From positions 192,009 to 256,008 of the forward strand of contig JABFGB010000005.1 of NCBI GenBank assembly GCA_013112715.1: DNA of 64,000 nt. The letters are read 5' to 3'. The notes below the pieces were generated by a model, which was not told where the DNA came from, did no database searches, and saw only the letters and a program-made list of their open reading frames with translations. The stretch's first letter is position 1; every line of letters begins with the position of its first letter. This document shows, piece after piece, positions 1 to 64,000 of the stretch. Made by a program: the position numbers and the translations under genes. This DNA is from Chloroflexota bacterium. Its GTDB lineage: Bacteria > Chloroflexota > Anaerolineae > Aggregatilineales > J027.

Positions 1-1751
1 ATAATCAAGCCAGCCCCCTTCGCTGGATCATCTCTCATATTTGGCGTTACAAGGCCTTGTTCCTCTCCACTCCATTTTTCTATATTTTCAGCCATCTGAT
101 GTATGCTGGTGCGCCTGTTCTGGTTGGTCGTGCTGCCGACATTTTGATAGATGGTGGAACCCAAAAAGCACTTTTATGGGCATCGCTCGGTATTTTGGCG
201 ATGCTGGTTGCCGATGGCATTTCCAATCTCACTGGCGCACTCTGTATGGAGAATCTTGCCCAAAAAGTTGAACGGGATGCACGTGAAGAGCTTTACACCA
301 GCCTACTTGGTAAAAGCCAAGTATTTCATGACCGCCAGCGTGTCGGCGACATTATGGCCCGCACCACCGATGATGTGCGCCAATTGAATGTGATGATTAG
401 CCCCGGCATCTTTTTTATCTACGAAACGGTGATGGGATTTGTGATTCCGATCACGTTTATGGTTGGCATCAAATGGCAGTTGCTGCTTGTGCCCGCCATA
501 TTTGTCGTCACCTATGTGTTATCGGTACGTGAATATGTAGGACGGCTCAATCCGGTCATTTCACGCCAGCATGATGAATTCGGCACGATGAATGCCGGGC
601 TGGAAGAAAGTATTTCCGGTATTGTTACGGTCAAAGCCAGCACGCAAGAAGCCTTTGAGCGCGGTAAGTTTCGGGCTAATGCGCACAAATTTCGCAATTC
701 GTATGTACAGCAAGGGCGTATTGAAGCGGGGTATCTCCCCATGTTGCTCTATGGCGTTGCGATGGGGTTGACCTTCCTCCATGCGCTGATTTTGTATCGG
801 CAGGGCAGTCTTGAAATTGGCAGCATTATCGCGGTGATGGGCCTAATGAATGTCCTACGCTGGCCCACCTTTGTCTCGCTCTTCTCGCTCTCGCTGCTGC
901 AAAATGGTCTGGCAAGTGGACGGCGTATTCTTGAAATCATCAAAGCCGAGACCGACCTTGATGAAAACGCAGGCGGACATACGAGCGAAGTGCAAGGCAC
1001 AATTGTGTTTGAAGATGTCAACTTCGCCTTTGGGGATAACACTGTCCTCCAAAATATCTCGTTCAGTATTCAACCGGGTGAGACGGTGGCGATTGTGGGC
1101 CAGACCGGGGGTGGTAAAACAACCCTGACCCAATTGGTTAACCGCACCTATGATGTCACGAACGGACGTATTCTGATTGACGGGGTGGATGTGCGCGATT
1201 GGAATTTGACGGCCTTGCGCTCCCAAATCTCCAAAATTGAGCAGGATGTGTTCCTGTTTTCACGCACCATTGCGGAGAACATCGCGTTTGGCAATCCTGA
1301 AGCCACGCAGGAACAGATTGAGCAGGCGGCCCGTGAAGCCCAAGCTCATGATTTCATCATGTCGTTCACCGAAGGGTATCAAACCAAAGTGGGTGAACGT
1401 GGGGTCACTTTATCAGGTGGTCAGCGTCAGCGCATCGCTTTAGCACGGGCTTTTCTGAGCAACCCACGTATTTTGATCTTGGACGATTCGACCAGCGCGA
1501 TTGACAGCGCCACCGAAGACGAAATCCAAAAAGCTATCCGCCGTGCCCAAGAAGGCCGCACCACCCTCCTGATTACACACCGCCTATCACAGATTCGTTG
1601 GGCCAACCACATTTTGGTGCTGGATAAAGGTCAATTAGTTGCCAGCGGATCCCATGAGGAACTGCTGCGTACCTCCATCCATTATCGTCGTATTTTTGCG
1701 CGTTACGACATGGCATTGCCACCGCTGGAAAATCTGGCACAGGCTGTTTAA
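1..1751 (+). CDS. ABC exporter, fused permease/ATPase subunit (5' partial at window edge)
   Basis: The frame of the 57..1751 ORF stays open back to nt 3 (NQASPLRWIISHIWRYKAL...), so the listed TTG start is probably internal. N-terminal half is hydrophobic. Walker A GQTGGGKTT, signature LSGGQRQR, Walker B ILILDD. Confidence 0.9.
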   Translation, partial: NQASPLRWIISHIWRYKALFLSTPFFYIFSHLMYAGAPVLVGRAADILIDGGTQKALLWASLGILAMLVADGISNLTGALCMENLAQKVERDAREELYTSLLGKSQVFHDRQRVGDIMARTTDDVRQLNVMISPGIFFIYETVMGFVIPITFMVGIKWQLLLVPAIFVVTYVLSVREYVGRLNPVISRQHDEFGTMNAGLEESISGIVTVKASTQEAFERGKFRANAHKFRNSYVQQGRIEAGYLPMLLYGVAMGLTFLHALILYRQGSLEIGSIIAVMGLMNVLRWPTFVSLFSLSLLQNGLASGRRILEIIKAETDLDENAGGHTSEVQGTIVFEDVNFAFGDNTVLQNISFSIQPGETVAIVGQTGGGKTTLTQLVNRTYDVTNGRILIDGVDVRDWNLTALRSQISKIEQDVFLFSRTIAENIAFGNPEATQEQIEQAAREAQAHDFIMSFTEGYQTKVGERGVTLSGGQRQRIALARAFLSNPRILILDDSTSAIDSATEDEIQKAIRRAQEGRTTLLITHRLSQIRWANHILVLDKGQLVASGSHEELLRTSIHYRRIFARYDMALPPLENLAQAV

Positions 1752-1766
1752 GGGAGAGAGTGAAAT

Positions 1767-3605
1767 ATGGGCTTTATTCTGGATGGGCTGGAAGCCGAAG
1801 AATATGACCGCAGTTATAATGACCGCCAGTTGGTCAAACGTATTGCGGCCTATTTTCGTCCCGAACGCTGGCGCATGGTGGGTGTTTCGGTAGTCATTCT
1901 GCTGTCATCTGTTTTTTCGACGCTACTGCCGATTTACATTTCGCGGGTCATTGATGATTTAAACCGCGACATCAGCGATGCTAATTTGACCACGATCACC
2001 ATCATTGTGACAGCATTGGGTATCCTTGCGTGGGCATTTAACGCCATCCGCCAATGGTATTCATCCGAGGCGGTAGGGAATGTCGTGCTGCGGCTGCGCG
2101 AAGATGCTTTTGATGCAATATTGGCCCGTGACCTCTCGTTTTACGATACCTACCCCTCCGGCAAAATCGTCAGCCGTGTCACTTCGGATTCGCAAGCCTT
2201 CGCTGATGTGGTGATGCTGGTGATGAACCTACTCAGCCAGCTTTTGTTAATTGTGCTGCTGATTGGGTATCTGTTTCTTGTCAGTGTCGAGATGACCCTC
2301 ATTACCCTCGCGCTAGCCCCGCTGATTATCGGCACGGCGCTGGCCTTTCGTAAGGTGGCCCGAGATACCGTCACCCAATCACGGCGTATTTTGGCCGAGG
2401 TTAGCACCCACGTTCAAGAAACGGTCAGCGGCATCGGGGTCGCCAAAACCTTCCGCCAAGAGAATGCCATCTATGACGAATTTCAGGATGTCAACAAGCA
2501 GTCCTATCGCATCAATTTGCGGCGCGGGTACGTCTTTAATGGAATCTTCCCGATTTTGAACATCTTGGCAGGCATTGGCACGGCGGCACTGGTCTATTTT
2601 GGTGGCTTGAATGTGCGCGACGGCTCATTAAGTGCCGGGGACTGGTATCTGTTCATTCAAGGGCTGGCGCTGTTCTGGTTCCCCCTGACCGGGATTGCGT
2701 CATTTTGGAGTCAATTCCAGTTGGGCCTCGCAGCAGGTGAGCGCGTCTTTGCGCTGTTGGACGCAGAATCTAAAGTTGTGCAGACGGGCACTACCAAGCT
2801 CGATACCATGCGCGGCGAAATCCGCTTTGAAGGTCTCTATTTTGGCTACAAGGAATCTGAAGAACAGGTCTTGGAAGATTTTTGGTTGACCATCCGCCCC
2901 GGTGAGACGTTGGCACTGGTGGGGCATACAGGGTCGGGCAAGACCAGCATCACTAAATTGATTGCCCGTTTCTATGAATTTCAGCAGGGCAAAATTTTAA
3001 TAGACGGGCACGACATCCGTAGCCTCGATTTGGATACGTTCCGCGCTCATCTAGGTATCGTCACCCAAACGCCGTTTTTGTTCGACGGCACCGTGATGGA
3101 AAATATCCGGTATGGAAAATCAGATGCCAGCGATGCCGAGGTAGAAACAGTGGCGCGACAGGTCGGCGGGGGGGACTGGATTGATAGCCTGCCCGAAGGA
3201 TTGCAAAGTCCGGCGGGTGAACGGGGTAACAATCTTTCGATGGGTCAGCGACAGTTGGTTGTTTTGGCCCGAGTGCTGCTGCAAAACCCCTCTATCTTGA
3301 TTTTGGATGAAGCCACCGCCAGCATTGACCCCCTAACCGAGACCTTGATTCAAGAGGGCTTGGAGGAGGTATTGAAAGATCGCACTTCGATTGTGGTGGC
3401 CCATCGGCTTTCGACCATCAAGAACGCAGATCGTATTATTGTGCTGCGCGAGGGGGAGATTATCGAAGAGGGCAATCATGAGGCGCTGTTGAAAAAAGGT
3501 GGGCATTATGCCGAGTTGTATAACACCTATTTCCGCCACCAGAGCCTTGAATATATGAACATCCACCCCGAAGACTGGTTCAAGTCGGCGCGGGCAACAG
3601 CGTAG
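1767..3605 (+). CDS. ABC exporter, fused permease/ATPase subunit (partner of upstream gene)
   Basis: Six-TM-type N-terminal half. Walker A GHTGSGKTS, signature LSMGQRQL, Walker B ILILDEATA. Lies 15 nt after the previous stop, preceded by gggagag RBS. Confidence 0.9.
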   Translation: MGFILDGLEAEEYDRSYNDRQLVKRIAAYFRPERWRMVGVSVVILLSSVFSTLLPIYISRVIDDLNRDISDANLTTITIIVTALGILAWAFNAIRQWYSSEAVGNVVLRLREDAFDAILARDLSFYDTYPSGKIVSRVTSDSQAFADVVMLVMNLLSQLLLIVLLIGYLFLVSVEMTLITLALAPLIIGTALAFRKVARDTVTQSRRILAEVSTHVQETVSGIGVAKTFRQENAIYDEFQDVNKQSYRINLRRGYVFNGIFPILNILAGIGTAALVYFGGLNVRDGSLSAGDWYLFIQGLALFWFPLTGIASFWSQFQLGLAAGERVFALLDAESKVVQTGTTKLDTMRGEIRFEGLYFGYKESEEQVLEDFWLTIRPGETLALVGHTGSGKTSITKLIARFYEFQQGKILIDGHDIRSLDLDTFRAHLGIVTQTPFLFDGTVMENIRYGKSDASDAEVETVARQVGGGDWIDSLPEGLQSPAGERGNNLSMGQRQLVVLARVLLQNPSILILDEATASIDPLTETLIQEGLEEVLKDRTSIVVAHRLSTIKNADRIIVLREGEIIEEGNHEALLKKGGHYAELYNTYFRHQSLEYMNIHPEDWFKSARATA

Positions 3606-3618
3606 AAGCGTTCCATTG

Positions 3619-3650
3619 AGGAGGTGGCTTTTGTCGAGTTTCACCTCCTC
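3619..3650 (+). terminator. Hairpin after the ABC pair (possible terminator)
   Basis: Perfect 9-bp inverted repeat gaggaggtg (3619-3627) / cacctcctc (3642-3650) with a 14-nt loop. The downstream tract is AT-rich but has no clean T-run. Confidence 0.35.
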
Positions 3651-3681
3651 GTGCAAATAATTATTGGAAAGAATACGGATC

Positions 3682-4200
3682 ATGGTCGATAGAATTATTC
3701 AAAATGACGCTCAATTTATGGAATTTGTTCTTGAGTTGTCACACAACACCGATTACAACAAATCTCTTGAGTTATACTTATCTGCCTTGTGGAAACTGCT
3801 GGATGAAAAGCGAAATTCACCCCCTACATGGGAATTATTTGCGACCTTGATAGAAAAGGCATACATTGAAGAAGCGCCGCCTTTTGATCCAGCGTGGCTT
3901 GATTTCAGTGTATCGCCTGATAGTGACCGAATATTTAAAGAGACTGATTTCGCAATAGTCCAAGACTTAATTCTATTTCAAATTGCTGATTTACATCGGA
4001 TGTCCGAGGCTGGAACTCTTTCAATTCCCGTAATGTTTCTATATACAGGCGTTGAATCACCTAGTAAAAGTTACTGGTACAACTTCCACCCTCGAAGTTT
4101 TTGGTCGTGTGCCTTTGGTGAACGAAGGTCAACAGGTCAAACGACTTGCAATTGGGGAAATTTCGCCGTACTTCTCAAATTTGGGCAAGAATACGAATAG
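3682..4200 (+). CDS. Hypothetical protein, paralog A of the ARH-flanking pair
   Basis: ORF 3664..4200 (TTG); ATG at 3682 preferred. Shares ILFQIAD.HRM, WYNFHP, TC.WG.F and a terminal GQ.YE-stop with ORF 5244..5756. AT-rich; one 60-nt line counted at 33% GC. Confidence 0.6.
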   Translation: MVDRIIQNDAQFMEFVLELSHNTDYNKSLELYLSALWKLLDEKRNSPPTWELFATLIEKAYIEEAPPFDPAWLDFSVSPDSDRIFKETDFAIVQDLILFQIADLHRMSEAGTLSIPVMFLYTGVESPSKSYWYNFHPRSFWSCAFGERRSTGQTTCNWGNFAVLLKFGQEYE

Positions 4201-4228
4201 TTCTGATTGAGGCACGTTAAGTATATAT

Positions 4229-5251
4229 ATGGATCAGCAATACATTTCTGGTTGTCTCATCGGCATGGCGCTCGGGGATGCTCTCGGCGCAGAAACCGAA
4301 TTTTTGAATATCAAAGGTATCCTCGAAAAATTCCCACCGTATGGCCCACAAGCCCCCGAGGGCAATCCGGCCCTTGTTACTGATGATACCCAAATGGCAA
4401 TCGCGGTTGGAGAGGCAATAATAGCCGCACCCAAGCCGCTTGAACTCAACAGCCTCGCCCTAGAATTTCGCCGCACTTTTTTGGCATGGTATAACGACCC
4501 TGAAAATAATCGCGCCCCAGGCAACACCTGTCTAACTGCCTGCGAGGAAATGTTTAGGGGCAAATCGTGGCTAGAGGCATCACAAATTAGCTCAAAGGGC
4601 TGTGGTGCAAATATGCGGGTCATGCCGGTTGGGGTATTGGATGTGGATACCATCACCCGTGCAGGCATTGCCCAATTACAGGCCGCCATGACACACGGAC
4701 ACCCCACCGGACTGGCTGCCGCTGATTTGACCGCCTTCGTAATTGCGGATTTGGGCAATGGCGGCACACCAAATGATTTACCCAAACGGGTGCGTGACTA
4801 TGCCCTCTCCCAACGCGAAGTCTATCATACCGATTGGCTGGGCGAATTGTGGTACAAAGCGTTTATGCTGCCAACACCGCAGGCCTATATTGCACATGGG
4901 TGGGATGAATGTCTGGGTGTCTTAGATCGGCTAGATATGGCCCTCGAAAAAATGGATCGGGAAACTGATCCCTGCCTAGCAACCGGGGCGGGTTGGGTGG
5001 CAGAACAAGCCTTTGCAACGGCCTTATTCTGTTTTTTGATGTATCCCGACGACCCGATTGCCGTAATTCGCCGAGCCGTCGTCACGAGTGGTGATTCGGA
5101 TTCCATCGCTTGTATCGCTGGGGCGTTCGCTGGAGCTTATCAAGGTATTGATTCGTGGCCCACCGATTGGGTAGAGCGGATTGAGTATCGGGATCGGATT
5201 TTGAATATAGCTAAGGCGCTTTTGAATTCAAGGGAGGAATCAAATGGATGA
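4229..5251 (+). CDS. ADP-ribosylglycohydrolase family protein (DraG/ARH-like)
   Basis: ARH metal-site motifs GMALGDALGAE, VTDDTQMA and TSGDSDSIACIAGAFAGAYQG. Confidence 0.85.
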   Translation: MDQQYISGCLIGMALGDALGAETEFLNIKGILEKFPPYGPQAPEGNPALVTDDTQMAIAVGEAIIAAPKPLELNSLALEFRRTFLAWYNDPENNRAPGNTCLTACEEMFRGKSWLEASQISSKGCGANMRVMPVGVLDVDTITRAGIAQLQAAMTHGHPTGLAAADLTAFVIADLGNGGTPNDLPKRVRDYALSQREVYHTDWLGELWYKAFMLPTPQAYIAHGWDECLGVLDRLDMALEKMDRETDPCLATGAGWVAEQAFATALFCFLMYPDDPIAVIRRAVVTSGDSDSIACIAGAFAGAYQGIDSWPTDWVERIEYRDRILNIAKALLNSREESNG

Positions 5252-5756
5252 CATACAACTTGAAACGAGCAAACAGTTTCTCGAATATATAAATGCGTTA
5301 AACGAGGAAATAGAAGCAAAAGGCTCTAGTCCACGTTTAGACGCTTATTTGTCATCGCTATATGCCTTAATTCAACCCTATAGAGAGTCTAAGCCAGTGT
5401 GGAATCTTTTTGCCCAATTACTTTCTAGGGCTTTTTCACATGAATCCCTTCCTTTCAACCCAGATTGGCTCCAATATACGACGTATCCTGAACCTACTCT
5501 GCCTGAATTTGAGCAGGTAGAAAAAATGATTCTTTTCCAAATCGCTGATTTCCACAGAATGGGCGAATCTGGCCTTTTGGATCTGTCTCCGGGCAGGTTA
5601 TGGATGGGCGTGAATTCTCCTACAGGTCACCGATGGTACAACTTTCACCCCACAAGCTATTTAGAATGTGCAGCTAGAGGCTCTTCGCAGATGGAGACAA
5701 CTTGTACTTGGGGCTTCTTTCAGCACTTTCTTCTCATGGGGCAAGTTTACGAGTAG
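5244..5756 (+). CDS. Hypothetical protein, paralog B of the ARH-flanking pair
   Basis: ATG overlaps the ARH stop (aATGGATGA, 8-nt overlap). Collinear similarity to 3682..4200 over the whole length. One line counted at 37% GC. Confidence 0.6.
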   Translation: MDDIQLETSKQFLEYINALNEEIEAKGSSPRLDAYLSSLYALIQPYRESKPVWNLFAQLLSRAFSHESLPFNPDWLQYTTYPEPTLPEFEQVEKMILFQIADFHRMGESGLLDLSPGRLWMGVNSPTGHRWYNFHPTSYLECAARGSSQMETTCTWGFFQHFLLMGQVYE

Positions 5757-5847
5757 GACAGTAACTCAAAGCCTTGCCTCGAAAAGTCAATAAGACGTGC
5801 TATCATATCCATCCATTGAAAATGTAGAGGAACTTGAGCAGAGGCTT

Positions 5848-6315
5848 ATGATTCGCGTACTTTTCGTTTGTTTAGGAAATATCTGCCGCTCACCGATGGC
5901 GGAGGGCGTCTTTCAGCACATGGTCAATGAGGCCGGGTTGGGTGAAAAAATCCTGATAGATTCCGCCGGAACCGCCAGTTATCACGAAGGTGAACAGGCG
6001 CATAGTGGCACACGGCGCGTTTTACAGGAACACGGCATTGACTATCGGGGGCGGGCGCGTACACTTACCCGCAATGATTTTTACAATTTTGATTACATTC
6101 TGGCGATGGACGCCGATAACCTCGCGGATATACACAGCCGACAGCCTGCCGACAGCAAAGCACACATTCGGCTGTTTTTGGACTACGCACCCGATCAACC
6201 CGTCCGCGAAGTCCCTGACCCCTACTATAATGGGCGGTTTCAGGAAGTGTATGATTTAGTATCGGCGGCCTCTAAAGGATTATTGGCGGAAATACGCAAG
6301 ACGCACGAGCTATAA
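5848..6315 (+). CDS. Low-molecular-weight protein tyrosine phosphatase
   Basis: P-loop VLFVCLGNICRSPMAEG (CX5R-S) and DP motif VPDPYY. ATG at 5848 (MIRVLFVC) is preferred over the upstream GTG at 5797. Confidence 0.85.
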   Translation: MIRVLFVCLGNICRSPMAEGVFQHMVNEAGLGEKILIDSAGTASYHEGEQAHSGTRRVLQEHGIDYRGRARTLTRNDFYNFDYILAMDADNLADIHSRQPADSKAHIRLFLDYAPDQPVREVPDPYYNGRFQEVYDLVSAASKGLLAEIRKTHEL

Positions 6316-6327
6316 GGAACTGCCCCA

Positions 6328-7200
6328 ATGCGCCTGCCTGTGGGAATTGAAAACGCCTTGCGCGATAAATTCAAAATCGTGCCTAAAGACGTGCAGCCTT
6401 GTGTTGGTGGCGACATTAACCAAGCTGCACAAATTGCCACAGGTGATGGCCTGCTATTCATCAAATGGAATGAAAATGCGCTGTCGGGGATGTTTACCGC
6501 CGAATCAAAGGGATTAAAAATCCTGCGGGATTCCAAAACCCTGCGTGTACCAGAAGTCATCGCGGTGCAGGAGGCCGAGGGCGACACCCCCGCTTTTTTG
6601 GTTTTAGAATGGCTGGAGTCGGGTCAAGCGAATTTGCAGACGCCCGAGCAATTAGGTCAAGGACTCGCCGCGCTGCATCGCCAAACCGCCCCCAAGCATG
6701 GCCTTGACCATGATAATTTTATTGGGTCGCTACTCCAATCGAATACGCAGCATGATTCGTGGGTAACATTTTATGCCGAACAGCGCATCCGCCCCCAAAT
6801 GGAAATCGCTCGTCAAAAAGGGACACTGCGTCCGGGGCGTGAACGCATGTTGGAAGTTTTTTTGGCCCATCTGCCAAAATTGATTCAAGACGCCCCTGCC
6901 AGTTTGCTGCACGGCGATTTGTGGGGCGGCAATGTCATGATTCTCGCCAATCAGCAGCCCGCTGTAATTGACCCCGCCGTGTATTATGGCAACCGCGAAG
7001 TTGAGCTTGCCTTTACTGAATTATTCGGCGGGTTTGCCAAACGCTTCTATGACGCCTATCACGCTGCCTATCCACTTGAACCGGGCTACCCCAGCCGCCG
7101 CGCCCTCTATCAACTGTATCCGTTGATGGTGCATATGAATCTGTTCGGTGGGGGTTATGCCAGTCGTGTTGATTCTATCCTCAGCCAGTATGTAGGGTAA
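6328..7200 (+). CDS. Fructosamine/ketosamine kinase family protein
   Basis: Kinase-fold motif LLHGDLWGGNVM and DPAVYYGNREVELA. Length 290 aa. Adjacency to an LMW-PTP gene is common. Confidence 0.8.
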   Translation: MRLPVGIENALRDKFKIVPKDVQPCVGGDINQAAQIATGDGLLFIKWNENALSGMFTAESKGLKILRDSKTLRVPEVIAVQEAEGDTPAFLVLEWLESGQANLQTPEQLGQGLAALHRQTAPKHGLDHDNFIGSLLQSNTQHDSWVTFYAEQRIRPQMEIARQKGTLRPGRERMLEVFLAHLPKLIQDAPASLLHGDLWGGNVMILANQQPAVIDPAVYYGNREVELAFTELFGGFAKRFYDAYHAAYPLEPGYPSRRALYQLYPLMVHMNLFGGGYASRVDSILSQYVG

Positions 7201-7201
7201 T

Positions 7202-8155
7202 ATGCCAGATCAGCCCACCTGTTCCGTTGTCGTTCCCGTTTATAACAGCGAAGCCACCCTTACCCCATTAATCGAACGTCTCGCCGCTATCCTGCCCACC
7301 ATCGCCCGTCAATTCGAGGTGATTTTGGTCAATGATGGCAGCCGCGATAAAAGCTGGGAAGTAGTAACTCAACTGACCGAAGCCTATTCATGGGTGCATG
7401 GCATCAATTTTATGCGGAATTATGGACAGCATAATGCGTTGTTAGCAGGCATTCGTGCCGCCAGCCATGCCATTATCATCACGATAGATGATGATTTGCA
7501 GCACCCTCCCGAAGAAATTCCGAAATTATTGGCGAAATTGGCCGAGGGCTATGATGTGGTGTATGGCACTCCCGTCCAGCGGCGCGACAAACTATGGCGT
7601 GATCTGGCCTCGCGGATAACACGGCTGGCCCTTGCTACCTCAATGGGCTTTGAGACGGCTCGCCACGCCAGCGCGTTTCGGGCATTCAGGACAGAACTGC
7701 GCATGGCTTTTGCCGATTATCGCAGCCCGGATATGATTCTAGATGTGCTGCTGACATGGGGTACCACCCGCTTTGGGTCGGTCATCGTAGAACATCAGCC
7801 CCGACAGGTGGGAAAATCGAATTACACCCTGCTCAAGCTGCTCAACCACACCCTCAATATGATGACAGGCTTTAGCACATTGCCCCTCCGCATTGCCAGT
7901 TTGACTGGATTTGTGTTCACGATCTTCGGGTTTCTTTTGCTGTTGATTGTGATTAGCGCCTATGCCATTGAAGGCAGTAGCGTACCCGGCTTTCCCTTTC
8001 TAGCCTCCGTCATCACCATCTTCGCCGGGGTGCAGTTGTTTGGCATTGGCATTATTGGCGAATATTTGGGGCGGATTCATTTTCGCAGTATGCACCGCCC
8101 ATCCAGTGTTATCCGCAATACAATTGGATTTGATTCAGGTGATGGAAAAAAATGA
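7202..8155 (+). CDS. GT2 polyprenyl-phosphate glycosyltransferase (ArnC/GtrB-like)
   Basis: SVVVPVYNSE, INDGSRD-like VNDGSRD, ITIDDDLQHPPEEI. Two C-terminal TM helices. Confidence 0.8.
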   Translation: MPDQPTCSVVVPVYNSEATLTPLIERLAAILPTIARQFEVILVNDGSRDKSWEVVTQLTEAYSWVHGINFMRNYGQHNALLAGIRAASHAIIITIDDDLQHPPEEIPKLLAKLAEGYDVVYGTPVQRRDKLWRDLASRITRLALATSMGFETARHASAFRAFRTELRMAFADYRSPDMILDVLLTWGTTRFGSVIVEHQPRQVGKSNYTLLKLLNHTLNMMTGFSTLPLRIASLTGFVFTIFGFLLLLIVISAYAIEGSSVPGFPFLASVITIFAGVQLFGIGIIGEYLGRIHFRSMHRPSSVIRNTIGFDSGDGKK

Positions 8156-8892
8156 AACAGACAGACGGCGTTGCGCTCTCAGCCATTGATGAGGAGCGTT
8201 TTGGAATTCGTGTTGCACGGGCCAATCTTGTCACTGCCGAAACATGGCCCGTCATTATGGATTTTTGTCGGGCCAATCAAGTTAAAATGTTGATTGCCCG
8301 CTGCTATACCTCGGATATTGCTGTTACCCAAGCGATGGAACGAGCGGGTGGTCTATTGATGGATACACTGGTCGTTTTCTCGCGTGATCTCGTGCGCCAT
8401 AAAATTCCCGACAATCCCAATCAGGACATCATACGGCTGATGCGTCCCGGCGATGAGGAACAAATCCGCGAGGTAGCCGCACGGGCATTTGATGGCTATT
8501 CAGGTCATTATCATGCCGACAGCCGCCTTGATAAGGCCAAATGTGATGAGGCGTATATCTCATGGGCCATGCGTTCGTGTGTCTCTAAAGAGATCGCCGA
8601 CGATGTGTATGTGGCGGCGCACGGGGATAAAATTATCGGCTTCATCACCATGCAGTTAAATACTCCCGAAGAAGGACAGGCGACCATTGGCGGAGTTTTG
8701 CCGGAAGCGCAGGGCAAAGGCTTATACCGCTCATTTTTGATTACCGGAATGGAGTGGTTATTGGCAAAACAAGCCGCGACAATGGTGGTCTCAACACAAA
8801 TTACCAATATCGCCGTCCAAAAAGTCTGGGTTCGGTTGGGTTTTGAACCACGTTATGCGTTCTACACCTTCCACAAATGGTTTGATGACTAG
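8152..8892 (+). CDS. GNAT-family N-acetyltransferase
   Basis: 4-nt overlap with the GT2 gene. Acetyl-CoA loop-like EAQGKGLYRSF in the C-terminal half. Confidence 0.6.
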   Translation: MKQTDGVALSAIDEERFGIRVARANLVTAETWPVIMDFCRANQVKMLIARCYTSDIAVTQAMERAGGLLMDTLVVFSRDLVRHKIPDNPNQDIIRLMRPGDEEQIREVAARAFDGYSGHYHADSRLDKAKCDEAYISWAMRSCVSKEIADDVYVAAHGDKIIGFITMQLNTPEEGQATIGGVLPEAQGKGLYRSFLITGMEWLLAKQAATMVVSTQITNIAVQKVWVRLGFEPRYAFYTFHKWFDD

Positions 8893-8895
8893 CCC

Positions 8896-9684
8896 ATGAC
8901 GACCAGCTACGATGCCCAATTTTTCCCATTGTTATTTAAAGTCGAAGACCGCCATTTTTGGTTTCGCGTCCGGAATCATGTCATCCGCACGCTCGTCCAG
9001 CAGATTGTGGGGCCGCTACCTCATGGCTATCGTGTCTTGGAGATTGGGTGTGGAACGGGCAACGTCCTGCGTCACCTAGAGCAAATCTGTACCAATGGAT
9101 TGGTCATCGGCATGGATTTGTTTGGGGAGGGCTTGCATTATGCCCGTCAGCGTGTCTCCTGTCCGCTGATTCAGGGCGATATGCACAATCCGCCTTTCAG
9201 CGCCCAATTTGACCTCATCGGCCTGTTTGACGTATTAGAACACCTGCCAGACGATGTGCAGGTATTGAATGATCTATTTTCTATGTTGACGACAGGTGGA
9301 AAATTGTTATTGACTGTGCCTGCCCATCCGTCGCTGTGGAGCTATTTTGACGAAGCCGCCCACCACTGTCGGCGCTATCAAAAAAATGACCTCACCGAAA
9401 AATTAACCCAAACGGGGTATAAGATTGAATACATCTCCTACTACATGGCAAGCATTTTCCCTTTGGTTTGGGCAGGTCGAAAAATCGCCGCCTTGACGAA
9501 GCGTGATAAAACCCCTAATGCCCACCAAATGACAGCAAATGAATTGGCGGCCCGTGAACTCAAAATTACACCCGGCCTGAATGGCATTTTGAATACCATT
9601 TTGATGCAGGAAACCCGTCTGATTGCCCAACGCAAGACCTTGCCCATCGGAACTTCTTTACTGGCAATTGCCTATAAACCCTAA
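8896..9684 (+). CDS. Class I SAM-dependent methyltransferase
   Basis: Motif I VLEIGCGTGNVL. Post-I acidic residue and FDVLEHL motif. Confidence 0.8.
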   Translation: MTTSYDAQFFPLLFKVEDRHFWFRVRNHVIRTLVQQIVGPLPHGYRVLEIGCGTGNVLRHLEQICTNGLVIGMDLFGEGLHYARQRVSCPLIQGDMHNPPFSAQFDLIGLFDVLEHLPDDVQVLNDLFSMLTTGGKLLLTVPAHPSLWSYFDEAAHHCRRYQKNDLTEKLTQTGYKIEYISYYMASIFPLVWAGRKIAALTKRDKTPNAHQMTANELAARELKITPGLNGILNTILMQETRLIAQRKTLPIGTSLLAIAYKP

Positions 9685-9690
9685 GCGACT

Positions 9691-10296
9691 ATGGTACAAA
9701 AACTGCTCCATCATATTGTCTCTAATCCCTACGTCTACGACCGCGTGCAGCAATTAGTCGGGGCACAATTGGTACGACAGAAATTAAGCGCCTATCTTCA
9801 GCCCATTGTGCCAGATGCGGTCATTGTTGATTTAGGGGGTGGCACGGGCAACAATAGAGACCTGTTTTCACCCGATCAGCACTACATTTGCCTTGACAAT
9901 GACCAGTTAAAATTGAAGGGATTTAGGGAAAAATTCCCTAAAGATAGTGGCCTTCGCGCAGATGCCACCCGGCTTCCCCTGCAAAGTAACAGTGTAGGCC
10001 TTGTATTATGTACAGCGGTTTCTCATCATATCCCTGATGATTCACTAGACTCATTTTTTAGTGAGGCAATCCGCATCATTAAAAGTGAGGGGCGTTTTGT
10101 TTTTCTGGATGCCGTGTGGTCGCCACGCCGTCTACCCAGTCGTCTATTATGGCGCTATGATCGGGGTAGCTATCCGCGTACCCTCGAAAAACTTCAAACG
10201 ACGCTGGCACGGCACGGCCAAATCTTAGATTGGCACACATTCGCCGTTTATCATCGCTATGTTATCGCAGTTGTCGCCTCCACGAGGGTCATTTGA
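9691..10296 (+). CDS. Class I SAM-dependent methyltransferase
   Basis: Motif I VDLGGGTGNN. Length 201 aa. Confidence 0.75.
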   Translation: MVQKLLHHIVSNPYVYDRVQQLVGAQLVRQKLSAYLQPIVPDAVIVDLGGGTGNNRDLFSPDQHYICLDNDQLKLKGFREKFPKDSGLRADATRLPLQSNSVGLVLCTAVSHHIPDDSLDSFFSEAIRIIKSEGRFVFLDAVWSPRRLPSRLLWRYDRGSYPRTLEKLQTTLARHGQILDWHTFAVYHRYVIAVVASTRVI

Positions 10297-12497
10297 GCAA
10301 AAAAGCCGAACGTTACGTCCTCATCTTTATCATTGTAGGGTATTTTGTTCTTGCATGGAGTTATGCCCAAGGGCCGTTGTTTGAACCACACGACGAAGAC
10401 CTGCATTATGATTACATCCGGGTGCTGGCCCATCAACATCGTTTCCCCAACCCCTACACCAAAGAATGGTCGCAATATGCCCAGCCACCCGGCTATTACC
10501 TATTAAACGCCCCAATTCTGGCACTGCTGCCAGATCATGATTTTAAAGACCGCTATGAAGAGATGCGCAAAAATCCTTTCGCAGGTGAACTCATTGACAT
10601 TCCCCACCAGCAGAATCGCAACCAGTATCTGCATGACCGCAGCGAATCCTTCCCTTACGAAGGCAACGACACAGCACGCAATTCCCAAGTGTTGCGCTGG
10701 TTTTCGATATTGCTAGGACTGTTCACTTTATATTTCAGCTACCGGATTTATCAACTACTGTGGCCTGACCGACCCTATCGAAGGCTGTTGGCGCTTGGCA
10801 TCGTCGCGTTTTGGCCGCTTTTCGTTCGTATGTCTGGGGCGATCAATAACGATAACTTGGTCTATCTGTTGGCGACCCTCAGCCTCTATTTGGTGCTGCG
10901 CCAAATGAAGGACGGGCCGTCGCTAAAACAAAACATCATCTTAGGGATTGTGTTGGGAACTAGCCTGATGACTAAATCCTACACCGGATTTCTCGCAATC
11001 CCAGTTGGGCTTTGGGTCATCACTGATCGGCGGACTTGGCGGTACGTGCCGTTGATACTCGCGCTTACGCTGGGGATTGGGGGTTGGTGGTATGTGCGGA
11101 ACATCATCGTGTATGGAAACGCTACCTTTTACGATCACCCGCAGTTGCAAGGTTGGTGGGTGAAGTCCGGCGGCGGCTTTTCATTAAGTTATGCGTTTGA
11201 GACCTTTCCGTTGATCTTTCACCATTTCTGGGCACATTACCGCTTAATTGTCGTCCACCAACCTTTATACACCGGGTTCTATACCGTTAGCATCATTAGC
11301 ATAATCGGCATGTTATTCCAAGCGTTTCGGTTCTCGCGCGTTCTCTATCGTGAAAAGTGGTCGGTAGAACGTCGGTATGCCTTCAAACAAGGGCTGGTGG
11401 TCGTCGGATTTGTGGTGGGATCGTTTTTGATGATCTTTTATATTTGCGGCACAATCTACAGTGGTTATCAGGGCCGCTATGCGCTGGGAGCTATCGCAGG
11501 GATGGGGGCGTGCATGGCGATGGGCTTGGAGGGGTGGCTTCCGGAAAAAGTGAAACGACCTTTTGTATTGACCAGCATCTCCTTTATGGCCGCACTCTCG
11601 ATGGTCATATTCGCAGGCTACTACCGCTTTGTGTTCACCGTTTTTCCCCCACCCAACGGAATTGAACATCCTATCGTGTATCGCTATGACAATACAGTGG
11701 AACTCATCGGCGTCAAAGAGATTTCAGTGGGTGGGCAACCGGGTGACATCGTTGAGATCGAAGCCTATTGGCGGGCGTTGGGGACTGCTACCAACCCCAA
11801 CTATGTGGTATCAGTCACGGCGTTTGGCAGCACCGAGCTTCGTAAACACAGCTATCCGGGCGGTGGCAACATGATAGCGACGGATTGGCGGGCAGGGGAT
11901 GAATGGACGGAGCGCTACTATATGAAAATCCCCCGCGATGCCGAAACACAGAAGGTCTATCCACTGACCATCGGTCTATTTGATGTGGTGACGGGTTATA
12001 TCCCACCGATCACAGATGCCAATGGACAAGAGGCGTTTCCGGTGGTCGGGCGATTCATCGTACACGGGACGCCCGTCGCCAATCCCACTTATAATTACAC
12101 GCTTGGCAATATCATCGGCTTGACACCCACGGGCTTGCAACGCAACGGCGATGATATTAGCCTGTGTGTGGATTGGGTATCACTCAAGGCCACCGCCACC
12201 GATTTCCATTATTTTGTGCATGTCTATCAGGGTGAGGAGTATTTTACGCAAGCCGATGGACAACCGCGTAACAGCGATTATCCAACAGGGGCTTGGCTTC
12301 CCGGCGAAATTATCAAGGATTGCATAGTCGTTAATGCGGCTGGACTCCCCGACGATGATTGGTCGGTCAAAATCGGTCTCTATGACCCAACCAGTTTGCA
12401 GCGCCTCCCTGTGCGGGATAAGGCAGGCAATGTTCTAGCAAGTGATTGGCTTAGTTTGGCTATTGGGGAAAATGGAGTAGTTATTTCACAACCGTAG
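10293..12497 (+). CDS. GT-C (GT39/ArnT-like) membrane glycosyltransferase with two C-terminal soluble repeat domains
   Basis: About 12 TM segments, then two similar domains (...YWRALG... GLFDVVTG and ...VHVYQGEE... GLYDPTSLQRLP). TTG at 10293 overlaps the upstream TGA. ATG at 10230 would overlap the upstream gene by 67 nt. Confidence 0.65.
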   Translation: MSKKAERYVLIFIIVGYFVLAWSYAQGPLFEPHDEDLHYDYIRVLAHQHRFPNPYTKEWSQYAQPPGYYLLNAPILALLPDHDFKDRYEEMRKNPFAGELIDIPHQQNRNQYLHDRSESFPYEGNDTARNSQVLRWFSILLGLFTLYFSYRIYQLLWPDRPYRRLLALGIVAFWPLFVRMSGAINNDNLVYLLATLSLYLVLRQMKDGPSLKQNIILGIVLGTSLMTKSYTGFLAIPVGLWVITDRRTWRYVPLILALTLGIGGWWYVRNIIVYGNATFYDHPQLQGWWVKSGGGFSLSYAFETFPLIFHHFWAHYRLIVVHQPLYTGFYTVSIISIIGMLFQAFRFSRVLYREKWSVERRYAFKQGLVVVGFVVGSFLMIFYICGTIYSGYQGRYALGAIAGMGACMAMGLEGWLPEKVKRPFVLTSISFMAALSMVIFAGYYRFVFTVFPPPNGIEHPIVYRYDNTVELIGVKEISVGGQPGDIVEIEAYWRALGTATNPNYVVSVTAFGSTELRKHSYPGGGNMIATDWRAGDEWTERYYMKIPRDAETQKVYPLTIGLFDVVTGYIPPITDANGQEAFPVVGRFIVHGTPVANPTYNYTLGNIIGLTPTGLQRNGDDISLCVDWVSLKATATDFHYFVHVYQGEEYFTQADGQPRNSDYPTGAWLPGEIIKDCIVVNAAGLPDDDWSVKIGLYDPTSLQRLPVRDKAGNVLASDWLSLAIGENGVVISQP

Positions 12498-12502
12498 GGG
12501 TA

Positions 12503-13270
12503 TTAAAATTCGTTGGAGATGCGTTTTAAAAAGGCCACACTTTGCAGACGTTGTTCCAAAAGATACATGATGGTCGAGTGCAATACCTGCTCCAATTTGA
12601 AATGATTTTCGGGGCGGAGTTTTAGTTTTTTGACCTCCGCCCATTGATAGCGTGTGAAATGTCGTAAAATTTTAAAGTCATTTAGGGGCAGGCTGATCAT
12701 ATACGAATGACCAGCCGCATGAGATGCCGACACGACCCCACCATCTTCGGCACTGTAGAATTGATCTTCGGCCTGCAATTCCTCCCCGCTGACTGCACAT
12801 TCAAACAACGACGGTGCATAGCCCATCACTTCCAGCAAACGCAGTTCGAAATAGCGGGCGGCCAAGCGCAAATCTATCTCCGGTTCGCACAGCCACCCTA
12901 ACCCCGCCACCAACAACTCATACGCCCCCGCATTCTCCTCATTATCCGCCGAAAATCGGTCAATGAGTTCGGCAAACAGATTAGCATAGGCGATACGATT
13001 GAGGTCTTCATGCAAAGGGAGGAATGGCTCAATGAGATCAATCTGGGTCACAATATTAAGGTTGCGCCCCTCCCCAACAACCATCTCAACCACTGTGTAT
13101 AACTCAACGTGTCCAGCAGAACGTGAGGTGGGGCGACGGGCGCCTTTGGCAATCGCCCGAATTTTGCCGAAGTGGGGAGTAAGCAGGGTTAACAGGCGGT
13201 CAGCCTCGCCAAAATCACTGCGCCGCAAAATAACCGCCGGGGTTTTAAACGTTCGGCTACGATCCGTCAC
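12503..13270 (-). CDS. recO: DNA repair protein RecO
   Basis: N-terminal OB-fold signature AVILRRSDFGEADRLLTLLT. Length 255 aa. The cdd/recO gene order fits common bacterial synteny. Confidence 0.85.
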   Translation of the reverse strand: MTDRSRTFKTPAVILRRSDFGEADRLLTLLTPHFGKIRAIAKGARRPTSRSAGHVELYTVVEMVVGEGRNLNIVTQIDLIEPFLPLHEDLNRIAYANLFAELIDRFSADNEENAGAYELLVAGLGWLCEPEIDLRLAARYFELRLLEVMGYAPSLFECAVSGEELQAEDQFYSAEDGGVVSASHAAGHSYMISLPLNDFKILRHFTRYQWAEVKKLKLRPENHFKLEQVLHSTIMYLLEQRLQSVAFLKRISNEF

Positions 13271-13712
13271 GTTTGCCTTTCCGATTACCTACTCGCTCTT
13301 TATTGAGATTGGCGGGGCCAAAGCCTTCCGGTAGAAGCTCACGCAGGGGCTTTTGCATCAGCAGTGTGCCATCAGCATCCGCAATCAGTACCAGCATGTC
13401 GGGGTTAAACTCATTTAGCACTTGGCGGCATTCCCCACAGGGCGTGCCGCCATTTTCGGTGACGACAGCAACGGCTTGAAACGACACACAACCCTCGCTA
13501 ATTGCCTTGACCACTGCGCTACGTTCGGCACAAATCCCCACTGGGTAAGCAGCGTTTTCTACATTGCAACCTGTATAAATGTCACCATTCTCCCCCAACA
13601 AGGCTGCACCAACATAATAATGACTATACGGGGCATAAGCGCGTTGACGGACGGATTTTGCTTGTTCGATCAACTGCCGAATCGTCTCAGAGGGCAGGTT
13701 GGGTGTAGGCAT
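13257..13712 (-). CDS. cdd: Cytidine deaminase
   Basis: Zinc motifs CAERSA and PCGECRQ. Overlaps the recO start by 14 nt. Confidence 0.9.
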   Translation of the reverse strand: MPTPNLPSETIRQLIEQAKSVRQRAYAPYSHYYVGAALLGENGDIYTGCNVENAAYPVGICAERSAVVKAISEGCVSFQAVAVVTENGGTPCGECRQVLNEFNPDMLVLIADADGTLLMQKPLRELLPEGFGPANLNKERVGNRKGKRDGS

Positions 13713-15158
13713 TTAGGACTCACTTGGTTTGTTAGTTAATGAAGGGGAAGATAAGGCTTCAACAGTTGGATTAGTGCTGGTCGTCCGGCTATCTTTAGCA
13801 TGGTCGGTTGTTTCTTCGGGTTGCGGCATGACTTTCTTGACGTTCACCCGCCGTATACGTCTGCCCGTTACCGACAGTACCCGAATCACGACTTGATTGG
13901 CCGTAATCTCATCACCCGGTACTGGAACCCGCCCCAATTTTTCAAAGATGTAACCACCAAGTGTATCACTTTCCTCGGTTGGAAGCGACACGCCCAATAG
14001 ATGGTTGACGTTATCGAGGTCTATACGAGCATTAAAGACATATTCTGTGTCGCTAACTTCTTCATAAAGGGCCTCTTCCTTAAAGTCATATTCGTCCTGA
14101 ATTTCCCCAACAATTTCCTCGATCAAGTCTTCAATCGTGAGGATACCCGCCGTTCCGCCGAATTCATCCACAACATAGACCAGATGCGTTTTACGTTCTT
14201 GGAGTTCGATCAGCAGGTCACTCGCTTTTTTGGACTCTGGAATAAAATAGGCTTCACGCAGGAGGGATTGAAGGGATTCAGGCTTCTGACCGTCGCGCCA
14301 GACCTTCAATAAATCTTTGGCATACAGGCTGCCCACTATATTATCAATGGTGTCACGGTAGACCGGGATACGTGAGTGGCCTTCTGTAATGATCAAATCC
14401 AACGCTTCCTCAATGGTGGAGTCAATATCCAACGCGACAATATCAATGCGCGGAACCATGACTTCTCGGGCGAGGGTATCATCGAAGAAGCGGATGATTG
14501 AGTAAATCATCTCCTTTTCTTCGTCCTCCAAGACCCCTTCCTCTTGGCCTGCATCCACTAGGGTCTTGATTTCTTCTTCTGTGACGAGTTGACTAGCCCC
14601 GCTTCCGCCGAGGAGGGTAGCGATTTGCCCCGATATGCGCAAGATGAGCAGAATGAGAGGCGCAAAAAACCGCACCACATTGAACATGGCCCATCCTGCA
14701 ACAATCGCGTAGCGTTCGGGACGACTTGCCCCAATAACCGTAGGAATTCGATCTCCCACGACCAGCAACAGGACGCTCGTCAAGGAAACTAGCCCAATGT
14801 ATAACACACCGAGGCTAAGAGTATTATTCGTCGCTTTTTCAATTGGGTCCGTAAAAGTCGCAATTACCAGTAGCACGATGATGCTGTCGAGTACAATGGA
14901 CAAAAATTGGTATGTCGCCATTAAGCGCGTAGCATCTTCACCAAGCTTCAGGGCGCGGCTAACATGCTTCTGCCCGCTTTCGAGGCGCTCCCGTAGGAGG
15001 CTCTTGCGAGAATTGACCAATCCGCTGTAGCCCAGTGTAAGCAGCAGCTTAACGGATAGCAATACGAGCGCGGCGATTAGGCCGGTTGTAAAACTAATCT
15101 CCACAATAGTCCCTCTGAGATTGAACAACAATGGTACGGCAGCAAGACCAAAAGCCAA
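13713..15158 (-). CDS. CNNM/DUF21-CBS-CorC_HlyC family membrane protein
   Basis: N-terminal TM block, CBS pair (ARE VMVPRIDIV ... HSRIPVY), C-terminal transporter-associated domain (GGYIFEKLGRVPVPGDEI). Confidence 0.85.
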   Translation of the reverse strand: MAFGLAAVPLLFNLRGTIVEISFTTGLIAALVLLSVKLLLTLGYSGLVNSRKSLLRERLESGQKHVSRALKLGEDATRLMATYQFLSIVLDSIIVLLVIATFTDPIEKATNNTLSLGVLYIGLVSLTSVLLLVVGDRIPTVIGASRPERYAIVAGWAMFNVVRFFAPLILLILRISGQIATLLGGSGASQLVTEEEIKTLVDAGQEEGVLEDEEKEMIYSIIRFFDDTLAREVMVPRIDIVALDIDSTIEEALDLIITEGHSRIPVYRDTIDNIVGSLYAKDLLKVWRDGQKPESLQSLLREAYFIPESKKASDLLIELQERKTHLVYVVDEFGGTAGILTIEDLIEEIVGEIQDEYDFKEEALYEEVSDTEYVFNARIDLDNVNHLLGVSLPTEESDTLGGYIFEKLGRVPVPGDEITANQVVIRVLSVTGRRIRRVNVKKVMPQPEETTDHAKDSRTTSTNPTVEALSSPSLTNKPSES

Positions 15159-15372
15159 TAACTGACTTTCGGCGCTGAAAAAACAAGTAGGCCGTTAAGC
15201 AATGTAAGGGGGGTTCAGTTAAAGAAGGTTCGTTCACGCTCGTCGCGTCTTGCCTTATTAAACGCAAGTTTGCCTTTCTATTTGGCATTATATCAAGCCC
15301 CCCTGTCAGATGCAACAGAAAATGCCCTACTGTCGAATGCAAAACGACTACATCTCTGCTAGAATAAACATC

Positions 15373-16386
15373 ATGACGCAACCTGACGCATTTTCTGCAA
15401 ATTGGCCTGTGATCGGCCACAATTGGGCGATAGATCAACTCCGACGCGCCTTACAATTTGAACGTATCCGCCATGCGTATCTCATTACCGGGACTGCCAG
15501 CATCGGTAAAACCACATTGGCTTGGGCGCTTGCTACTGCACTCAACTGTCAGGGCGAGACGCCGCCATGTGGTCAATGTCGAAGCTGCAAGCTGATGGCC
15601 GCTGGCAGTCACTCGGATGTGGTGATGGTCGAAGCCGAGCAGGTTGGTGGCACACTTAAAATTGAGCAAGTGCGGGATTTGCAGTACGGGTTGGCACTTC
15701 GACCCTATGAAGGACGGTTTAAAGTTGCTATTTTGCGCCGTTTTCATGAGGCCAACCATGCCGCCCAAAACGCCTTGCTGAAAACGCTCGAAGAACCTTC
15801 CTCACAAGTCGTATTGATTCTTACGGCAGAACACGGGGATCTGCTTTTGCCTACCATCGTCTCGCGCTGCCAAGTCTTAAACCTGCGCCCACTCGGCCTA
15901 GAAGAAACCGAAACGGCCTTGCGAAATTATTGGACTGTCGAACCAGAGCAAGCGACCTTATTGGCAAGGCTATCCGGCGGGCGGATCGGTTGGGCGATTC
16001 GGAGCATCACCGACACGACGGAACTCGATCTCCGTCATGAATCTGTAAATGCGCTAGAACAGGCGATTACAGGGACACGCTATGAGCGATTTCAGTTGGC
16101 CGAAGATTTAGCCAAAGACAAGCCGACACTCTTAACCGTGCTGGATATTTGGCAGACCTATTGGCGCGATGTCTTGTTGGCGACCACTGGCAGTCAAGCC
16201 GCTCTTGTCAATATTGATCACGAATCGGCAATCCTTCAAATCGCGTCTGTCATTGTCCCGGAAGATGCTCAACGCGCCCTTGAAGCGACCCGGCGGGCCG
16301 TGACCCAGCTTGGGCAAAATGCCAATACCCGCCTCTGTATTGAAGTCCTTCTATTAGATTACCCCTTTGTTAAGCCATTTCAATGA
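15373..16386 (+). CDS. holB: DNA polymerase III delta-prime subunit
   Basis: HAYLITGTASIGKTTLA P-loop-like and zinc module CGQCRSCK. ATG at 15373 sits 7 nt after a TAGAAT box (15360-15365), so the mRNA may be leaderless. Confidence 0.8.
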   Translation: MTQPDAFSANWPVIGHNWAIDQLRRALQFERIRHAYLITGTASIGKTTLAWALATALNCQGETPPCGQCRSCKLMAAGSHSDVVMVEAEQVGGTLKIEQVRDLQYGLALRPYEGRFKVAILRRFHEANHAAQNALLKTLEEPSSQVVLILTAEHGDLLLPTIVSRCQVLNLRPLGLEETETALRNYWTVEPEQATLLARLSGGRIGWAIRSITDTTELDLRHESVNALEQAITGTRYERFQLAEDLAKDKPTLLTVLDIWQTYWRDVLLATTGSQAALVNIDHESAILQIASVIVPEDAQRALEATRRAVTQLGQNANTRLCIEVLLLDYPFVKPFQ

Positions 16387-16445
16387 TGACCTAAGCCACC
16401 TCTCCTATTAGGATTATCAAAATTACCCATTTTGCTTCTGATATA

Positions 16446-16474
16446 TTGATTAGCCGAGTTATTCGTGCTATATT
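16446..16474 (+). promoter_or_regulatory. Sigma-70-like promoter (TTGATT-17-TATATT with TGc extended -10)
   Basis: TTGATT 16446-16451, 17-nt spacer, TGC 16466-16468, TATATT 16469-16474. Implies a ~250-nt leader before ATG 16734. Confidence 0.45.
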
Positions 16475-16733
16475 GTTTTGCTAATAAAGCTACTCATGCC
16501 CGTTCCATCTTGCGGACACACGGGGGCTATTGGGTAGTTTTTTGGTTTCTATTGCACGGGGAGGTGGACTGGCAAAGTACATTGCTACTAATACGCATGT
16601 TTTAAACTGCCCAGTAGCATTTGCCTCTTGATAAACCAATAGACAAATGTGTGCTCGCGGTGGCTCATTAAGATTTACCAAACCTTAGGGTTCTCCAACC
16701 CTGAAAAACTCAATATCCTCAAAAGGTTTAACA

Positions 16734-17519
16734 ATGGCCGAGCACAATAATCTGTATCAACGTGCAATCTATTATGATGTGATTTTTGACCGTGACGTAA
16801 GCCGCGAAGTCGAATTCTTGAAAGAAGTCTACCACCAGATCGTAGGCCGTGATCTGCAATCTGTCTTAGATTTGGCCTGTGGGCCGGGGTATCACGCCCG
16901 TGCTTTCGCCAAACAAGGCTATCGCGCCGTAGGGCTTGATTTGCGCCCGGAGATGATCGAATTTGCCCAAGACAAAGCCCGTGAAGTAGGGGCGGTTGTG
17001 GAATGGGTAGCGGCGGACATGACTAATTTCCGTTTAGATCAACCCGTAGATTTCGCATTTTGTATGTTCGACAGCATGGACTGTCTGACTACCAATGAGC
17101 AAATCTTGAATCATTTTCGGGCGATGGGCGATAACCTCACCCATAATGGCTTGTATTTGGTAGATTTAAACCATCCCACAAGTTGCTCCATCGGCGTCTA
17201 TGAGCCGTTTTGTTATGCTGGTCAGCGCGATGGCATCTCTGCCGAAATTCGTTGGGCCGAAACCCCGCCGCAAATTGATATGATCGCAGGCGTGGCACAC
17301 ACCACCCTTGAGATGAGAGTAAAGGATAACGGAAAGGAAATGGTCATTACCGACCATGCCCAAGAGCGACTGCTCACCCCGCAGGAATTGCAGTTGTTCG
17401 CCGAACTTTCTGGTACATTGAAGGTTGTCGGTTGGTATGGTGATTTTGATCTCAACCAGCCTTTTTCAAGTTCACCCCCATCACGACGTATGATCGTCAT
17501 ATTTCAGAAAAGGAGTTAA
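16734..17519 (+). CDS. Class I SAM-dependent methyltransferase
   Basis: Motif I VLDLACGPGYHA and acidic loop GLDLRPEM. Confidence 0.8.
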   Translation: MAEHNNLYQRAIYYDVIFDRDVSREVEFLKEVYHQIVGRDLQSVLDLACGPGYHARAFAKQGYRAVGLDLRPEMIEFAQDKAREVGAVVEWVAADMTNFRLDQPVDFAFCMFDSMDCLTTNEQILNHFRAMGDNLTHNGLYLVDLNHPTSCSIGVYEPFCYAGQRDGISAEIRWAETPPQIDMIAGVAHTTLEMRVKDNGKEMVITDHAQERLLTPQELQLFAELSGTLKVVGWYGDFDLNQPFSSSPPSRRMIVIFQKRS

Positions 17520-17522
17520 TAA

Positions 17523-18065
17523 ATGAACGAACTCGACGACCACCCTAGCTCATACCTCTCACCCAAACTAGAGGGGCGTGTGTTCCCTGAAAAGGGCGGT
17601 CATGGTGCTTTTGCCCGCGAATTGATTCAGGCCGGAGAAGTTATTTCGGTCTGGGGTGGAAAAGCTATGACAAGGGCGGAAGTTGCCCGGCTCAATAATC
17701 CAGCGATAACGACACTTGCCGTCCAGATTGATGAGGACATCTTTCTGGTAACGACGAAGGAGGGTCCCGGCGATTGGGTCAACCATTCGTGCGAGCCAAA
17801 TGCTGGTTTGCAAGGGCAAGTGACTTTAGTCGCCATGCGCGACATTCAACCCGGCGAAGAGGTTTGTTTTGACTATGCCATGACCGATGGGTCAGTATAT
17901 GATGAATTTACCTGCGCCTGTGGATCGCCTAAATGCCGGGGATACGTCAGCGGCAATGATTGGCAAATTCCAGAACTATGGGAACGCTACAACGGGTATT
18001 TTTCACCCTATCTGCAAAAAAGAATTGAGCGTCTCCGCGAAGAAGCAACCGTTTCGGCTGTTTAA
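17523..18065 (+). CDS. SET-domain protein (putative lysine methyltransferase)
   Basis: NHSCEPNA, FDYAMTDG, and post-SET-like Cys cluster CACGSPKCRGY. Confidence 0.8.
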   Translation: MNELDDHPSSYLSPKLEGRVFPEKGGHGAFARELIQAGEVISVWGGKAMTRAEVARLNNPAITTLAVQIDEDIFLVTTKEGPGDWVNHSCEPNAGLQGQVTLVAMRDIQPGEEVCFDYAMTDGSVYDEFTCACGSPKCRGYVSGNDWQIPELWERYNGYFSPYLQKRIERLREEATVSAV

Positions 18066-18075
18066 TGCCTCAAGA

Positions 18076-18110
18076 AAGGGCTGGCATAGGTTTGTCAGCC
18101 CTTCATCTTT
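18076..18110 (+). terminator. Possible intrinsic terminator after the SET gene
   Basis: 8-bp stem aagggctg (18076-18083) / cagccctt (18096-18103), followed by catcttt. Confidence 0.4.
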
Positions 18111-18321
18111 GGCAAATGGCCGATGAGAATGGTTGTGCAAAATACCGAATGTCGCTCAAGAATGGGCTTTTAATCTTACAATAACTTTTTTGACCATTTT
18201 GCACCCAAATTGTATCTATATTGACATTTTGCACTATACGTTGATGGCATTTGTCAATATTGACTAGATTCGTTGAGTTTCTCCCCCTACCTGCCCTATC
18301 ATCTTTAACAATAACCGTAAA

Positions 18322-18348
18322 CCAGCCTCGACTGAGGGTGGGTTTTTT
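18322..18348 (+). terminator. Terminator-like hairpin plus T6 inside the gltB upstream region
   Basis: ccagcctc (18322-18329), loop gact, gagggtgg (18334-18341) with one mismatch, then tttttt (18343-18348). Lies ~150 nt upstream of the gltB ATG. Confidence 0.45.
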
Positions 18349-18500
18349 GCCCCCCAATTCCGGTTGGTTGTTCGTACCTCTTTTCACAATTCACAAAATT
18401 ATCATGTGCAAAGAGCAGCGAAAATCCGGCCAGTTAAGCCAAAGGAAACGGAACTAATTTGAAGACTTAGGGTTCTTTATTATCTTGCGAGGGCAGCACC

Positions 18501-21500
18501 ATGACCATTCCCAACATTCGTACCGACACCCCCCCTGACTCCCCGGATGGCCCAGAACATGACGCCTGTGCGCTTATTATGAGCGTGCGTAAAGGCGGCG
18601 AAAGTACCTATGGAACACTTAAACGCGCTATTCATGCCCTAAGCCACATGGGTCATCGTACTGGCTTTGTCGAAGGGGAAGGTGACGGTGCAGGCATCCA
18701 GACGGACATCCCCCGCCAGTTATGGGGCAAAAAATTAAGCGAAGCTGGTCTCCGTTCCTCCATCGCCACTGATCCACGTTTCTGGGTGGGACACTGCTTT
18801 ATCCCGGCCAATGAAGACTGGCGCGAAATCAGCGAAAGCTTAAATGCCCATTTTAATGATGCGGGTTTAAATCTCCTGATTGCCGAACCGGGGCCAGTTG
18901 TAATGAATGCTTTGGGTCGCCAAGCCCGCCAAAATGCTCCACTATTCATCCAATTAGCGGGTTATGGGGAAACTGCGGATGTGGACAATGTCTTGTTCCG
19001 CGTGCAGTCCGAAGTGGAAAAAATACTGCCGATTCATTTTGCTTCACTAAGTTCGCATGTGGTCGTTTATAAAGTACGCGGCTCAGTCGAAGTGCTGCCT
19101 CGTTTTTATCCTGATTTGCAAGATCGCACTTATTACACCGCAATGGCCTTATGTCATGCGCGTTATTCAACCAATACCGCCTCAAGTTTCGAGCGTGTGC
19201 AGCCCTTCCCACTGATGGGACATAATGGCGAAATCAATACCATTAGCCGTTTTCGCCAAGAAGCCGTGCAGATTGGGGCAGAACTTGACCCCAACAACTC
19301 CGACTCGCAAGATATTGACCGCACCCTCCAAACCCTCTGTGCGAAATATGGTTTAAGCGTTATTGAAGGCCTCGAAATCCTCTTCCCCCCCGTCCCCTTT
19401 GAAGTTGAAAATATGCCCAAACCCCTCCAAGCAGTCTATAACCGTCTGCGTCAGTCCTTTGGGCCATACGCGCAAGGGCCAGCCGCGATCATCGCCCGCT
19501 ATGCGAATATGGCGGTGGTCAGTGTGGATGCCCTCGGTTTGCGGCCTTTATGGTTTGTAGAGACTGAAAAAGAATTTATCTTCAGTTCTGAACGAGGGGT
19601 AGTGCCTCTCGAAAACATGATGTGCGACCCGCGCCCCTTAGCCCCCGGCGAAAAAATGGCGGTGCGGCTCAATCGTGGTAAAAGCGTCGAAGTTTTTGAC
19701 CATGCCGAAATCCGCCAATATGTTATGAAGCAGGCCTTCCAGCGCGAAGTACCCCAATTTGCCGAACGCTACTGGTCGGATTGGAGCAGCTATAGCGTTC
19801 CCGGCGAGGTGCGCACACGGGGGGGAGATGGCGGAGGTGTCGCTCAGTCATTGGCTCAAGCCGAGGTTGCTGTAGACACTGCCCTTATGGAAGTTGCCAC
19901 CCTTGCTGCAACTGTCGAGATGCCATGGCAATACGCCCAAACCCGTGCAGTAGATGCGATAGTCATGGCTGCAACAGGCTGGAACCGCGAACAAATCCAA
20001 GAAATCGAATCGGTGGTAGACACGAGTGGTAAGGATTTGGTTGGCTCATTGGGGCATGACGGGCCATTGGCCGTCTTGAGCAAAAACCGGGTCAACGTAG
20101 CGGATTTCTTTAAAGAAACCGTCGCCGTTGTTACCAACCCCGCCATTGACCGCGAACGTGAAGCTGAGGCCTTTTCGACTCGCATGATTGTTGGGGCACG
20201 TCCTGCCATCGGTGCTGCCCCTCACCCTGATGATATTTTGGTTGTTTTGGAAACCCCCATCTTATCAGGTGGGCATCCCACATTAGGCGACGCCGAATTG
20301 GTACGCGCGGTAGCTGAACCCTATGGCACGATGAGCATCGAAGATTTGCTGGAGCGGTTTGGCAGCCGTGTGGCATGGCTCACGTTGGGTCTCTACCCCG
20401 GCGAAACCACCAATGCCGCCATCAACCGTCTGGCGCACGAAGCCGTCAACGCGGTGCGCTCGGATGTACAATGTCTTGTGTTGGACGATACCCAAACCCT
20501 TGAAGAAAATCTTGGGTGGCTTGATCCCCACTTGGCAGCAGGCGTTATTGACCGCACGCTGCGCGAAGCCGATGATGAACTGAATTTACGACGCCGTGCT
20601 GGGATTGTGGTTCGCAGCGCCAGTATTCGTACCCTACATGATGTCATTCTATTATGTGGCTTGGGGGCCGATGCCGTTAATCCCTATGCGATGTTCGTTG
20701 TGGCGATTGGGGCCGACAAAAAATCCAAGACCCTGACAGGTCAAGATTCCATCAAAGCCCAGCGCACCGTCTTGAAAAATCTAACAGCGGGTTTGGAAAA
20801 AGTGACTTCGACCATTGGCTGTCATGAACTGCGTGGTTATGGCCGCACCTTCAGCAGCATCGGCTTGGCCCCCAGTGTGGCAGGCATGTTGAACACCCCC
20901 AATTATTTCGGCAGCGAAAAGGTCGGCCTGACATGGGAACGCCTTGACCGCGAAGCCGATGAACGTGCCGCCGAATTACGGGGTGAGGCCAAAGCCCAAA
21001 TTGCGCGTGTAGACCGCTTCTACCCCAAATTCTGGAAAAAAGCCGAAGCGGTGGCACATGGCGAAATGTCGCTGGATGAATTTATCGAGATGTACCGCAA
21101 TCTCAAAGAAGAAGTGCCGATTGCGCTGCGCCATATCATTGAAATCAAGCATCTGACCGACAGCATCTCCCCTGAGCATGTCGAAATCGGCGTAGATATT
21201 CATGATATGCCCCTGTTGATTAGCGCCATGTCGTTCGGGTCGCAGGGGGAATTGGCCTATCGTGCTTATGCCGAAGCCGCCAAGCGCCTGAACATTGTCT
21301 GTGTCAACGGCGAGGGCGGTGAATTGCCCGATTTGATGAATCGCTATCATAACAATCGTGGTCAGCAGGTCGCGTCCGGACGCTTCGGTGTCAACGCGGA
21401 ATTTTTGAACTCCGCCTATGTGATTGAAATTAAGATTGGGCAAGGTGCAAAGCCCGGTGAAGGTGGAATGCTGCCCGCGTCAAAGGTCAGCCCACAGGTT

Positions 21501-23153
21501 GCCGAAGCCCGCCACACTACCCCCTACGTCGCCTTGATTTCGCCGTCCAACAATCACGACCTATATTCGATTGAAGACCTTGCCCAACTGATTGAAGAAC
21601 TCAAGACCGTCAATCCCGAAGCCAAAGTGTCGGTCAAAGTACCTGTCGTGCCGGGAATCGGGGTCATCGCGGTTGGGGTCGCCAAAGCCGGGGCCGATAT
21701 TATCAATCTGACCGGGTACGATGGCGCAACCGGGGCCGCCCGTCGTCATTCGCTGCAATATGTCGGCCTCCCGACAGAAATCGGTATCATTCAGGCTCAC
21801 CGCGCTCTGATTGAATCTGGCCTGCGTCATCGTGTCGAGTTGTGGTGTGATGGTGGTATGAAGACGGGCAGTGACGCCGTCAAGATGATTTTGCTCGGCG
21901 CGAATCGGATTGGATTTGCGACAATGGCGATGGTAGCGATTGGCTGTACCATCTGTCGTAAATGTCATGAAGGAACGTGTCATGTCGGTATCACCACCCA
22001 TATCAAGACGGTGGAAGAAGCTACCGAAAAAGGCCTCAAGAGTTTTGTCCCCCGCGATTATGACCTCGCTGTTGACGGAATTGTCCGTGTATTTAATGTC
22101 ATAGCCGATGAGATGCGGCGTTTGACCGCACAGCTTGGTTCAACCTGCCTGCAAGACTTGGTGGGACGTGCCGATTTGTTGGAACAAGTAGCGGGTCTGG
22201 ATATGGTAGACCTCTCGGCCATGCTCTACCACATGCCTATGAAACCCCGCTTGCTTTCCGAACCCGGCATTGGTCGCCGTCTGACCCGTCCACGCAACAG
22301 CTTGACTCACACGATTAGTAACCTCATTCTGAATGCAGTGCAAGATGGGGAACAAGAAGCCACCTATGAAGATGAGGTTATGGCCTATGACCGCGCACTG
22401 GGCGGTTATCTGGCAGGTGAACTTGTCCGTAATCCACGTATTGCCCAACGGCTCAATTGTGCTCACCTCAATTTCGGCCCATCCTCGATTGCCGGCAATG
22501 GTTTTGCAGCGTGGACAACCGACCAACTCGATATTTTTATCGAAGGCGGGGCACAGGACGGTGTAGCCAAAAGCGCCAATGGCGGACGAGTAGTGGTCAT
22601 GAAAGGCCTAAACCATAAAGGTACGCGCTTGGATGGCAGTGTGGGTAAGAGTTTTGCCTATGGCGCACAACGCGGCCTATTGATTGTGCAAGGCAATGCC
22701 GATTCCCGTGCTTGTATCCGCCTATCCGGTGCAGATGTCATCTTTGGGGGCGAAATCACCGAACCGCTGGATGATTCCAGTGTCAATGTCGGCACCCGCG
22801 CCAATCTCAAAGGCTTCGCGTGTGAATACATGACCTCCGGACGGGTCATCATCATGGGTGATCCCGGCCCCTATGCTTTCGCGGGGATGACAGGTGGCAC
22901 GGTCTATCAGCAGCTCACCCCCGAAATGGGCTTTGATGAAAATACGCTGCGCCGTCGTTTTGCCAAAGGTGCAACCGTCACCATTCAGCCATTGGACGAG
23001 AGTGACATCACCCAACTGCGCGATTTGTTCGGCTACTATGTTGAGGCCCTTGAACAAACGGCCCAAATCGAAGAGGCTGACCGGATTGTTGCACTCATGG
23101 AACCAGCTACATTGGCCCGCCGCTTTGTGAAGGTCGTTCCCGTGAGGAATTAG
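18501..23153 (+). CDS. gltB: Glutamate synthase, large-subunit/Fd-GOGAT-type single polypeptide
   Basis: Ntn-amidotransferase Cys after a short propeptide (DACALIM). FMN domain (VASGRFGV, KIGQGAKPGEGG, YSIEDLAQLIEELK). 3Fe-4S Cys motif (CTICRKCHEGTC). C-terminal GXGXG beta-helix domain. No gltD small subunit nearby. Confidence 0.9.
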   Translation: MTIPNIRTDTPPDSPDGPEHDACALIMSVRKGGESTYGTLKRAIHALSHMGHRTGFVEGEGDGAGIQTDIPRQLWGKKLSEAGLRSSIATDPRFWVGHCFIPANEDWREISESLNAHFNDAGLNLLIAEPGPVVMNALGRQARQNAPLFIQLAGYGETADVDNVLFRVQSEVEKILPIHFASLSSHVVVYKVRGSVEVLPRFYPDLQDRTYYTAMALCHARYSTNTASSFERVQPFPLMGHNGEINTISRFRQEAVQIGAELDPNNSDSQDIDRTLQTLCAKYGLSVIEGLEILFPPVPFEVENMPKPLQAVYNRLRQSFGPYAQGPAAIIARYANMAVVSVDALGLRPLWFVETEKEFIFSSERGVVPLENMMCDPRPLAPGEKMAVRLNRGKSVEVFDHAEIRQYVMKQAFQREVPQFAERYWSDWSSYSVPGEVRTRGGDGGGVAQSLAQAEVAVDTALMEVATLAATVEMPWQYAQTRAVDAIVMAATGWNREQIQEIESVVDTSGKDLVGSLGHDGPLAVLSKNRVNVADFFKETVAVVTNPAIDREREAEAFSTRMIVGARPAIGAAPHPDDILVVLETPILSGGHPTLGDAELVRAVAEPYGTMSIEDLLERFGSRVAWLTLGLYPGETTNAAINRLAHEAVNAVRSDVQCLVLDDTQTLEENLGWLDPHLAAGVIDRTLREADDELNLRRRAGIVVRSASIRTLHDVILLCGLGADAVNPYAMFVVAIGADKKSKTLTGQDSIKAQRTVLKNLTAGLEKVTSTIGCHELRGYGRTFSSIGLAPSVAGMLNTPNYFGSEKVGLTWERLDREADERAAELRGEAKAQIARVDRFYPKFWKKAEAVAHGEMSLDEFIEMYRNLKEEVPIALRHIIEIKHLTDSISPEHVEIGVDIHDMPLLISAMSFGSQGELAYRAYAEAAKRLNIVCVNGEGGELPDLMNRYHNNRGQQVASGRFGVNAEFLNSAYVIEIKIGQGAKPGEGGMLPASKVSPQVAEARHTTPYVALISPSNNHDLYSIEDLAQLIEELKTVNPEAKVSVKVPVVPGIGVIAVGVAKAGADIINLTGYDGATGAARRHSLQYVGLPTEIGIIQAHRALIESGLRHRVELWCDGGMKTGSDAVKMILLGANRIGFATMAMVAIGCTICRKCHEGTCHVGITTHIKTVEEATEKGLKSFVPRDYDLAVDGIVRVFNVIADEMRRLTAQLGSTCLQDLVGRADLLEQVAGLDMVDLSAMLYHMPMKPRLLSEPGIGRRLTRPRNSLTHTISNLILNAVQDGEQEATYEDEVMAYDRALGGYLAGELVRNPRIAQRLNCAHLNFGPSSIAGNGFAAWTTDQLDIFIEGGAQDGVAKSANGGRVVVMKGLNHKGTRLDGSVGKSFAYGAQRGLLIVQGNADSRACIRLSGADVIFGGEITEPLDDSSVNVGTRANLKGFACEYMTSGRVIIMGDPGPYAFAGMTGGTVYQQLTPEMGFDENTLRRRFAKGATVTIQPLDESDITQLRDLFGYYVEALEQTAQIEEADRIVALMEPATLARRFVKVVPVRN

Positions 23154-23191
23154 GAAATTTCCTGAATCCACAAAATTCTAATACTCAGGAC

Positions 23192-23228
23192 TTGCCCATT
23201 GTATATCTTAGATGTGATGGGCATTTTT
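23192..23228 (+). terminator. Weak terminator-like hairpin after gltB
   Basis: tgcccat (23193-23199) / atgggca (23216-23222), followed by tttttgt. The loop is long (16 nt). Confidence 0.3.
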
Positions 23229-23371
23229 GTATTCTGGAAGGAAAACTATCTCAAATAAAAGTTACTTTCACCTTTATTCGATTTGTTTTCACAATTTTTT
23301 TGAATTATGATAAATGTCCTAAAATCCATACGGACATGATAGAAATTTGTGAAGAAAATCGGTAAGCAGGA

Positions 23372-24172
23372 ATGAAACACCATATATTTTTGAGCTATAG
23401 TCGAGAAGATATATTAATCGTGAACTTGATCAGGGATGATTTCGAGAAAGAAGGCTTCACTGTCTGGACTGATCAGCACATAAAACCCGGAGATTCTTCT
23501 TGGATCAAGCAAATACAAAAAGCCATTGAAGATAGTGGATGCGTTGTTGTCATAATGACCCCTGAAGCTAAAAATTCGGAATGGGTAGAAAAAGAAATTG
23601 AATATGCTCAGGCCCTCGATCGGCCTATCATACCGTTACTTGCAAGAGGGAATAAGGCAACAGCAGTACCGGTAGCTATTATAACCTCTCAGCATATTGA
23701 TATTAAGGAGAATCGCATTGGTGCCATACGTAGAGCATCAAATACTATTAGAGAACTTCTCAATCTTCCACCCAAACCTGAAGATTTAGCTGGATTTTGG
23801 GCAAGCAATACAGATGATTATTTCTCTTTACAGGAAGGAAAAACACTTAGAGAACTATGGGAAAATATTACGAAAGATTCTGGAATTATAATAATCCTTG
23901 ATGAAAAGCATAAATTAGTTGGCATGATAAGTATAGGAGATTTGCTCAAACGTCTGTTAGAAGAAGATTTGAGTGAAAACACCCCAATAAAGCGCCTTAT
24001 GGTACCTAAGTCAAAAATAAAGCATGTAAAAGAAACCAGTACGATGAGCGAAGTTCATAGGCTAATTGCGAACTTCGAAATCGATCAAGTACCTGTGTTA
24101 AATGAAAATGATGAGTTAACGGGTGTTGTAACAAAAAGTGAGGTGGCTGCATGGTTTAGAAAAAACCGCTGA
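23372..24172 (+). CDS. TIR domain - CBS pair (Bateman) fusion protein
   Basis: N-terminal HIFLSYSREDI...FTVWTD...VVVIMTPEAKNSEWVEKEIEYA fits a TIR_2-like fold with the conserved W...E glutamate. The C-terminal half has two CBS-like repeats (IIILDEKHKLVGMISIGDLL and IDQVPVLNENDELTGVVTKSEV). Sample lines count 28-38% GC versus ~53% in flanking gltB. Confidence 0.75.
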   Translation: MKHHIFLSYSREDILIVNLIRDDFEKEGFTVWTDQHIKPGDSSWIKQIQKAIEDSGCVVVIMTPEAKNSEWVEKEIEYAQALDRPIIPLLARGNKATAVPVAIITSQHIDIKENRIGAIRRASNTIRELLNLPPKPEDLAGFWASNTDDYFSLQEGKTLRELWENITKDSGIIIILDEKHKLVGMISIGDLLKRLLEEDLSENTPIKRLMVPKSKIKHVKETSTMSEVHRLIANFEIDQVPVLNENDELTGVVTKSEVAAWFRKNR

Positions 24173-24284
24173 AATAATAACTTTGATATCCTCGACCCTG
24201 ATAAGCACATCCCTCAAATTTGTGTACAATATTCACCGACGCCGTAGCTCAAAAACCTTTGCGGCTTTGTGTGGAGAATCTTGC

Positions 24285-26942
24285 ATGAAAAAATGCACTT
24301 TAATGATGGGAGTCTTGCTCCTGCTGCTGACCGTTTCGGGCGTAACCTTTGCTATGCCCCGTCACCAAGCCCCGCCAGAGCCAATTGCCTATGGGGATAC
24401 CGCAACAGGCAGCATTAGTGAAATTCAAACCGAAGCGCGTTATGTGATCGAGGCCACACAGGGAGATCGTTTGGTTGCCATCGCTTCGACCACCAACGGC
24501 GATCTTGACCCCTATTTAAATCTGACTTCAGTTGAAGGTACGCTGCTGGCGAGTGACGATAACAGCGGTGGTGGGACAGTGGCTCAAATCACCTTTGTTG
24601 TTCCAGCGAGCGCGGCTTATTTAATTGTGGTGACGCGCTCACCCGAAGGTGCAGGCAATACGACAGGCGACTTTGAATTAACGGTGACCAATGCCGCCGC
24701 ACCCGTTGCTACCGAAGTGACCCCTGAAGTAGAAATTCCGACCTCGACTCCTGCCACTACCTCCAACACCGCCCGTTTACAGCCACTCCAATCCGGCACG
24801 CCAACGCGGGGTAGTGTGGATACAAGCAGCACCTTTAATCTGTACTGGTTTGAAGGCACAGCCGGGCAGGAAATTAGTCTTTCGCCAGATACCACCAGCC
24901 CCTTGCAGCCCTTATTGGTACTCTATCGGGCCGACTTCAGCGAAATTCTACGCGCCCAACCGGGCCAAGTTCTAAGTGCCACCTTAGAGGACAACAGCAT
25001 CTATTTTGTTGCGGCAGCACAGGTCGAACCCGGCAGCAGCGGCGAGTATGCCTTTACCTTTGACAATGGCACGGGTGACACTGGCTCGGCCATTGACCGC
25101 GATTTCCTGTTGTATGGTCAAAATATCAGCGGCAGTGTTTCCAATACCACACCCACCACTCGTTTCCGTTTTCGGGCCGAGGCGGGGGATGCCGTCACCA
25201 TCAATATGAATGCCATCAGCGGCGATTTGGACAGCTATCTTTTATTAGTAGATTCCAGCGGCAGCACCATCGCGGAAGACGATAACAGCGGTGGCAATGG
25301 CGATGCCCAAATTAGCACGACCATGCCGACCAGCGGAGAATTTTTCATTATTGCCACTCGCTTAGGTCAAGCCCAAGGGGTGACGACAGGTGAATTTTTG
25401 TTGGCCCTGATTTCCGATGCCCCACCGCGTTTGCCCCAAGCGACCCCGCCAACCCTGCCCACTGAATATGCTGAATTCCCACGCCTGACCTATGGCGAAA
25501 GTGCTGAGGGCGAAATTAGCAATGCCGTATTCCTAACCGTCTATGTTTTTGAGGGGCGAGCCGGGGATAACGTGAATATTGTGATGCAGGCCACCGGGGG
25601 CAATCTGGACAGCTATATGGTGCTGCTGGATGATGCACGCATCCCGCTACAGGACGCTGATGACATCAGTGAAACCAACAAAAATGCTCAATTGCAATTT
25701 ACCCTGCCACGTGACGCTTTTTATGCCATTGTCGCCACCCGCTTCGATCAAGGAGAGGGAACAACGGAAGGCACTTTTGAACTCAGCCTTGACCTTGCCT
25801 CCAACGATCAAGCCCCCGGCAATCCTGTTATAGATAGGCTAGTGACCGAACGCTTGGCGGCGGGCGACACTCCCTCCGGCACCTTTGAACCACTGCGTTT
25901 CGCCAGTCTCTATTCCTTCACCGCCGTTGAAAATTCACTCATAGATTTTGCCGTGACCGCCGACGGGGGCGAAACTGGCACGTTGATTTTGACGGATGCC
26001 TTCTTGAATCCCATCAGCGTCTCCAACAACGGTGTTCTATTGGCGATTCCAGCCCCAGTGAGTGGCGACTATCTGGTCATTGTAGCCCCCCAAGCTGGCC
26101 CTGCCGCAAATATTTCCGGCGGCTTTTTTGTGGCGTTGAATGCAGGCGTAGGGGAAACCGATACCCCGCCTGAAGACGGTAATACTACAACAGGCGGCAC
26201 GGCTGCCCCTGTTGCCATCGCCTATGGCACAACCGTGCGTGGACGTATTACCGAAGATGTCACCGCCGAACAGTATGTCTTTCAGGGGCGGGGCGGCGAT
26301 ATTGTAGATATTTCCATGACCTCCGATGGCCCAGATATTCTGGATTGCTTCCTGCAACTGCTGGATGCAAACGGGGATGTCATCGAAGAAAACGACGACA
26401 TTGACCCCGGCGTTATTCGTGATTCGCTCATTACCGCCACCTTGCCGAGTGATGGTCAATATACGATTGTCGCTACCCATTTTGAAGACCCGACGGGGCA
26501 AGTTGAGCAGACCTTTGGCAACTATACGCTCACATTAGCCTATCGTGACCCCACCACCGCAGGCGTTGACCGAGAAGCACGGGCTATCAGTTTTGACCAA
26601 AGCCTTAGCGACACGATTGATGCCGATACCTATCTGTATTTCTACTATTTCACGGGCACGCAGGGGGATACTATCACCATTACAGTGGATACCACCGAGG
26701 GGAATCTAGACCCGATTCTCTATCTTTACACCTATGATTCGGCTAATCAACCGCGCCTGCTGACGGCGAATGACGATAGTCCCTTAGGTAGTACATATGA
26801 CCCGTACATTGAATACCGCCTGCCACGTACCGGAACCTATCTGATTGCCGTCACGCGCTATGCCGAAACCGCCGCCGAGCCAACCAGCGGGTCGTATACC
26901 ATTACCCTACAAAATCTGGGGGCAGGCTCCACTAGCCAGTAG
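24285..26942 (+). CDS. Secreted protein of ~7 tandem PPC-like (pre-peptidase C-terminal type) repeats
   Basis: Signal peptide MKKCTLMMGVLLLLLTVSGVTFA at ATG 24285. Recurrent ~110-aa unit contains G[DN]LD[PS]YL.L.D..G...A.DDNSGG...A.I...P..G.Y.I.ATR...G.T.G.F.L. No catalytic domain is recognisable. Confidence 0.65.
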   Translation: MKKCTLMMGVLLLLLTVSGVTFAMPRHQAPPEPIAYGDTATGSISEIQTEARYVIEATQGDRLVAIASTTNGDLDPYLNLTSVEGTLLASDDNSGGGTVAQITFVVPASAAYLIVVTRSPEGAGNTTGDFELTVTNAAAPVATEVTPEVEIPTSTPATTSNTARLQPLQSGTPTRGSVDTSSTFNLYWFEGTAGQEISLSPDTTSPLQPLLVLYRADFSEILRAQPGQVLSATLEDNSIYFVAAAQVEPGSSGEYAFTFDNGTGDTGSAIDRDFLLYGQNISGSVSNTTPTTRFRFRAEAGDAVTINMNAISGDLDSYLLLVDSSGSTIAEDDNSGGNGDAQISTTMPTSGEFFIIATRLGQAQGVTTGEFLLALISDAPPRLPQATPPTLPTEYAEFPRLTYGESAEGEISNAVFLTVYVFEGRAGDNVNIVMQATGGNLDSYMVLLDDARIPLQDADDISETNKNAQLQFTLPRDAFYAIVATRFDQGEGTTEGTFELSLDLASNDQAPGNPVIDRLVTERLAAGDTPSGTFEPLRFASLYSFTAVENSLIDFAVTADGGETGTLILTDAFLNPISVSNNGVLLAIPAPVSGDYLVIVAPQAGPAANISGGFFVALNAGVGETDTPPEDGNTTTGGTAAPVAIAYGTTVRGRITEDVTAEQYVFQGRGGDIVDISMTSDGPDILDCFLQLLDANGDVIEENDDIDPGVIRDSLITATLPSDGQYTIVATHFEDPTGQVEQTFGNYTLTLAYRDPTTAGVDREARAISFDQSLSDTIDADTYLYFYYFTGTQGDTITITVDTTEGNLDPILYLYTYDSANQPRLLTANDDSPLGSTYDPYIEYRLPRTGTYLIAVTRYAETAAEPTSGSYTITLQNLGAGSTSQ

Positions 26943-26952
26943 AACGGGTCGT

Positions 26953-28422
26953 ATGCGAAAGGCACTGTTTTTTATTACCCTGCTGTTGATAATCTCAGGC
27001 TATACACCTGCCTATAGCGATTCGTATCGGCAGCAGGGAGATCAACTCCCCTTTGGAGAGACCGTGACAGGTGAGATTACGAGCGAGGAATTTCGCCAGT
27101 TATATACATTCTCCGGCAATGAGGGGCAGGTGATCGCCATTCGCATGACCCGCGTGGAGGGTGATCTTGATCCGGTGGTGCTTCTCATGAATACCAACGG
27201 CGTCGTTTTGGGCTATAGTGACGATGAGGACGAAGGCCGCAATGCCCTGATTAGCTCCCAGCGCCTCCCCGCCAATGGCACTTATGTGGTGATTGCCACA
27301 CGCTTTGGGCACGAGCATGGCAACACGACAGGCACATACGAAATCCGCATGGACAGTCTTGGCGCAACGGCTTCCAGCGGCTCTAGCCTGAATCTAGGTA
27401 CGTCTATTGTGGGGGAAATCACCAACGAACGGCATGAGGTCATCTACACGTTTCAGGCCGAACGTGGGCAGGTCATCAATATTTATATGAAACGCACCAG
27501 TGGCAATCTTGACCCCCTCTTGGATTTGTTCGATGCCAGCGGCGGCTATCTCATCAGTGGCGATGACGACCCGAATTCCTACGGCAGTCTTAACGCCGCG
27601 ATTCTGAACTTTATGATTCCCAACAACGGGAGTTATATCATTCGGGCGACGCGCTGGGGCTATGATGCGGGTACAAGTTCGGGGAGTTTCTTGATTGAAC
27701 TGACGGAAATCCCGCCTGAAACATTGGGGACACGCCCCACCAATGCTCGCTTCATGGCCTATGATGACACCGTAGCCTCGCAAATTGATAATGAAATCTC
27801 CATCCGCTTCTTTCAATTTGATGCCACACGCGGGGATGTGATTTCCGCCGTCGCCAGCCGTGAAACAGGCAACATCTCCCCTCAACTGAGCCTACTCTAT
27901 ATGGATTTACGCCCGATCAGCGTGGGCACAACCGGTTCGGGCCAAGAGGAATCGCGTATTAGTGCGACCATTCCCGAAAATGGACGCTATTTGTTGGCGG
28001 TCTCCCGTTTTCGCGGCGCAGAGGGTACATCCGAAGGAGAGTTTTCGTTAACCCTAATTGGCCGACAGGGTATCGGCGGCGGAGATGCCCTCGAAATTGT
28101 CTACGAGGCGCAGGTGACAGGCATCATTGACAGTGCCCACGCCTCCGAAACCTACATTTTTCTAGGCGAGGAGGGTGATTTAGTCACCATCACCATGCAG
28201 CGCTTGGATGGTAATCTCGATTGCCTACTGACGCTGCAAGATGAAACAGGCAAGCAGTTGATTTTTAATGACGATATTGAACAGGGAGTGGTGCAAGATT
28301 CAAGAATTTCCCGCTTTCGTCTGCCTGCCGATGGCCTCTATCGTATCGAAGCCTCCCGTTTTGACCGCATCGCAGGCACAACCAGCGGGGCCTATTCCCT
28401 GACCCTTGTGAAAGAGAATTAG
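26953..28422 (+). CDS. Secreted protein of ~4 tandem PPC-like repeats
   Basis: Signal peptide MRKALFFITLLLIISGYTPAYS at ATG 26953. Repeats contain VEGDLDPVVLL, TSGNLDPLLDL, ETGNISPQLSL and LDGNLDCLLTL. Confidence 0.65.
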   Translation: MRKALFFITLLLIISGYTPAYSDSYRQQGDQLPFGETVTGEITSEEFRQLYTFSGNEGQVIAIRMTRVEGDLDPVVLLMNTNGVVLGYSDDEDEGRNALISSQRLPANGTYVVIATRFGHEHGNTTGTYEIRMDSLGATASSGSSLNLGTSIVGEITNERHEVIYTFQAERGQVINIYMKRTSGNLDPLLDLFDASGGYLISGDDDPNSYGSLNAAILNFMIPNNGSYIIRATRWGYDAGTSSGSFLIELTEIPPETLGTRPTNARFMAYDDTVASQIDNEISIRFFQFDATRGDVISAVASRETGNISPQLSLLYMDLRPISVGTTGSGQEESRISATIPENGRYLLAVSRFRGAEGTSEGEFSLTLIGRQGIGGGDALEIVYEAQVTGIIDSAHASETYIFLGEEGDLVTITMQRLDGNLDCLLTLQDETGKQLIFNDDIEQGVVQDSRISRFRLPADGLYRIEASRFDRIAGTTSGAYSLTLVKEN

Positions 28423-28982
28423 TCTTTGTCAGACCGCTGCCGTTCCCGAAAATGCGCCACATTGTAGCGATTGGCACAGCGTTCTCCACAAAATCGGCGC
28501 GATTTATTTTTGGATACGTCTATAAACACCTCTTGGCAAGGCGCCGCGGCACAAACCTTCAATCGTTCCGTGCCATACTGCTGCAAGGCCAACGTCAGTC
28601 CTAGCCCTGTCTGAACCGCTAGTCGTTCCACCAAAGCCACAGTCGTCGGTATCTCGTATTTTACTTCTATCAGTTCACCCTTGCTTATGCTGGCCTGCAA
28701 ATTTACCGGGGTTGCCCCCAATAGACTATTAATCTCCCTTTGAACTTCAACAGGTTCACTGATCTCCAACCGCAGAAAAATATCACGCAATCGGTTACGC
28801 AACTGGCGAACCCTCATAAACTCTATTTCGGTGAATGACCCACTCATTTCGATATGGCGCTGCTGCAAAAATTCCTGCAAATCGGCGGGTGTGCGCAAAG
28901 ATTCCGGTTCATCCAAAAACGGATCAAAGGTGTTGGCAAAATCTACCACAAATTGAATAAGATGTACTTCGTAATGACTCAA
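28419..28982 (-). CDS. CGNR zinc-finger domain protein (putative regulator)
   Basis: C-terminal CAAAPCQEVFIDVSKNKSRRFCGERCANRYNVAHFRER matches the CGNR zinc-finger pattern. Stop overlaps the convergent PPC gene stop. Confidence 0.75.
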   Translation of the reverse strand: MSHYEVHLIQFVVDFANTFDPFLDEPESLRTPADLQEFLQQRHIEMSGSFTEIEFMRVRQLRNRLRDIFLRLEISEPVEVQREINSLLGATPVNLQASISKGELIEVKYEIPTTVALVERLAVQTGLGLTLALQQYGTERLKVCAAAPCQEVFIDVSKNKSRRFCGERCANRYNVAHFRERQRSDKD

Positions 28983-28988
28983 CTCGAT

Positions 28989-29017
28989 TTGACTCCTTAC
29001 AAACTCCGTGATATTAT
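28989..29017 (+). promoter_or_regulatory. Sigma-70-like promoter for the MFS gene (TTGACT-17-TGaTATTAT)
   Basis: TTGACT 28989-28994, 17-nt spacer, TG 29009-29010, TATTAT 29012-29017. Confidence 0.5.
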
Positions 29018-29069
29018 ACCGTAAGCACCGTAAACTATTTTGCCACTTACATCATACAGGAGTCAAGGG

Positions 29070-30302
29070 ATGGAAAACATTGCCCGTTCATTAAGTTCGC
29101 CCCGGAACAATTTTTGGATACTGTGGGGTTCCACCACCGCCTCCAATTTGGCCGATGGCCTGTTTAAAATCTCCCTGCCGATTCTAGCCGCCGCCCTGAC
29201 CCAATCCCCCGGATTGGTAGCAGGTGTCACGTTCGCAATAACACTTCCGTGGCCTGTATTGGCATTGCACGCCGGAGTTTTGGCAGACCGTTATGATCGT
29301 CGTTTTATGATGGTCACGGCCAATCTATTACGGGTCGTCATACTTTCCACCATTGTATTATTTGCCGCTACCGACCTCGTTTCGATTTGGATGTTATATG
29401 GCTGTGCCCTGCTGCTTGGAGTTGCCGAAACCTTTGCCGACACTGCGGCGATGGCCCTTATTCCAGCGGTAGTACAGTCCAGTTCGCTCGAAAAAGCTAA
29501 TGCACGGTTGGTCGCCACCCAAACGCTCACCAATGAATTTATTGGCCCTGCGCTGGGTGGGCTGCTCACCACCATCGGCGTCGCATTAACGCTCGGTCTC
29601 AGCAGCGGCCTATATGCCCTCGCTATGTTCTTTTTACTCAATTTGGTCGGCATTTTTCGGTCAGAGCGCGTACACTCTAACTCGATCTCAGTCGATCTCA
29701 AGGAAGGACTACGCTATTTAGCCAAACAACGCCTCCTCCGAACCCTGACACTCATCGTGGGGGTAATGGCAGGCTGCTGGAGCGCGTGGCTGGCGATTCT
29801 GGTTGTCTATGTAGTGGAGCCGGGGCCAGTCGGATTAGACAAATGGGGCTATGGTTTATTATTAGCAGGTATCGGCACAGGTGGATTCATCGGCACATTG
29901 ATTGTCAACCCGATTACCAACTGGCTGGGTAGGCGATGGGCGATTGGCATGGACATTCTCGGCACCTTCACCATGATGGCAATTCCCGCAATCACCACCA
30001 ACCCCATCCTCATCGGCATTGCAGCCATTATCGGTGGCATGGGTGGAACGATGTGGTCAGTCGTCGTGGCAACCCTGCGGCAAAAAATCGTACCCGATCA
30101 TTTATTGGGGCGGGTCAGTGGTGCCATGCGTTTAGTTGGTTGGGGAACGTTGCCTATCGGAGCAGCATTTGCGGGTATCATTGCCCAAACCGCAGGCGTT
30201 CGCATGGTGTTTGCCTTATGTGCTGCGATAACCTGCCTGTTGTTTATTCCGTTTTTCCGCATTATAACAGATGAGGTAATCTCAACTTCGCTCCGTGAAT
30301 AA
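29070..30302 (+). CDS. MFS transporter
   Basis: 12 predicted TM segments. GVLADRYDRR loop motif between TM2 and TM3. ATG at 29070 is preceded by aggag. Confidence 0.8.
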   Translation: MENIARSLSSPRNNFWILWGSTTASNLADGLFKISLPILAAALTQSPGLVAGVTFAITLPWPVLALHAGVLADRYDRRFMMVTANLLRVVILSTIVLFAATDLVSIWMLYGCALLLGVAETFADTAAMALIPAVVQSSSLEKANARLVATQTLTNEFIGPALGGLLTTIGVALTLGLSSGLYALAMFFLLNLVGIFRSERVHSNSISVDLKEGLRYLAKQRLLRTLTLIVGVMAGCWSAWLAILVVYVVEPGPVGLDKWGYGLLLAGIGTGGFIGTLIVNPITNWLGRRWAIGMDILGTFTMMAIPAITTNPILIGIAAIIGGMGGTMWSVVVATLRQKIVPDHLLGRVSGAMRLVGWGTLPIGAAFAGIIAQTAGVRMVFALCAAITCLLFIPFFRIITDEVISTSLRE

Positions 30303-31062
30303 GCGTAATTTCAACAGTGCAACACAGAACAGATTGGAGTCCAATGTGTCCAAGTGGGCTTTATGTTGGCAGGGGTATCGGGCAACCATGCCATTGATGG
30401 TCGGGGTCGCGCCGTTTGGATTAGTATTTGGCGCAATAGCCATTGGAAACGACATGAGCATCGTTGAAGCAGTGGGGATGTCCATCATCGTACTGGCCGG
30501 ATCATCGCAGTTCATCGGCGCACAACTCATTGGCGACGATACTCCGGCTCTCATTATTATATTGACGACTTTTGTGGTCAACCTGCGCCATTTTTTGTAC
30601 AGTGCCTCCCTCACCTCATTTATCCGCCCTCTGAGCAAAGGTTGGAAAGGCTTGCTGGCCTACATGATGGTGGATGAAGTGTACGCCATCGTCATCACCC
30701 GCCATCTCAAACGCGATCTCACCCCATTGGAGCTTGCTTGGTTTTTCACAGGCAGCGGCATTTGTCTGATCAGCCTATGGTGGGTCAGTACATTGGCAGG
30801 GGCCTTAATCGGCGATGTTTTGCCTGATGACGCCGTAGATGCGCTAAGTTTTACGCTTCCTCTAATTTTCACGGCGATTGTCGTCCCCGCCCTCAAAACC
30901 CGGCCCATGCTGCTTTCGGCTGTCAGTGCCGCCGTTACCGGGATTATTTGCGCCCCCATGCCCAACAAATTAGGTTTGTTAATTGCTGCCGCTGTGGGGA
31001 TTGCCGCTGGGCTGTGGAGTGAATCCCAAGCCACCTCTAGCCAATCGCAGGAGGTCGCATGA
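30295..31062 (+). CDS. azlC: AzlC-family branched-chain amino acid exporter subunit
   Basis: Polytopic membrane protein with the AzlC-like start ...PLMVGVAPFGLVFG. Followed by an overlapping ~100-aa AzlD-size gene. Confidence 0.6.
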   Translation: MNKRNFNSATQNRLESNVSKWALCWQGYRATMPLMVGVAPFGLVFGAIAIGNDMSIVEAVGMSIIVLAGSSQFIGAQLIGDDTPALIIILTTFVVNLRHFLYSASLTSFIRPLSKGWKGLLAYMMVDEVYAIVITRHLKRDLTPLELAWFFTGSGICLISLWWVSTLAGALIGDVLPDDAVDALSFTLPLIFTAIVVPALKTRPMLLSAVSAAVTGIICAPMPNKLGLLIAAAVGIAAGLWSESQATSSQSQEVA

Positions 31063-31358
31063 TCTGGTTAACGATTTTGGGCATGGGCCTTGTCACCTAT
31101 GGGGTGCGCGTGCTGCCCTTCACCTTTTTACGTGAAGAGATGCTGCCCAATTGGGTGCGACGCGGGTTAAATTATGTACCCGTCGCGGTGCTTTCCGCGA
31201 TTATCGCCCCGGAATATTTGCCGTCCAACGAATGGGGGCATATCACGCTAGATGCCCATTTAGTGGCGGGGATCGCGGCAATTCTGGTAGCATGGTTCAG
31301 CAAAAATACGATCCTCACCATTGTGGTTGGCATGGCTAGCCTGTTGATCTTAGGCTAA
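31059..31358 (+). CDS. azlD: AzlD-family small membrane protein
   Basis: 99 aa with 3-4 TM segments. 4-nt overlap with the azlC-like gene. Confidence 0.6.
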   Translation: MIWLTILGMGLVTYGVRVLPFTFLREEMLPNWVRRGLNYVPVAVLSAIIAPEYLPSNEWGHITLDAHLVAGIAAILVAWFSKNTILTIVVGMASLLILG

Positions 31359-31399
31359 TCGTGGGTCAAGCGTTGACTGAGGGTACAAGGACTCGTCGT

Positions 31400-31427
31400 T
31401 TATCAGCCTCCTTACCTCTGCTATAAT
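31400..31427 (+). promoter_or_regulatory. Sigma-70-like promoter (TTATCA-16-TATAAT) upstream of moxR
   Basis: TTATCA 31400-31405, TATAAT 31422-31427. The -10 box overlaps the ORF-track ATG at 31426, which argues for the ATG at 31468 as the true start. Confidence 0.45.
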
Positions 31428-31467
31428 GGCGCGGCGGCCTGATACCATAGAAAGTGGAAAGCACAGC

Positions 31468-32430
31468 ATGAATATTGTTCAATCGGTTGCTGAACGCCTT
31501 ATTGATAATGTCGCACGAGTCATCATCGGTAAACGTAACGAAATCCGCATGACGGTCTTGGGCTTGTTGTGTCAGGGCCATGTCTTGCTGGAAGACGTAC
31601 CCGGTGTCGGCAAAACCATGATGGCAAAAGCATTGGCAAGATCCATCGGCGCAACCTTCAGTCGTATCCAATTCACTCCTGACATGCTGCCATCCGACGT
31701 GACCGGGGTCTCGATTTTTAATCAAGGCACTCGTGAGTTTGAATTCCGCCCCGGCCCAATCATGGCTCAAATTGTGCTGACCGATGAAATCAACCGTGCC
31801 ACTCCCAAGACCCAAGCCGCCCTATTGGAAACAATGGAAGAAAAACAAGTCACAGTGGATGGCACAACCTATCCGCTTGAAGAACCGTTTTTGGTGCTGG
31901 CAACACAAAACCCTATCGAATATGAAGGCACATTCCCACTGCCCGAAGCCCAATTGGATCGTTTTATGATTCGTATCCGCTTGGGCTATCCCACTCCTCA
32001 AGAGGAAATCGCCATGTTAGATTCGCAGCAATATCAGCATCCATTGGCGGAACTACGGCAGGTGGTTTCGGTTGATGAATTGTTACGAGCACAACGGGCT
32101 GTGCGGGACACCTATCTGAACTACGATGTCAAAGCCTATATTGTGGAACTCGTCACCGCTACCCGCCGCCACCCCGATGTCTATCTGGGGTCGAGTCCAC
32201 GTGGGGCACTGGCTCTCTATCGTCTGGCCCAAGCCAACGCCGCCCTACAGGGACGTGAATTTGTGCTGCCGGATGATGTGAAATTGTTAGCCGAGGCGGT
32301 TTTGGCCCATCGCATTATTCTTGGCCCAACCGCACGTATCAAGGATATTTCGTCGGGGAGCATCGTCCAATACATCGTAAACACGACCCCCATTCCCGGC
32401 GTGACCGTTGGACAGCGGTATTCACAGTAA
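31468..32430 (+). CDS. MoxR-family AAA+ ATPase
   Basis: Walker [15 protein letters not shown], Walker B/sensor [18 protein letters not shown]. Length ~320 aa. Confidence 0.9.
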
Positions 32431-32436
32431 AGTGTT

Positions 32437-33732
32437 ATGGCACAACGACGCCTTGCCATCTATGTCATTCTAATATTGGCGCTGGTCGGCGGATTCCTCA
32501 GCGGGCGAGCGTTTTTTTATAACATCACCTGCGTTTTTGGGGGCATCCTCATCGCCTCATTGGTCTTTTCGTGGGCTTCGATCAATTGGCTCAATATTGG
32601 TCGGCATACCCTTGTCCGTCGCGCACAGGTCGGGCAATATTTTGAGGAAAATTTCGCCGTCCGCAACAAAAGCATCATCCCCAAGCTCTGGCTAGAAATC
32701 CGCGACCACTCCGATTTACCCGGCCATAACAGCAGCCAAGTCGTCCCATTTATGACCCCCAGCAGCACCTATCGTTGGAAGGTCGGGACATTATGCGTGC
32801 GACGGGGTCAATTTACACTTGGCCCGATGACCGTCACCAGTGGCGACCCCTTTGGCTTTTACATCTTTCCACGTCACATCGGCGCGACCTCTAGCATCAT
32901 CGTCTATCCCATCACCGTACCGATTTATGATTTCGCCACACCTACTGGGGCACTATCTGGTGGTCAGGCCATTCGCCGCCGCACCTTTGAAATCACCCCT
33001 AACGCCGCTGGTATCCGTGAATACGCCCCCGGCGACAGCCTGAATCGGATTCATTGGAAAAGCACCGCCCGTCGTGGCAAACTGCTGGTTAAGGAATTTG
33101 AAGAAGACCCCCTCGGCGATGTGTGGATTATTTTGGACCTCTCGAAAGCCTCGCTGGTCGAACGCCCGTCCGTAGCGACATGGGGGGCATCCGATTTAGC
33201 CTACAGCCGCGGCATTCCACTGCCTCCCTCCACCGAAGAATATGCCATCGCCGCCGCTGGTTCGATTGCCCAGTTTTTTGTGGAGAAGGGACGCTCGGTG
33301 GGCTTCCTAAGTTACACCCCCCATCGAGATTATGTCGCGCCGGATCGGGGAGATCGCCAACTCACCGATATTTTAGAGGTTCTGGCGGTTGCCAAGAGCG
33401 AAACCCAATTGACCCTCCTGCAACTGCTTTCGATGGAAGCCCAACATCTCACACGCGGCACAACCCTTGTCCTGATAACCGCTTCATTGGATACCTCGTG
33501 GGCAGCATTGGCTCATGTACAGGTGCGGCGTGGGCTGTCGGTTATTGCGGTGATGATAGACCCAACCAGTTTTGGGGTCTATGGTCCAAATTTTGAAGGG
33601 GCACGCCAGCAGGTCGAGGCCGCCGGGGTGACGGTTTACCCGCTCCGCCAAGAGGATGACCTGACCGCGACCCTAAGTTATCGCCCCGGCACGAATGGAA
33701 AATCATATGCAAATACAAAATTTCATTCGTGA
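32437..33732 (+). CDS. DUF58 (vWA-like) protein, MoxR partner, two N-terminal TM helices
   Basis: YAPGDSLNRIHWKSTARRGKLLVKEFE signature. Lies 6 nt after moxR. Confidence 0.85.
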   Translation: MAQRRLAIYVILILALVGGFLSGRAFFYNITCVFGGILIASLVFSWASINWLNIGRHTLVRRAQVGQYFEENFAVRNKSIIPKLWLEIRDHSDLPGHNSSQVVPFMTPSSTYRWKVGTLCVRRGQFTLGPMTVTSGDPFGFYIFPRHIGATSSIIVYPITVPIYDFATPTGALSGGQAIRRRTFEITPNAAGIREYAPGDSLNRIHWKSTARRGKLLVKEFEEDPLGDVWIILDLSKASLVERPSVATWGASDLAYSRGIPLPPSTEEYAIAAAGSIAQFFVEKGRSVGFLSYTPHRDYVAPDRGDRQLTDILEVLAVAKSETQLTLLQLLSMEAQHLTRGTTLVLITASLDTSWAALAHVQVRRGLSVIAVMIDPTSFGVYGPNFEGARQQVEAAGVTVYPLRQEDDLTATLSYRPGTNGKSYANTKFHS

Positions 33733-35314
33733 TACTCATGCTTATCAAGATGTAATTCCAAAATGGCATCCCCATTATCTTTATTTCACCGTCTTTGCCA
33801 GCGGCATGACGACTCTTGCTATCGAACTATCCGCCTCCCGTTTGTTGGGGAATATCTATGGGACAAGCAATCTGGTTTGGGCCAATATCATCGGTTTAAT
33901 GCTGGTCTACCTGACCGTCGGCTATTTTCTCGGTGGACGTTGGGCAGACCGTTCCCCTAAGTATTCGACCTTCTACCGCATTATCATCTGGGGGGCTTTT
34001 CTCAGCGGCATTGTACCTTTAGTGGCTCGGCCAGTCCTACGCGGGGCCGCCGAAGCGGTTAATGATTTGGATGCAGGTTTGGCGATTGGCTCATTCGTGG
34101 GTGTGTTGATTTTGTTTTCCATCCCGGTCACGCTGCTGGGTTGTGTCTCCCCGTTTGCCATCCGCCTCGCTATCAAAGAAGCGCATGACGCGGGCAAAAC
34201 CAGTGGCACCTTGTACGCGGTCAGCACGCTAGGCAGCATTTTGGGAACGTTCGCCCCCGTTTTATTGCTCATTCCGCATCTGGGCACTGCCAAAACCTTT
34301 CTGACATTCTCAGGTGTTTTGCTGGCAATAGGGTTTTTGGGGTTATTTCTGACGGAGGGCAAAAAGGTACTGCGTCTTTTTTGGATGCCTCCCGGTCTAA
34401 TTCTGCTCGCAACGTTCGTTCTTAGTGGCCCCACTCGACCCGCCCCTGATGGGATGAAACTGTTGTATGAACGCGACTCCGCCTATAACCTCATCCAAAT
34501 TGTCGAAGACGGTGATGGCACACGCTATCTGTTGTTGAATGAAGGGCAAGGCTATCATTCCCAATGGAATCCGAATGTACAATTTTATCGCCGCACATGG
34601 GATTATTTCTTAGCTGCGCCCTATTTCAATAATGCGCCATTCACTACCGCCGATGTACAAAATATCTGCATCATCGGTTTAGCAGGCGGCACAATTGCCC
34701 ATCAATATACCGATGCCTATGGCTCTATTCCGATTGACGGCATCGAAATTGACCCAACCATTATTGAAGCCAGCCGCCAATATCTTGACCTCACCATGCC
34801 AAACTTGCATGTGATTATTGGGGATGGACGCTATGAACTCAATCGCCTCGATAAAAAATATATGGTGGTCGGGATAGATGCCTACCGCGTCCCCTATGTT
34901 CCGTGGCACCTGACCACACAGGAATTTTTTGAGGAAGTCCGTGACCATCTTACTGAAAACGGCGTGGTGGTCATTAATGTTGGGCGGACGGACACGGATC
35001 GGCGTTTGGTCGAGGCTATGACCCAAACCATGCTGCAAGTGTTCCCTACCGTGCATACGATGGATGTGCCGGATTCCTTCAATACCATTTTGGTTGCCAC
35101 CCGCCAGCCCACTGTCGCGGAAAATTTGGCGCGGAATATGGCACTGCTTGACCAAAGCCAATATCCTCTCGTCTTCCAAACCCTAACCCTCGCATTTCAG
35201 ACCCTTGTTCCAACCCAAGCATCCAATCTCGTTTTTACCGATGACCACGCGCCTGTCGAGACCATTATTGACGACATGGTGATTGACTATCTATTAGAAG
35301 GAAACACGCCCTAA
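33695..35314 (+). CDS. Membrane-fused spermidine-synthase-like protein
   Basis: About 7 N-terminal TM segments. C-terminal class I methyltransferase/aminopropyltransferase fold (IIGLAGGTIAHQY, IDGIEIDPTIIE, VVGIDAY). Alternative ATG at 33707. Overlaps the DUF58 stop. Confidence 0.7.
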   Translation: MENHMQIQNFIRDTHAYQDVIPKWHPHYLYFTVFASGMTTLAIELSASRLLGNIYGTSNLVWANIIGLMLVYLTVGYFLGGRWADRSPKYSTFYRIIIWGAFLSGIVPLVARPVLRGAAEAVNDLDAGLAIGSFVGVLILFSIPVTLLGCVSPFAIRLAIKEAHDAGKTSGTLYAVSTLGSILGTFAPVLLLIPHLGTAKTFLTFSGVLLAIGFLGLFLTEGKKVLRLFWMPPGLILLATFVLSGPTRPAPDGMKLLYERDSAYNLIQIVEDGDGTRYLLLNEGQGYHSQWNPNVQFYRRTWDYFLAAPYFNNAPFTTADVQNICIIGLAGGTIAHQYTDAYGSIPIDGIEIDPTIIEASRQYLDLTMPNLHVIIGDGRYELNRLDKKYMVVGIDAYRVPYVPWHLTTQEFFEEVRDHLTENGVVVINVGRTDTDRRLVEAMTQTMLQVFPTVHTMDVPDSFNTILVATRQPTVAENLARNMALLDQSQYPLVFQTLTLAFQTLVPTQASNLVFTDDHAPVETIIDDMVIDYLLEGNTP

Positions 35315-36045
35315 TGTCTGATTCACAGGCAGTCTCGGTGGATGAAATCATCCCATCATCTAAACCGAATATTTGGCACAAGCTGGCAATTATCCCCCAA
35401 CTCGTCATCAGCGTGACCCTGCCGTTTATTTTGGTCTTAGGCAGTGTGCGGTTGGTCATGACCCCGGCATTTTTGCAACTGGAATATCGCCGCCCCGGTT
35501 TCCCCGAAGATTCCTTTGGTTTTTCTACCGAAGATCGTTTGAAATATGGCCCATATGGGGTACGCTACCTTACAAACGACGCCGACATCAGCTATCTAGG
35601 CAATTTAGAAATTGAAGGCAAATCAGCCTTTAAAGCCGATGAATTGCAGCATATGGAGGATGTCAAAGTCGTGACCCGTGCCGCCTTCCAAGTGCTGTTA
35701 CTGGCTGCCGCGATATTTACGATGAGTGCCATTTTATTGATACGCCAACCTGCTACGCGATTTCACATTCTGCGCGGAATTCAACAGGGGGGCGGCTTAA
35801 CCATCGTGCTCATTTTGATTTTGACGGCGCTTGTGTTCATTAATTGGGATTTTTTCTTTGATACGTTCCACGAAGTCCTTTTTGAAGCCGGGACATGGCA
35901 GTTCTATCGCAGCGACACTCTCATCCGCCTCTACCCTGAGCAATTCTGGTTTGACGTCTCGCTGGTCATTGGTGGGTTAACGATAGGAGCATCACTCTTG
36001 TGTATAGTGATTCCTCGCTGGTGGAAAAGTCGCGCCGAGCAATAA
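35314..36045 (+). CDS. Integral membrane protein, TIGR01906/DUF1461-like (tentative)
   Basis: TAATG stop/start overlap with the upstream gene. 4 TM segments with a large first loop containing ELQHMEDVK. Family assignment is from memory only. Confidence 0.4.
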   Translation: MSDSQAVSVDEIIPSSKPNIWHKLAIIPQLVISVTLPFILVLGSVRLVMTPAFLQLEYRRPGFPEDSFGFSTEDRLKYGPYGVRYLTNDADISYLGNLEIEGKSAFKADELQHMEDVKVVTRAAFQVLLLAAAIFTMSAILLIRQPATRFHILRGIQQGGGLTIVLILILTALVFINWDFFFDTFHEVLFEAGTWQFYRSDTLIRLYPEQFWFDVSLVIGGLTIGASLLCIVIPRWWKSRAEQ

Positions 36046-36069
36046 TTTTTTACTAAGGGAGTCTGCCCC

Positions 36070-37392
36070 ATGCGCGGCCTTCAAAAATGGATGCGGCCCG
36101 GTCTCTATATCAAGCGTTGGTTGCTGCTGATGCTGGTAGCATTGACGGTTTTTAGCCTCGCCTTCGCCCAACTCCTTCTCATTATATATAGGAACGAAGG
36201 CCGACCCGATTGGTTTACCAGTGCCACCCTCGGTTTTTTGACGCCGGGTCTGCGGGGGGCAATTTTGCTTGCTGTAGGGTGCTTCTTTTTTGCGGTCGCT
36301 TTGCGTGGGCTGAATCGCTCTCTTTTTGGCCCCGTTCTCTCACCCTACAGCCTAAGCCAATGGGCGGATATTGTGCAATCGCGTCAGCAGTTACGGCAGG
36401 GACTGCGGGTGGTCGCGCTTGGCGGAGGTACTGGCTTACCAAGCGCCCTACGTGCTATGAAAACCGAAACCAGCAATATCACAGCCGTTGTCACTATGTC
36501 CGACGATGGCGGCAGTTCGGGCCGATTGCGCCGCGATTTAGGTGTCCAACCCCCCGGCGATTTACGGAATAATTTAACCGCATTGGCCCGCGACGAGGCC
36601 TTAATGACCCAGCTTTTTAATTATCGTTTTGAAATGGGCGAATTGGCGGGTCACAGCTTTGGCAACCTGTTCCTTGCTGCGTTGGTTGGCATTAAGGGCA
36701 GCATGGATGAGGCGGTGTTGGCAGCAGGTCGGGTCTTGGATATTCAGGGCCGTGTTCTCCCTTGCACCTTAACCCATGTCACGCTTGTCGCCAAAACCCG
36801 CCATCGGGAAACGGGCGAATTGGAACAAATCAAAGGTGAGTCTCTCATACCCCGTCGGGAGGCGGTTATCGAACGGGTGTCACTTGAACCCCAATGGGCC
36901 AGAGCCATGCCAGAAGTCATGCGTGCCTTACTAGCCGCTGATCTCATCATCATTGGGCCGGGCAGCCTCTACACCAGCATCCTGCCGAACCTGCTGGTCA
37001 ACGGCGTCACCGAAGCCATCCGCGCCAGCAATGCTCTCAAAGTCTATGTGTGCAATATCGCTACCCAGCCGGGAGAAACCGAGCATTATTCAGTCACCGA
37101 TCATGTGGTGGCCCTTGAACAACACATTGGCGAACACCTCTTTGATGTGATCATTGCCAATAATCATTTCCCAACTGAAAATGCTGGCCCCAATACCGTC
37201 TATGTTCGACCTGCCCCGTCCAATCATCCCATCAATCAGAGGTATTATCTGGCCTATGCCGATTTGACTGATGACGAGCGCCCTTGGCGGCACAGTCCCG
37301 AAAAATTACGCGCTGTCCTTTTAAGTTTGCCCCCCACGTCTCAGCGAATTGCACAATCTGAAGGGGAGGGCAAAGTTGCGAGTCTAGGATAA
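36070..37392 (+). CDS. yvcK: YvcK/CofD-like gluconeogenesis-factor family protein with N-terminal TM anchor
   Basis: VVALGGGTGLPSALRAMK, TMSDDGGSSGRLRRD, PPGDLRN. Two N-terminal TM helices. Confidence 0.85.
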   Translation: MRGLQKWMRPGLYIKRWLLLMLVALTVFSLAFAQLLLIIYRNEGRPDWFTSATLGFLTPGLRGAILLAVGCFFFAVALRGLNRSLFGPVLSPYSLSQWADIVQSRQQLRQGLRVVALGGGTGLPSALRAMKTETSNITAVVTMSDDGGSSGRLRRDLGVQPPGDLRNNLTALARDEALMTQLFNYRFEMGELAGHSFGNLFLAALVGIKGSMDEAVLAAGRVLDIQGRVLPCTLTHVTLVAKTRHRETGELEQIKGESLIPRREAVIERVSLEPQWARAMPEVMRALLAADLIIIGPGSLYTSILPNLLVNGVTEAIRASNALKVYVCNIATQPGETEHYSVTDHVVALEQHIGEHLFDVIIANNHFPTENAGPNTVYVRPAPSNHPINQRYYLAYADLTDDERPWRHSPEKLRAVLLSLPPTSQRIAQSEGEGKVASLG

Positions 37393-37430
37393 AATCATTG
37401 GGCCGATGCAAAAATGATCGGCACGCCTAG

Positions 37431-38462
<1,032 letters not shown>

Positions 38463-38522
38463 TTGCGTATTCGGATGGGTCAAAAGCCCATCCCTGCGAG
38501 AATTTCTAAACTTTCTACGTAG

Positions 38523-38545
38523 GGGCGGGTCAACCCGCCTTTTTT
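38523..38545 (+). terminator. Rho-independent terminator between gap and pgk
   Basis: ggcggg (38524-38529), loop tcaa, cccgcc (38534-38539), then T6 (38540-38545). Confidence 0.7.
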
Positions 38546-38569
38546 GTTGACTGCAATGGAGTGCAGACC

Positions 38570-39757
38570 ATGAACAAAAAAACGATTCGTGATATTGATC
38601 TCAAAGGCAAACGGGTATTGGTACGGGTAGACTTTAACGTCCCCCTCGAAGGCAGCACCGTCACCGACGATACTCGTGTCCGGGAATCTGTTCCCACCCT
38701 CAAATACATCCTTGACCAGAAACCCAAAGCCGTCATCTTGATGTCGCATTTGGGCCGTCCAAAGGGTGGGCCAGACCCGAAATATTCACTGAAGCCAGTA
38801 GTGCCCGTCTTGCAAAAATACATCACCGCCCCGATTGCTTTTGCGGAAGATTGCATTGGCCCGGTTGCTGAAAAAGCCGTTGCCGGATTGCCTGCGGGGG
38901 GTGTGCTGCTGCTAGAAAACACTCGTTTTTACCCCGGTGAGGAGAAAAACGACATGGACATCGCCAAGCAACTTGCGGCGCTTGGGGACGTATATGTAAA
39001 TGATGCGTTTGGTTCGGCCCATCGTGCCCACTCTAGCACCGAAGGCGTGGCCCAATTGCTGCCAGCTGTCGCGGGTTTCTTGATGGAAAAGGAACTCGAC
39101 TTCTTGGTAAACGCAATCGAAAAACCCGAACGTCCTTTTGTGGCGATTTTGGGTGGTGCAAAGGTCTCTGGCAAGATTCAGGTGATCGAAGCGCTGTTGA
39201 GCAAGGTGGACAAGTTGCTGATTGGTGGCGGGATGGCAAATACCTTCTTCAAAGCCAAAGGTTGGAATGTCGGGGATTCGCTGGTTGAAGATGACGCCCT
39301 CGATCTGGCCCGCAGTTTGATGGAAAAGGCAGGCGACAAGTTGGTACTGCCACGTGAAGTGGTCATCGCTGATGCTTTCAGCAATGACGCCAAATCGGTT
39401 TCGATTCCAGCGGGTGAAGATGTACCAGCGGGTTGGCGTATTATGGACATCGGCCCCGGCGCGATTAAGGCGTATGAGGCCGAACTCGCCAAAGCAAAGA
39501 CTGTTGTCTGGAATGGGCCAATGGGCGTTTTTGAAATGTCGAATTTTGCCAAAGGCACGGTTGAACTCGCCAAGATTTTGGCAACGCTGACAGCCAAAGG
39601 CACGAAGACGATCATTGGCGGGGGGGACTCCGCCGCCGCCGTAAACGATGCTGGCGTTGCCGACAAGATGACCCATATCAGTACGGGTGGTGGTGCCAGC
39701 CTTGAACTATTGGAAGGTAAAGCCCTACCGGGTGTCGTGGCATTGAATGATCGTTAA
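38570..39757 (+). CDS. pgk: Phosphoglycerate kinase
   Basis: [29 protein letters not shown] at 38570 with ggag 8 nt upstream. The ORF track starts at GTG 38561. Confidence 0.95.
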
Positions 39758-39783
39758 TTTTACAAACCGATAACCCCATATGG

Positions 39784-39813
39784 TTGTTCGGTTAACAAGT
39801 TCCGGTCTATAAT
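39784..39813 (+). promoter_or_regulatory. Sigma-70-like promoter (TTGTTC-18-TATAAT) upstream of the kinase gene
   Basis: TTGTTC 39784-39789, TATAAT 39808-39813. An 8-bp inverted repeat atgcccaa (39812-39819) / ttgggcat (39848-39855) follows. Confidence 0.4.
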
Positions 39814-39902
39814 GCCCAACAGGAGTAGTCCAAAATACTACCCCTCATTGGGCATTTAACTTGATTTATGGATATTGAGAGGGAGGAGGGACAGCGGCCC
39901 CC

Positions 39903-41783
39903 ATGAGTTTTACAATCGGACAAACCGTTGGCCCATATACAGTTATTGAGCAATTGGGGCAAGGCGGTATGGCAACCGTCTATAAGGCCTTTCATGCCAA
40001 CTTGAGCCGCTACGTCGCCATCAAAGTTCTGCATGTCGCCTTTAGCAGCGACGAGGGTTTTCAAGAACGCTTTCGGCGTGAGGCGCAAATCGTCGGACGT
40101 TTGGATCACCCCCATATCGTGCCGATTTTTGACTATGCCATGCAGGAAAACCAGCCCTACTTGATCATGAAATTTATCGAGGGGCAGACACTTAAGCAAG
40201 ACTTGCGTGCTGAACGCCTTACGTTGCAGGAAGTCACCCGTATTATGACGGCGGTGGCCGACGCCCTAGATTATGCCCACCGCAATGACGTGCTGCACCG
40301 TGACGTCAAGCCTTCGAATATCATCATTGATCGAGACGGCGTCCCCTACCTGACTGATTTTGGATTGGCCCGTATCGCCAGTTCAGGCGAATCTACCCTA
40401 AGCCAAGATATGATGTTGGGTACACCCCAATATATTTCACCAGAACAGGCGCAAGGGCGACGCGATCTTGGCCCCAGCACCGACATCTATTCACTTGGGG
40501 TGGTTCTATACGAACTGGTTGTCGGGCGTGTCCCCTTTACCGCCGACACTCCCTATGCCATCATTCACGATCACATCTATAAATCTCTCCCGCTGCCGAG
40601 CAAGGTTAATCCTGCCGTACCAGAAGCAGTAGAGCGTGTATTGTTGAAGGCATTGGCGAAAAACCCTGAAGATCGTTTCCGCTCCGCTGGTGAGATGATT
40701 CAAGCGTTTAAGGCAGCCGTTGCCGAAGGCCGCATGAATGAACTCAGCCGCCAAATGGTGCGACCCGAAGCGTTTGCTGAATCCAACTATGTAACAGCCC
40801 CACCCTACGCTCCCCCCGGCTATACGGGCCAACCTATCCCGCAGATGATGTCAACTCCTGTGCCGATTTCAACCGGGCAGATGCAAATGACCCCGGCAGG
40901 CATGGTGGTGACGGGCAGTTCCGCCACGCGCAAAAACAAACGTAGCAGGAACGGAGCGGCATGGGCATTGGGTGGATGTTTTGTGTTTATCTGCGCCTGT
41001 GTGCTCTCTTCTGGGTTGATATTTTCAGCGTTTGGTGATCCACGCTTTGAGCACAACGGTGTCAGTGAGGCTAGTGGTGAAACAGATCTGCTCGACCTCT
41101 CTGATTTTGCGGTGGGTGTACAAGATGCGGTTCGGCTGGAAGATGCCGAAGCCCTCGTTGAGACCCACCCCAACGATCCGGCAGCCTATTTTGTTCTTGC
41201 GCTGGCCTATTTGGATGCAGGTGATCCTGATAAAGCAGCCGAAGCCGTGCAATCGGCTGTCGCTCTGAATCCGACAGTAGATACCATATTAGAAGCAGCC
41301 GAGGTCGCAGCAGCACGCGGTTATGACGACGAAGCAACCACCCTACTGGCATCTACCTTAGCCGAAAATCAAAATGACCCGGTGGTGCGGAATGAGGCAG
41401 GCGGGTATCTTTATACACAGGCGTTTAATGCCAAGCCGGACGATGTGGCGGTGTTTTGTGAGATTCTAGGGCAATACCCTGATTATGCTGTGTTTCAAGC
41501 GATGATGGGCCAAGCGCTGATCTCTGCTAGCACCCTTCCGCGTCGGGCTGCCGTTCCGCAACGCTGCCCAGTTGAAAGTGGTACCAGTGCCGAGGAACTC
41601 ATCTTGAAGGCAACCGCCCAGATACCTGAATACGCTGAAGCCTTCTTTGTGCTCGGGAACTACTATGAGGCCATTGACGAGATGGACACCGCCAAAGAAC
41701 AGTGGAATCTCGCCCTAGCTATGCCAAATGCACCAACATGGGTACGCGAACGAGCACAAATCAAATTATCGAATAGCGAATAA
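39903..41783 (+). CDS. Hanks-type Ser/Thr protein kinase: kinase, TM, extracytoplasmic TPR-like domain
   Basis: GQGGMATVYKA, HRDVKPSNIII, DFGLARI, GTPQYISPEQ. One TM helix (AAWALGGCFVFICACVLSSGLIF). Alanine-rich helical repeats at the C-terminus. Confidence 0.9.
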   Translation: MSFTIGQTVGPYTVIEQLGQGGMATVYKAFHANLSRYVAIKVLHVAFSSDEGFQERFRREAQIVGRLDHPHIVPIFDYAMQENQPYLIMKFIEGQTLKQDLRAERLTLQEVTRIMTAVADALDYAHRNDVLHRDVKPSNIIIDRDGVPYLTDFGLARIASSGESTLSQDMMLGTPQYISPEQAQGRRDLGPSTDIYSLGVVLYELVVGRVPFTADTPYAIIHDHIYKSLPLPSKVNPAVPEAVERVLLKALAKNPEDRFRSAGEMIQAFKAAVAEGRMNELSRQMVRPEAFAESNYVTAPPYAPPGYTGQPIPQMMSTPVPISTGQMQMTPAGMVVTGSSATRKNKRSRNGAAWALGGCFVFICACVLSSGLIFSAFGDPRFEHNGVSEASGETDLLDLSDFAVGVQDAVRLEDAEALVETHPNDPAAYFVLALAYLDAGDPDKAAEAVQSAVALNPTVDTILEAAEVAAARGYDDEATTLLASTLAENQNDPVVRNEAGGYLYTQAFNAKPDDVAVFCEILGQYPDYAVFQAMMGQALISASTLPRRAAVPQRCPVESGTSAEELILKATAQIPEYAEAFFVLGNYYEAIDEMDTAKEQWNLALAMPNAPTWVRERAQIKLSNSE

Positions 41784-41815
41784 GTTTATCCGTTTTGCAT
41801 TTTGAGGAGTCTTTC

Positions 41816-42589
41816 ATGAGAGTGCCGATTATCGCCGGCAATTGGAAAATGAATAAAACCCCGGCTGAAGCATTGGAATTTGTGAACAGCCTAAAAGATG
41901 AACTTAGCCGTCTGACACAGATTGAACGAGTCGTGTGTCCGCCCTACCTTGCGATCCCCTTTGTCAGCAAGGCCCTCAAGGGCACGGGGATCGGTGTTGG
42001 GGCGCAAGATGTCCATTGGAAAGACAGTGGGGCATTTACCAGCAGCATCGCCCCCAATATGCTGGTAGGCCTCGCCGAATATACGATTATCGGTCACTCT
42101 GAAACCCGCCAGTACCTCGGTGTGACGGATGTGCAGGTCAACAAAAAAACCAAAGCCGCCCTCGCCAATGGTCTCAAACCAATTGTCGCCATCGGTGAAA
42201 CCCTTGAACAAAACGAACGAGGCGAAACCGAAGCGGTATGCAGCAGCCAACTACGGGCTGCTTTGGAAGGCGTTACTGCCGAGGAAACCCACAATATTAT
42301 CATCGCCTATGAACCTGTTTGGGCGATTGGCACGGGCAAAAATGCCACTCCAGAACAGGCCCAAGATATTATCGGCAACGTCGTCCGCCAAACCCTGATT
42401 GAGCTTTACGGACGCGATGTAGCACAAACGATCCGCATCCAGTATGGCGGTAGTATGAACCCTGCCAACTGTGGTGACTTGATGAAGCAACCTGATATTG
42501 ATGGCGGGTTGATTGGCGGGGCATCCCTTAAGAAAGACGATTTCCTTGCCCTGATGCGAATTTCCATTGAAGCCAAAGGTCTAGCGTAA
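41816..42589 (+). CDS. tpiA: Triosephosphate isomerase
   Basis: IAGNWKMN, AYEPVWAIGTG, GGASL. ATG at 41816 with gaggag RBS. Confidence 0.95.
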   Translation: MRVPIIAGNWKMNKTPAEALEFVNSLKDELSRLTQIERVVCPPYLAIPFVSKALKGTGIGVGAQDVHWKDSGAFTSSIAPNMLVGLAEYTIIGHSETRQYLGVTDVQVNKKTKAALANGLKPIVAIGETLEQNERGETEAVCSSQLRAALEGVTAEETHNIIIAYEPVWAIGTGKNATPEQAQDIIGNVVRQTLIELYGRDVAQTIRIQYGGSMNPANCGDLMKQPDIDGGLIGGASLKKDDFLALMRISIEAKGLA

Positions 42590-42604
42590 TCACCGAGGAA
42601 GCCA

Positions 42605-44128
42605 ATGGACGTCACCAGTTTGATTGCCCCTTGGCTAACCTTGCTGGGAATCCTCATTCCGTTGATTTACGCGGAACGGTGGATTCACCAGCATATGTAT
42701 GGGGTGGGCTACTTGCTCACCCTTGATAAGGCGCAGGCCACTGGTTTTTACTACATGGTCTTTTTCCCCGGCGTTTTAGTCCACGAAGTAATTCAATGGC
42801 TCGTCGCTGGAGCGCTCAATGTCAAAGTCAAAAAAATCAACTCCTACCCGAAAACACAAGAAAACGGCACCATCCGCTACGATTTTGTGGTAATCGAGCA
42901 GACTTCGCGTTTCAAGGCCATGCTCATCGGCGGCCTGCCGTTTGTCATCGCCGGGGTAATCGTCTATTACCTAAGCACTTCCATTTTGGAACTTGATGCC
43001 CTCCTTGCCGCGATTGGCACAGGCGATTTAAATGAAATCGGGCGGGGTATCAAGGAGTTTTTAAAAACGGGGGATGTCTGGCTGTGGCTGTATTTGATGT
43101 TTTCGCTCAGTAACGGCATGATCCCGACCAAAGAAGATCGGCAGGGTTGGTTTTTGATTCTTGGGGCAGCGGCAGGTATCACCATTGCCATGTTGTTTCT
43201 CGGGTTCGATGTTTTTGTCACCAAAACTTTATCTGGCCCGATAGCCCATGCCCTAGAACTCGTTAGCACGGCCCTGATTGCCATTCTGTTTATAGATGTC
43301 GTGTTTGGCTTTGCGTTGGCCCTGTTTGAAAGCGGGTTGGAGCGATGGCGCGGCCAAAAAATGAATTACAATACCGAGCAGCGCGTCAAATCCAAAGCCG
43401 AACAGCAGCGTGAACCCGGCAGCAATATCCCTTTGCCCAAAGGCACGCCAATCCCTTCTATCTATCGGCTTGACCTGCCCGTTCCACCTATCCCAACCAA
43501 ACGACCCGCCAAGCCTACGCCTTCTGCCAGTCCCGCTTTCGCTAGTTCCCCTGCTCGGCCAGCATCTGCCCCGATGTTTAACCGACCAGCATCCGGCTCA
43601 ACGGCAGACGAAAACAAGCCAGACGTAGGTCCGCCGCGACCCACACCATCCTTCACCCGACCAGAATCCAAAACCGACGAGCAGCCCCAAGTACGGCCCG
43701 CTTTTCAACCACCTGCTCGACCCAGTTTTGCCGAAAAATCGGTGGAAATTCCGGCGGCCACCCCTGAAAAGTCGGAAACATCGGAACAACCTGCCATGCC
43801 CGCACGCCCGGCCACCCCATCCTTTACCCCCCGGGCTGCTCCCAGTGGAGATACAGGTCGTCCACCCGCCGTAGCTCCATTTCGACGATCAGGCGCGGAT
43901 GAAAATGAGGAACCCCCTTCGGTTACACGTGATCAGCTACGTGGTGGCCGCACCTTCAGTCGGCCCACACCTTCAAGCGGTGATCCAACCCTACCCCGCA
44001 GCCCCCTATCCCCCAATAATCCTCCCACTGACAAGGACGATGATGAAAATACCTCGCAGGTCATGGGGCACAAGCCACCCGATAATGACACGAATGAGGT
44101 ACAATATGTGGACATTGATGATGTATGA
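42605..44128 (+). CDS. Membrane protein with long proline-rich disordered C-terminal tail
   Basis: About 6 TM segments in the first 250 aa. Then ~250 aa rich in P/S/A with repeated RPA.P.F-like units. Confidence 0.6.
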   Translation: MDVTSLIAPWLTLLGILIPLIYAERWIHQHMYGVGYLLTLDKAQATGFYYMVFFPGVLVHEVIQWLVAGALNVKVKKINSYPKTQENGTIRYDFVVIEQTSRFKAMLIGGLPFVIAGVIVYYLSTSILELDALLAAIGTGDLNEIGRGIKEFLKTGDVWLWLYLMFSLSNGMIPTKEDRQGWFLILGAAAGITIAMLFLGFDVFVTKTLSGPIAHALELVSTALIAILFIDVVFGFALALFESGLERWRGQKMNYNTEQRVKSKAEQQREPGSNIPLPKGTPIPSIYRLDLPVPPIPTKRPAKPTPSASPAFASSPARPASAPMFNRPASGSTADENKPDVGPPRPTPSFTRPESKTDEQPQVRPAFQPPARPSFAEKSVEIPAATPEKSETSEQPAMPARPATPSFTPRAAPSGDTGRPPAVAPFRRSGADENEEPPSVTRDQLRGGRTFSRPTPSSGDPTLPRSPLSPNNPPTDKDDDENTSQVMGHKPPDNDTNEVQYVDIDDV

Positions 44129-44272
44129 TTGGGTTGGGGCCTGAATTCTTACCTTTCGTTGACTTCACACAACCCAGTACGTTTTCGGCTGTCGGCCAAC
44201 GTGTTATAGTTGACTTACAGCATCAAAAATGAACGTTTTAAAAGGGATTATGCAGGAGAGATAAATAAAGCT

Positions 44273-45496
44273 ATGCGTAAGAGATACTCACTTGCTTTAA
44301 TTGTTGTATTGTTGATTGCATTGGTGATGGGTGCAGGCTTTGCCAATCAATCCAAAGCCACAGCACAAGACGAATTTGTGTTTGGCATGATCTTGGTCGG
44401 CCCCCACGATGACAATGGGTGGAGTGAAGCGCACTACAATGGTGGATTGTATGTCGAAGAACATGTAGAAGGCGCGAAGATGATCTGGATTGACAAAGTG
44501 AATCCAGCTGACTCCCCTGAACTCACAATGGATTTGGTCGTTGAAGACCTTGTTTCGCAGGGCGCGAAATTGATTATCGCTACCTCTGATGACTTCAAGG
44601 CTGACTTTACGGCGGTGGCGCCTAATTACCCCGATATTGTTTTTATCCATGTTTCTGGCGACGGTGTGTGGACCGGTGAAGCCTCCGAAAATATGGGCAA
44701 TCTCTTTGGGCAAATGCAATATGGCAAAGCGATTGCGGGTTGCGCGGCTGCCCTCAAGACCGAAACAGGTAAAATCGCCTATTTAGGGCCACTAATCAAC
44801 AATGAAACGCGGCTTTTTGCCAATGCCGTCTATTTGGGTGCGAAATACTGCTATGAACATTATCGTGGTATGGACCCTGCTACCCTACAATTTACCGTGA
44901 ATTGGATTGGGTTCTGGTTCAATATCCCCGGTGTCACCCTCGACCCCACTGAAGTTGCCAACGCCTTCTTTAATGATGGCAATGATGTGGTTCTCTCCGG
45001 GATTGATACCACCGAAGCAACAGTCGTTGCTGGTCAACGTTCCGCCGAAGGGGAGCGCGTTTTCTCGGTTGGATACGACTATATTGACACATGTGCTGAA
45101 GCCCCATCGGTCTGCCTCGGTGTGCCCTACTACAACTGGGGGCCAGCCTATGTGACGACAGTCAACGCCGTCAAGGATGGCACTTGGACCCAGAGCTTTG
45201 ATTGGCTTGAACCCGATTGGTCGGACATAAACAATCCCGACACCAGCATCGTGGGCTTTGCTAAAGGCACCGCCCTGACTGAAGAAGAAGCCGCTATCCT
45301 CGACGAATACACTGCGGCGCTCGGTGCTGGAGCAAAGGGTGAAGAAGGTGGCGTTGTGCTCTTCCAAGGCCCACTAAACTATCAAGATGGCAGCACCTAT
45401 CTTGAGGATGGTGAAGTGGCGACACCCGAAAAAGTCTGGTACATGCCTCAATTGTTGGAAGGTATGATCGGCGAAAGTAGCGCCGAAAGCGAGTAA
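44273..45496 (+). CDS. BMP-family (PnrA-like) ABC substrate-binding protein
   Basis: Signal/anchor MRKRYSLALIVVLLIALV. FGMILVGPHDDNGWSEAHYNGG is typical of BMP/nucleoside-binding lipoproteins. Followed by a two-NBD ATPase and two permeases. Confidence 0.75.
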   Translation: MRKRYSLALIVVLLIALVMGAGFANQSKATAQDEFVFGMILVGPHDDNGWSEAHYNGGLYVEEHVEGAKMIWIDKVNPADSPELTMDLVVEDLVSQGAKLIIATSDDFKADFTAVAPNYPDIVFIHVSGDGVWTGEASENMGNLFGQMQYGKAIAGCAAALKTETGKIAYLGPLINNETRLFANAVYLGAKYCYEHYRGMDPATLQFTVNWIGFWFNIPGVTLDPTEVANAFFNDGNDVVLSGIDTTEATVVAGQRSAEGERVFSVGYDYIDTCAEAPSVCLGVPYYNWGPAYVTTVNAVKDGTWTQSFDWLEPDWSDINNPDTSIVGFAKGTALTEEEAAILDEYTAALGAGAKGEEGGVVLFQGPLNYQDGSTYLEDGEVATPEKVWYMPQLLEGMIGESSAESE

Positions 45497-45515
45497 CTGA
45501 AGAAGCAATCACTCA

Positions 45516-45548
45516 CAGGGGTGGGCCACATCGCTCACCCCTCCTTTT
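45516..45548 (+). terminator. Hairpin/partial terminator after the SBP gene
   Basis: aggggtg (45516-45522) / cacccct (45535-45541), then ccttttaa. Confidence 0.4.
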
Positions 45549-45581
45549 AACCGCATACTTATTTCTTTTCAGATCAAAACA

Positions 45582-47225
45582 ATGCGCTTAGAAATCCACA
45601 ATATATCCAAGAGTTTTGGCCCATTAAAAGCCAACGATCACATTTCCTTCACGTTTGAAGGGGGTCGCATCTACGCGATTCTTGGTGAGAATGGGGCTGG
45701 CAAAAGTACCCTGATGAAAATCCTCAGTGGGTATCAATCAGCCAGTAGTGGTCAAATCATCATTGATGGCAAATCCGCCCAAATCAATTCGCCCCACCAT
45801 GCCATTGCACACGGCATTGGGATGCTCTATCAAGACCCACTCGACTTCGCCCCGCTGACGGTACTAGAGAATTATATTGAGGGTAAGCCCTTCAACTTTT
45901 TAATGCGCCGCCGCGAAGCCGAGGCCGATCTCTTGGCCCGCTGCAAGATTTTGGGTTTCAACCTCAATCCTCACGCGATGGTCGAATCCCTTACCGTTGG
46001 CGAACGTCAGCAACTCGAAATTGTGCGCCTGCTCTCATTAGGGGTCAGCATTTTGATCCTTGATGAGCCAACCACCGGTATCTCTGCCGAACAAAAATCC
46101 CAGTTGTTCCAAACCCTCAAAAATTTGGCCCGTGAACAAAACATGATCGTGATTTTGGTCTCGCACAAACTGGCTGATGTTGAGGAATTATGCGACGAGG
46201 TGCTGGTACTGCGACGGGGCAAGTTGGTTGGACACCGTTTTTTGCCCTGTGAGACTGAGATATTAGTCGAAATGATGTTTGGAAAACGTCTCAGCCAAAC
46301 ATCCCCCCAACCTCTATATACGAATAAGCCTATACTCAAAATCCACAAACTCAGTATTCCCGCCCGCCTATTCACGATTCAAAATATTAACCTTGAGGTG
46401 CGAGAGGGCGAAGTCATTGGCCTAGCAGGTCTGGATGGCAGTGGACAAGTCGAATTTATGCGGGTCATCGCTGGAATAGGGCGTCCCACATGGGCCGATC
46501 AACTGACAGCGATGATTGCGCTAGCAGGCATGTGGTGGGTCTTTGGCAAAATCCTTGATGAGTCCTCAGCCGTACTTAATCTAGCCCGTATTGCTATCCT
46601 AATTTTAATCCTCGGCCCCATGCTCAAAACCCTCTATTTGTACATTCGCCAACGGGCCAACAACGCCCAAAACGCCCAAATCATGTTGAATGGCAAGAAT
46701 ATTGGTTGGCGTGGTTATCGGGATTTATTAGAACGGGGGATCGCCTACCTTGCGGCAGGCCGATTGGAAGAGGGCCTTGTGGCTGGGTTAACACTGGTAG
46801 ATCATTCCGCATTGGCAGAGCGCAGTAGCCTACCGCATGTCAATTGGGTACGGGCATGGCATCGCACCAAACAAGCCATTACCGATTTTTCCATCAAGGG
46901 ACGACCTTTCAGCCAGATTCAAACGCTCTCCGGGGGCAATCAGCAGCGCGTTTCATTGTCGCTTTTGCCCGCCAATCTGCGACTGATTTTGTTGGAAAAT
47001 CCAACGCGCGGGCTAGATGTCGAAAGCGCCGGGCACATCTGGTCACTGCTGCTCAATCGCCGCAAAAAGGGGACGGCCATTATTTTTAGTTCACCCGACC
47101 TTGATGAAATTATTGATTACAGCGACCGCATCCTCGTATTTTCTTCGGGACAAACGACCCTCGTGGAAAATCCAGAGCAAATGACTACCGCCCGATTGGG
47201 TGAGTTGATCGGGGGTAAATCTTGA
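45582..47225 (+). CDS. ABC importer ATPase with duplicated NBDs
   Basis: NBD1: GENGAGKSTL, LTVGERQQLEI, ILILDEPT. NBD2: GLAGLDGSGQ, LSGGNQQRVSL, LILLENPTRGLD. NBD2 carries a hydrophobic insertion (see findings). Confidence 0.85.
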   Translation: MRLEIHNISKSFGPLKANDHISFTFEGGRIYAILGENGAGKSTLMKILSGYQSASSGQIIIDGKSAQINSPHHAIAHGIGMLYQDPLDFAPLTVLENYIEGKPFNFLMRRREAEADLLARCKILGFNLNPHAMVESLTVGERQQLEIVRLLSLGVSILILDEPTTGISAEQKSQLFQTLKNLAREQNMIVILVSHKLADVEELCDEVLVLRRGKLVGHRFLPCETEILVEMMFGKRLSQTSPQPLYTNKPILKIHKLSIPARLFTIQNINLEVREGEVIGLAGLDGSGQVEFMRVIAGIGRPTWADQLTAMIALAGMWWVFGKILDESSAVLNLARIAILILILGPMLKTLYLYIRQRANNAQNAQIMLNGKNIGWRGYRDLLERGIAYLAAGRLEEGLVAGLTLVDHSALAERSSLPHVNWVRAWHRTKQAITDFSIKGRPFSQIQTLSGGNQQRVSLSLLPANLRLILLENPTRGLDVESAGHIWSLLLNRRKKGTAIIFSSPDLDEIIDYSDRILVFSSGQTTLVENPEQMTTARLGELIGGKS

Positions 47226-48382
47226 CGGCTTTTCGCAAAATACTCATTCAAATTTCCAGCAGTACCGTCTTGGGGATTCTGCCATTATTGGTCGGAATAC
47301 AGGTGGCGCTGGTGGCGATTCTGCTCATCCTGAACAACGAAAACGTCGAGCCGCGTGCCGTCTACGACCTCATTTACGAACGCACCCTCTCTTTACCCGA
47401 AAACCGTGCCAACGTGGTAGATTTCTGGCTACCAATCTTGCTTTGCTGCTGTGGTCTGCTGCTGACGTTCACCGCCGGATTGTGGAATATCGGCATTGAA
47501 GGCCAAATCACAATGGGGGCGGTTGGTGCAACCAGCATCGCCCTGTTTGTTGAACTCCCGCGCAACGAGCAGATTTTCACCGAATTATTCATGGCTGGGG
47601 CAGCAGGCGGTGCTTGGGCCTTATTTACGGGGGTCATGCGAACACGCGGCGGCGTCAATGAGATTTTTGGCGGGGTTGCTATGAATTTTCTCGCCAGCAG
47701 TTTCTCGTCCTATTTGCTGGTTGCGCCGTGGTCACCCCCCAACGCGACAGGCAGCGCTACCGTGCGCTTCCCTGAAAATGCCATCTTACCCAGCATGGAC
47801 GACTATCGCCTTAGCCCGATAACCATGTATATCACTCTGACGGCCTTTATTTTCGTTCTGTTGACCCTCTCCGGTTCACGCTGGGGCTTGCAGCTTCGGG
47901 CAATGGGCAAAAACGAAAAGTCAGCCCAAATGTTAGGTGTTCCCACCGAACGCAATATCTGGTTAGCCATGCTGATCTGCGGGATTATGGCGGGCTTGGC
48001 AGGCGGGCATTTGGTGTTGTTCCGCCGCGCTAACCTACCTGCGAACGTCTCTGGCGGCATTGGCTTTTTATCACTGCTCGTGGTGCTGCTGGCTTCGATA
48101 CGTGTCCGCTGGGTTCCCTTTGTGTCCTTCGCCTTTGCCCTGCTTTATTCGGCGGGCCTGCCCCTGCGAACACGCCTACAATTGGACGCCTCACTCATCG
48201 GTATCTTTTTAGGAATTTTGGTGTTCTGTGTACTCATTTTTGATGGCGTGCGGCAGCGTTTGAAGGAGCGCGTGGAGCAGCGCAAACTTCTAGCAGCATC
48301 TGGGGGTGAAAAATCACCCCCTCCACCTACGGTTGAAATCCAAATCGGTCAGGAGGCCTCCAGTGGACCCGGTTCTAACTAG
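47222..48382 (+). CDS. ABC importer permease
   Basis: TTG start overlaps the ATPase stop. Polytopic, 8-10 TM segments. Confidence 0.8.
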   Translation: MTAFRKILIQISSSTVLGILPLLVGIQVALVAILLILNNENVEPRAVYDLIYERTLSLPENRANVVDFWLPILLCCCGLLLTFTAGLWNIGIEGQITMGAVGATSIALFVELPRNEQIFTELFMAGAAGGAWALFTGVMRTRGGVNEIFGGVAMNFLASSFSSYLLVAPWSPPNATGSATVRFPENAILPSMDDYRLSPITMYITLTAFIFVLLTLSGSRWGLQLRAMGKNEKSAQMLGVPTERNIWLAMLICGIMAGLAGGHLVLFRRANLPANVSGGIGFLSLLVVLLASIRVRWVPFVSFAFALLYSAGLPLRTRLQLDASLIGIFLGILVFCVLIFDGVRQRLKERVEQRKLLAASGGEKSPPPPTVEIQIGQEASSGPGSN

Positions 48383-49337
48383 CACCCTCGCCGACATCGT
48401 GCGGAACGCGGCGCCGCTGCTCATTGCCAGTCAGGGCGAACTCATTACGGAACGGGCTGGTGTGGTCAATCTTTCACTGGACGGCACGATCCTGTTGGCA
48501 GCAATGGCGGCCTTTGCGGTTACGTACAATACGGGTAGTCTCGGCATGGGCATTGCGGTCGCCATGTTGATTGGCATGTTGGTGGCTTTGATCGTTATTT
48601 CCGCCAGCGTTTTCCTCAAACTCAACCAAATCGCCGTTGGCTTTGTACTGACCCTGCTCTGTGCCGACCTCAGCACCTTTTTTGGTCGGAAATATTCGGG
48701 ACAGCAGGGCACTGAAATCCCCTACACCCCTATCCCCATCTTAGAAAATATTCCGGTGATGGGTGAAGTTTTTTTCCAGCACAATATTTTGATTTACTTC
48801 AGTCTGCTCTTGGTCATTTTTGTTTGGCTATGGACATATCACACCCGTCTCGGATTGTCCCTACGCGGTCTGGGGGAGCATCCCGCAGCGGCCTATGTGC
48901 GTGGCACACGAGTCCAATTGTGGCGCTTTGTATATGTCGCAGCAGGTGGTGCATTGGTCGGCTTGGCCGGGGCATCCTATTCGCTGAGTGTAAAGTTGGG
49001 CTGGCGGGAAGGCTCAACGCTTGGCAACGGCTGGATTGCGCTGGCGATTGTAATTTTTGGCGGTTGGCGACCCTTCCGTATCGCGTTTGGGGCATATTTT
49101 ATTGTTGGCCTGCGTGCCCTAGCCCTCTATTTCCAACAAGAGGATGTGCTGAATCTGCCTATTCAGATCATCAATATGACCCCTTGGGTATTGATGCTGG
49201 TCACGCTTATCTTTGTAACCAGCGGCCTTGCCGAAAGCCTCTTGGTGCTTGTGCCCCCCCGTTGGCGACCCGCTGCCCAAAATTTGCTGCGGGCCAAGCC
49301 TCCAGCAGCCCTCGGGTCAAATTTCGAGCGCAGCTAA
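48363..49337 (+). CDS. ABC importer permease
   Basis: Polytopic. GTG at 48363 gives a 20-nt overlap with the upstream gene; the ORF-track ATG at 48306 gives 77 nt. Confidence 0.75.
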   Translation: MDPVLTSTLADIVRNAAPLLIASQGELITERAGVVNLSLDGTILLAAMAAFAVTYNTGSLGMGIAVAMLIGMLVALIVISASVFLKLNQIAVGFVLTLLCADLSTFFGRKYSGQQGTEIPYTPIPILENIPVMGEVFFQHNILIYFSLLLVIFVWLWTYHTRLGLSLRGLGEHPAAAYVRGTRVQLWRFVYVAAGGALVGLAGASYSLSVKLGWREGSTLGNGWIALAIVIFGGWRPFRIAFGAYFIVGLRALALYFQQEDVLNLPIQIINMTPWVLMLVTLIFVTSGLAESLLVLVPPRWRPAAQNLLRAKPPAALGSNFERS

Positions 49338-49403
49338 ATGGACGGTTGGTTGGCATCCTAAGCAATAATCAGCCGCCTTGTATTTCTCATGCAAAAAATC
49401 ACT

Positions 49404-49442
49404 GGTTACAGGGCTGTAACCAGCCTGTAACCGCCGTGTAAC
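49404..49442 (+). promoter_or_regulatory. Operator-like array: GGTTACAG inverted copy plus three TGTAAC(C/G) direct repeats at 11-bp phasing
   Basis: ggttacag 49404-49411. tgtaac at 49415-49420, 49426-49431 and 49437-49442. TATCTT -10-like box at 49453-49458. Confidence 0.5.
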
Positions 49443-49502
49443 GCCCGTTCGTTATCTTTCTCTCTCAGATTTGGAAACGTTTTTTGAGAGGAGAAAGACT
49501 GC

Positions 49503-52193
49503 GTGAAATCGCCCCACTTTAGCTTAACCGGTAGTGTACTGCTGGTGGTCATGTTGTTGGTAAGTGTACTGCCAACGGCCCATGCCCAAAACAATACGCC
49601 TATCTCTTTGGCCCTGCCGAGTTTTTGGCAGAACATCATGGGAGAGGAGTTTTTAGCTGATTTTGAGACCCAATATGGTGTGGATGTCTATGTCAACTAC
49701 GTAGATACAGGGTTTTCTTCGGCCAACGACATCGCCACCTTTTTGGACGATGGTCAAGACTATGTGAGCCAAGCCGACGTGCTGTATGTGGATGATTCCA
49801 CATTAACACCCGAACGCACCCGCGCCGGATTCTTCCTTGATCTGGCCCCATTGATTGCCAGTGACGGGTCATTGGATACCAACGATTTTTATGTTGCCGC
49901 CCTGCAATCCTTCCAATGGGATGCGGGGGTGTGGGGGCTACCCACTGCAATGGATGTCATCCTCATCACGTATGATGCCGCCGCCTTTGACGAAGCGGGT
50001 TTGGCCTATCCCACCTCCGCATGGACAATGGATGATTTTGCCAATGCCGCCCGTGTTTTGGCCCAAGTGGATGCCAGTGGCGCGGTGACTGTACCCGGAA
50101 TGTCCGTCCAAACCTTTGGAGATAATCTGGGGCTGTTTTTGCGGACGCTGCTGTCACACGGCTTGTATGACGACAGCACCCTGCCGAATAACCCCTCATT
50201 TTCGGACCCTGCCCTTGAGACCCTTTTGACCACATGGAAAGAACTCGTAGATGAGGGAGTTGTCGGTACGAGCTTTGGGGAAACATCCGACCAAATTCCG
50301 CTGCGTATTGAGCAGAGCATCGGTCTATCTGGTTTCGGCCCTGATTCAGTCCAACGCAGTGCAGCATTACTTCCCGGTGACACCGTTGGCTTGACCGTTG
50401 AGGGCTTCGCGGTGAGCAGTGGTACACAAAACCCTGAATTAGCCTACGAATTGGTCAAATATCTGACGACCCGCCCCGAAATTGCCAATTCTTTCCAAAG
50501 CGTCAGTCCTGCCCGTCGTAGCATGGTGGGCGTAGAGGCAAATCCTAACGATGGGTCGGGTGGTCCCGTCATCCAGATTGGGCGCGGTGGCAATCTCTCC
50601 GAAGAAGCACAGGCCCTTTTTGATCAAGCTGTGGAAAAAGCCCTGCCTATATCGGAAACCCGTTTCGCCGATTACCTCAGCTTCGCCCTACAAAAAATGC
50701 AGAGCGATGGACTAGATGCCCACAGCGCCCTCCAAGAAGTCGAACTCGAAGCCATGACCGCCATGCAAGCTGCCGATGAGCGCCGCAATACGGTCACCAT
50801 TTCGATTATTCCACCGCCCGAACCTGTCGTCCTTGCCCCCGGCGAAGTCGCCCTGAATTTTGGTATGGCGTCCTCATTTATCATGATTGGCCCCGGTGGT
50901 GGGTTGCCCAATCAGGAACAATGGGATCAGATTTCGCAGGATTTTGCTGCCAGTGACCCCGATGTGGGAGCGGTGAATGTCGAGCAAGCAATGGGGCGGT
51001 CATTGGAAGAGTTGGCGCAACAATATGATTGCTTCACCCTCGGTTACAATGCAGTTTCGGGTGATTCTAACCTCAGCAGCATTTTGAGTCTCGACCCCTT
51101 CCTTGACACCGATCTCAATTTTGACCGAAACGACGTCATTGGGAATACCCTATCCCAATTGCAGGTAGACAACAAGACATGGGCCTTGCCGATTGGGATT
51201 CAAGCCGATGTGCTGCGCTACGATACCGAGCTATTTAGTAATGCGGGTGTGCCACTGCCCGACGGTGGCTGGACAGTGGATGAATTTGCCGACGCGCTGG
51301 AATCCTTGCAATATGGGCTGGGTGATTCTGCCGCCTTCCAACCACTCGATCCCGGCGGTACCTATCTGTTGATGCTCATCGCGGCCTATGGTGGATTGCC
51401 GATTGATTATCGGACTGAACCCCCGACCATCAATTTCATCGACCCCGCGACAGTAGATGCCATCCGTCAAGTCTTGGATTTAGCCAAAAATGGTTATATC
51501 GAATATCAGGAACTCGGTGGCAACACTTTCGCCGTCTCCATTGGTGGCAGCGATGGTATAAACACCATTGCCATCACCACCGACAGCCTCAGTCCTTTCA
51601 GTTTCCGTCGTGGTGGCCCTCCCGGTAGCCAACAAGCCGAAGACACAACCGCAATTGTCAGTTATCCACGTGGCACAACCTATAATGTAGCCTCCTATAA
51701 CATCGTGACGGGTTATGTCAGCGCCACCGCCGAAAATCCCGAAGCATGTTATCGCTGGTTGAGTGAAGTCGCGCAGCACCCCGAACTCTATTCGGCCATG
51801 CCTGCCCGTACTTCGCAACTTAGCGACCCATCCATCACCACTTCTCAAGGGGAAGATTTAACGGCTCTGTACAACGAACTTGCTGCCACCATCAGCGACC
51901 CCAACACCATAACCTTTCCACAATCGTTCCGTGAAAGTGGTTCGCCTGCCAATTTCGCCAGAGAGTATTGGCTGAAACAGGCGTTTGACCGCTACGTGTT
52001 GGAGGACGCAGACTTGGAGACGGAATTGGCGCAGGCCCAGCAGTACACCCAAGACTACATTAGCTGTATCAGCGACCTGCCGCCGTTTGATCCTAGCAGT
52101 ACCGACCAGAATTACATGCAGGATTATTTCGGGCAAATCACGACTTGTGCAGCAACCGCCGACCCGAATTTCCCGCTACCCGGTCAGGAATAA
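49503..52193 (+). CDS. Secreted protein with two tandem family-1 solute-binding domains
   Basis: Signal peptide ...VLLVVMLLVSVLPTAHAQ. Two MalE-like units, each with W(G/A)LP... and WT(M/V)D(D/E)FA motifs. Confidence 0.65.
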   Translation: MKSPHFSLTGSVLLVVMLLVSVLPTAHAQNNTPISLALPSFWQNIMGEEFLADFETQYGVDVYVNYVDTGFSSANDIATFLDDGQDYVSQADVLYVDDSTLTPERTRAGFFLDLAPLIASDGSLDTNDFYVAALQSFQWDAGVWGLPTAMDVILITYDAAAFDEAGLAYPTSAWTMDDFANAARVLAQVDASGAVTVPGMSVQTFGDNLGLFLRTLLSHGLYDDSTLPNNPSFSDPALETLLTTWKELVDEGVVGTSFGETSDQIPLRIEQSIGLSGFGPDSVQRSAALLPGDTVGLTVEGFAVSSGTQNPELAYELVKYLTTRPEIANSFQSVSPARRSMVGVEANPNDGSGGPVIQIGRGGNLSEEAQALFDQAVEKALPISETRFADYLSFALQKMQSDGLDAHSALQEVELEAMTAMQAADERRNTVTISIIPPPEPVVLAPGEVALNFGMASSFIMIGPGGGLPNQEQWDQISQDFAASDPDVGAVNVEQAMGRSLEELAQQYDCFTLGYNAVSGDSNLSSILSLDPFLDTDLNFDRNDVIGNTLSQLQVDNKTWALPIGIQADVLRYDTELFSNAGVPLPDGGWTVDEFADALESLQYGLGDSAAFQPLDPGGTYLLMLIAAYGGLPIDYRTEPPTINFIDPATVDAIRQVLDLAKNGYIEYQELGGNTFAVSIGGSDGINTIAITTDSLSPFSFRRGGPPGSQQAEDTTAIVSYPRGTTYNVASYNIVTGYVSATAENPEACYRWLSEVAQHPELYSAMPARTSQLSDPSITTSQGEDLTALYNELAATISDPNTITFPQSFRESGSPANFAREYWLKQAFDRYVLEDADLETELAQAQQYTQDYISCISDLPPFDPSSTDQNYMQDYFGQITTCAATADPNFPLPGQE

Positions 52194-52211
52194 ATCGGTG
52201 ATGCTGGGGTG

Positions 52212-52250
52212 GAGTGTGCCAAAATTTCGTGGGAGCGTTCCGGCACACTT
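52212..52250 (+). other. Intercistronic hairpin between SBP and permease genes
   Basis: agtgtgcc (52213-52220) / ggcacact (52242-52249), 21-nt loop, no T-run. Confidence 0.35.
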
Positions 52251-52278
52251 CCTCCTTCATCCGTAGGAGATAACGACT

Positions 52279-55038
52279 ATGTTCCGCCTGTTTGACATCT
52301 TGACGCTGGTATTCGAGCGCCTTTGGCAGCACCGGATTTTGGTATTCTGGACACTGCTTGGTCTTTCAACCGCGACGACTCTTGCCCTAAGCCTAACGCT
52401 CTATGTAGATGCGGTCTATAGCAATCTGCTCGACGACCAATTAGGCGACCCACCCTATGCCTTCCGTTTTCGTTATCTGGGGGCTTGGGAGGGCAACATC
52501 TCGCCGCAGGATGTCAGCAGTGCCAGTGCCAGTATCCATCAGGAGTTTGCCCAATCATTCGGTCTGCCTGTCCTGCGTGAAGCCCAATATATCGGCATCG
52601 GTTTTTGGGGGGTTCGCAGCGCCGAAAACAATCTCAATATCGGCAATTACAGCATTGGGACACTCGAAGGGGCGGATGCGCAAATTCAAATTATCTCCGG
52701 GGAATGGCCTGTGGACTCCACCTCGGCGGATGAAATTCCGGCACTCATTTCGGAAGAACTGTTTTATACAACGGGGTTGGAGGTTGGGGATACCCTCACC
52801 GCTACCCGCTCTGGTGGCAAAACCGTCACTCTCAAAATCGCAGCGATGTGGCGGGCGGTCAACGTCAATGATACGTCGTGGATGCTGCCACCCAAATTTT
52901 TTAATGAAGTGCTGCTTGTCCAACCCACCGACCTAAACGCGATGGTCGAGGGCAACGACTCACCGATTGAGGAAGTGGACTGGTACGTCCTATTTGATGG
53001 CACGGGCCTACGTACCTCGGATGTACAAGCCCTGCTGTCAAATATCATCAATGGTGAACGGCACGTCAATGCGACCTTGCCCGGTATCCGCCTCGATATT
53101 TCACCCAAAAGCGGCCTAGAATCCTTTAACCAAGAGGTTAACGAACTGCGCCAACAACTCGTCATCGTAGTGTTACCCGTTGGCGGACTGATCTTCTATT
53201 TCGTGACTATGCTGTCAGGCATGTTGGTGGGTCGACAGCAGCACGAAGATGTGATCTTGAGCAGTCGTGGGATGAGCCGCCGTGCCTTGTTACGTCTACA
53301 TGCACTCATGTGGCTGATTCTGGCAGGGATAGCCCTCGGCATTGGCATCTTCGCCGCGCCCTCGGTGGTGGAATTGGTAGGCCGCACCACCTCATTTTTG
53401 CGTTTTGATAACGCCACTCCTGATTTAAGCATCCAATTTACCCAACAGGCAGTGTTGTTGGGGACAGCTACGGGCCTTATCGCGGCGAGCAGTGGCCTCT
53501 TGATTGCATGGCGCACGACCCGCCAAAGCATCACCAGTTTTAAACAGAGCCAAGCACGGGCAGGCAAGGCGTGGTGGCAGCGCATGTATCTGGATATGCT
53601 GCTGCTGATTCCAGCGGCCTATGTCTTTTATAACCTAAATGCCGAAGGGGGATTGCAGGCCGATGCTGAAAATCCGTTTAGCAATCCACTGGTGTTCCTT
53701 GCCCCGACCCTGTTCTCGCTCGGTCTAACACTGCTATTCCTACGCCTCTATCCCATGCTGTTGAATTTTGGCGCTCGTATCATCGGTGTCACCAGCAGCA
53801 TCGCTTTGTTGATGGCCCTGCGCGAACTGACCCGTTCAATTAGCAGGTATCGTGGGGCGCTCTTGATGATGTGTTTCACCTTGAGCCTAACCGGATTCAC
53901 CGCATCTATGGCGAGCACGCTTGACCGCAGTTTGGAGGACACCATCAATTATGAAATTGGGGCACCATCGGTGCTGGTGGTCGCGTCGGAGGCCCAAACC
54001 GAAACCACCACCAATGACAGCGGCGAAGCGGAAGAGGAATTGGTCGGTTATAACACTCTACCTGCCAGCAACCTCTTGGCAGTGGAGGGCATTGATAATG
54101 TATCACGGGTAGGCCGCTTCAGCACCCAAATTATGCTGAATAATCAGCGCATCAGTGGCACAACACTGGGCATTGATCGGGGCGCACTGGCCGCAATCGC
54201 CTATTTCCGTGACGACTATGCCGACGAAAGCCTGCCCGCCTTGCTGAACAAACTTGCCGGAAATCGCACGGGCATTCTGTTAAACCGCGAAACCGCCGAA
54301 ACCTATCATCTGCTGGTGGGTCAAGAAATCACCATGCAGTATTCGGCGTTGGGTGAGACCTATCAGGCCACCGTACCCATTGTTGGTCTGCTGGATTATT
54401 TCCCGACGCTTGACCCGGCGGACGGCTTTTTTGCCATCACCAATCTTGACCCAATTTTTGAACTGGTTGGGACGGAACTGCCCCATGATGTGTGGATTAG
54501 TCTTGCCCCAGATGCGGATCGGGACGCGGTACAAGCGGGTGTTCAAGCAATCGGCTTCCCGGTGCTGCGCTGGCTCGACCCCCAAGAATCGCTACGTGAA
54601 GCCCAACTTGCGCCGGGGCGACGTGGGGTGCTTGGTTTTCTATCGGTTGGTTTTGTATCGTCCATCGTGTTGACCCTCGTGGGCAGCATTATTCAAAGCA
54701 CCGCTTCATTTCGTGCTCAGGCCCTGCAACTCGGCTCGCTGCGAGCGATGGGGCTGGGCGGAGGGGCGGTTGGCGAATATCTGATTTTTGCACAGGGCAT
54801 CGCCTCTAGTGGCGGTGTCATCGGCGGGACACTTATCGGGACTGCCACCACTCTGCTGTTTTTGCCACTGTTGGATTTTAGCGGAGGTCTGCCTCCCTAT
54901 CTCATCCGCGTGGCATGGGATGAAATCACGTTAGTCTATGGGGTATTTGCGGGAATCCTCATCATTGTAACTTTAATGACCACCGTCCTCCTCAGCCGTG
55001 AGCATCTATCGGCTCTGGTGAAACTGGGGGATGCGTGA
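52279..55038 (+). CDS. FtsX/MacB-type ABC permease with duplicated module
   Basis: Two halves, each with a TM, a large extracytoplasmic domain and three TMs. FtsX loop motifs GRQQHEDVILSSRGMS and FRAQALQLGSLRAMGL. Confidence 0.75.
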   Translation: MFRLFDILTLVFERLWQHRILVFWTLLGLSTATTLALSLTLYVDAVYSNLLDDQLGDPPYAFRFRYLGAWEGNISPQDVSSASASIHQEFAQSFGLPVLREAQYIGIGFWGVRSAENNLNIGNYSIGTLEGADAQIQIISGEWPVDSTSADEIPALISEELFYTTGLEVGDTLTATRSGGKTVTLKIAAMWRAVNVNDTSWMLPPKFFNEVLLVQPTDLNAMVEGNDSPIEEVDWYVLFDGTGLRTSDVQALLSNIINGERHVNATLPGIRLDISPKSGLESFNQEVNELRQQLVIVVLPVGGLIFYFVTMLSGMLVGRQQHEDVILSSRGMSRRALLRLHALMWLILAGIALGIGIFAAPSVVELVGRTTSFLRFDNATPDLSIQFTQQAVLLGTATGLIAASSGLLIAWRTTRQSITSFKQSQARAGKAWWQRMYLDMLLLIPAAYVFYNLNAEGGLQADAENPFSNPLVFLAPTLFSLGLTLLFLRLYPMLLNFGARIIGVTSSIALLMALRELTRSISRYRGALLMMCFTLSLTGFTASMASTLDRSLEDTINYEIGAPSVLVVASEAQTETTTNDSGEAEEELVGYNTLPASNLLAVEGIDNVSRVGRFSTQIMLNNQRISGTTLGIDRGALAAIAYFRDDYADESLPALLNKLAGNRTGILLNRETAETYHLLVGQEITMQYSALGETYQATVPIVGLLDYFPTLDPADGFFAITNLDPIFELVGTELPHDVWISLAPDADRDAVQAGVQAIGFPVLRWLDPQESLREAQLAPGRRGVLGFLSVGFVSSIVLTLVGSIIQSTASFRAQALQLGSLRAMGLGGGAVGEYLIFAQGIASSGGVIGGTLIGTATTLLFLPLLDFSGGLPPYLIRVAWDEITLVYGVFAGILIIVTLMTTVLLSREHLSALVKLGDA

Positions 55039-56393
55039 TGCAGGAGAAATTCGACGATATGAAAAAACATGTTTTCGCTCTGATGGCTTTATTGATGCTG
55101 GTATCGGCCTGCACAAATGGCGATCCGAATACAAACGACCCTTCTGCAACAATTACCTCCATTCCCACCGCGCCCGCTGCGGCACGTCCTAAATACACCG
55201 TGCAGCGCGGTAATGTGGAGGAAATCTTCGAGTTTAGTGGCCGCTGGCAGCCGCGTGACCAGATGGAGTTGTCATTTGAAATTAACGGCACAATCCGCCA
55301 AGTCAATGTACGGCAGGGTGATGCGGTCAGCACAGGTCAGTTGCTCGCTGATTATCAAATCGAAGACCTTGAAGAACAATTGGTAAGCGCCGAACTATCG
55401 CTGGAAACGGCCCAAACCAATTTAGAGACGGGCGCGGGCACCGATGTCCAGTCAGTAGAAGATGCCGAAATCCGCTTGGCGAATGCTAAATTAAGCCTTG
55501 AGCAGACCAAAGCCAGCCGTGATTGGACAGGGGTTGCCAATGCACGGATTTCACTCGATGCTGCCCAACGTGATCTGGAAAACGCCGAACAAGCCTATCA
55601 AGAAGCCCTCAGCCATCCTGAGCAGGGAGCCAGCGCCGTAGATAACGCCTATACCCAACTGCTCAATGCTCAAGATAATCTGCGCCGTGCCGAAAATTCT
55701 TATTTCTCAGCCGCCCAAAGCTACAACAATGCCGAGTTCAACATTAAGCAGCAGGAGAATTCGGTGATTGAGGCGGAACTGGCATTGGAACGGGCGCGAA
55801 GTGGACAAGGCGATCCCAGTGGCCTCGAAAATCTGCGACAGGCCCAATTGAAAGTAGATCAACTCAAAGCCGATATTGCCCGTTCGTCGCTGTATGCCCC
55901 GATTGACGGCGTGATTTTGGAGGTCAGCATCAGCCCCGGCGACCAAGTAACCGCCTACAATGCGGTAATGACCATCGGCCTGCCTGAACCCAAAGAGGTT
56001 ATTGCCAGTCTTGCGATTGGGGACGCCCAAAATTTGAGTGCTGGGATGGTCGGAGTGTGTCAAGTCGCCAATAAACCAGAAACCGCTGTGCAATGTGCCG
56101 TGCGTCGTATCCCCAGCAGTAATCGAGACGCTGACCAAACTACCCGTATCGCGGCAGGTTTTGAAAATTTGACCGACGGTCAATTGATCCAAGTGTATAT
56201 GCCGCTGCAAATCCGCGAAAACGTGCTGTGGCTGCCTCCCGCCGCGATACGCACCTTCCAAAATCGCACTTTTGTGGTGTTGGATACCCCCGATGGACAG
56301 CGTTCAGTAGATGTCGAACTCGGCCTGCAAACCGATGATCGGGTCGAAATTGTTAGCGGGGTCAACGAGGGCGATGTCGTCGTCGGGCCATGA
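55035..56393 (+). CDS. HlyD/MacA-type periplasmic adaptor, lipoprotein
   Basis: Lipobox LMLVSAC, coiled-coil hairpin, beta-barrel/MPD segments. Possible start at ATG 55059 (MKKHVF...). Confidence 0.8.
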   Translation: MMQEKFDDMKKHVFALMALLMLVSACTNGDPNTNDPSATITSIPTAPAAARPKYTVQRGNVEEIFEFSGRWQPRDQMELSFEINGTIRQVNVRQGDAVSTGQLLADYQIEDLEEQLVSAELSLETAQTNLETGAGTDVQSVEDAEIRLANAKLSLEQTKASRDWTGVANARISLDAAQRDLENAEQAYQEALSHPEQGASAVDNAYTQLLNAQDNLRRAENSYFSAAQSYNNAEFNIKQQENSVIEAELALERARSGQGDPSGLENLRQAQLKVDQLKADIARSSLYAPIDGVILEVSISPGDQVTAYNAVMTIGLPEPKEVIASLAIGDAQNLSAGMVGVCQVANKPETAVQCAVRRIPSSNRDADQTTRIAAGFENLTDGQLIQVYMPLQIRENVLWLPPAAIRTFQNRTFVVLDTPDGQRSVDVELGLQTDDRVEIVSGVNEGDVVVGP

Positions 56394-56406
56394 TCGAGGT
56401 GCAAGC

Positions 56407-57339
56407 GTGACGAGTTATATCTACTGCAAAAATCTGGTGCGGGCCTATCAAGTCGGCGGTCACGAGGTTTTGGCGCTCAAAGGGGTAGATTTTTCGATGG
56501 AGCAGGGCGAGATGGTAGCTATTGTCGGGCCAAGCGGCGCGGGCAAAAGTTCCCTGCTCAATCTGTTAGGCGGATTAGACAAACCCACTGCCGGACAATT
56601 GACCGTTGATGGTCTCAATCTGCTTGAACTTAAAGGCAAGCGGCTGGCGGAGTATCGGTTGAAAAGGGTCGGGTTCGTCTGGCAAAACGTCACTCGCAAT
56701 CTGCTGCCGCATCGTTCCGCCTTTCATAATGTGACCCTGCCCATGACTCTTGCCGGGATGTCGCATTGGCAGCGCGGCAAACAGGCCCGTGAATTATTGG
56801 GCGCGGTTGGCCTGAATGACCAAACACACAAACGACCTGCTACTTTATCGGGGGGTCAGCAACAGCGTGTTGCCATCGCCGTCGCCCTTGCCAATCGGCC
56901 TTCGCTGTTATTGGCGGACGAACCCACTGGCGCGTTAGATCGTAAAAACGCGATTCAGGTGATGCAGTTGATTAACGATCTGCGCGGGCGTTATGGCCTG
57001 ACGGTGTTGATGGTAACGCATGACCTTGATATTGCGGCCTATGCGGATCGCACCTTGACGTTACGTGACGGGGCATTAGGCCAAGACGTTTCCCACGCCT
57101 CTGAAGAAATACCCGTGTTGGATACCGAAGGCCGGATTCAGCTACCCGATACCGCCAAATCACAGCTATCCGAAGCAACCCGTATCGCGGTTGAGGTGCG
57201 ACCAGAAGGAATTTTGCTGCGGCCTGAACACGACACTCCCGACGATACCCATCTGCTGCTCAATGAGATGTTCCCACAAGATGCCCCGCCCTCACGACGG
57301 CGTTTCCTGCGACGGGGTAAGAAGCGAGGGGTGGCATGA
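56407..57339 (+). CDS. MacB/LolD-type ABC ATPase with C-terminal AbrB/SpoVT-like extension
   Basis: GPSGAGKSSLLNLLGGL, LSGGQQQRVAIA, LLLADEPTGALD. GTG at 56407 after gaggtg. About 90 extra residues at the C-terminus. Confidence 0.85.
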   Translation: MTSYIYCKNLVRAYQVGGHEVLALKGVDFSMEQGEMVAIVGPSGAGKSSLLNLLGGLDKPTAGQLTVDGLNLLELKGKRLAEYRLKRVGFVWQNVTRNLLPHRSAFHNVTLPMTLAGMSHWQRGKQARELLGAVGLNDQTHKRPATLSGGQQQRVAIAVALANRPSLLLADEPTGALDRKNAIQVMQLINDLRGRYGLTVLMVTHDLDIAAYADRTLTLRDGALGQDVSHASEEIPVLDTEGRIQLPDTAKSQLSEATRIAVEVRPEGILLRPEHDTPDDTHLLLNEMFPQDAPPSRRRFLRRGKKRGVA

Positions 57340-58073
57340 GAAACAATAATCACAAAGGCCCTCCCACAACCCTCTGTGTGACGGTGGCCCGTGTGGAACG
57401 TCGTTTTGGCGATGTTCAGGTGCTGCGTGGGGTAGACTTAAATGTTGAGCGCGGCGAGTTGGCGGCTTTGTATGGCCCATCCGGCAGCGGTAAAACGACA
57501 CTATTGAATTTGATTGGCGCATTAGATCGCCCCACCGCCGGACAAATCGCGTTTTATGGGCAGGATATTTTGCGGATGAATGATCGCGCCCGCACCAAAC
57601 TGCGCCGCAAATCCATCGGCTTTATTTTTCAGAGTTCGACGCTGCTACCAACCTACACGGCCATTGAAAACATTGACCTTGCCCTGCGTTTGCTGAATCT
57701 GAATATCTTTGAGCGCAACCGCCGTGCCAAATCTGCTTTACAAGCGGTCGGCCTCAGCGCATGGGCCAATCACGTCCCCGATGAATTAAGCGGGGGTCAG
57801 CGTCAACGGGTCGCCATTGCCCGTGCCCTCGCCATGCACCCCAAACTTATTCTTGCCGACGAGCCAACCAGCGGATTGGATACACGCAATGCCCGCCGGA
57901 TGTTAGCGCTGTTTCGCAGTATCGCCGCAACGCAGGGTACGACGTTTCTCATCGTCTCCCACGACCCAATGGTCATCGAATATGTAGACCATGCTTACGA
58001 TCTTTTTGACGGGCAGTTAACACCCCGCCTGATTGTCCGAGAAGAAACACCGCAAGAGGAAATCCCATGCTAA
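57336..58073 (+). CDS. MacB/LolD-type ABC ATPase (second, distinct)
   Basis: GPSGSGKTTLLNLIGAL, LSGGQRQRVAIARAL, LILADEPTSGLD. 4-nt overlap with the upstream ATPase. Confidence 0.9.
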   Translation: MRNNNHKGPPTTLCVTVARVERRFGDVQVLRGVDLNVERGELAALYGPSGSGKTTLLNLIGALDRPTAGQIAFYGQDILRMNDRARTKLRRKSIGFIFQSSTLLPTYTAIENIDLALRLLNLNIFERNRRAKSALQAVGLSAWANHVPDELSGGQRQRVAIARALAMHPKLILADEPTSGLDTRNARRMLALFRSIAATQGTTFLIVSHDPMVIEYVDHAYDLFDGQLTPRLIVREETPQEEIPC

Positions 58074-58942
58074 AAATGATTATGAAACAGGGTATGTCGG
58101 CCCTAATGATGATTGTGGCGATGATTGCAGGCGGCATCATCACTCGGCTTGCCATTCCCAGCGATAATGTCACAGATAGTGATTCTACCCCGTATGCTAA
58201 TGTCCAGCAGCAGGAAGCCACTCCGTCGCCTACCGCTTCAGAGACCATTCCGCCGTATACGCCCCTGCCGTCCCTGACGCCCTCGCAGACCCTCAAGCCA
58301 CCCCCTACCTTTGAGCCACCAACACTGACCCCACAGCCATCCTTGACCCCGACCCTGACGCTGACCCCAACCATCCAACTAGATGTATCGGTTCCCGGTC
58401 TCAATGGGGCAGAGACACCAACACCCTCTACCACTCCGGGCTGCGTCCCACGTGAGGATTGGACATTGACCTATACCGTCAAACGGGATGATGCACTGGC
58501 CTTAATCGCCGAGCAGTACAACACGTATGTGGATGAACTGGTCAAAGCCAACTGCCTTAAAGATAAGAATCTCATCGTCATCGGGCAGGTTTTAAGAGTA
58601 CCGGGAACCGCCCAACCCGTCCAAGCCTACGATTGCAAGGTGTGGGAAGTCCTAACCCCGTTTAATGGCACGGTAACGGTAGCAGGGGATGGCCCGATCA
58701 CCTTTAATTGGCGTGGGCCGGATGCGCCCAAATACCTCATTCGCATCTATCGGCCCGACGGCACGGTTTTTGAGCGCTTGGTGGAACTGCGTGAGAATGA
58801 GCAGATTCAGGCCAGCGAAGACCTGCGGCCCGGTGGAACCTACACATGGTATGTTTATCCACTCGACAATAACTTTGTGCAAATCCCCTGTCACGAAGGC
58901 GGCCCATGGCAGTTTACCAAAGAAGCAGCGGGAGGGGCTTGA
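58067..58942 (+). CDS. Membrane-anchored LysM-domain protein
   Basis: N-terminal TM helix, P/T-rich linker, LysM (YTVKRDDALALIAEQYNTYVDELVKAN...GQVLRVP), C-terminal beta-rich domain. Confidence 0.75.
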   Translation: MLKMIMKQGMSALMMIVAMIAGGIITRLAIPSDNVTDSDSTPYANVQQQEATPSPTASETIPPYTPLPSLTPSQTLKPPPTFEPPTLTPQPSLTPTLTLTPTIQLDVSVPGLNGAETPTPSTTPGCVPREDWTLTYTVKRDDALALIAEQYNTYVDELVKANCLKDKNLIVIGQVLRVPGTAQPVQAYDCKVWEVLTPFNGTVTVAGDGPITFNWRGPDAPKYLIRIYRPDGTVFERLVELRENEQIQASEDLRPGGTYTWYVYPLDNNFVQIPCHEGGPWQFTKEAAGGA

Positions 58943-58998
58943 CAGGAAGTCAGCTTGCGCTACGCTGAAAAGAAGTGAGATGTAGTGGAGAGAAATGA

Positions 58999-60645
58999 AT
59001 GAGTACCTTGCAATCCATCCGGTGGCGATTACCCCTCAGTTATGCAGGCATTGCGTTGTTGGCGACCCTAGCATTGGGGACGGTTTTGCTGACCACGCTC
59101 AATGGCTATTATACGCAGCGGGAACGCGAATATCTCCACCGCATTTCTGGGCCGTTCTCGCGTAATATCGAGCAGCTTGCCTCGGATGGGGTTGCTTTGA
59201 AGGATATGCAATACGTCATAGACAATCACAGTTTTATTGCGCGTTCACGGGTACGCCTACTCGATCCAAATTCACAAGTCGTCTTAGATACGGGCACTTT
59301 CACAGGTGGCGACTTTATCACCATCAGCGTCGAGGGTGCGCCTCCCGATGCCATCTTGAGCACAGGCAGCGTGGCGATGGCAGGAGGAGGTGGAGATTCG
59401 GGGATGCCTCCGGATTTGCAAGTGACGCAAGGCTCAGTGACCACACCAGCGATTATCTCGTTTTTCAGTGTTAATGGCCGAATACCTCTTGAATATAATA
59501 TTTCTCAAGCTGAAGATTCCCTAATGTACGGTCCGGCGGAGATCAGGGGGCAGTCCCGGATGTTTTCTGTACCTGTTGGGGGTAGCTCATTTGGATATGA
59601 TTCGGATAACCCCGATATTTCGATAGATGGACAGCACTCCAGTGAAAAAATCATCCGACCTTTGTATACCGATAACGGGACATTCATTGGTTATCTGGAA
59701 GTATCGGAAGGGCCAGCCTTTGGGCGTGAAATATTGGACAGTGTGGCACAAGGCTTGGTGAGTGCCGGAGCAGTAGCGATTATTTTAGCTGCGCTGGTTG
59801 GTTGGTTAGTGAGTCGGAATATCAGCCAGCCCTTGCTTGCCCTGACCGAAGCGACCAGCCACATGGCCGATGGTCGGCTCTCCGCCCGGGTAGATTTGAA
59901 GCGGGGAGACGAACTGGGTATCTTGGCCCGCTCGTTTAATGACATGGCGCATCGCGTCGAGAATACCGTTGTCACACTGCGCCGATTTGTTGCTGATGCC
60001 GCCCATGAACTGCATACTCCCCTGACCGCCCTACGCACCAATCTCGAGTTAGCGGTTGTCGAAACCGACCCGCAGACCCGTGAAAACTTTATCCATCGAG
60101 CCGAAGCCCAAGCCAACCGCCTTGAACACCTGACCAACAGCCTGCTCGATTTGGCACGCATTGAATCCGGCTCGTATCAACATCAGACCCAATCGGTGGA
60201 TTTGACAGGATTGGTCAAACAAATCAATGAGGTTTATGCCTCACGGGCTGAACAGGCGGGGTTATCATTGAATCTTGAGACTCCCGCTCAGGAAGTCATC
60301 ATTGAAGCCAATGAGCCACAAATCACGCGGGTGATTGATAATCTACTGGATAACGCACTCAAATTTACCCCCGAAGAGGGCACGATTACATTGGGGCTGA
60401 TTCCACAAGAAAGTGATGTTGAAGTGTGGGTCAAAGATACGGGTATCGGCATCCCCCCCGAAGATTTGCCGAATCTATTTAACCGTTTTTATCGAGGGCA
60501 TAACGTAGCGGCTTATCCGGGCAATGGCCTCGGCCTTGTGATTATCAAAGCTATTGTAGAGGAACACCGGGGTACAGTGGCGGTTCACAGCGACCATTCC
60601 GGCACACGTTTTTCGGTCAAGCTACCAAAGGGGGCAGTATCATGA
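58999..60645 (+). CDS. Sensor histidine kinase (TM, ~230-aa extracytoplasmic domain, TM, HAMP, HisKA, HATPase)
   Basis: H-box AAHELHTPLTAL, N-box DNLLDNALKF, G-boxes DTGIGI and GNGLGLVI. Confidence 0.9.
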   Translation: MSTLQSIRWRLPLSYAGIALLATLALGTVLLTTLNGYYTQREREYLHRISGPFSRNIEQLASDGVALKDMQYVIDNHSFIARSRVRLLDPNSQVVLDTGTFTGGDFITISVEGAPPDAILSTGSVAMAGGGGDSGMPPDLQVTQGSVTTPAIISFFSVNGRIPLEYNISQAEDSLMYGPAEIRGQSRMFSVPVGGSSFGYDSDNPDISIDGQHSSEKIIRPLYTDNGTFIGYLEVSEGPAFGREILDSVAQGLVSAGAVAIILAALVGWLVSRNISQPLLALTEATSHMADGRLSARVDLKRGDELGILARSFNDMAHRVENTVVTLRRFVADAAHELHTPLTALRTNLELAVVETDPQTRENFIHRAEAQANRLEHLTNSLLDLARIESGSYQHQTQSVDLTGLVKQINEVYASRAEQAGLSLNLETPAQEVIIEANEPQITRVIDNLLDNALKFTPEEGTITLGLIPQESDVEVWVKDTGIGIPPEDLPNLFNRFYRGHNVAAYPGNGLGLVIIKAIVEEHRGTVAVHSDHSGTRFSVKLPKGAVS

Positions 60646-61340
60646 GACCTACCCATCATATTCTGGTGATTGAAGACGACCCCGGCATAGCCTATAGTCT
60701 GCAAGATGGCCTCAAACGTGAAGGTTACACGGTGACATGGAAAGCCAATGGGCATGAAGGAATGGATTTTGCCCGCGACATCAAGCCCCATCTGATTATT
60801 TTGGATGTCCGCCTACCCGATGGTTCCGGCTTCGATTTTTGTCGCCAAATGCGCTATATGGGCCTGCGTCAGCCGATTATTATGCTGACCGTCAACCGTG
60901 AGGAGATGGATAAGGTGCTGGGGCTGGAAATGGGAGCGGATGATTATGTCACCAAACCCTACAGCCTACGCGAATTGGCCTCACGAGTGCGGGCACAGTT
61001 GCGGCGGGCCTATGGCGAACTTGCCAGCACCGACAGCAATACCCTCTATGTCGGCGACCTTTTGATTGATCGGGCGCGAGGGCAGGTAACGCGCGGTGAG
61101 GATGTGGTGAACCTGACCCCCACCGAGTTTCGGCTGCTGACATTTATGGCCCAACACCCCAATCAAATCCTCAATCGTAACCAGATTTTGGATGCTGTGT
61201 GGGGTTATGAAAGCGACCCCGACAGTGAACAGATCGTGAAGGTCAACATTCGGCGGTTGCGTGAAAAAATTGAAATTGACCCCAGCCGCCCCACGGTGCT
61301 ACTGACGGTGCCGGGGATTGGTTATAAGCTGGTGTGTTGA
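60642..61340 (+). CDS. OmpR/PhoB-family response regulator
   Basis: Receiver domain (VIEDD, ILDVRLPDGSG, KP). Winged-helix domain (LTPTEFRLLTF, GIGYKL). ATGA overlap with the kinase gene. Confidence 0.9.
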   Translation: MRPTHHILVIEDDPGIAYSLQDGLKREGYTVTWKANGHEGMDFARDIKPHLIILDVRLPDGSGFDFCRQMRYMGLRQPIIMLTVNREEMDKVLGLEMGADDYVTKPYSLRELASRVRAQLRRAYGELASTDSNTLYVGDLLIDRARGQVTRGEDVVNLTPTEFRLLTFMAQHPNQILNRNQILDAVWGYESDPDSEQIVKVNIRRLREKIEIDPSRPTVLLTVPGIGYKLVC

Positions 61341-61349
61341 GACGATGTG

Positions 61350-62339
61350 TCAGATCGTCAGGCCCATCCGCGCATACGCATAGCGACGTTTAAAGCCGAG
61401 TTGCTCGACGGCTTCAATCAGGTTGGTCTGCCACACTGGAATTTGAATCTCAATCTTATGGCCCGGACTGAGTTCAAGGATTTCGCGCACCAACTTGACC
61501 AAGAGAGGATAAGCCAGTTCAGGCTGAGTGGGGTCTATCTCTAGGATGATATTATTTAGACCGCCCTTTTTTCTCAACGCCCCAAAACGACCAACAGCGA
61601 CTACCTGCCCATTTTTATCCTGCACCTGATAGCGGCGGCGAGTCGTCTTAGTAATATAGCTGATAATGGACATCATGATTCGGGCGGCGGCGGGTACGCG
61701 GTAGACCGATTCCGCGACTGGCTCATATTCCTGCACAATTGCCGGGGTAATGCGCTGCGCCAGCTGATAACGCGGCTGCCATTCGGATGACTTTAGGGGA
61801 GCCATGGTATAAGTGGAAGTCCATGGGGCCTCAGTGGGTGGGGTAGGGGCTTCATAATCGTAGGTGATGCTGGTCGTATAGTTCACAAACCCCAGTTTTT
61901 CATAAAGTTGTTGGGCGGGCAAATTGCCATCAATTACGTCTAATATAATCTTTTTCGCGCCGCGCTCTCGGCCCAATTTCAAACAGGCTTCAACCAATTT
62001 TCGGGCGAGACCCTTACGCCGATGATCCGGCAGTACCGCCACATTCGACACCATCCATGTATCACTTTTGCCACGCCGCCCGATATTGGCTGTCCCAATG
62101 CGTTTGCCGCCTTCCTCCCAGACGTAACCGTGCATCATATCCTTCATGGAAGGTGAAATAAGGAACAGCACCCGAAAAATGGGCCATAGTTTTTTGACTG
62201 TTCGCAGCATAACGAGGGTGGATTCTTGTTCTTCATCGTCCATATCCCATTCGGGGTGGTCGGGATACTTGGCGGCAACACTCCACACTTCCAACATGCT
62301 ATCAATATCTTTGGGCATCGTAAAGGGGCGGAGAGACAT
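61350..62339 (-). CDS. GNAT-family N-acetyltransferase (two-lobed, 329 aa)
   Basis: Acetyl-CoA loop HRRKGLARKLV. Convergent with the response regulator gene, with a small shared hairpin gacgat/atcgtc at 61341-61359. Confidence 0.65.
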   Translation of the reverse strand: MSLRPFTMPKDIDSMLEVWSVAAKYPDHPEWDMDDEEQESTLVMLRTVKKLWPIFRVLFLISPSMKDMMHGYVWEEGGKRIGTANIGRRGKSDTWMVSNVAVLPDHRRKGLARKLVEACLKLGRERGAKKIILDVIDGNLPAQQLYEKLGFVNYTTSITYDYEAPTPPTEAPWTSTYTMAPLKSSEWQPRYQLAQRITPAIVQEYEPVAESVYRVPAAARIMMSIISYITKTTRRRYQVQDKNGQVVAVGRFGALRKKGGLNNIILEIDPTQPELAYPLLVKLVREILELSPGHKIEIQIPVWQTNLIEAVEQLGFKRRYAYARMGLTI

Positions 62340-62691
62340 TTTGGATACTCCTCATTCAATTTTGGCGGTATCTATTTATACGCAAAAAGCAGTCAATTCG
62401 ATGCACATGGAGGGTAGAAAATTTTGCATACAGAATATACATTCTATTATTGTGGGTTATATGCGCCGAATTTGAATCCGTAACCACGGTTACGCATGAG
62501 TTTGTATTATGACGATAGAGTTAGTGTAGCGAATCGGCTTGAAAAGGGGAAATCAGGGGTAAGGAAGGGTAAGAAATTAACCGTTTTCAAATGGGAGTGA
62601 AATTTTTGGAGATAGCAATTCGCTCACGGGGTTAAAGCCGACGTGCTGAATCTAGATTAAACTCAGGCTGGTCAACATGAGACTATAGTTT

Positions 62692-62720
62692 TTGTGGTGG
62701 TCGCAGTTCTGAAATATACT
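62692..62720 (+). promoter_or_regulatory. Possible promoter (TTGTGG-17-TATACT) for the second TIR gene
   Basis: TTGTGG 62692-62697, TATACT 62715-62720. GTG start at 62753. Confidence 0.3.
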
Positions 62721-62752
62721 ATTGATAAGCAATATTTCATGGGGAAAATATA

Positions 62753-63742
62753 GTGGGTCATCTTTTTATCAGTTATAGCAAAAAAGATATAGATTTCGCT
62801 CGTAACCTGAAAAAATCTTTGAACGATGCAGGTTTCGATGTTTGGATGGACGAGTCGGAAATTCATCCGGGTCAAGTCTGGGATGATGTTCTTCAACAAA
62901 ATGTCTTGAGTAGTTCTGCTTTATTGGTAGTGATGTCCTCAAATTCTCGCAAATCAGATTGGGTGAAAAATGAAGTTGAATTAGCACGGGAAAAGAAAAT
63001 TCCGATCTTCCCGATTTTGTTAGAGGGTGAGGTCTGGTTTGGGCTTCGACATCTTCAATATGAGGATATGCGCGATCAAGAAAAAACAGTCAAACTCTCT
63101 ATAGAATTTACTGTCAGTTTACGCCAAACGACCTCTGACAAAGGCCATATTCCTTCAACGCCAAAGACAAATCGCCGTATTCGACTTAATGAACCCTGGG
63201 CTATTATTATTGCAGCCCTCATAAGCGGAATATGCCTCATTATTGCCGCATTAATTGCGCTTGGCGATAACAATGACAACGAGAAATCTGAATCTACTCC
63301 ACCGCAAATTGTAGAAGCGACCACTACCGTTGCTCAAACTGTATCGCCATCCAGTACACCCACCAGCACGCCGACTGCCTCTGCCACAACATCCAATATT
63401 CCTACCCAAACAAACGCCGCGACGACGATTTTTACTTCCATACCTACCGAAAGTTCGATTTTAACCACAACTGCCCCCACGACCATCGCCTATCCATGCG
63501 AGGGTCAGATTGTAGATGCTGGTTCGTATGTGACTTCACTCAATGTGGTACGCATTAGTCCATCTCCTGATGCACGATTACGTCCACCTGTCAAAGTTGG
63601 TGATGTAGTGACGATAGAGGCAAAAGAGGGAGAAACAATAGCAAATACCTGGTATCAAATAACCTATGAAGGCCCGAATGGGAGTATTTCGGGCTGGATA
63701 CCCGATGAATATCTAGCTCTATCTGAAAACTGCCCTAAATAA
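62753..63742 (+). CDS. TIR, TM, S/T-rich linker, SH3b-like domain protein
   Basis: HLFISYSKKDI...FDVWMDE...LLVVMSSNSRKSDWVKNEVELA is TIR_2-like with the conserved W...E. TM helix WAIIIAALISGICLIIAALIAL. T/S/P linker. C-terminal LNVVRISPSP...WYQITYEG..GSISGWIPDEYL is SH3b-like. Confidence 0.75.
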   Translation: MGHLFISYSKKDIDFARNLKKSLNDAGFDVWMDESEIHPGQVWDDVLQQNVLSSSALLVVMSSNSRKSDWVKNEVELAREKKIPIFPILLEGEVWFGLRHLQYEDMRDQEKTVKLSIEFTVSLRQTTSDKGHIPSTPKTNRRIRLNEPWAIIIAALISGICLIIAALIALGDNNDNEKSESTPPQIVEATTTVAQTVSPSSTPTSTPTASATTSNIPTQTNAATTIFTSIPTESSILTTTAPTTIAYPCEGQIVDAGSYVTSLNVVRISPSPDARLRPPVKVGDVVTIEAKEGETIANTWYQITYEGPNGSISGWIPDEYLALSENCPK

Positions 63743-63761
63743 ATTCTAGCTGGAGGTCGAA

Positions 63762-63902
63762 ATGAGAACTTTTTCTGTTGTGATTTCAACTATTTTACTG
63801 GCTTCAGCCTTGTCTATCACTGAAACTAGAATTGCCAATGCCCAAGACACAACCAGACCTGTTCAATGCGGCGAAATCATCGAGGCTGAATTAAGCCACT
63901 AG
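63762..63902 (+). pseudogene. Short signal-peptide ORF (46 aa), possibly the truncated 5' end of another PPC-type secreted protein
   Basis: ggaggt RBS, then MRTFSVVISTILLASALSITETRIANAQDTTRPVQCGEIIEAELSH-stop. The mature N-terminus resembles the start of the PPC repeats at 24285 and 26953 (..YGDTATGSI.., ..FGETVTGEI..). Confidence 0.3.
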
Positions 63903-64000
63903 TCGAAAGTGATCAGCGAACAAGAGACGATCAGGGTGATGCCAAACATTCTGTTGGGTGTGCATAAAAGCATCAACTGAAGCCTGCAACTCATCCAAGG
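63891..64000 (-). CDS. 3' end of a convergent ORF running off the window (unknown; faintly transposase-C-terminus-like)
   Basis: Reverse frame reads ...LDELQASVDAFMHTQQNVWHHPDRLLFADHFRLVA-stop. Only 36 codons are visible. Confidence 0.25.
   Translation of the reverse strand, partial: LDELQASVDAFMHTQQNVWHHPDRLLFADHFRLVA

What the first reader, a model, noticed from the sequence alone, without database searches (positions are those of the whole stretch)
62753..63902. Recurrent synteny: both TIR genes sit immediately upstream of signal-peptide PPC-type genes
The same gene order occurs twice, ~39 kb apart. TIR-CBS (23372-24172) is followed by two PPC-repeat secreted proteins (24285-28422). TIR-TM-SH3b (62753-63742) is followed 19 nt later by an ORF encoding a signal peptide plus the start of a PPC-like repeat (..VQCGEIIEAEL..). 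Seeing an unusual pairing twice in one window hints at a functional link between cytoplasmic TIR signalling and these secreted repeat proteins. It could also reflect a shared mobile or duplicated cassette.
Basis: inference. Interest (0 to 1): 0.6.

Follow-up and report, generated by a model that had tools for sequence, protein, structure and literature searches.

The report
Membrane TIR receptor with secreted partner
A membrane-spanning TIR (immune-type NAD-cleaving) protein of a Chloroflexota bacterium is encoded just before a gene for a secreted PPC-type protein, a pairing kept in two unrelated metagenome contigs, but here a jumping gene has cut the partner after 44 codons, and the other TIR-PPC pair in the window cannot be shown to be more than a neighbour.

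Summary
Both TIR genes are real (TIR_2 E 1e-23 and 1e-24). PPC1 and PPC2 are real tandem-PPC secreted proteins. An ORF with a Shine-Dalgarno site and a signal peptide starts 19 nt after the TIR-TM-SH3b gene.

That ORF does not run off the window. It stops at 63902 because an IS630-family element inserted at TA 63892-63893. Only 44 native codons remain, and on their own they show no measurable PPC similarity (0-1 bit).

Comparative data rescue the PPC call. Only two proteins found share this protein's Cys-bracketed SH3b-like ectodomain. Both have a gene 21-24 nt downstream that starts with a signal peptide plus xQCGD..GE(I/F), like the stump. The first domain of those proteins matches the window's PPC repeats in register (hhalign 95.7%, E 1e-8).

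So TIR-TM-SH3b plus a secreted PPC-like protein is a conserved two-gene module: 3 of 3 loci, against 0 of about 62 other TIR loci.

The TIR-CBS/PPC1-PPC2 pair is not a copy of it. Its TIR domain is 27% identical, it is an orphan architecture, and it sits in a 38% GC islet beside 53% GC PPC genes. A functional link there is unproven (chance about 3%).

Verdict: partly supported. The module looks like a new variant of TIR sensors, and it is disrupted in this genome.

The parts
62753..63742 (+). CDS of the TIR-TM-SH3b protein (329 aa, GTG start). It is annotated BroJett018_14390 in MAG GCA_016860965.1.
   Evidence: ORF list. Pfam TIR_2 1.2e-24. Identical protein on 8 contigs. The N-terminus MGHLFISYSK matches homologues such as P0027.
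62753..63127 (+). Cytoplasmic TIR domain (aa 1-125) with the conserved Glu74 in the SxWVxxE motif.
   Evidence: Pfam. phmmer against PDB aligns E74 with the Glu of AbTir 'DWTNYELDG'. S68, V71 and E74 are invariant in 23 family TIR domains.
63197..63265 (+). Single transmembrane helix (about aa 149-171). It has KTNRRIR before it and DNNDNEKSE after it, so the N-terminus should be inside and the C-terminus outside.
   Evidence: Kyte-Doolittle maximum of 3.04 at aa 151-169. The flanking charges are read from the sequence. Topology by the positive-inside rule is inference.
63266..63484 (+). Thr/Pro/Ser-rich low-complexity stalk.
   Evidence: Translation. A weak mucin-like Pfam hit. Homologues have the same kind of linker.
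63485..63739 (+). Extracytoplasmic SH3b-like domain bracketed by two conserved Cys (YPCEG...WYQITY...GWIP...ENC).
   Evidence: SH3_3 6.3e-5, below threshold. Alignment with P0026 and P0031 shows an invariant Cys pair. AF2 pLDDT 68, and the top Foldseek matches are all SH3/SH3b, with E >= 0.02.
63752..63756 (+). Shine-Dalgarno GGAGG, 5 nt before the downstream ATG.
   Evidence: Sequence.
63762..63893 (+). 5' stump (44 native codons) of a secreted PPC-like protein gene: a signal peptide, then AQDTTRPVQCGEIIEAEL.
   Evidence: An HMM built only from the L098/L099 downstream proteins ranks it first of 1487 window ORFs (17.4 bits, E 2.9e-4). Alignment.
63894..63902 (+). IS-derived tail of the annotated 46-aa ORF (Ser, His, TAG).
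   Evidence: The IS boundary is inferred from the transposase C-terminus, from the point where Logan contigs end, and from the TA at 63892-63893.
63891..64000 (-). 3' end of an IS630-family (DDE_3) transposase gene. It enters from the contig end, and its stop TAA at 63893-63891 overlaps the TA target. The IS end starts at about 63894.
   Evidence: The 35-aa peptide matches the extreme C-termini of P0040-42 (56-59% identity, E 7e-5 to 5e-4). P0040 scores DDE_3 7e-28. The MAG contig ends at or near this point, and four independent assemblies break at about 63919.
23372..24172 (+). TIR-CBS protein (266 aa): an N-terminal TIR domain and a C-terminal CBS pair, with no TM helix.
   Evidence: Pfam. 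Only the TIR part has homologues. GC 37.8%.
23050..24250 (.). Low-GC islet (33-40% against 51% for the window) that holds only the TIR-CBS gene and its two intergenic regions.
   Evidence: Composition profile.
24285..26942 (+). PPC1: a secreted protein made of 7 tandem PPC-type repeats, GC 53.7%.
   Evidence: Pfam PPC 2.4e-32. Repeat map.
26953..28422 (+). PPC2: a secreted protein made of 4 tandem PPC-type repeats, 10 nt after PPC1, GC 52.8%.
   Evidence: Pfam PPC 7.9e-24. NCBIfam NF038127 at 48.7 bits. Repeat map.

Best explanation
Window 62753-63902 is the remnant of a two-gene operon.

Gene 1 encodes a single-pass membrane protein. It has an enzyme-type TIR domain in the cytoplasm, with the catalytic Glu present. 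A Thr/Pro-rich stalk follows the membrane helix, and a small SH3b-like domain closed by a Cys pair sits outside the membrane.

Gene 2 starts 19 nt downstream. It encoded a secreted protein whose mature N-terminus begins a PPC-type beta-sandwich domain. An IS630-family element inserted at a TA after codon 44, so only the signal peptide and about 18 mature residues remain.

Shown: the gene pair is conserved as a unit in two other contigs with unrelated flanks. It tracks the presence of the Cys-bracketed SH3b-like ectodomain.

Inferred: the secreted PPC-like protein is the extracellular partner of that ectodomain, as a ligand, co-sensor or wall anchor. Its binding, loss or cleavage would control clustering of the cytoplasmic TIR domains. 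That in turn would control NAD+ cleavage or signal-nucleotide production, as in other bacterial TIR defence or cell-death proteins. In this MAG the partner gene is knocked out.

The other pairing (TIR-CBS, then PPC1 and PPC2) uses the same two domain families and the same PPC sub-type, but it is not a copy of the module. It is best read as a foreign single-gene TIR islet that landed beside native PPC genes. A functional link there is possible but unproven.
For: Domains.

IS630 truncation:
- In-frame stop.
- The minus-strand peptide matches the C-termini of DDE_3 transposases.
- The MAG contig ends about 125 nt further into the IS, and four independent assemblies break at about 63919.

Conserved module:
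- Only P0026 and P0031 share the C-terminal domain (HMM E 1e-30 to 1e-40, no other hit in 99 loci and 42 proteins).
- Both have a same-strand gene 21-24 nt downstream that begins with a signal peptide plus (L/V)QCGD(I/V)..GE(I/F).
- The stump aligns with them at 38% and 30% identity over 43 aa.
- It is the top window hit of an HMM built without it (E 2.9e-4).
- The motif is otherwise absent after signal peptides in 1.3 million six-frame residues.

PPC nature of the partners:
- Their best Pfam hit is PPC, E 0.0029 and 0.16.
- The window PPC HMM gives 27.3 bits.
- hhalign gives 95.7%, E 1e-8, over 85 columns in register.

Specificity:
- 0 PPC-type ORFs in 877 kb around other TIR genes, and none in the Pfam-annotated loci.
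- P0028 is collinear with P0026, in the same HNH...mraZ context. It lacks both the SH3b-like domain and the PPC-like gene.
- 3 of 3 against 0 of about 62 gives a Fisher p of about 2e-5 (my arithmetic).

Composition: the stump (41.8% GC) matches its TIR gene (43.6%). PPC1 and PPC2 (53-54%) do not match TIR-CBS (37.8%).
Against: - There are only three instances of the module. One is truncated by the IS and one by a contig end.
- The partner proteins are similar to each other only over about 40 N-terminal residues by BLASTP, and they stay below Pfam's PPC cut-off.
- No intact allele of the stump gene was found, and its 3' half could not be located.
- No physical interaction, expression or NADase activity has been shown.
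- SH3b assignment rests on a below-threshold Pfam hit and a pLDDT-68 model with Foldseek E >= 0.02.
- The genome tolerates loss of the partner. That argues against the partner being an essential antidote, and it may mean the module is decaying here.
- The pairing at site 1 could still be meaningful. The chance of a TIR gene sitting directly upstream of a given gene cluster is only about 3%. That figure uses the TIR gene density seen here: 2 of about 58 genes in the window, and 22 extra TIR ORFs in 855 kb of loci.
Confidence: 0.6

Rival explanations
1. General TIR-PPC functional coupling. Both pairs in the window, including TIR-CBS with PPC1/PPC2, would be instances of one system in which TIR enzymes work with secreted PPC-repeat proteins.
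For: Both PPC clusters in the 64-kb window lie directly downstream, on the same strand, of its only two TIR genes. The partners at both sites belong to the same PPC sub-type, with the same xx(Y/F/C)G(D/E)..xGE(I/F) preamble. PPC-type genes are rare elsewhere (0 in 877 kb). The chance of adjacency at site 1 is about 3%. No terminator-like site lies between TIR-CBS and PPC1.
Against: TIR-CBS is cytoplasmic and has no membrane or extracellular part to meet a secreted protein. It has no full-length homologue, so no conserved neighbourhood can be shown. A sharp GC islet (37.8% against 53-54%) shows the TIR gene and the PPC genes have different histories. None of about 62 other TIR loci has a PPC neighbour.
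Confidence: 0.2
2. Pure coincidence at both sites. TIR genes are very common in these Chloroflexota, and the stump only looks PPC-like.
For: TIR genes are dense in these loci: 22 extra TIR ORFs in 855 kb, often 2-4 per 20 kb. The stump alone scores 0-1 bit against PPC models. It has no database homologue by word-based search.
Against: The same downstream gene type, with the same N-terminal motif and spacing, follows the only two homologues that share the ectodomain. Profile-profile comparison places that domain in the PPC family. A matched presence/absence pair exists.
Confidence: 0.1
3. A duplicated or mobile TIR+PPC cassette is present twice in the window.
For: The same order of domain families occurs twice, 39 kb apart. 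Both TIR genes have below-average GC. An IS element lies next to site 2.
Against: The TIR domains are only 27% identical and fall in different subfamilies, FLSYSR...VWTDE against FISYSK...VWMDE. The architectures differ: CBS pair against TM plus SH3b-like domain. PPC1 and PPC2 have host-like GC. The IS tip tested (42 nt from 63902) occurs only once in the window. The IS interrupts the partner gene rather than flanking the pair.
Confidence: 0.03
4. ORF 63762-63902 is a genuine small gene for a 46-aa secreted peptide, not a fragment.
For: It is annotated as a gene (BroJett018_14400). It has a good ribosome-binding site and a signal peptide.
Against: Its last two codons and its stop lie in the end of an IS630-family element. 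Its homologues at the same position are 344 aa and more than 131 aa long.
Confidence: 0.03

Closest known systems
Toll / Toll-like / IL-1 receptors (single-pass receptors with a cytoplasmic TIR domain). Drosophila Toll with its secreted ligand Spaetzle is the nearest analogy.
   Same: [quoted passage not shown] The receptor gene is paired with a secreted protein that could be its ligand.
   Different: The topology is inverted: TIR at the N-terminus, type II orientation. The ectodomain is a small SH3b-like domain, not LRR or Ig. The TIR domain keeps the catalytic Glu of NADase-type TIRs. No homology exists outside the TIR domain. The resemblance is architectural only, and ligand binding is untested.
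Bacterial defence TIR proteins (Thoeris ThsB, SAVED-TIR and Ago-TIR effectors, AbTir-type NADases).
   Same: The TIR_2/ThsB-type TIR domain matches these models at domain level (PADLOC 8e-14 to 6e-4; NCBIfam ThcB4 1e-13, far below its cut-off; PDB AbTir 1.5e-4). The catalytic Glu is conserved.
   Different: No ThsA, SAVED, Argonaute or cyclase partner lies nearby. The partner is instead a secreted PPC-like protein with no PADLOC match. The protein is membrane-anchored with an extracytoplasmic domain.
TIR-TM-variable-ectodomain proteins of Chloroflexota
   Same: An N-terminal TIR of the same subfamily (FISYSK.DI.FAR...VWMDE), a TM helix at about aa 150-190, and a Thr/Pro linker.
   Different: Their ectodomains are PD40 propellers, FGE-sulfatase (C-type-lectin-like), DsbA/thioredoxin or generic SH3_3. 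They lack a PPC-like neighbour. Only the Cys-bracketed SH3b-like subgroup carries the partner gene.
PPC (pre-peptidase C-terminal, PF04151) domain proteins.
   Same: PPC1 and PPC2 pass the Pfam threshold. The partner proteins of L098 and L099 match the same repeat profile.
   Different: No peptidase domain is present, so these are PPC-only secreted proteins. The module partners fall below Pfam's cut-off (18.9 and 13.3 bits against 25.9) and carry a conserved N-terminal QCG(D/E) motif that is absent from PPC1 and PPC2.
IS630 / Tc1-mariner family insertion sequences.
   Same: A DDE_3 transposase C-terminus, a junction at a TA dinucleotide, and assembly breaks typical of a multi-copy element.
   Different: Only about 107 nt of one end are in the window. 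Inverted repeats, the second TA and the copy number could not be checked.

Membership tests
TIR domain, NADase-type (Pfam TIR_2 PF13676) | Significant match to the TIR_2 profile above the gathering score. | tested here: met
   87.5 bits (cut-off 28) for 62753-63742 and 84.4 bits for 23372-24172.
TIR domain, NADase-type (Pfam TIR_2 PF13676) | Catalytic glutamate at the position of AbTir E208 / SARM1 E642. | tested here: met
   E74 aligns with the Glu of AbTir 'DWTNYELDG'. The column is invariant in 23 relatives, including TIR-CBS, where I count it as E75. That this AbTir Glu is the catalytic one comes from my own knowledge.
TIR domain, NADase-type (Pfam TIR_2 PF13676) | NAD+ cleavage activity. 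| not testable with these tools
   Needs a biochemical assay.
Thoeris defence system | A ThsB-type TIR gene next to a ThsA effector (SIR2/SLOG or Macro/TM). | tested here: not met
   The neighbours are a GNAT acetyltransferase, a two-component system, the PPC-like stump and an IS. PADLOC gives only TIR-domain-level hits, and the neighbours have none. NCBIfam ThcB4 gives 50.5 bits against a cut-off of 220.
Bacterial SH3 domain (SH3b, Pfam SH3_3 PF08239) | Profile match above the gathering score. | tested here: not met
   23.5 bits against a cut-off of 27, E 6.3e-5, when the C-terminal 83 aa are scanned alone. There is no hit in the full-length scan.
Bacterial SH3 domain (SH3b, Pfam SH3_3 PF08239) | SH3-like beta-barrel fold. 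| tested here: inconclusive
   The AF2 model has pLDDT 68.3 and five strands. Most Foldseek PDB matches, including the best, are SH3 or SH3b (YrvJ TMq 0.64, InlB 0.59), but E >= 0.02.
PPC domain (PF04151): the stump at 63762-63893 | Detectable similarity of the stump itself to a PPC profile. | tested here: not met
   No Pfam hit. 1.0 bit with the window PPC HMM. 0.04 bit with the preamble PSSM. Only about 12 residues of the domain survive.
PPC domain (PF04151): the stump at 63762-63893 | Homology of the stump to full-length proteins that are PPC-type. | tested here: met
   The stump is the top hit of the L098/L099 N-terminal HMM (E 2.9e-4). The first domain of those proteins against the window PPC repeats gives hhalign 95.7%, E 1e-8, in register. 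Their best Pfam family is PPC, but below threshold.
PPC domain (PF04151): PPC1 and PPC2 | Profile match above the gathering score, in tandem copies, behind a signal peptide. | tested here: met
   112 and 84.8 bits against a cut-off of 25.9. 7 and 4 repeats. Hydrophobic N-termini.
IS630-family insertion sequence | DDE_3 transposase. | tested here: met
   The 35-aa C-terminal peptide matches the C-termini of P0040-42. P0040 scores DDE_3 7.2e-28. Only the last 35-41 residues are visible.
IS630-family insertion sequence | Terminal inverted repeats and TA target-site duplication. | not testable with these tools
   The other end lies beyond the contig end. A genome-contig scan for the IS tip found only one unrelated hit. 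A TA is present at the inferred junction.
Conserved operon (TIR-TM-SH3bCys + PPC-like gene) | The same gene pair, order, strand and short spacing in genomes with different flanks. | tested here: met
   Window gap 19 nt, L098 24 nt, L099 21 nt. The flanks differ: GNAT; HNH...mraZ; GGACT. GC is 51, 51 and 43%.
Conserved operon (TIR-TM-SH3bCys + PPC-like gene) | Co-transcription. | not testable with these tools
   No transcript data are available. No terminator-like site lies between the genes.

The most novel reading that the evidence does not exclude
A bacterial receptor-ligand pair built like Toll and Spaetzle. A single-pass membrane protein would use its SH3b-like ectodomain to read the state of a dedicated secreted PPC-type protein: bound, cleaved by an invader's protease, or displaced from the cell wall. 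It would relay this across the membrane by clustering a catalytically competent cytoplasmic TIR domain. That would give filamentous Chloroflexota an outside-in route to TIR-driven NAD+ depletion or signalling. The wider TIR-TM family, with propeller, lectin-like, thioredoxin and SH3 ectodomains, would then be a repertoire of surface immune or kin-recognition receptors.
Probability: 0.2. Interest if true: 0.85.

Novelty: new variant of a known kind. Interest (0 to 1): 0.5.

Why it matters
Known bacterial TIR systems sense events in the cytoplasm. An extracytoplasmic sensor domain joined through the membrane to an enzyme-type TIR, with a dedicated secreted partner, would be a candidate for outside-in TIR signalling in bacteria. 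It would also be an architectural parallel to animal Toll-type receptors.

Three papers-library searches that paired TIR with PPC or TM terms found no report of a TIR-PPC pairing or of bacterial TIR-TM proteins.

The finding gives a small, testable system: two genes, with intact copies in L098.

It also corrects the annotation. The 46-aa 'hypothetical protein' is a gene fragment created by an IS630 insertion.

The claim is limited. There are three instances, one broken, and no functional data.

Tried and rejected
1. A direct PPC test of the 46-aa ORF with Pfam, a window-built PPC HMM and a preamble PSSM gave no signal. Comparative loci later reversed that.
2. A homologue search with the 46-aa ORF found only itself.
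3. I tried to identify the minus-strand peptide by Pfam and by tblastn against plasmids, and found nothing. The all-against-all HMMER search solved it.
4. A genome-contig scan for the IS tip, meant to find the other half of the cut gene, gave one unrelated hit. The MAG appears not to be in that collection.
The TIR-TM subfamily alignment A2 worked.
6. Pfam on 105 first and second downstream neighbours shows only families with 3 or more members, so 1-2 PPC hits could hide there. I closed this gap with my own HMMs and spot checks.
7. A search for more module members in viral contigs and plasmids found none.
8. P0004 has the TIR domain closest to TIR-CBS. Its contig ends right after the gene, so no neighbour is visible.
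9. phmmer against PDB with the L098 partner and with PPC2 gave nothing significant.
10. The duplicated-cassette and small-peptide readings were rejected (see rival explanations).
Full report
**Source**

The window is the last 64 kb of contig BOKL01000004.1 of the MAG 'Chloroflexota bacterium BroJett018' (GCA_016860965.1). The contig ends 18 nt beyond the window.

**Check of the observation**

- Both TIR genes are real.
  - 23372-24172 encodes a TIR domain plus a CBS pair (TIR_2 1.2e-23, CBS 2.2e-16).
  - 62753-63742 encodes a TIR domain (1.2e-24). One strongly hydrophobic helix follows at about aa 149-171, then a Thr/Pro-rich stretch and a C-terminal domain.
- The C-terminal domain is SH3b-like, with moderate support.
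  - It scores just under the SH3_3 threshold when scanned alone (E 6.3e-5).
  - A moderate AlphaFold model (pLDDT 68) has only SH3/SH3b folds among its top matches, though with weak E-values.
- PPC1 (24285-26942) and PPC2 (26953-28422) are signal-peptide proteins made only of PPC repeats, 7 and 4 of them.
- An ORF starts 19 nt after the TIR-TM-SH3b stop. It has a GGAGG ribosome-binding site and a plausible Sec signal peptide.
- A PPC HMM built from the window's own repeats finds no other PPC ORF in the 64 kb.

- The downstream ORF does not run off the window. It has an in-frame TAG at 63900-63902.
- On the opposite strand an ORF enters from the contig end and stops at 63893-63891.
  - Its last 35 residues match the extreme C-termini of three database proteins (56-59% identity, E 7e-5 to 5e-4).
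  - The longest of those is a DDE_3 (IS630-type) transposase (7e-28).
- The MAG contig ends about 125 nt into this element. Four independent Logan assemblies of the same population all break at window position about 63919, as expected at the edge of a repeat.
- With a TA at 63892-63893, the simplest reading is an IS630-family insertion at that TA.
  - Codons 1-44 of the ORF (...VQCGEIIEAEL) are native.
  - 'SH-stop' comes from the IS.
- So the annotated 46-aa protein is a gene stump.

**Is the stump PPC-like?**

Taken alone, this cannot be shown.
- Pfam finds nothing.
- The window PPC HMM gives 1.0 bit, and in the wrong register.
- A PSSM of the repeat 'preamble' gives 0.04 bit against 26-32 bits for true repeats. 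About 1 in 1000 random 15-mers do as well.
- No homologue other than itself turned up among 5.8 billion protein clusters.

**Comparative evidence that reversed this**

- Relatives of the TIR-TM-SH3b protein form a family.
  - They share an N-terminal TIR domain, a TM helix and a Thr/Pro linker.
  - Their ectodomains vary: PD40 propeller, FGE-sulfatase, DsbA/thioredoxin or SH3_3.
- Only two relatives, P0026 (504 aa) and P0031 (453 aa), share the window protein's C-terminal domain with its invariant Cys pair. No other hit occurs in 99 loci and 42 proteins.
- Their contigs (L098, L099) have different flanking genes and GC content.
- In both, a same-strand gene starts 24 or 21 nt after the TIR gene. 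It encodes a signal peptide followed by AQ..(L/V)QCGD(I/V)..GE(I/F), the pattern of the stump.
- An HMM built only from those two N-termini ranks the stump first among 1487 six-frame ORFs of the window (17.4 bits, E 2.9e-4). It is also the best non-self hit among all loci.
- The motif occurs nowhere else after a signal peptide in 1.3 million six-frame residues.
- The two downstream proteins are PPC-type.
  - Their best Pfam family is PPC, below threshold (E 0.0029 and 0.16).
  - The window PPC HMM gives the L098 protein 27.3 bits in two domains.
  - A profile-profile comparison of their first domain with the ten window repeats gives 95.7% probability and E 1e-8 over 85 columns.
  - The comparison starts exactly where xQCGD lines up with the xxYGD preamble.

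**How specific is the pairing?**

- I collected neighbourhoods of other TIR genes.
  - Eight came with Pfam-annotated genes.
  - Eighty metagenome loci came from the TIR-TM subfamily alignment.
- About 62 of these loci show a downstream gene.
- None has a PPC-type neighbour.
  - No annotated locus carries PF04151.
  - PPC is not among the families matched by 3 or more of 105 downstream neighbours.
  - The weak candidates turned out to be SdrD_B or kinase proteins.
  - A broadened PPC HMM hits only the L098 and L099 partners in 877 kb.
- 3 of 3 against 0 of about 62 gives a Fisher p of about 2e-5.
- There is also a matched presence/absence pair.
  - P0028 is collinear with P0026 over its whole length and sits in the same HNH...mraZ context.
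  - It lacks the last ~100 residues (the SH3b-like domain), and its locus lacks the PPC-like gene.
- A relative with a generic SH3_3 ectodomain (P0038) also lacks the partner gene.

**Site 1, TIR-CBS with PPC1 and PPC2**

- No full-length homologue of TIR-CBS was found. Only its TIR domain has relatives, and those are fused to many other domains.
- The gene sits in a sharp 33-40% GC islet (23050-24250). On one side is gltB and on the other the PPC genes, which have host-like 53-54% GC.
- By contrast the stump (41.8%) shares the low GC of its TIR gene (43.6%).
- The two TIR domains are 27% identical and belong to different subfamilies.
- The two sites are therefore not copies of one cassette.
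- The adjacency at site 1 has a chance probability of roughly 3%. TIR genes make up about 3% of genes here (2 of about 58 in the window; 22 extra TIR ORFs in 855 kb).
- That is suggestive but unproven. TIR-CBS also has no membrane or extracellular part that could contact a secreted protein.

**Likely mechanism**

Shown:
- A TIR domain that keeps the Glu aligned with the AbTir catalytic residue.
- One TM helix with basic residues before it and acidic residues after it.
- An ectodomain with a conserved Cys pair.
- A conserved, tightly spaced downstream gene for a secreted PPC-like protein.

Inferred:
- The protein is oriented N-in and C-out.
- The secreted protein is the extracellular partner of the SH3b-like domain.
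- Its state controls clustering of the cytoplasmic TIR domains, and so NAD+ cleavage or signal production, as in other bacterial TIR defence or cell-death proteins.

In this MAG the partner is disrupted by the IS. The module is probably inactive or altered, and the partner is unlikely to be an essential antidote.

**Comparison with known systems**

- PADLOC and NCBIfam give only TIR-domain-level matches (ThsB, SAVED-TIR, Ago-TIR; ThcB4 far below its cut-off). The PPC proteins and neighbours have no defence-family hit.
- No ThsA-like effector is nearby, so this is not Thoeris.
- The architecture resembles Toll-type receptors, and Toll-Spaetzle for the pairing, but with inverted topology and no homology outside the TIR domain.
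- Literature searches pairing TIR with PPC or TM terms found no report of a TIR-PPC pairing or of bacterial TIR-TM proteins. A broader search was judged from its top 15 of 127 listed papers only. Work on conflict systems of multicellular bacteria describes TIR effectors, and the one paper searched for the term (Kaur et al. 2020) has no mention of PPC.

**Verdict**

There is a real, apparently undescribed two-gene module for the TIR-TM-SH3b type. There is no general TIR-PPC rule, the link for TIR-CBS is unproven, and there is no duplicated cassette. I rate it a new variant of a known kind, of moderate interest, limited by three instances and no functional data.

Noticed in passing
window 63891-64000 (minus strand) and L001 11140-11266: The stop codon (TAA, 63893-63891) of the IS630-family transposase overlaps the TA at the inferred insertion junction. 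The homologues P0040-42 end at the same residue. The element's ORF therefore seems to be closed by the target TA rather than inside the IS.
   Followed up: partly
window 23050-24250: A sharp single-gene low-GC islet (33-40% against 51-55% on both sides) holds only TIR-CBS. It lies just after a strong terminator-like hairpin (23193-23223) that follows gltB. It looks like a recent insertion. No mobile-element remains were looked for beyond the IS-tip search.
   Followed up: partly
proteins P0026-P0039; loci L010, L012, L014, L016, L098, L099, L101: A family of Chloroflexota proteins combines an N-terminal TIR domain, one TM helix, a Thr/Pro linker and interchangeable ectodomains. The ectodomains are PD40 propeller, FGE-sulfatase (lectin-like), DsbA/thioredoxin, SH3_3 or an unnamed Cys-rich domain. 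Searches pairing TIR with PPC or TM terms found no description of it; the listed results of a broader TIR/transmembrane search showed none either.
   Followed up: partly
L098 750-1177 and L012 7444-7859 (also L013): A small HNH gene (55-58 aa) and an 83-aa gene lie divergently upstream of the TIR-TM gene in two related loci next to the mraZ-rsmH division cluster. This may be a further conserved neighbour of that TIR subgroup.
   Followed up: no
L007, L008, L014, L034, L065, L085-L087, L091, L094, L095: TIR genes cluster in these loci, with 2-4 TIR-domain ORFs within 20 kb in many metagenome loci. They are often fused to FHA, WD40, kinase or HATPase domains. TIR genes seem unusually dense in these lineages.
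   Followed up: no
window 26953-28422: PPC2 passes the NCBIfam threshold for NF038127 'DVUA0089 family protein' (48.7 bits against a cut-off of 29). PPC1 does not. The PPC repeats here may belong to a named sub-family that I did not explore.
   Followed up: no
window 61350-62339 (minus strand) and L010 2396-3409: A 329-337 aa GNAT acetyltransferase lies divergently upstream of the TIR-TM gene in the window. It lies about 3.4 kb upstream of the related TIR-TM gene P0027, and another GNAT is convergent after P0038 in L101. This may be residual synteny or coincidence.
   Followed up: no
protein P0004 (L100 712-1563): The TIR domain closest to that of TIR-CBS (56% identity) is fused to a C-terminal region that looks Roadblock/LC7-like by eye, not to CBS. 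The TIR-CBS lineage seems to swap small ligand-binding or regulatory modules.
   Followed up: no
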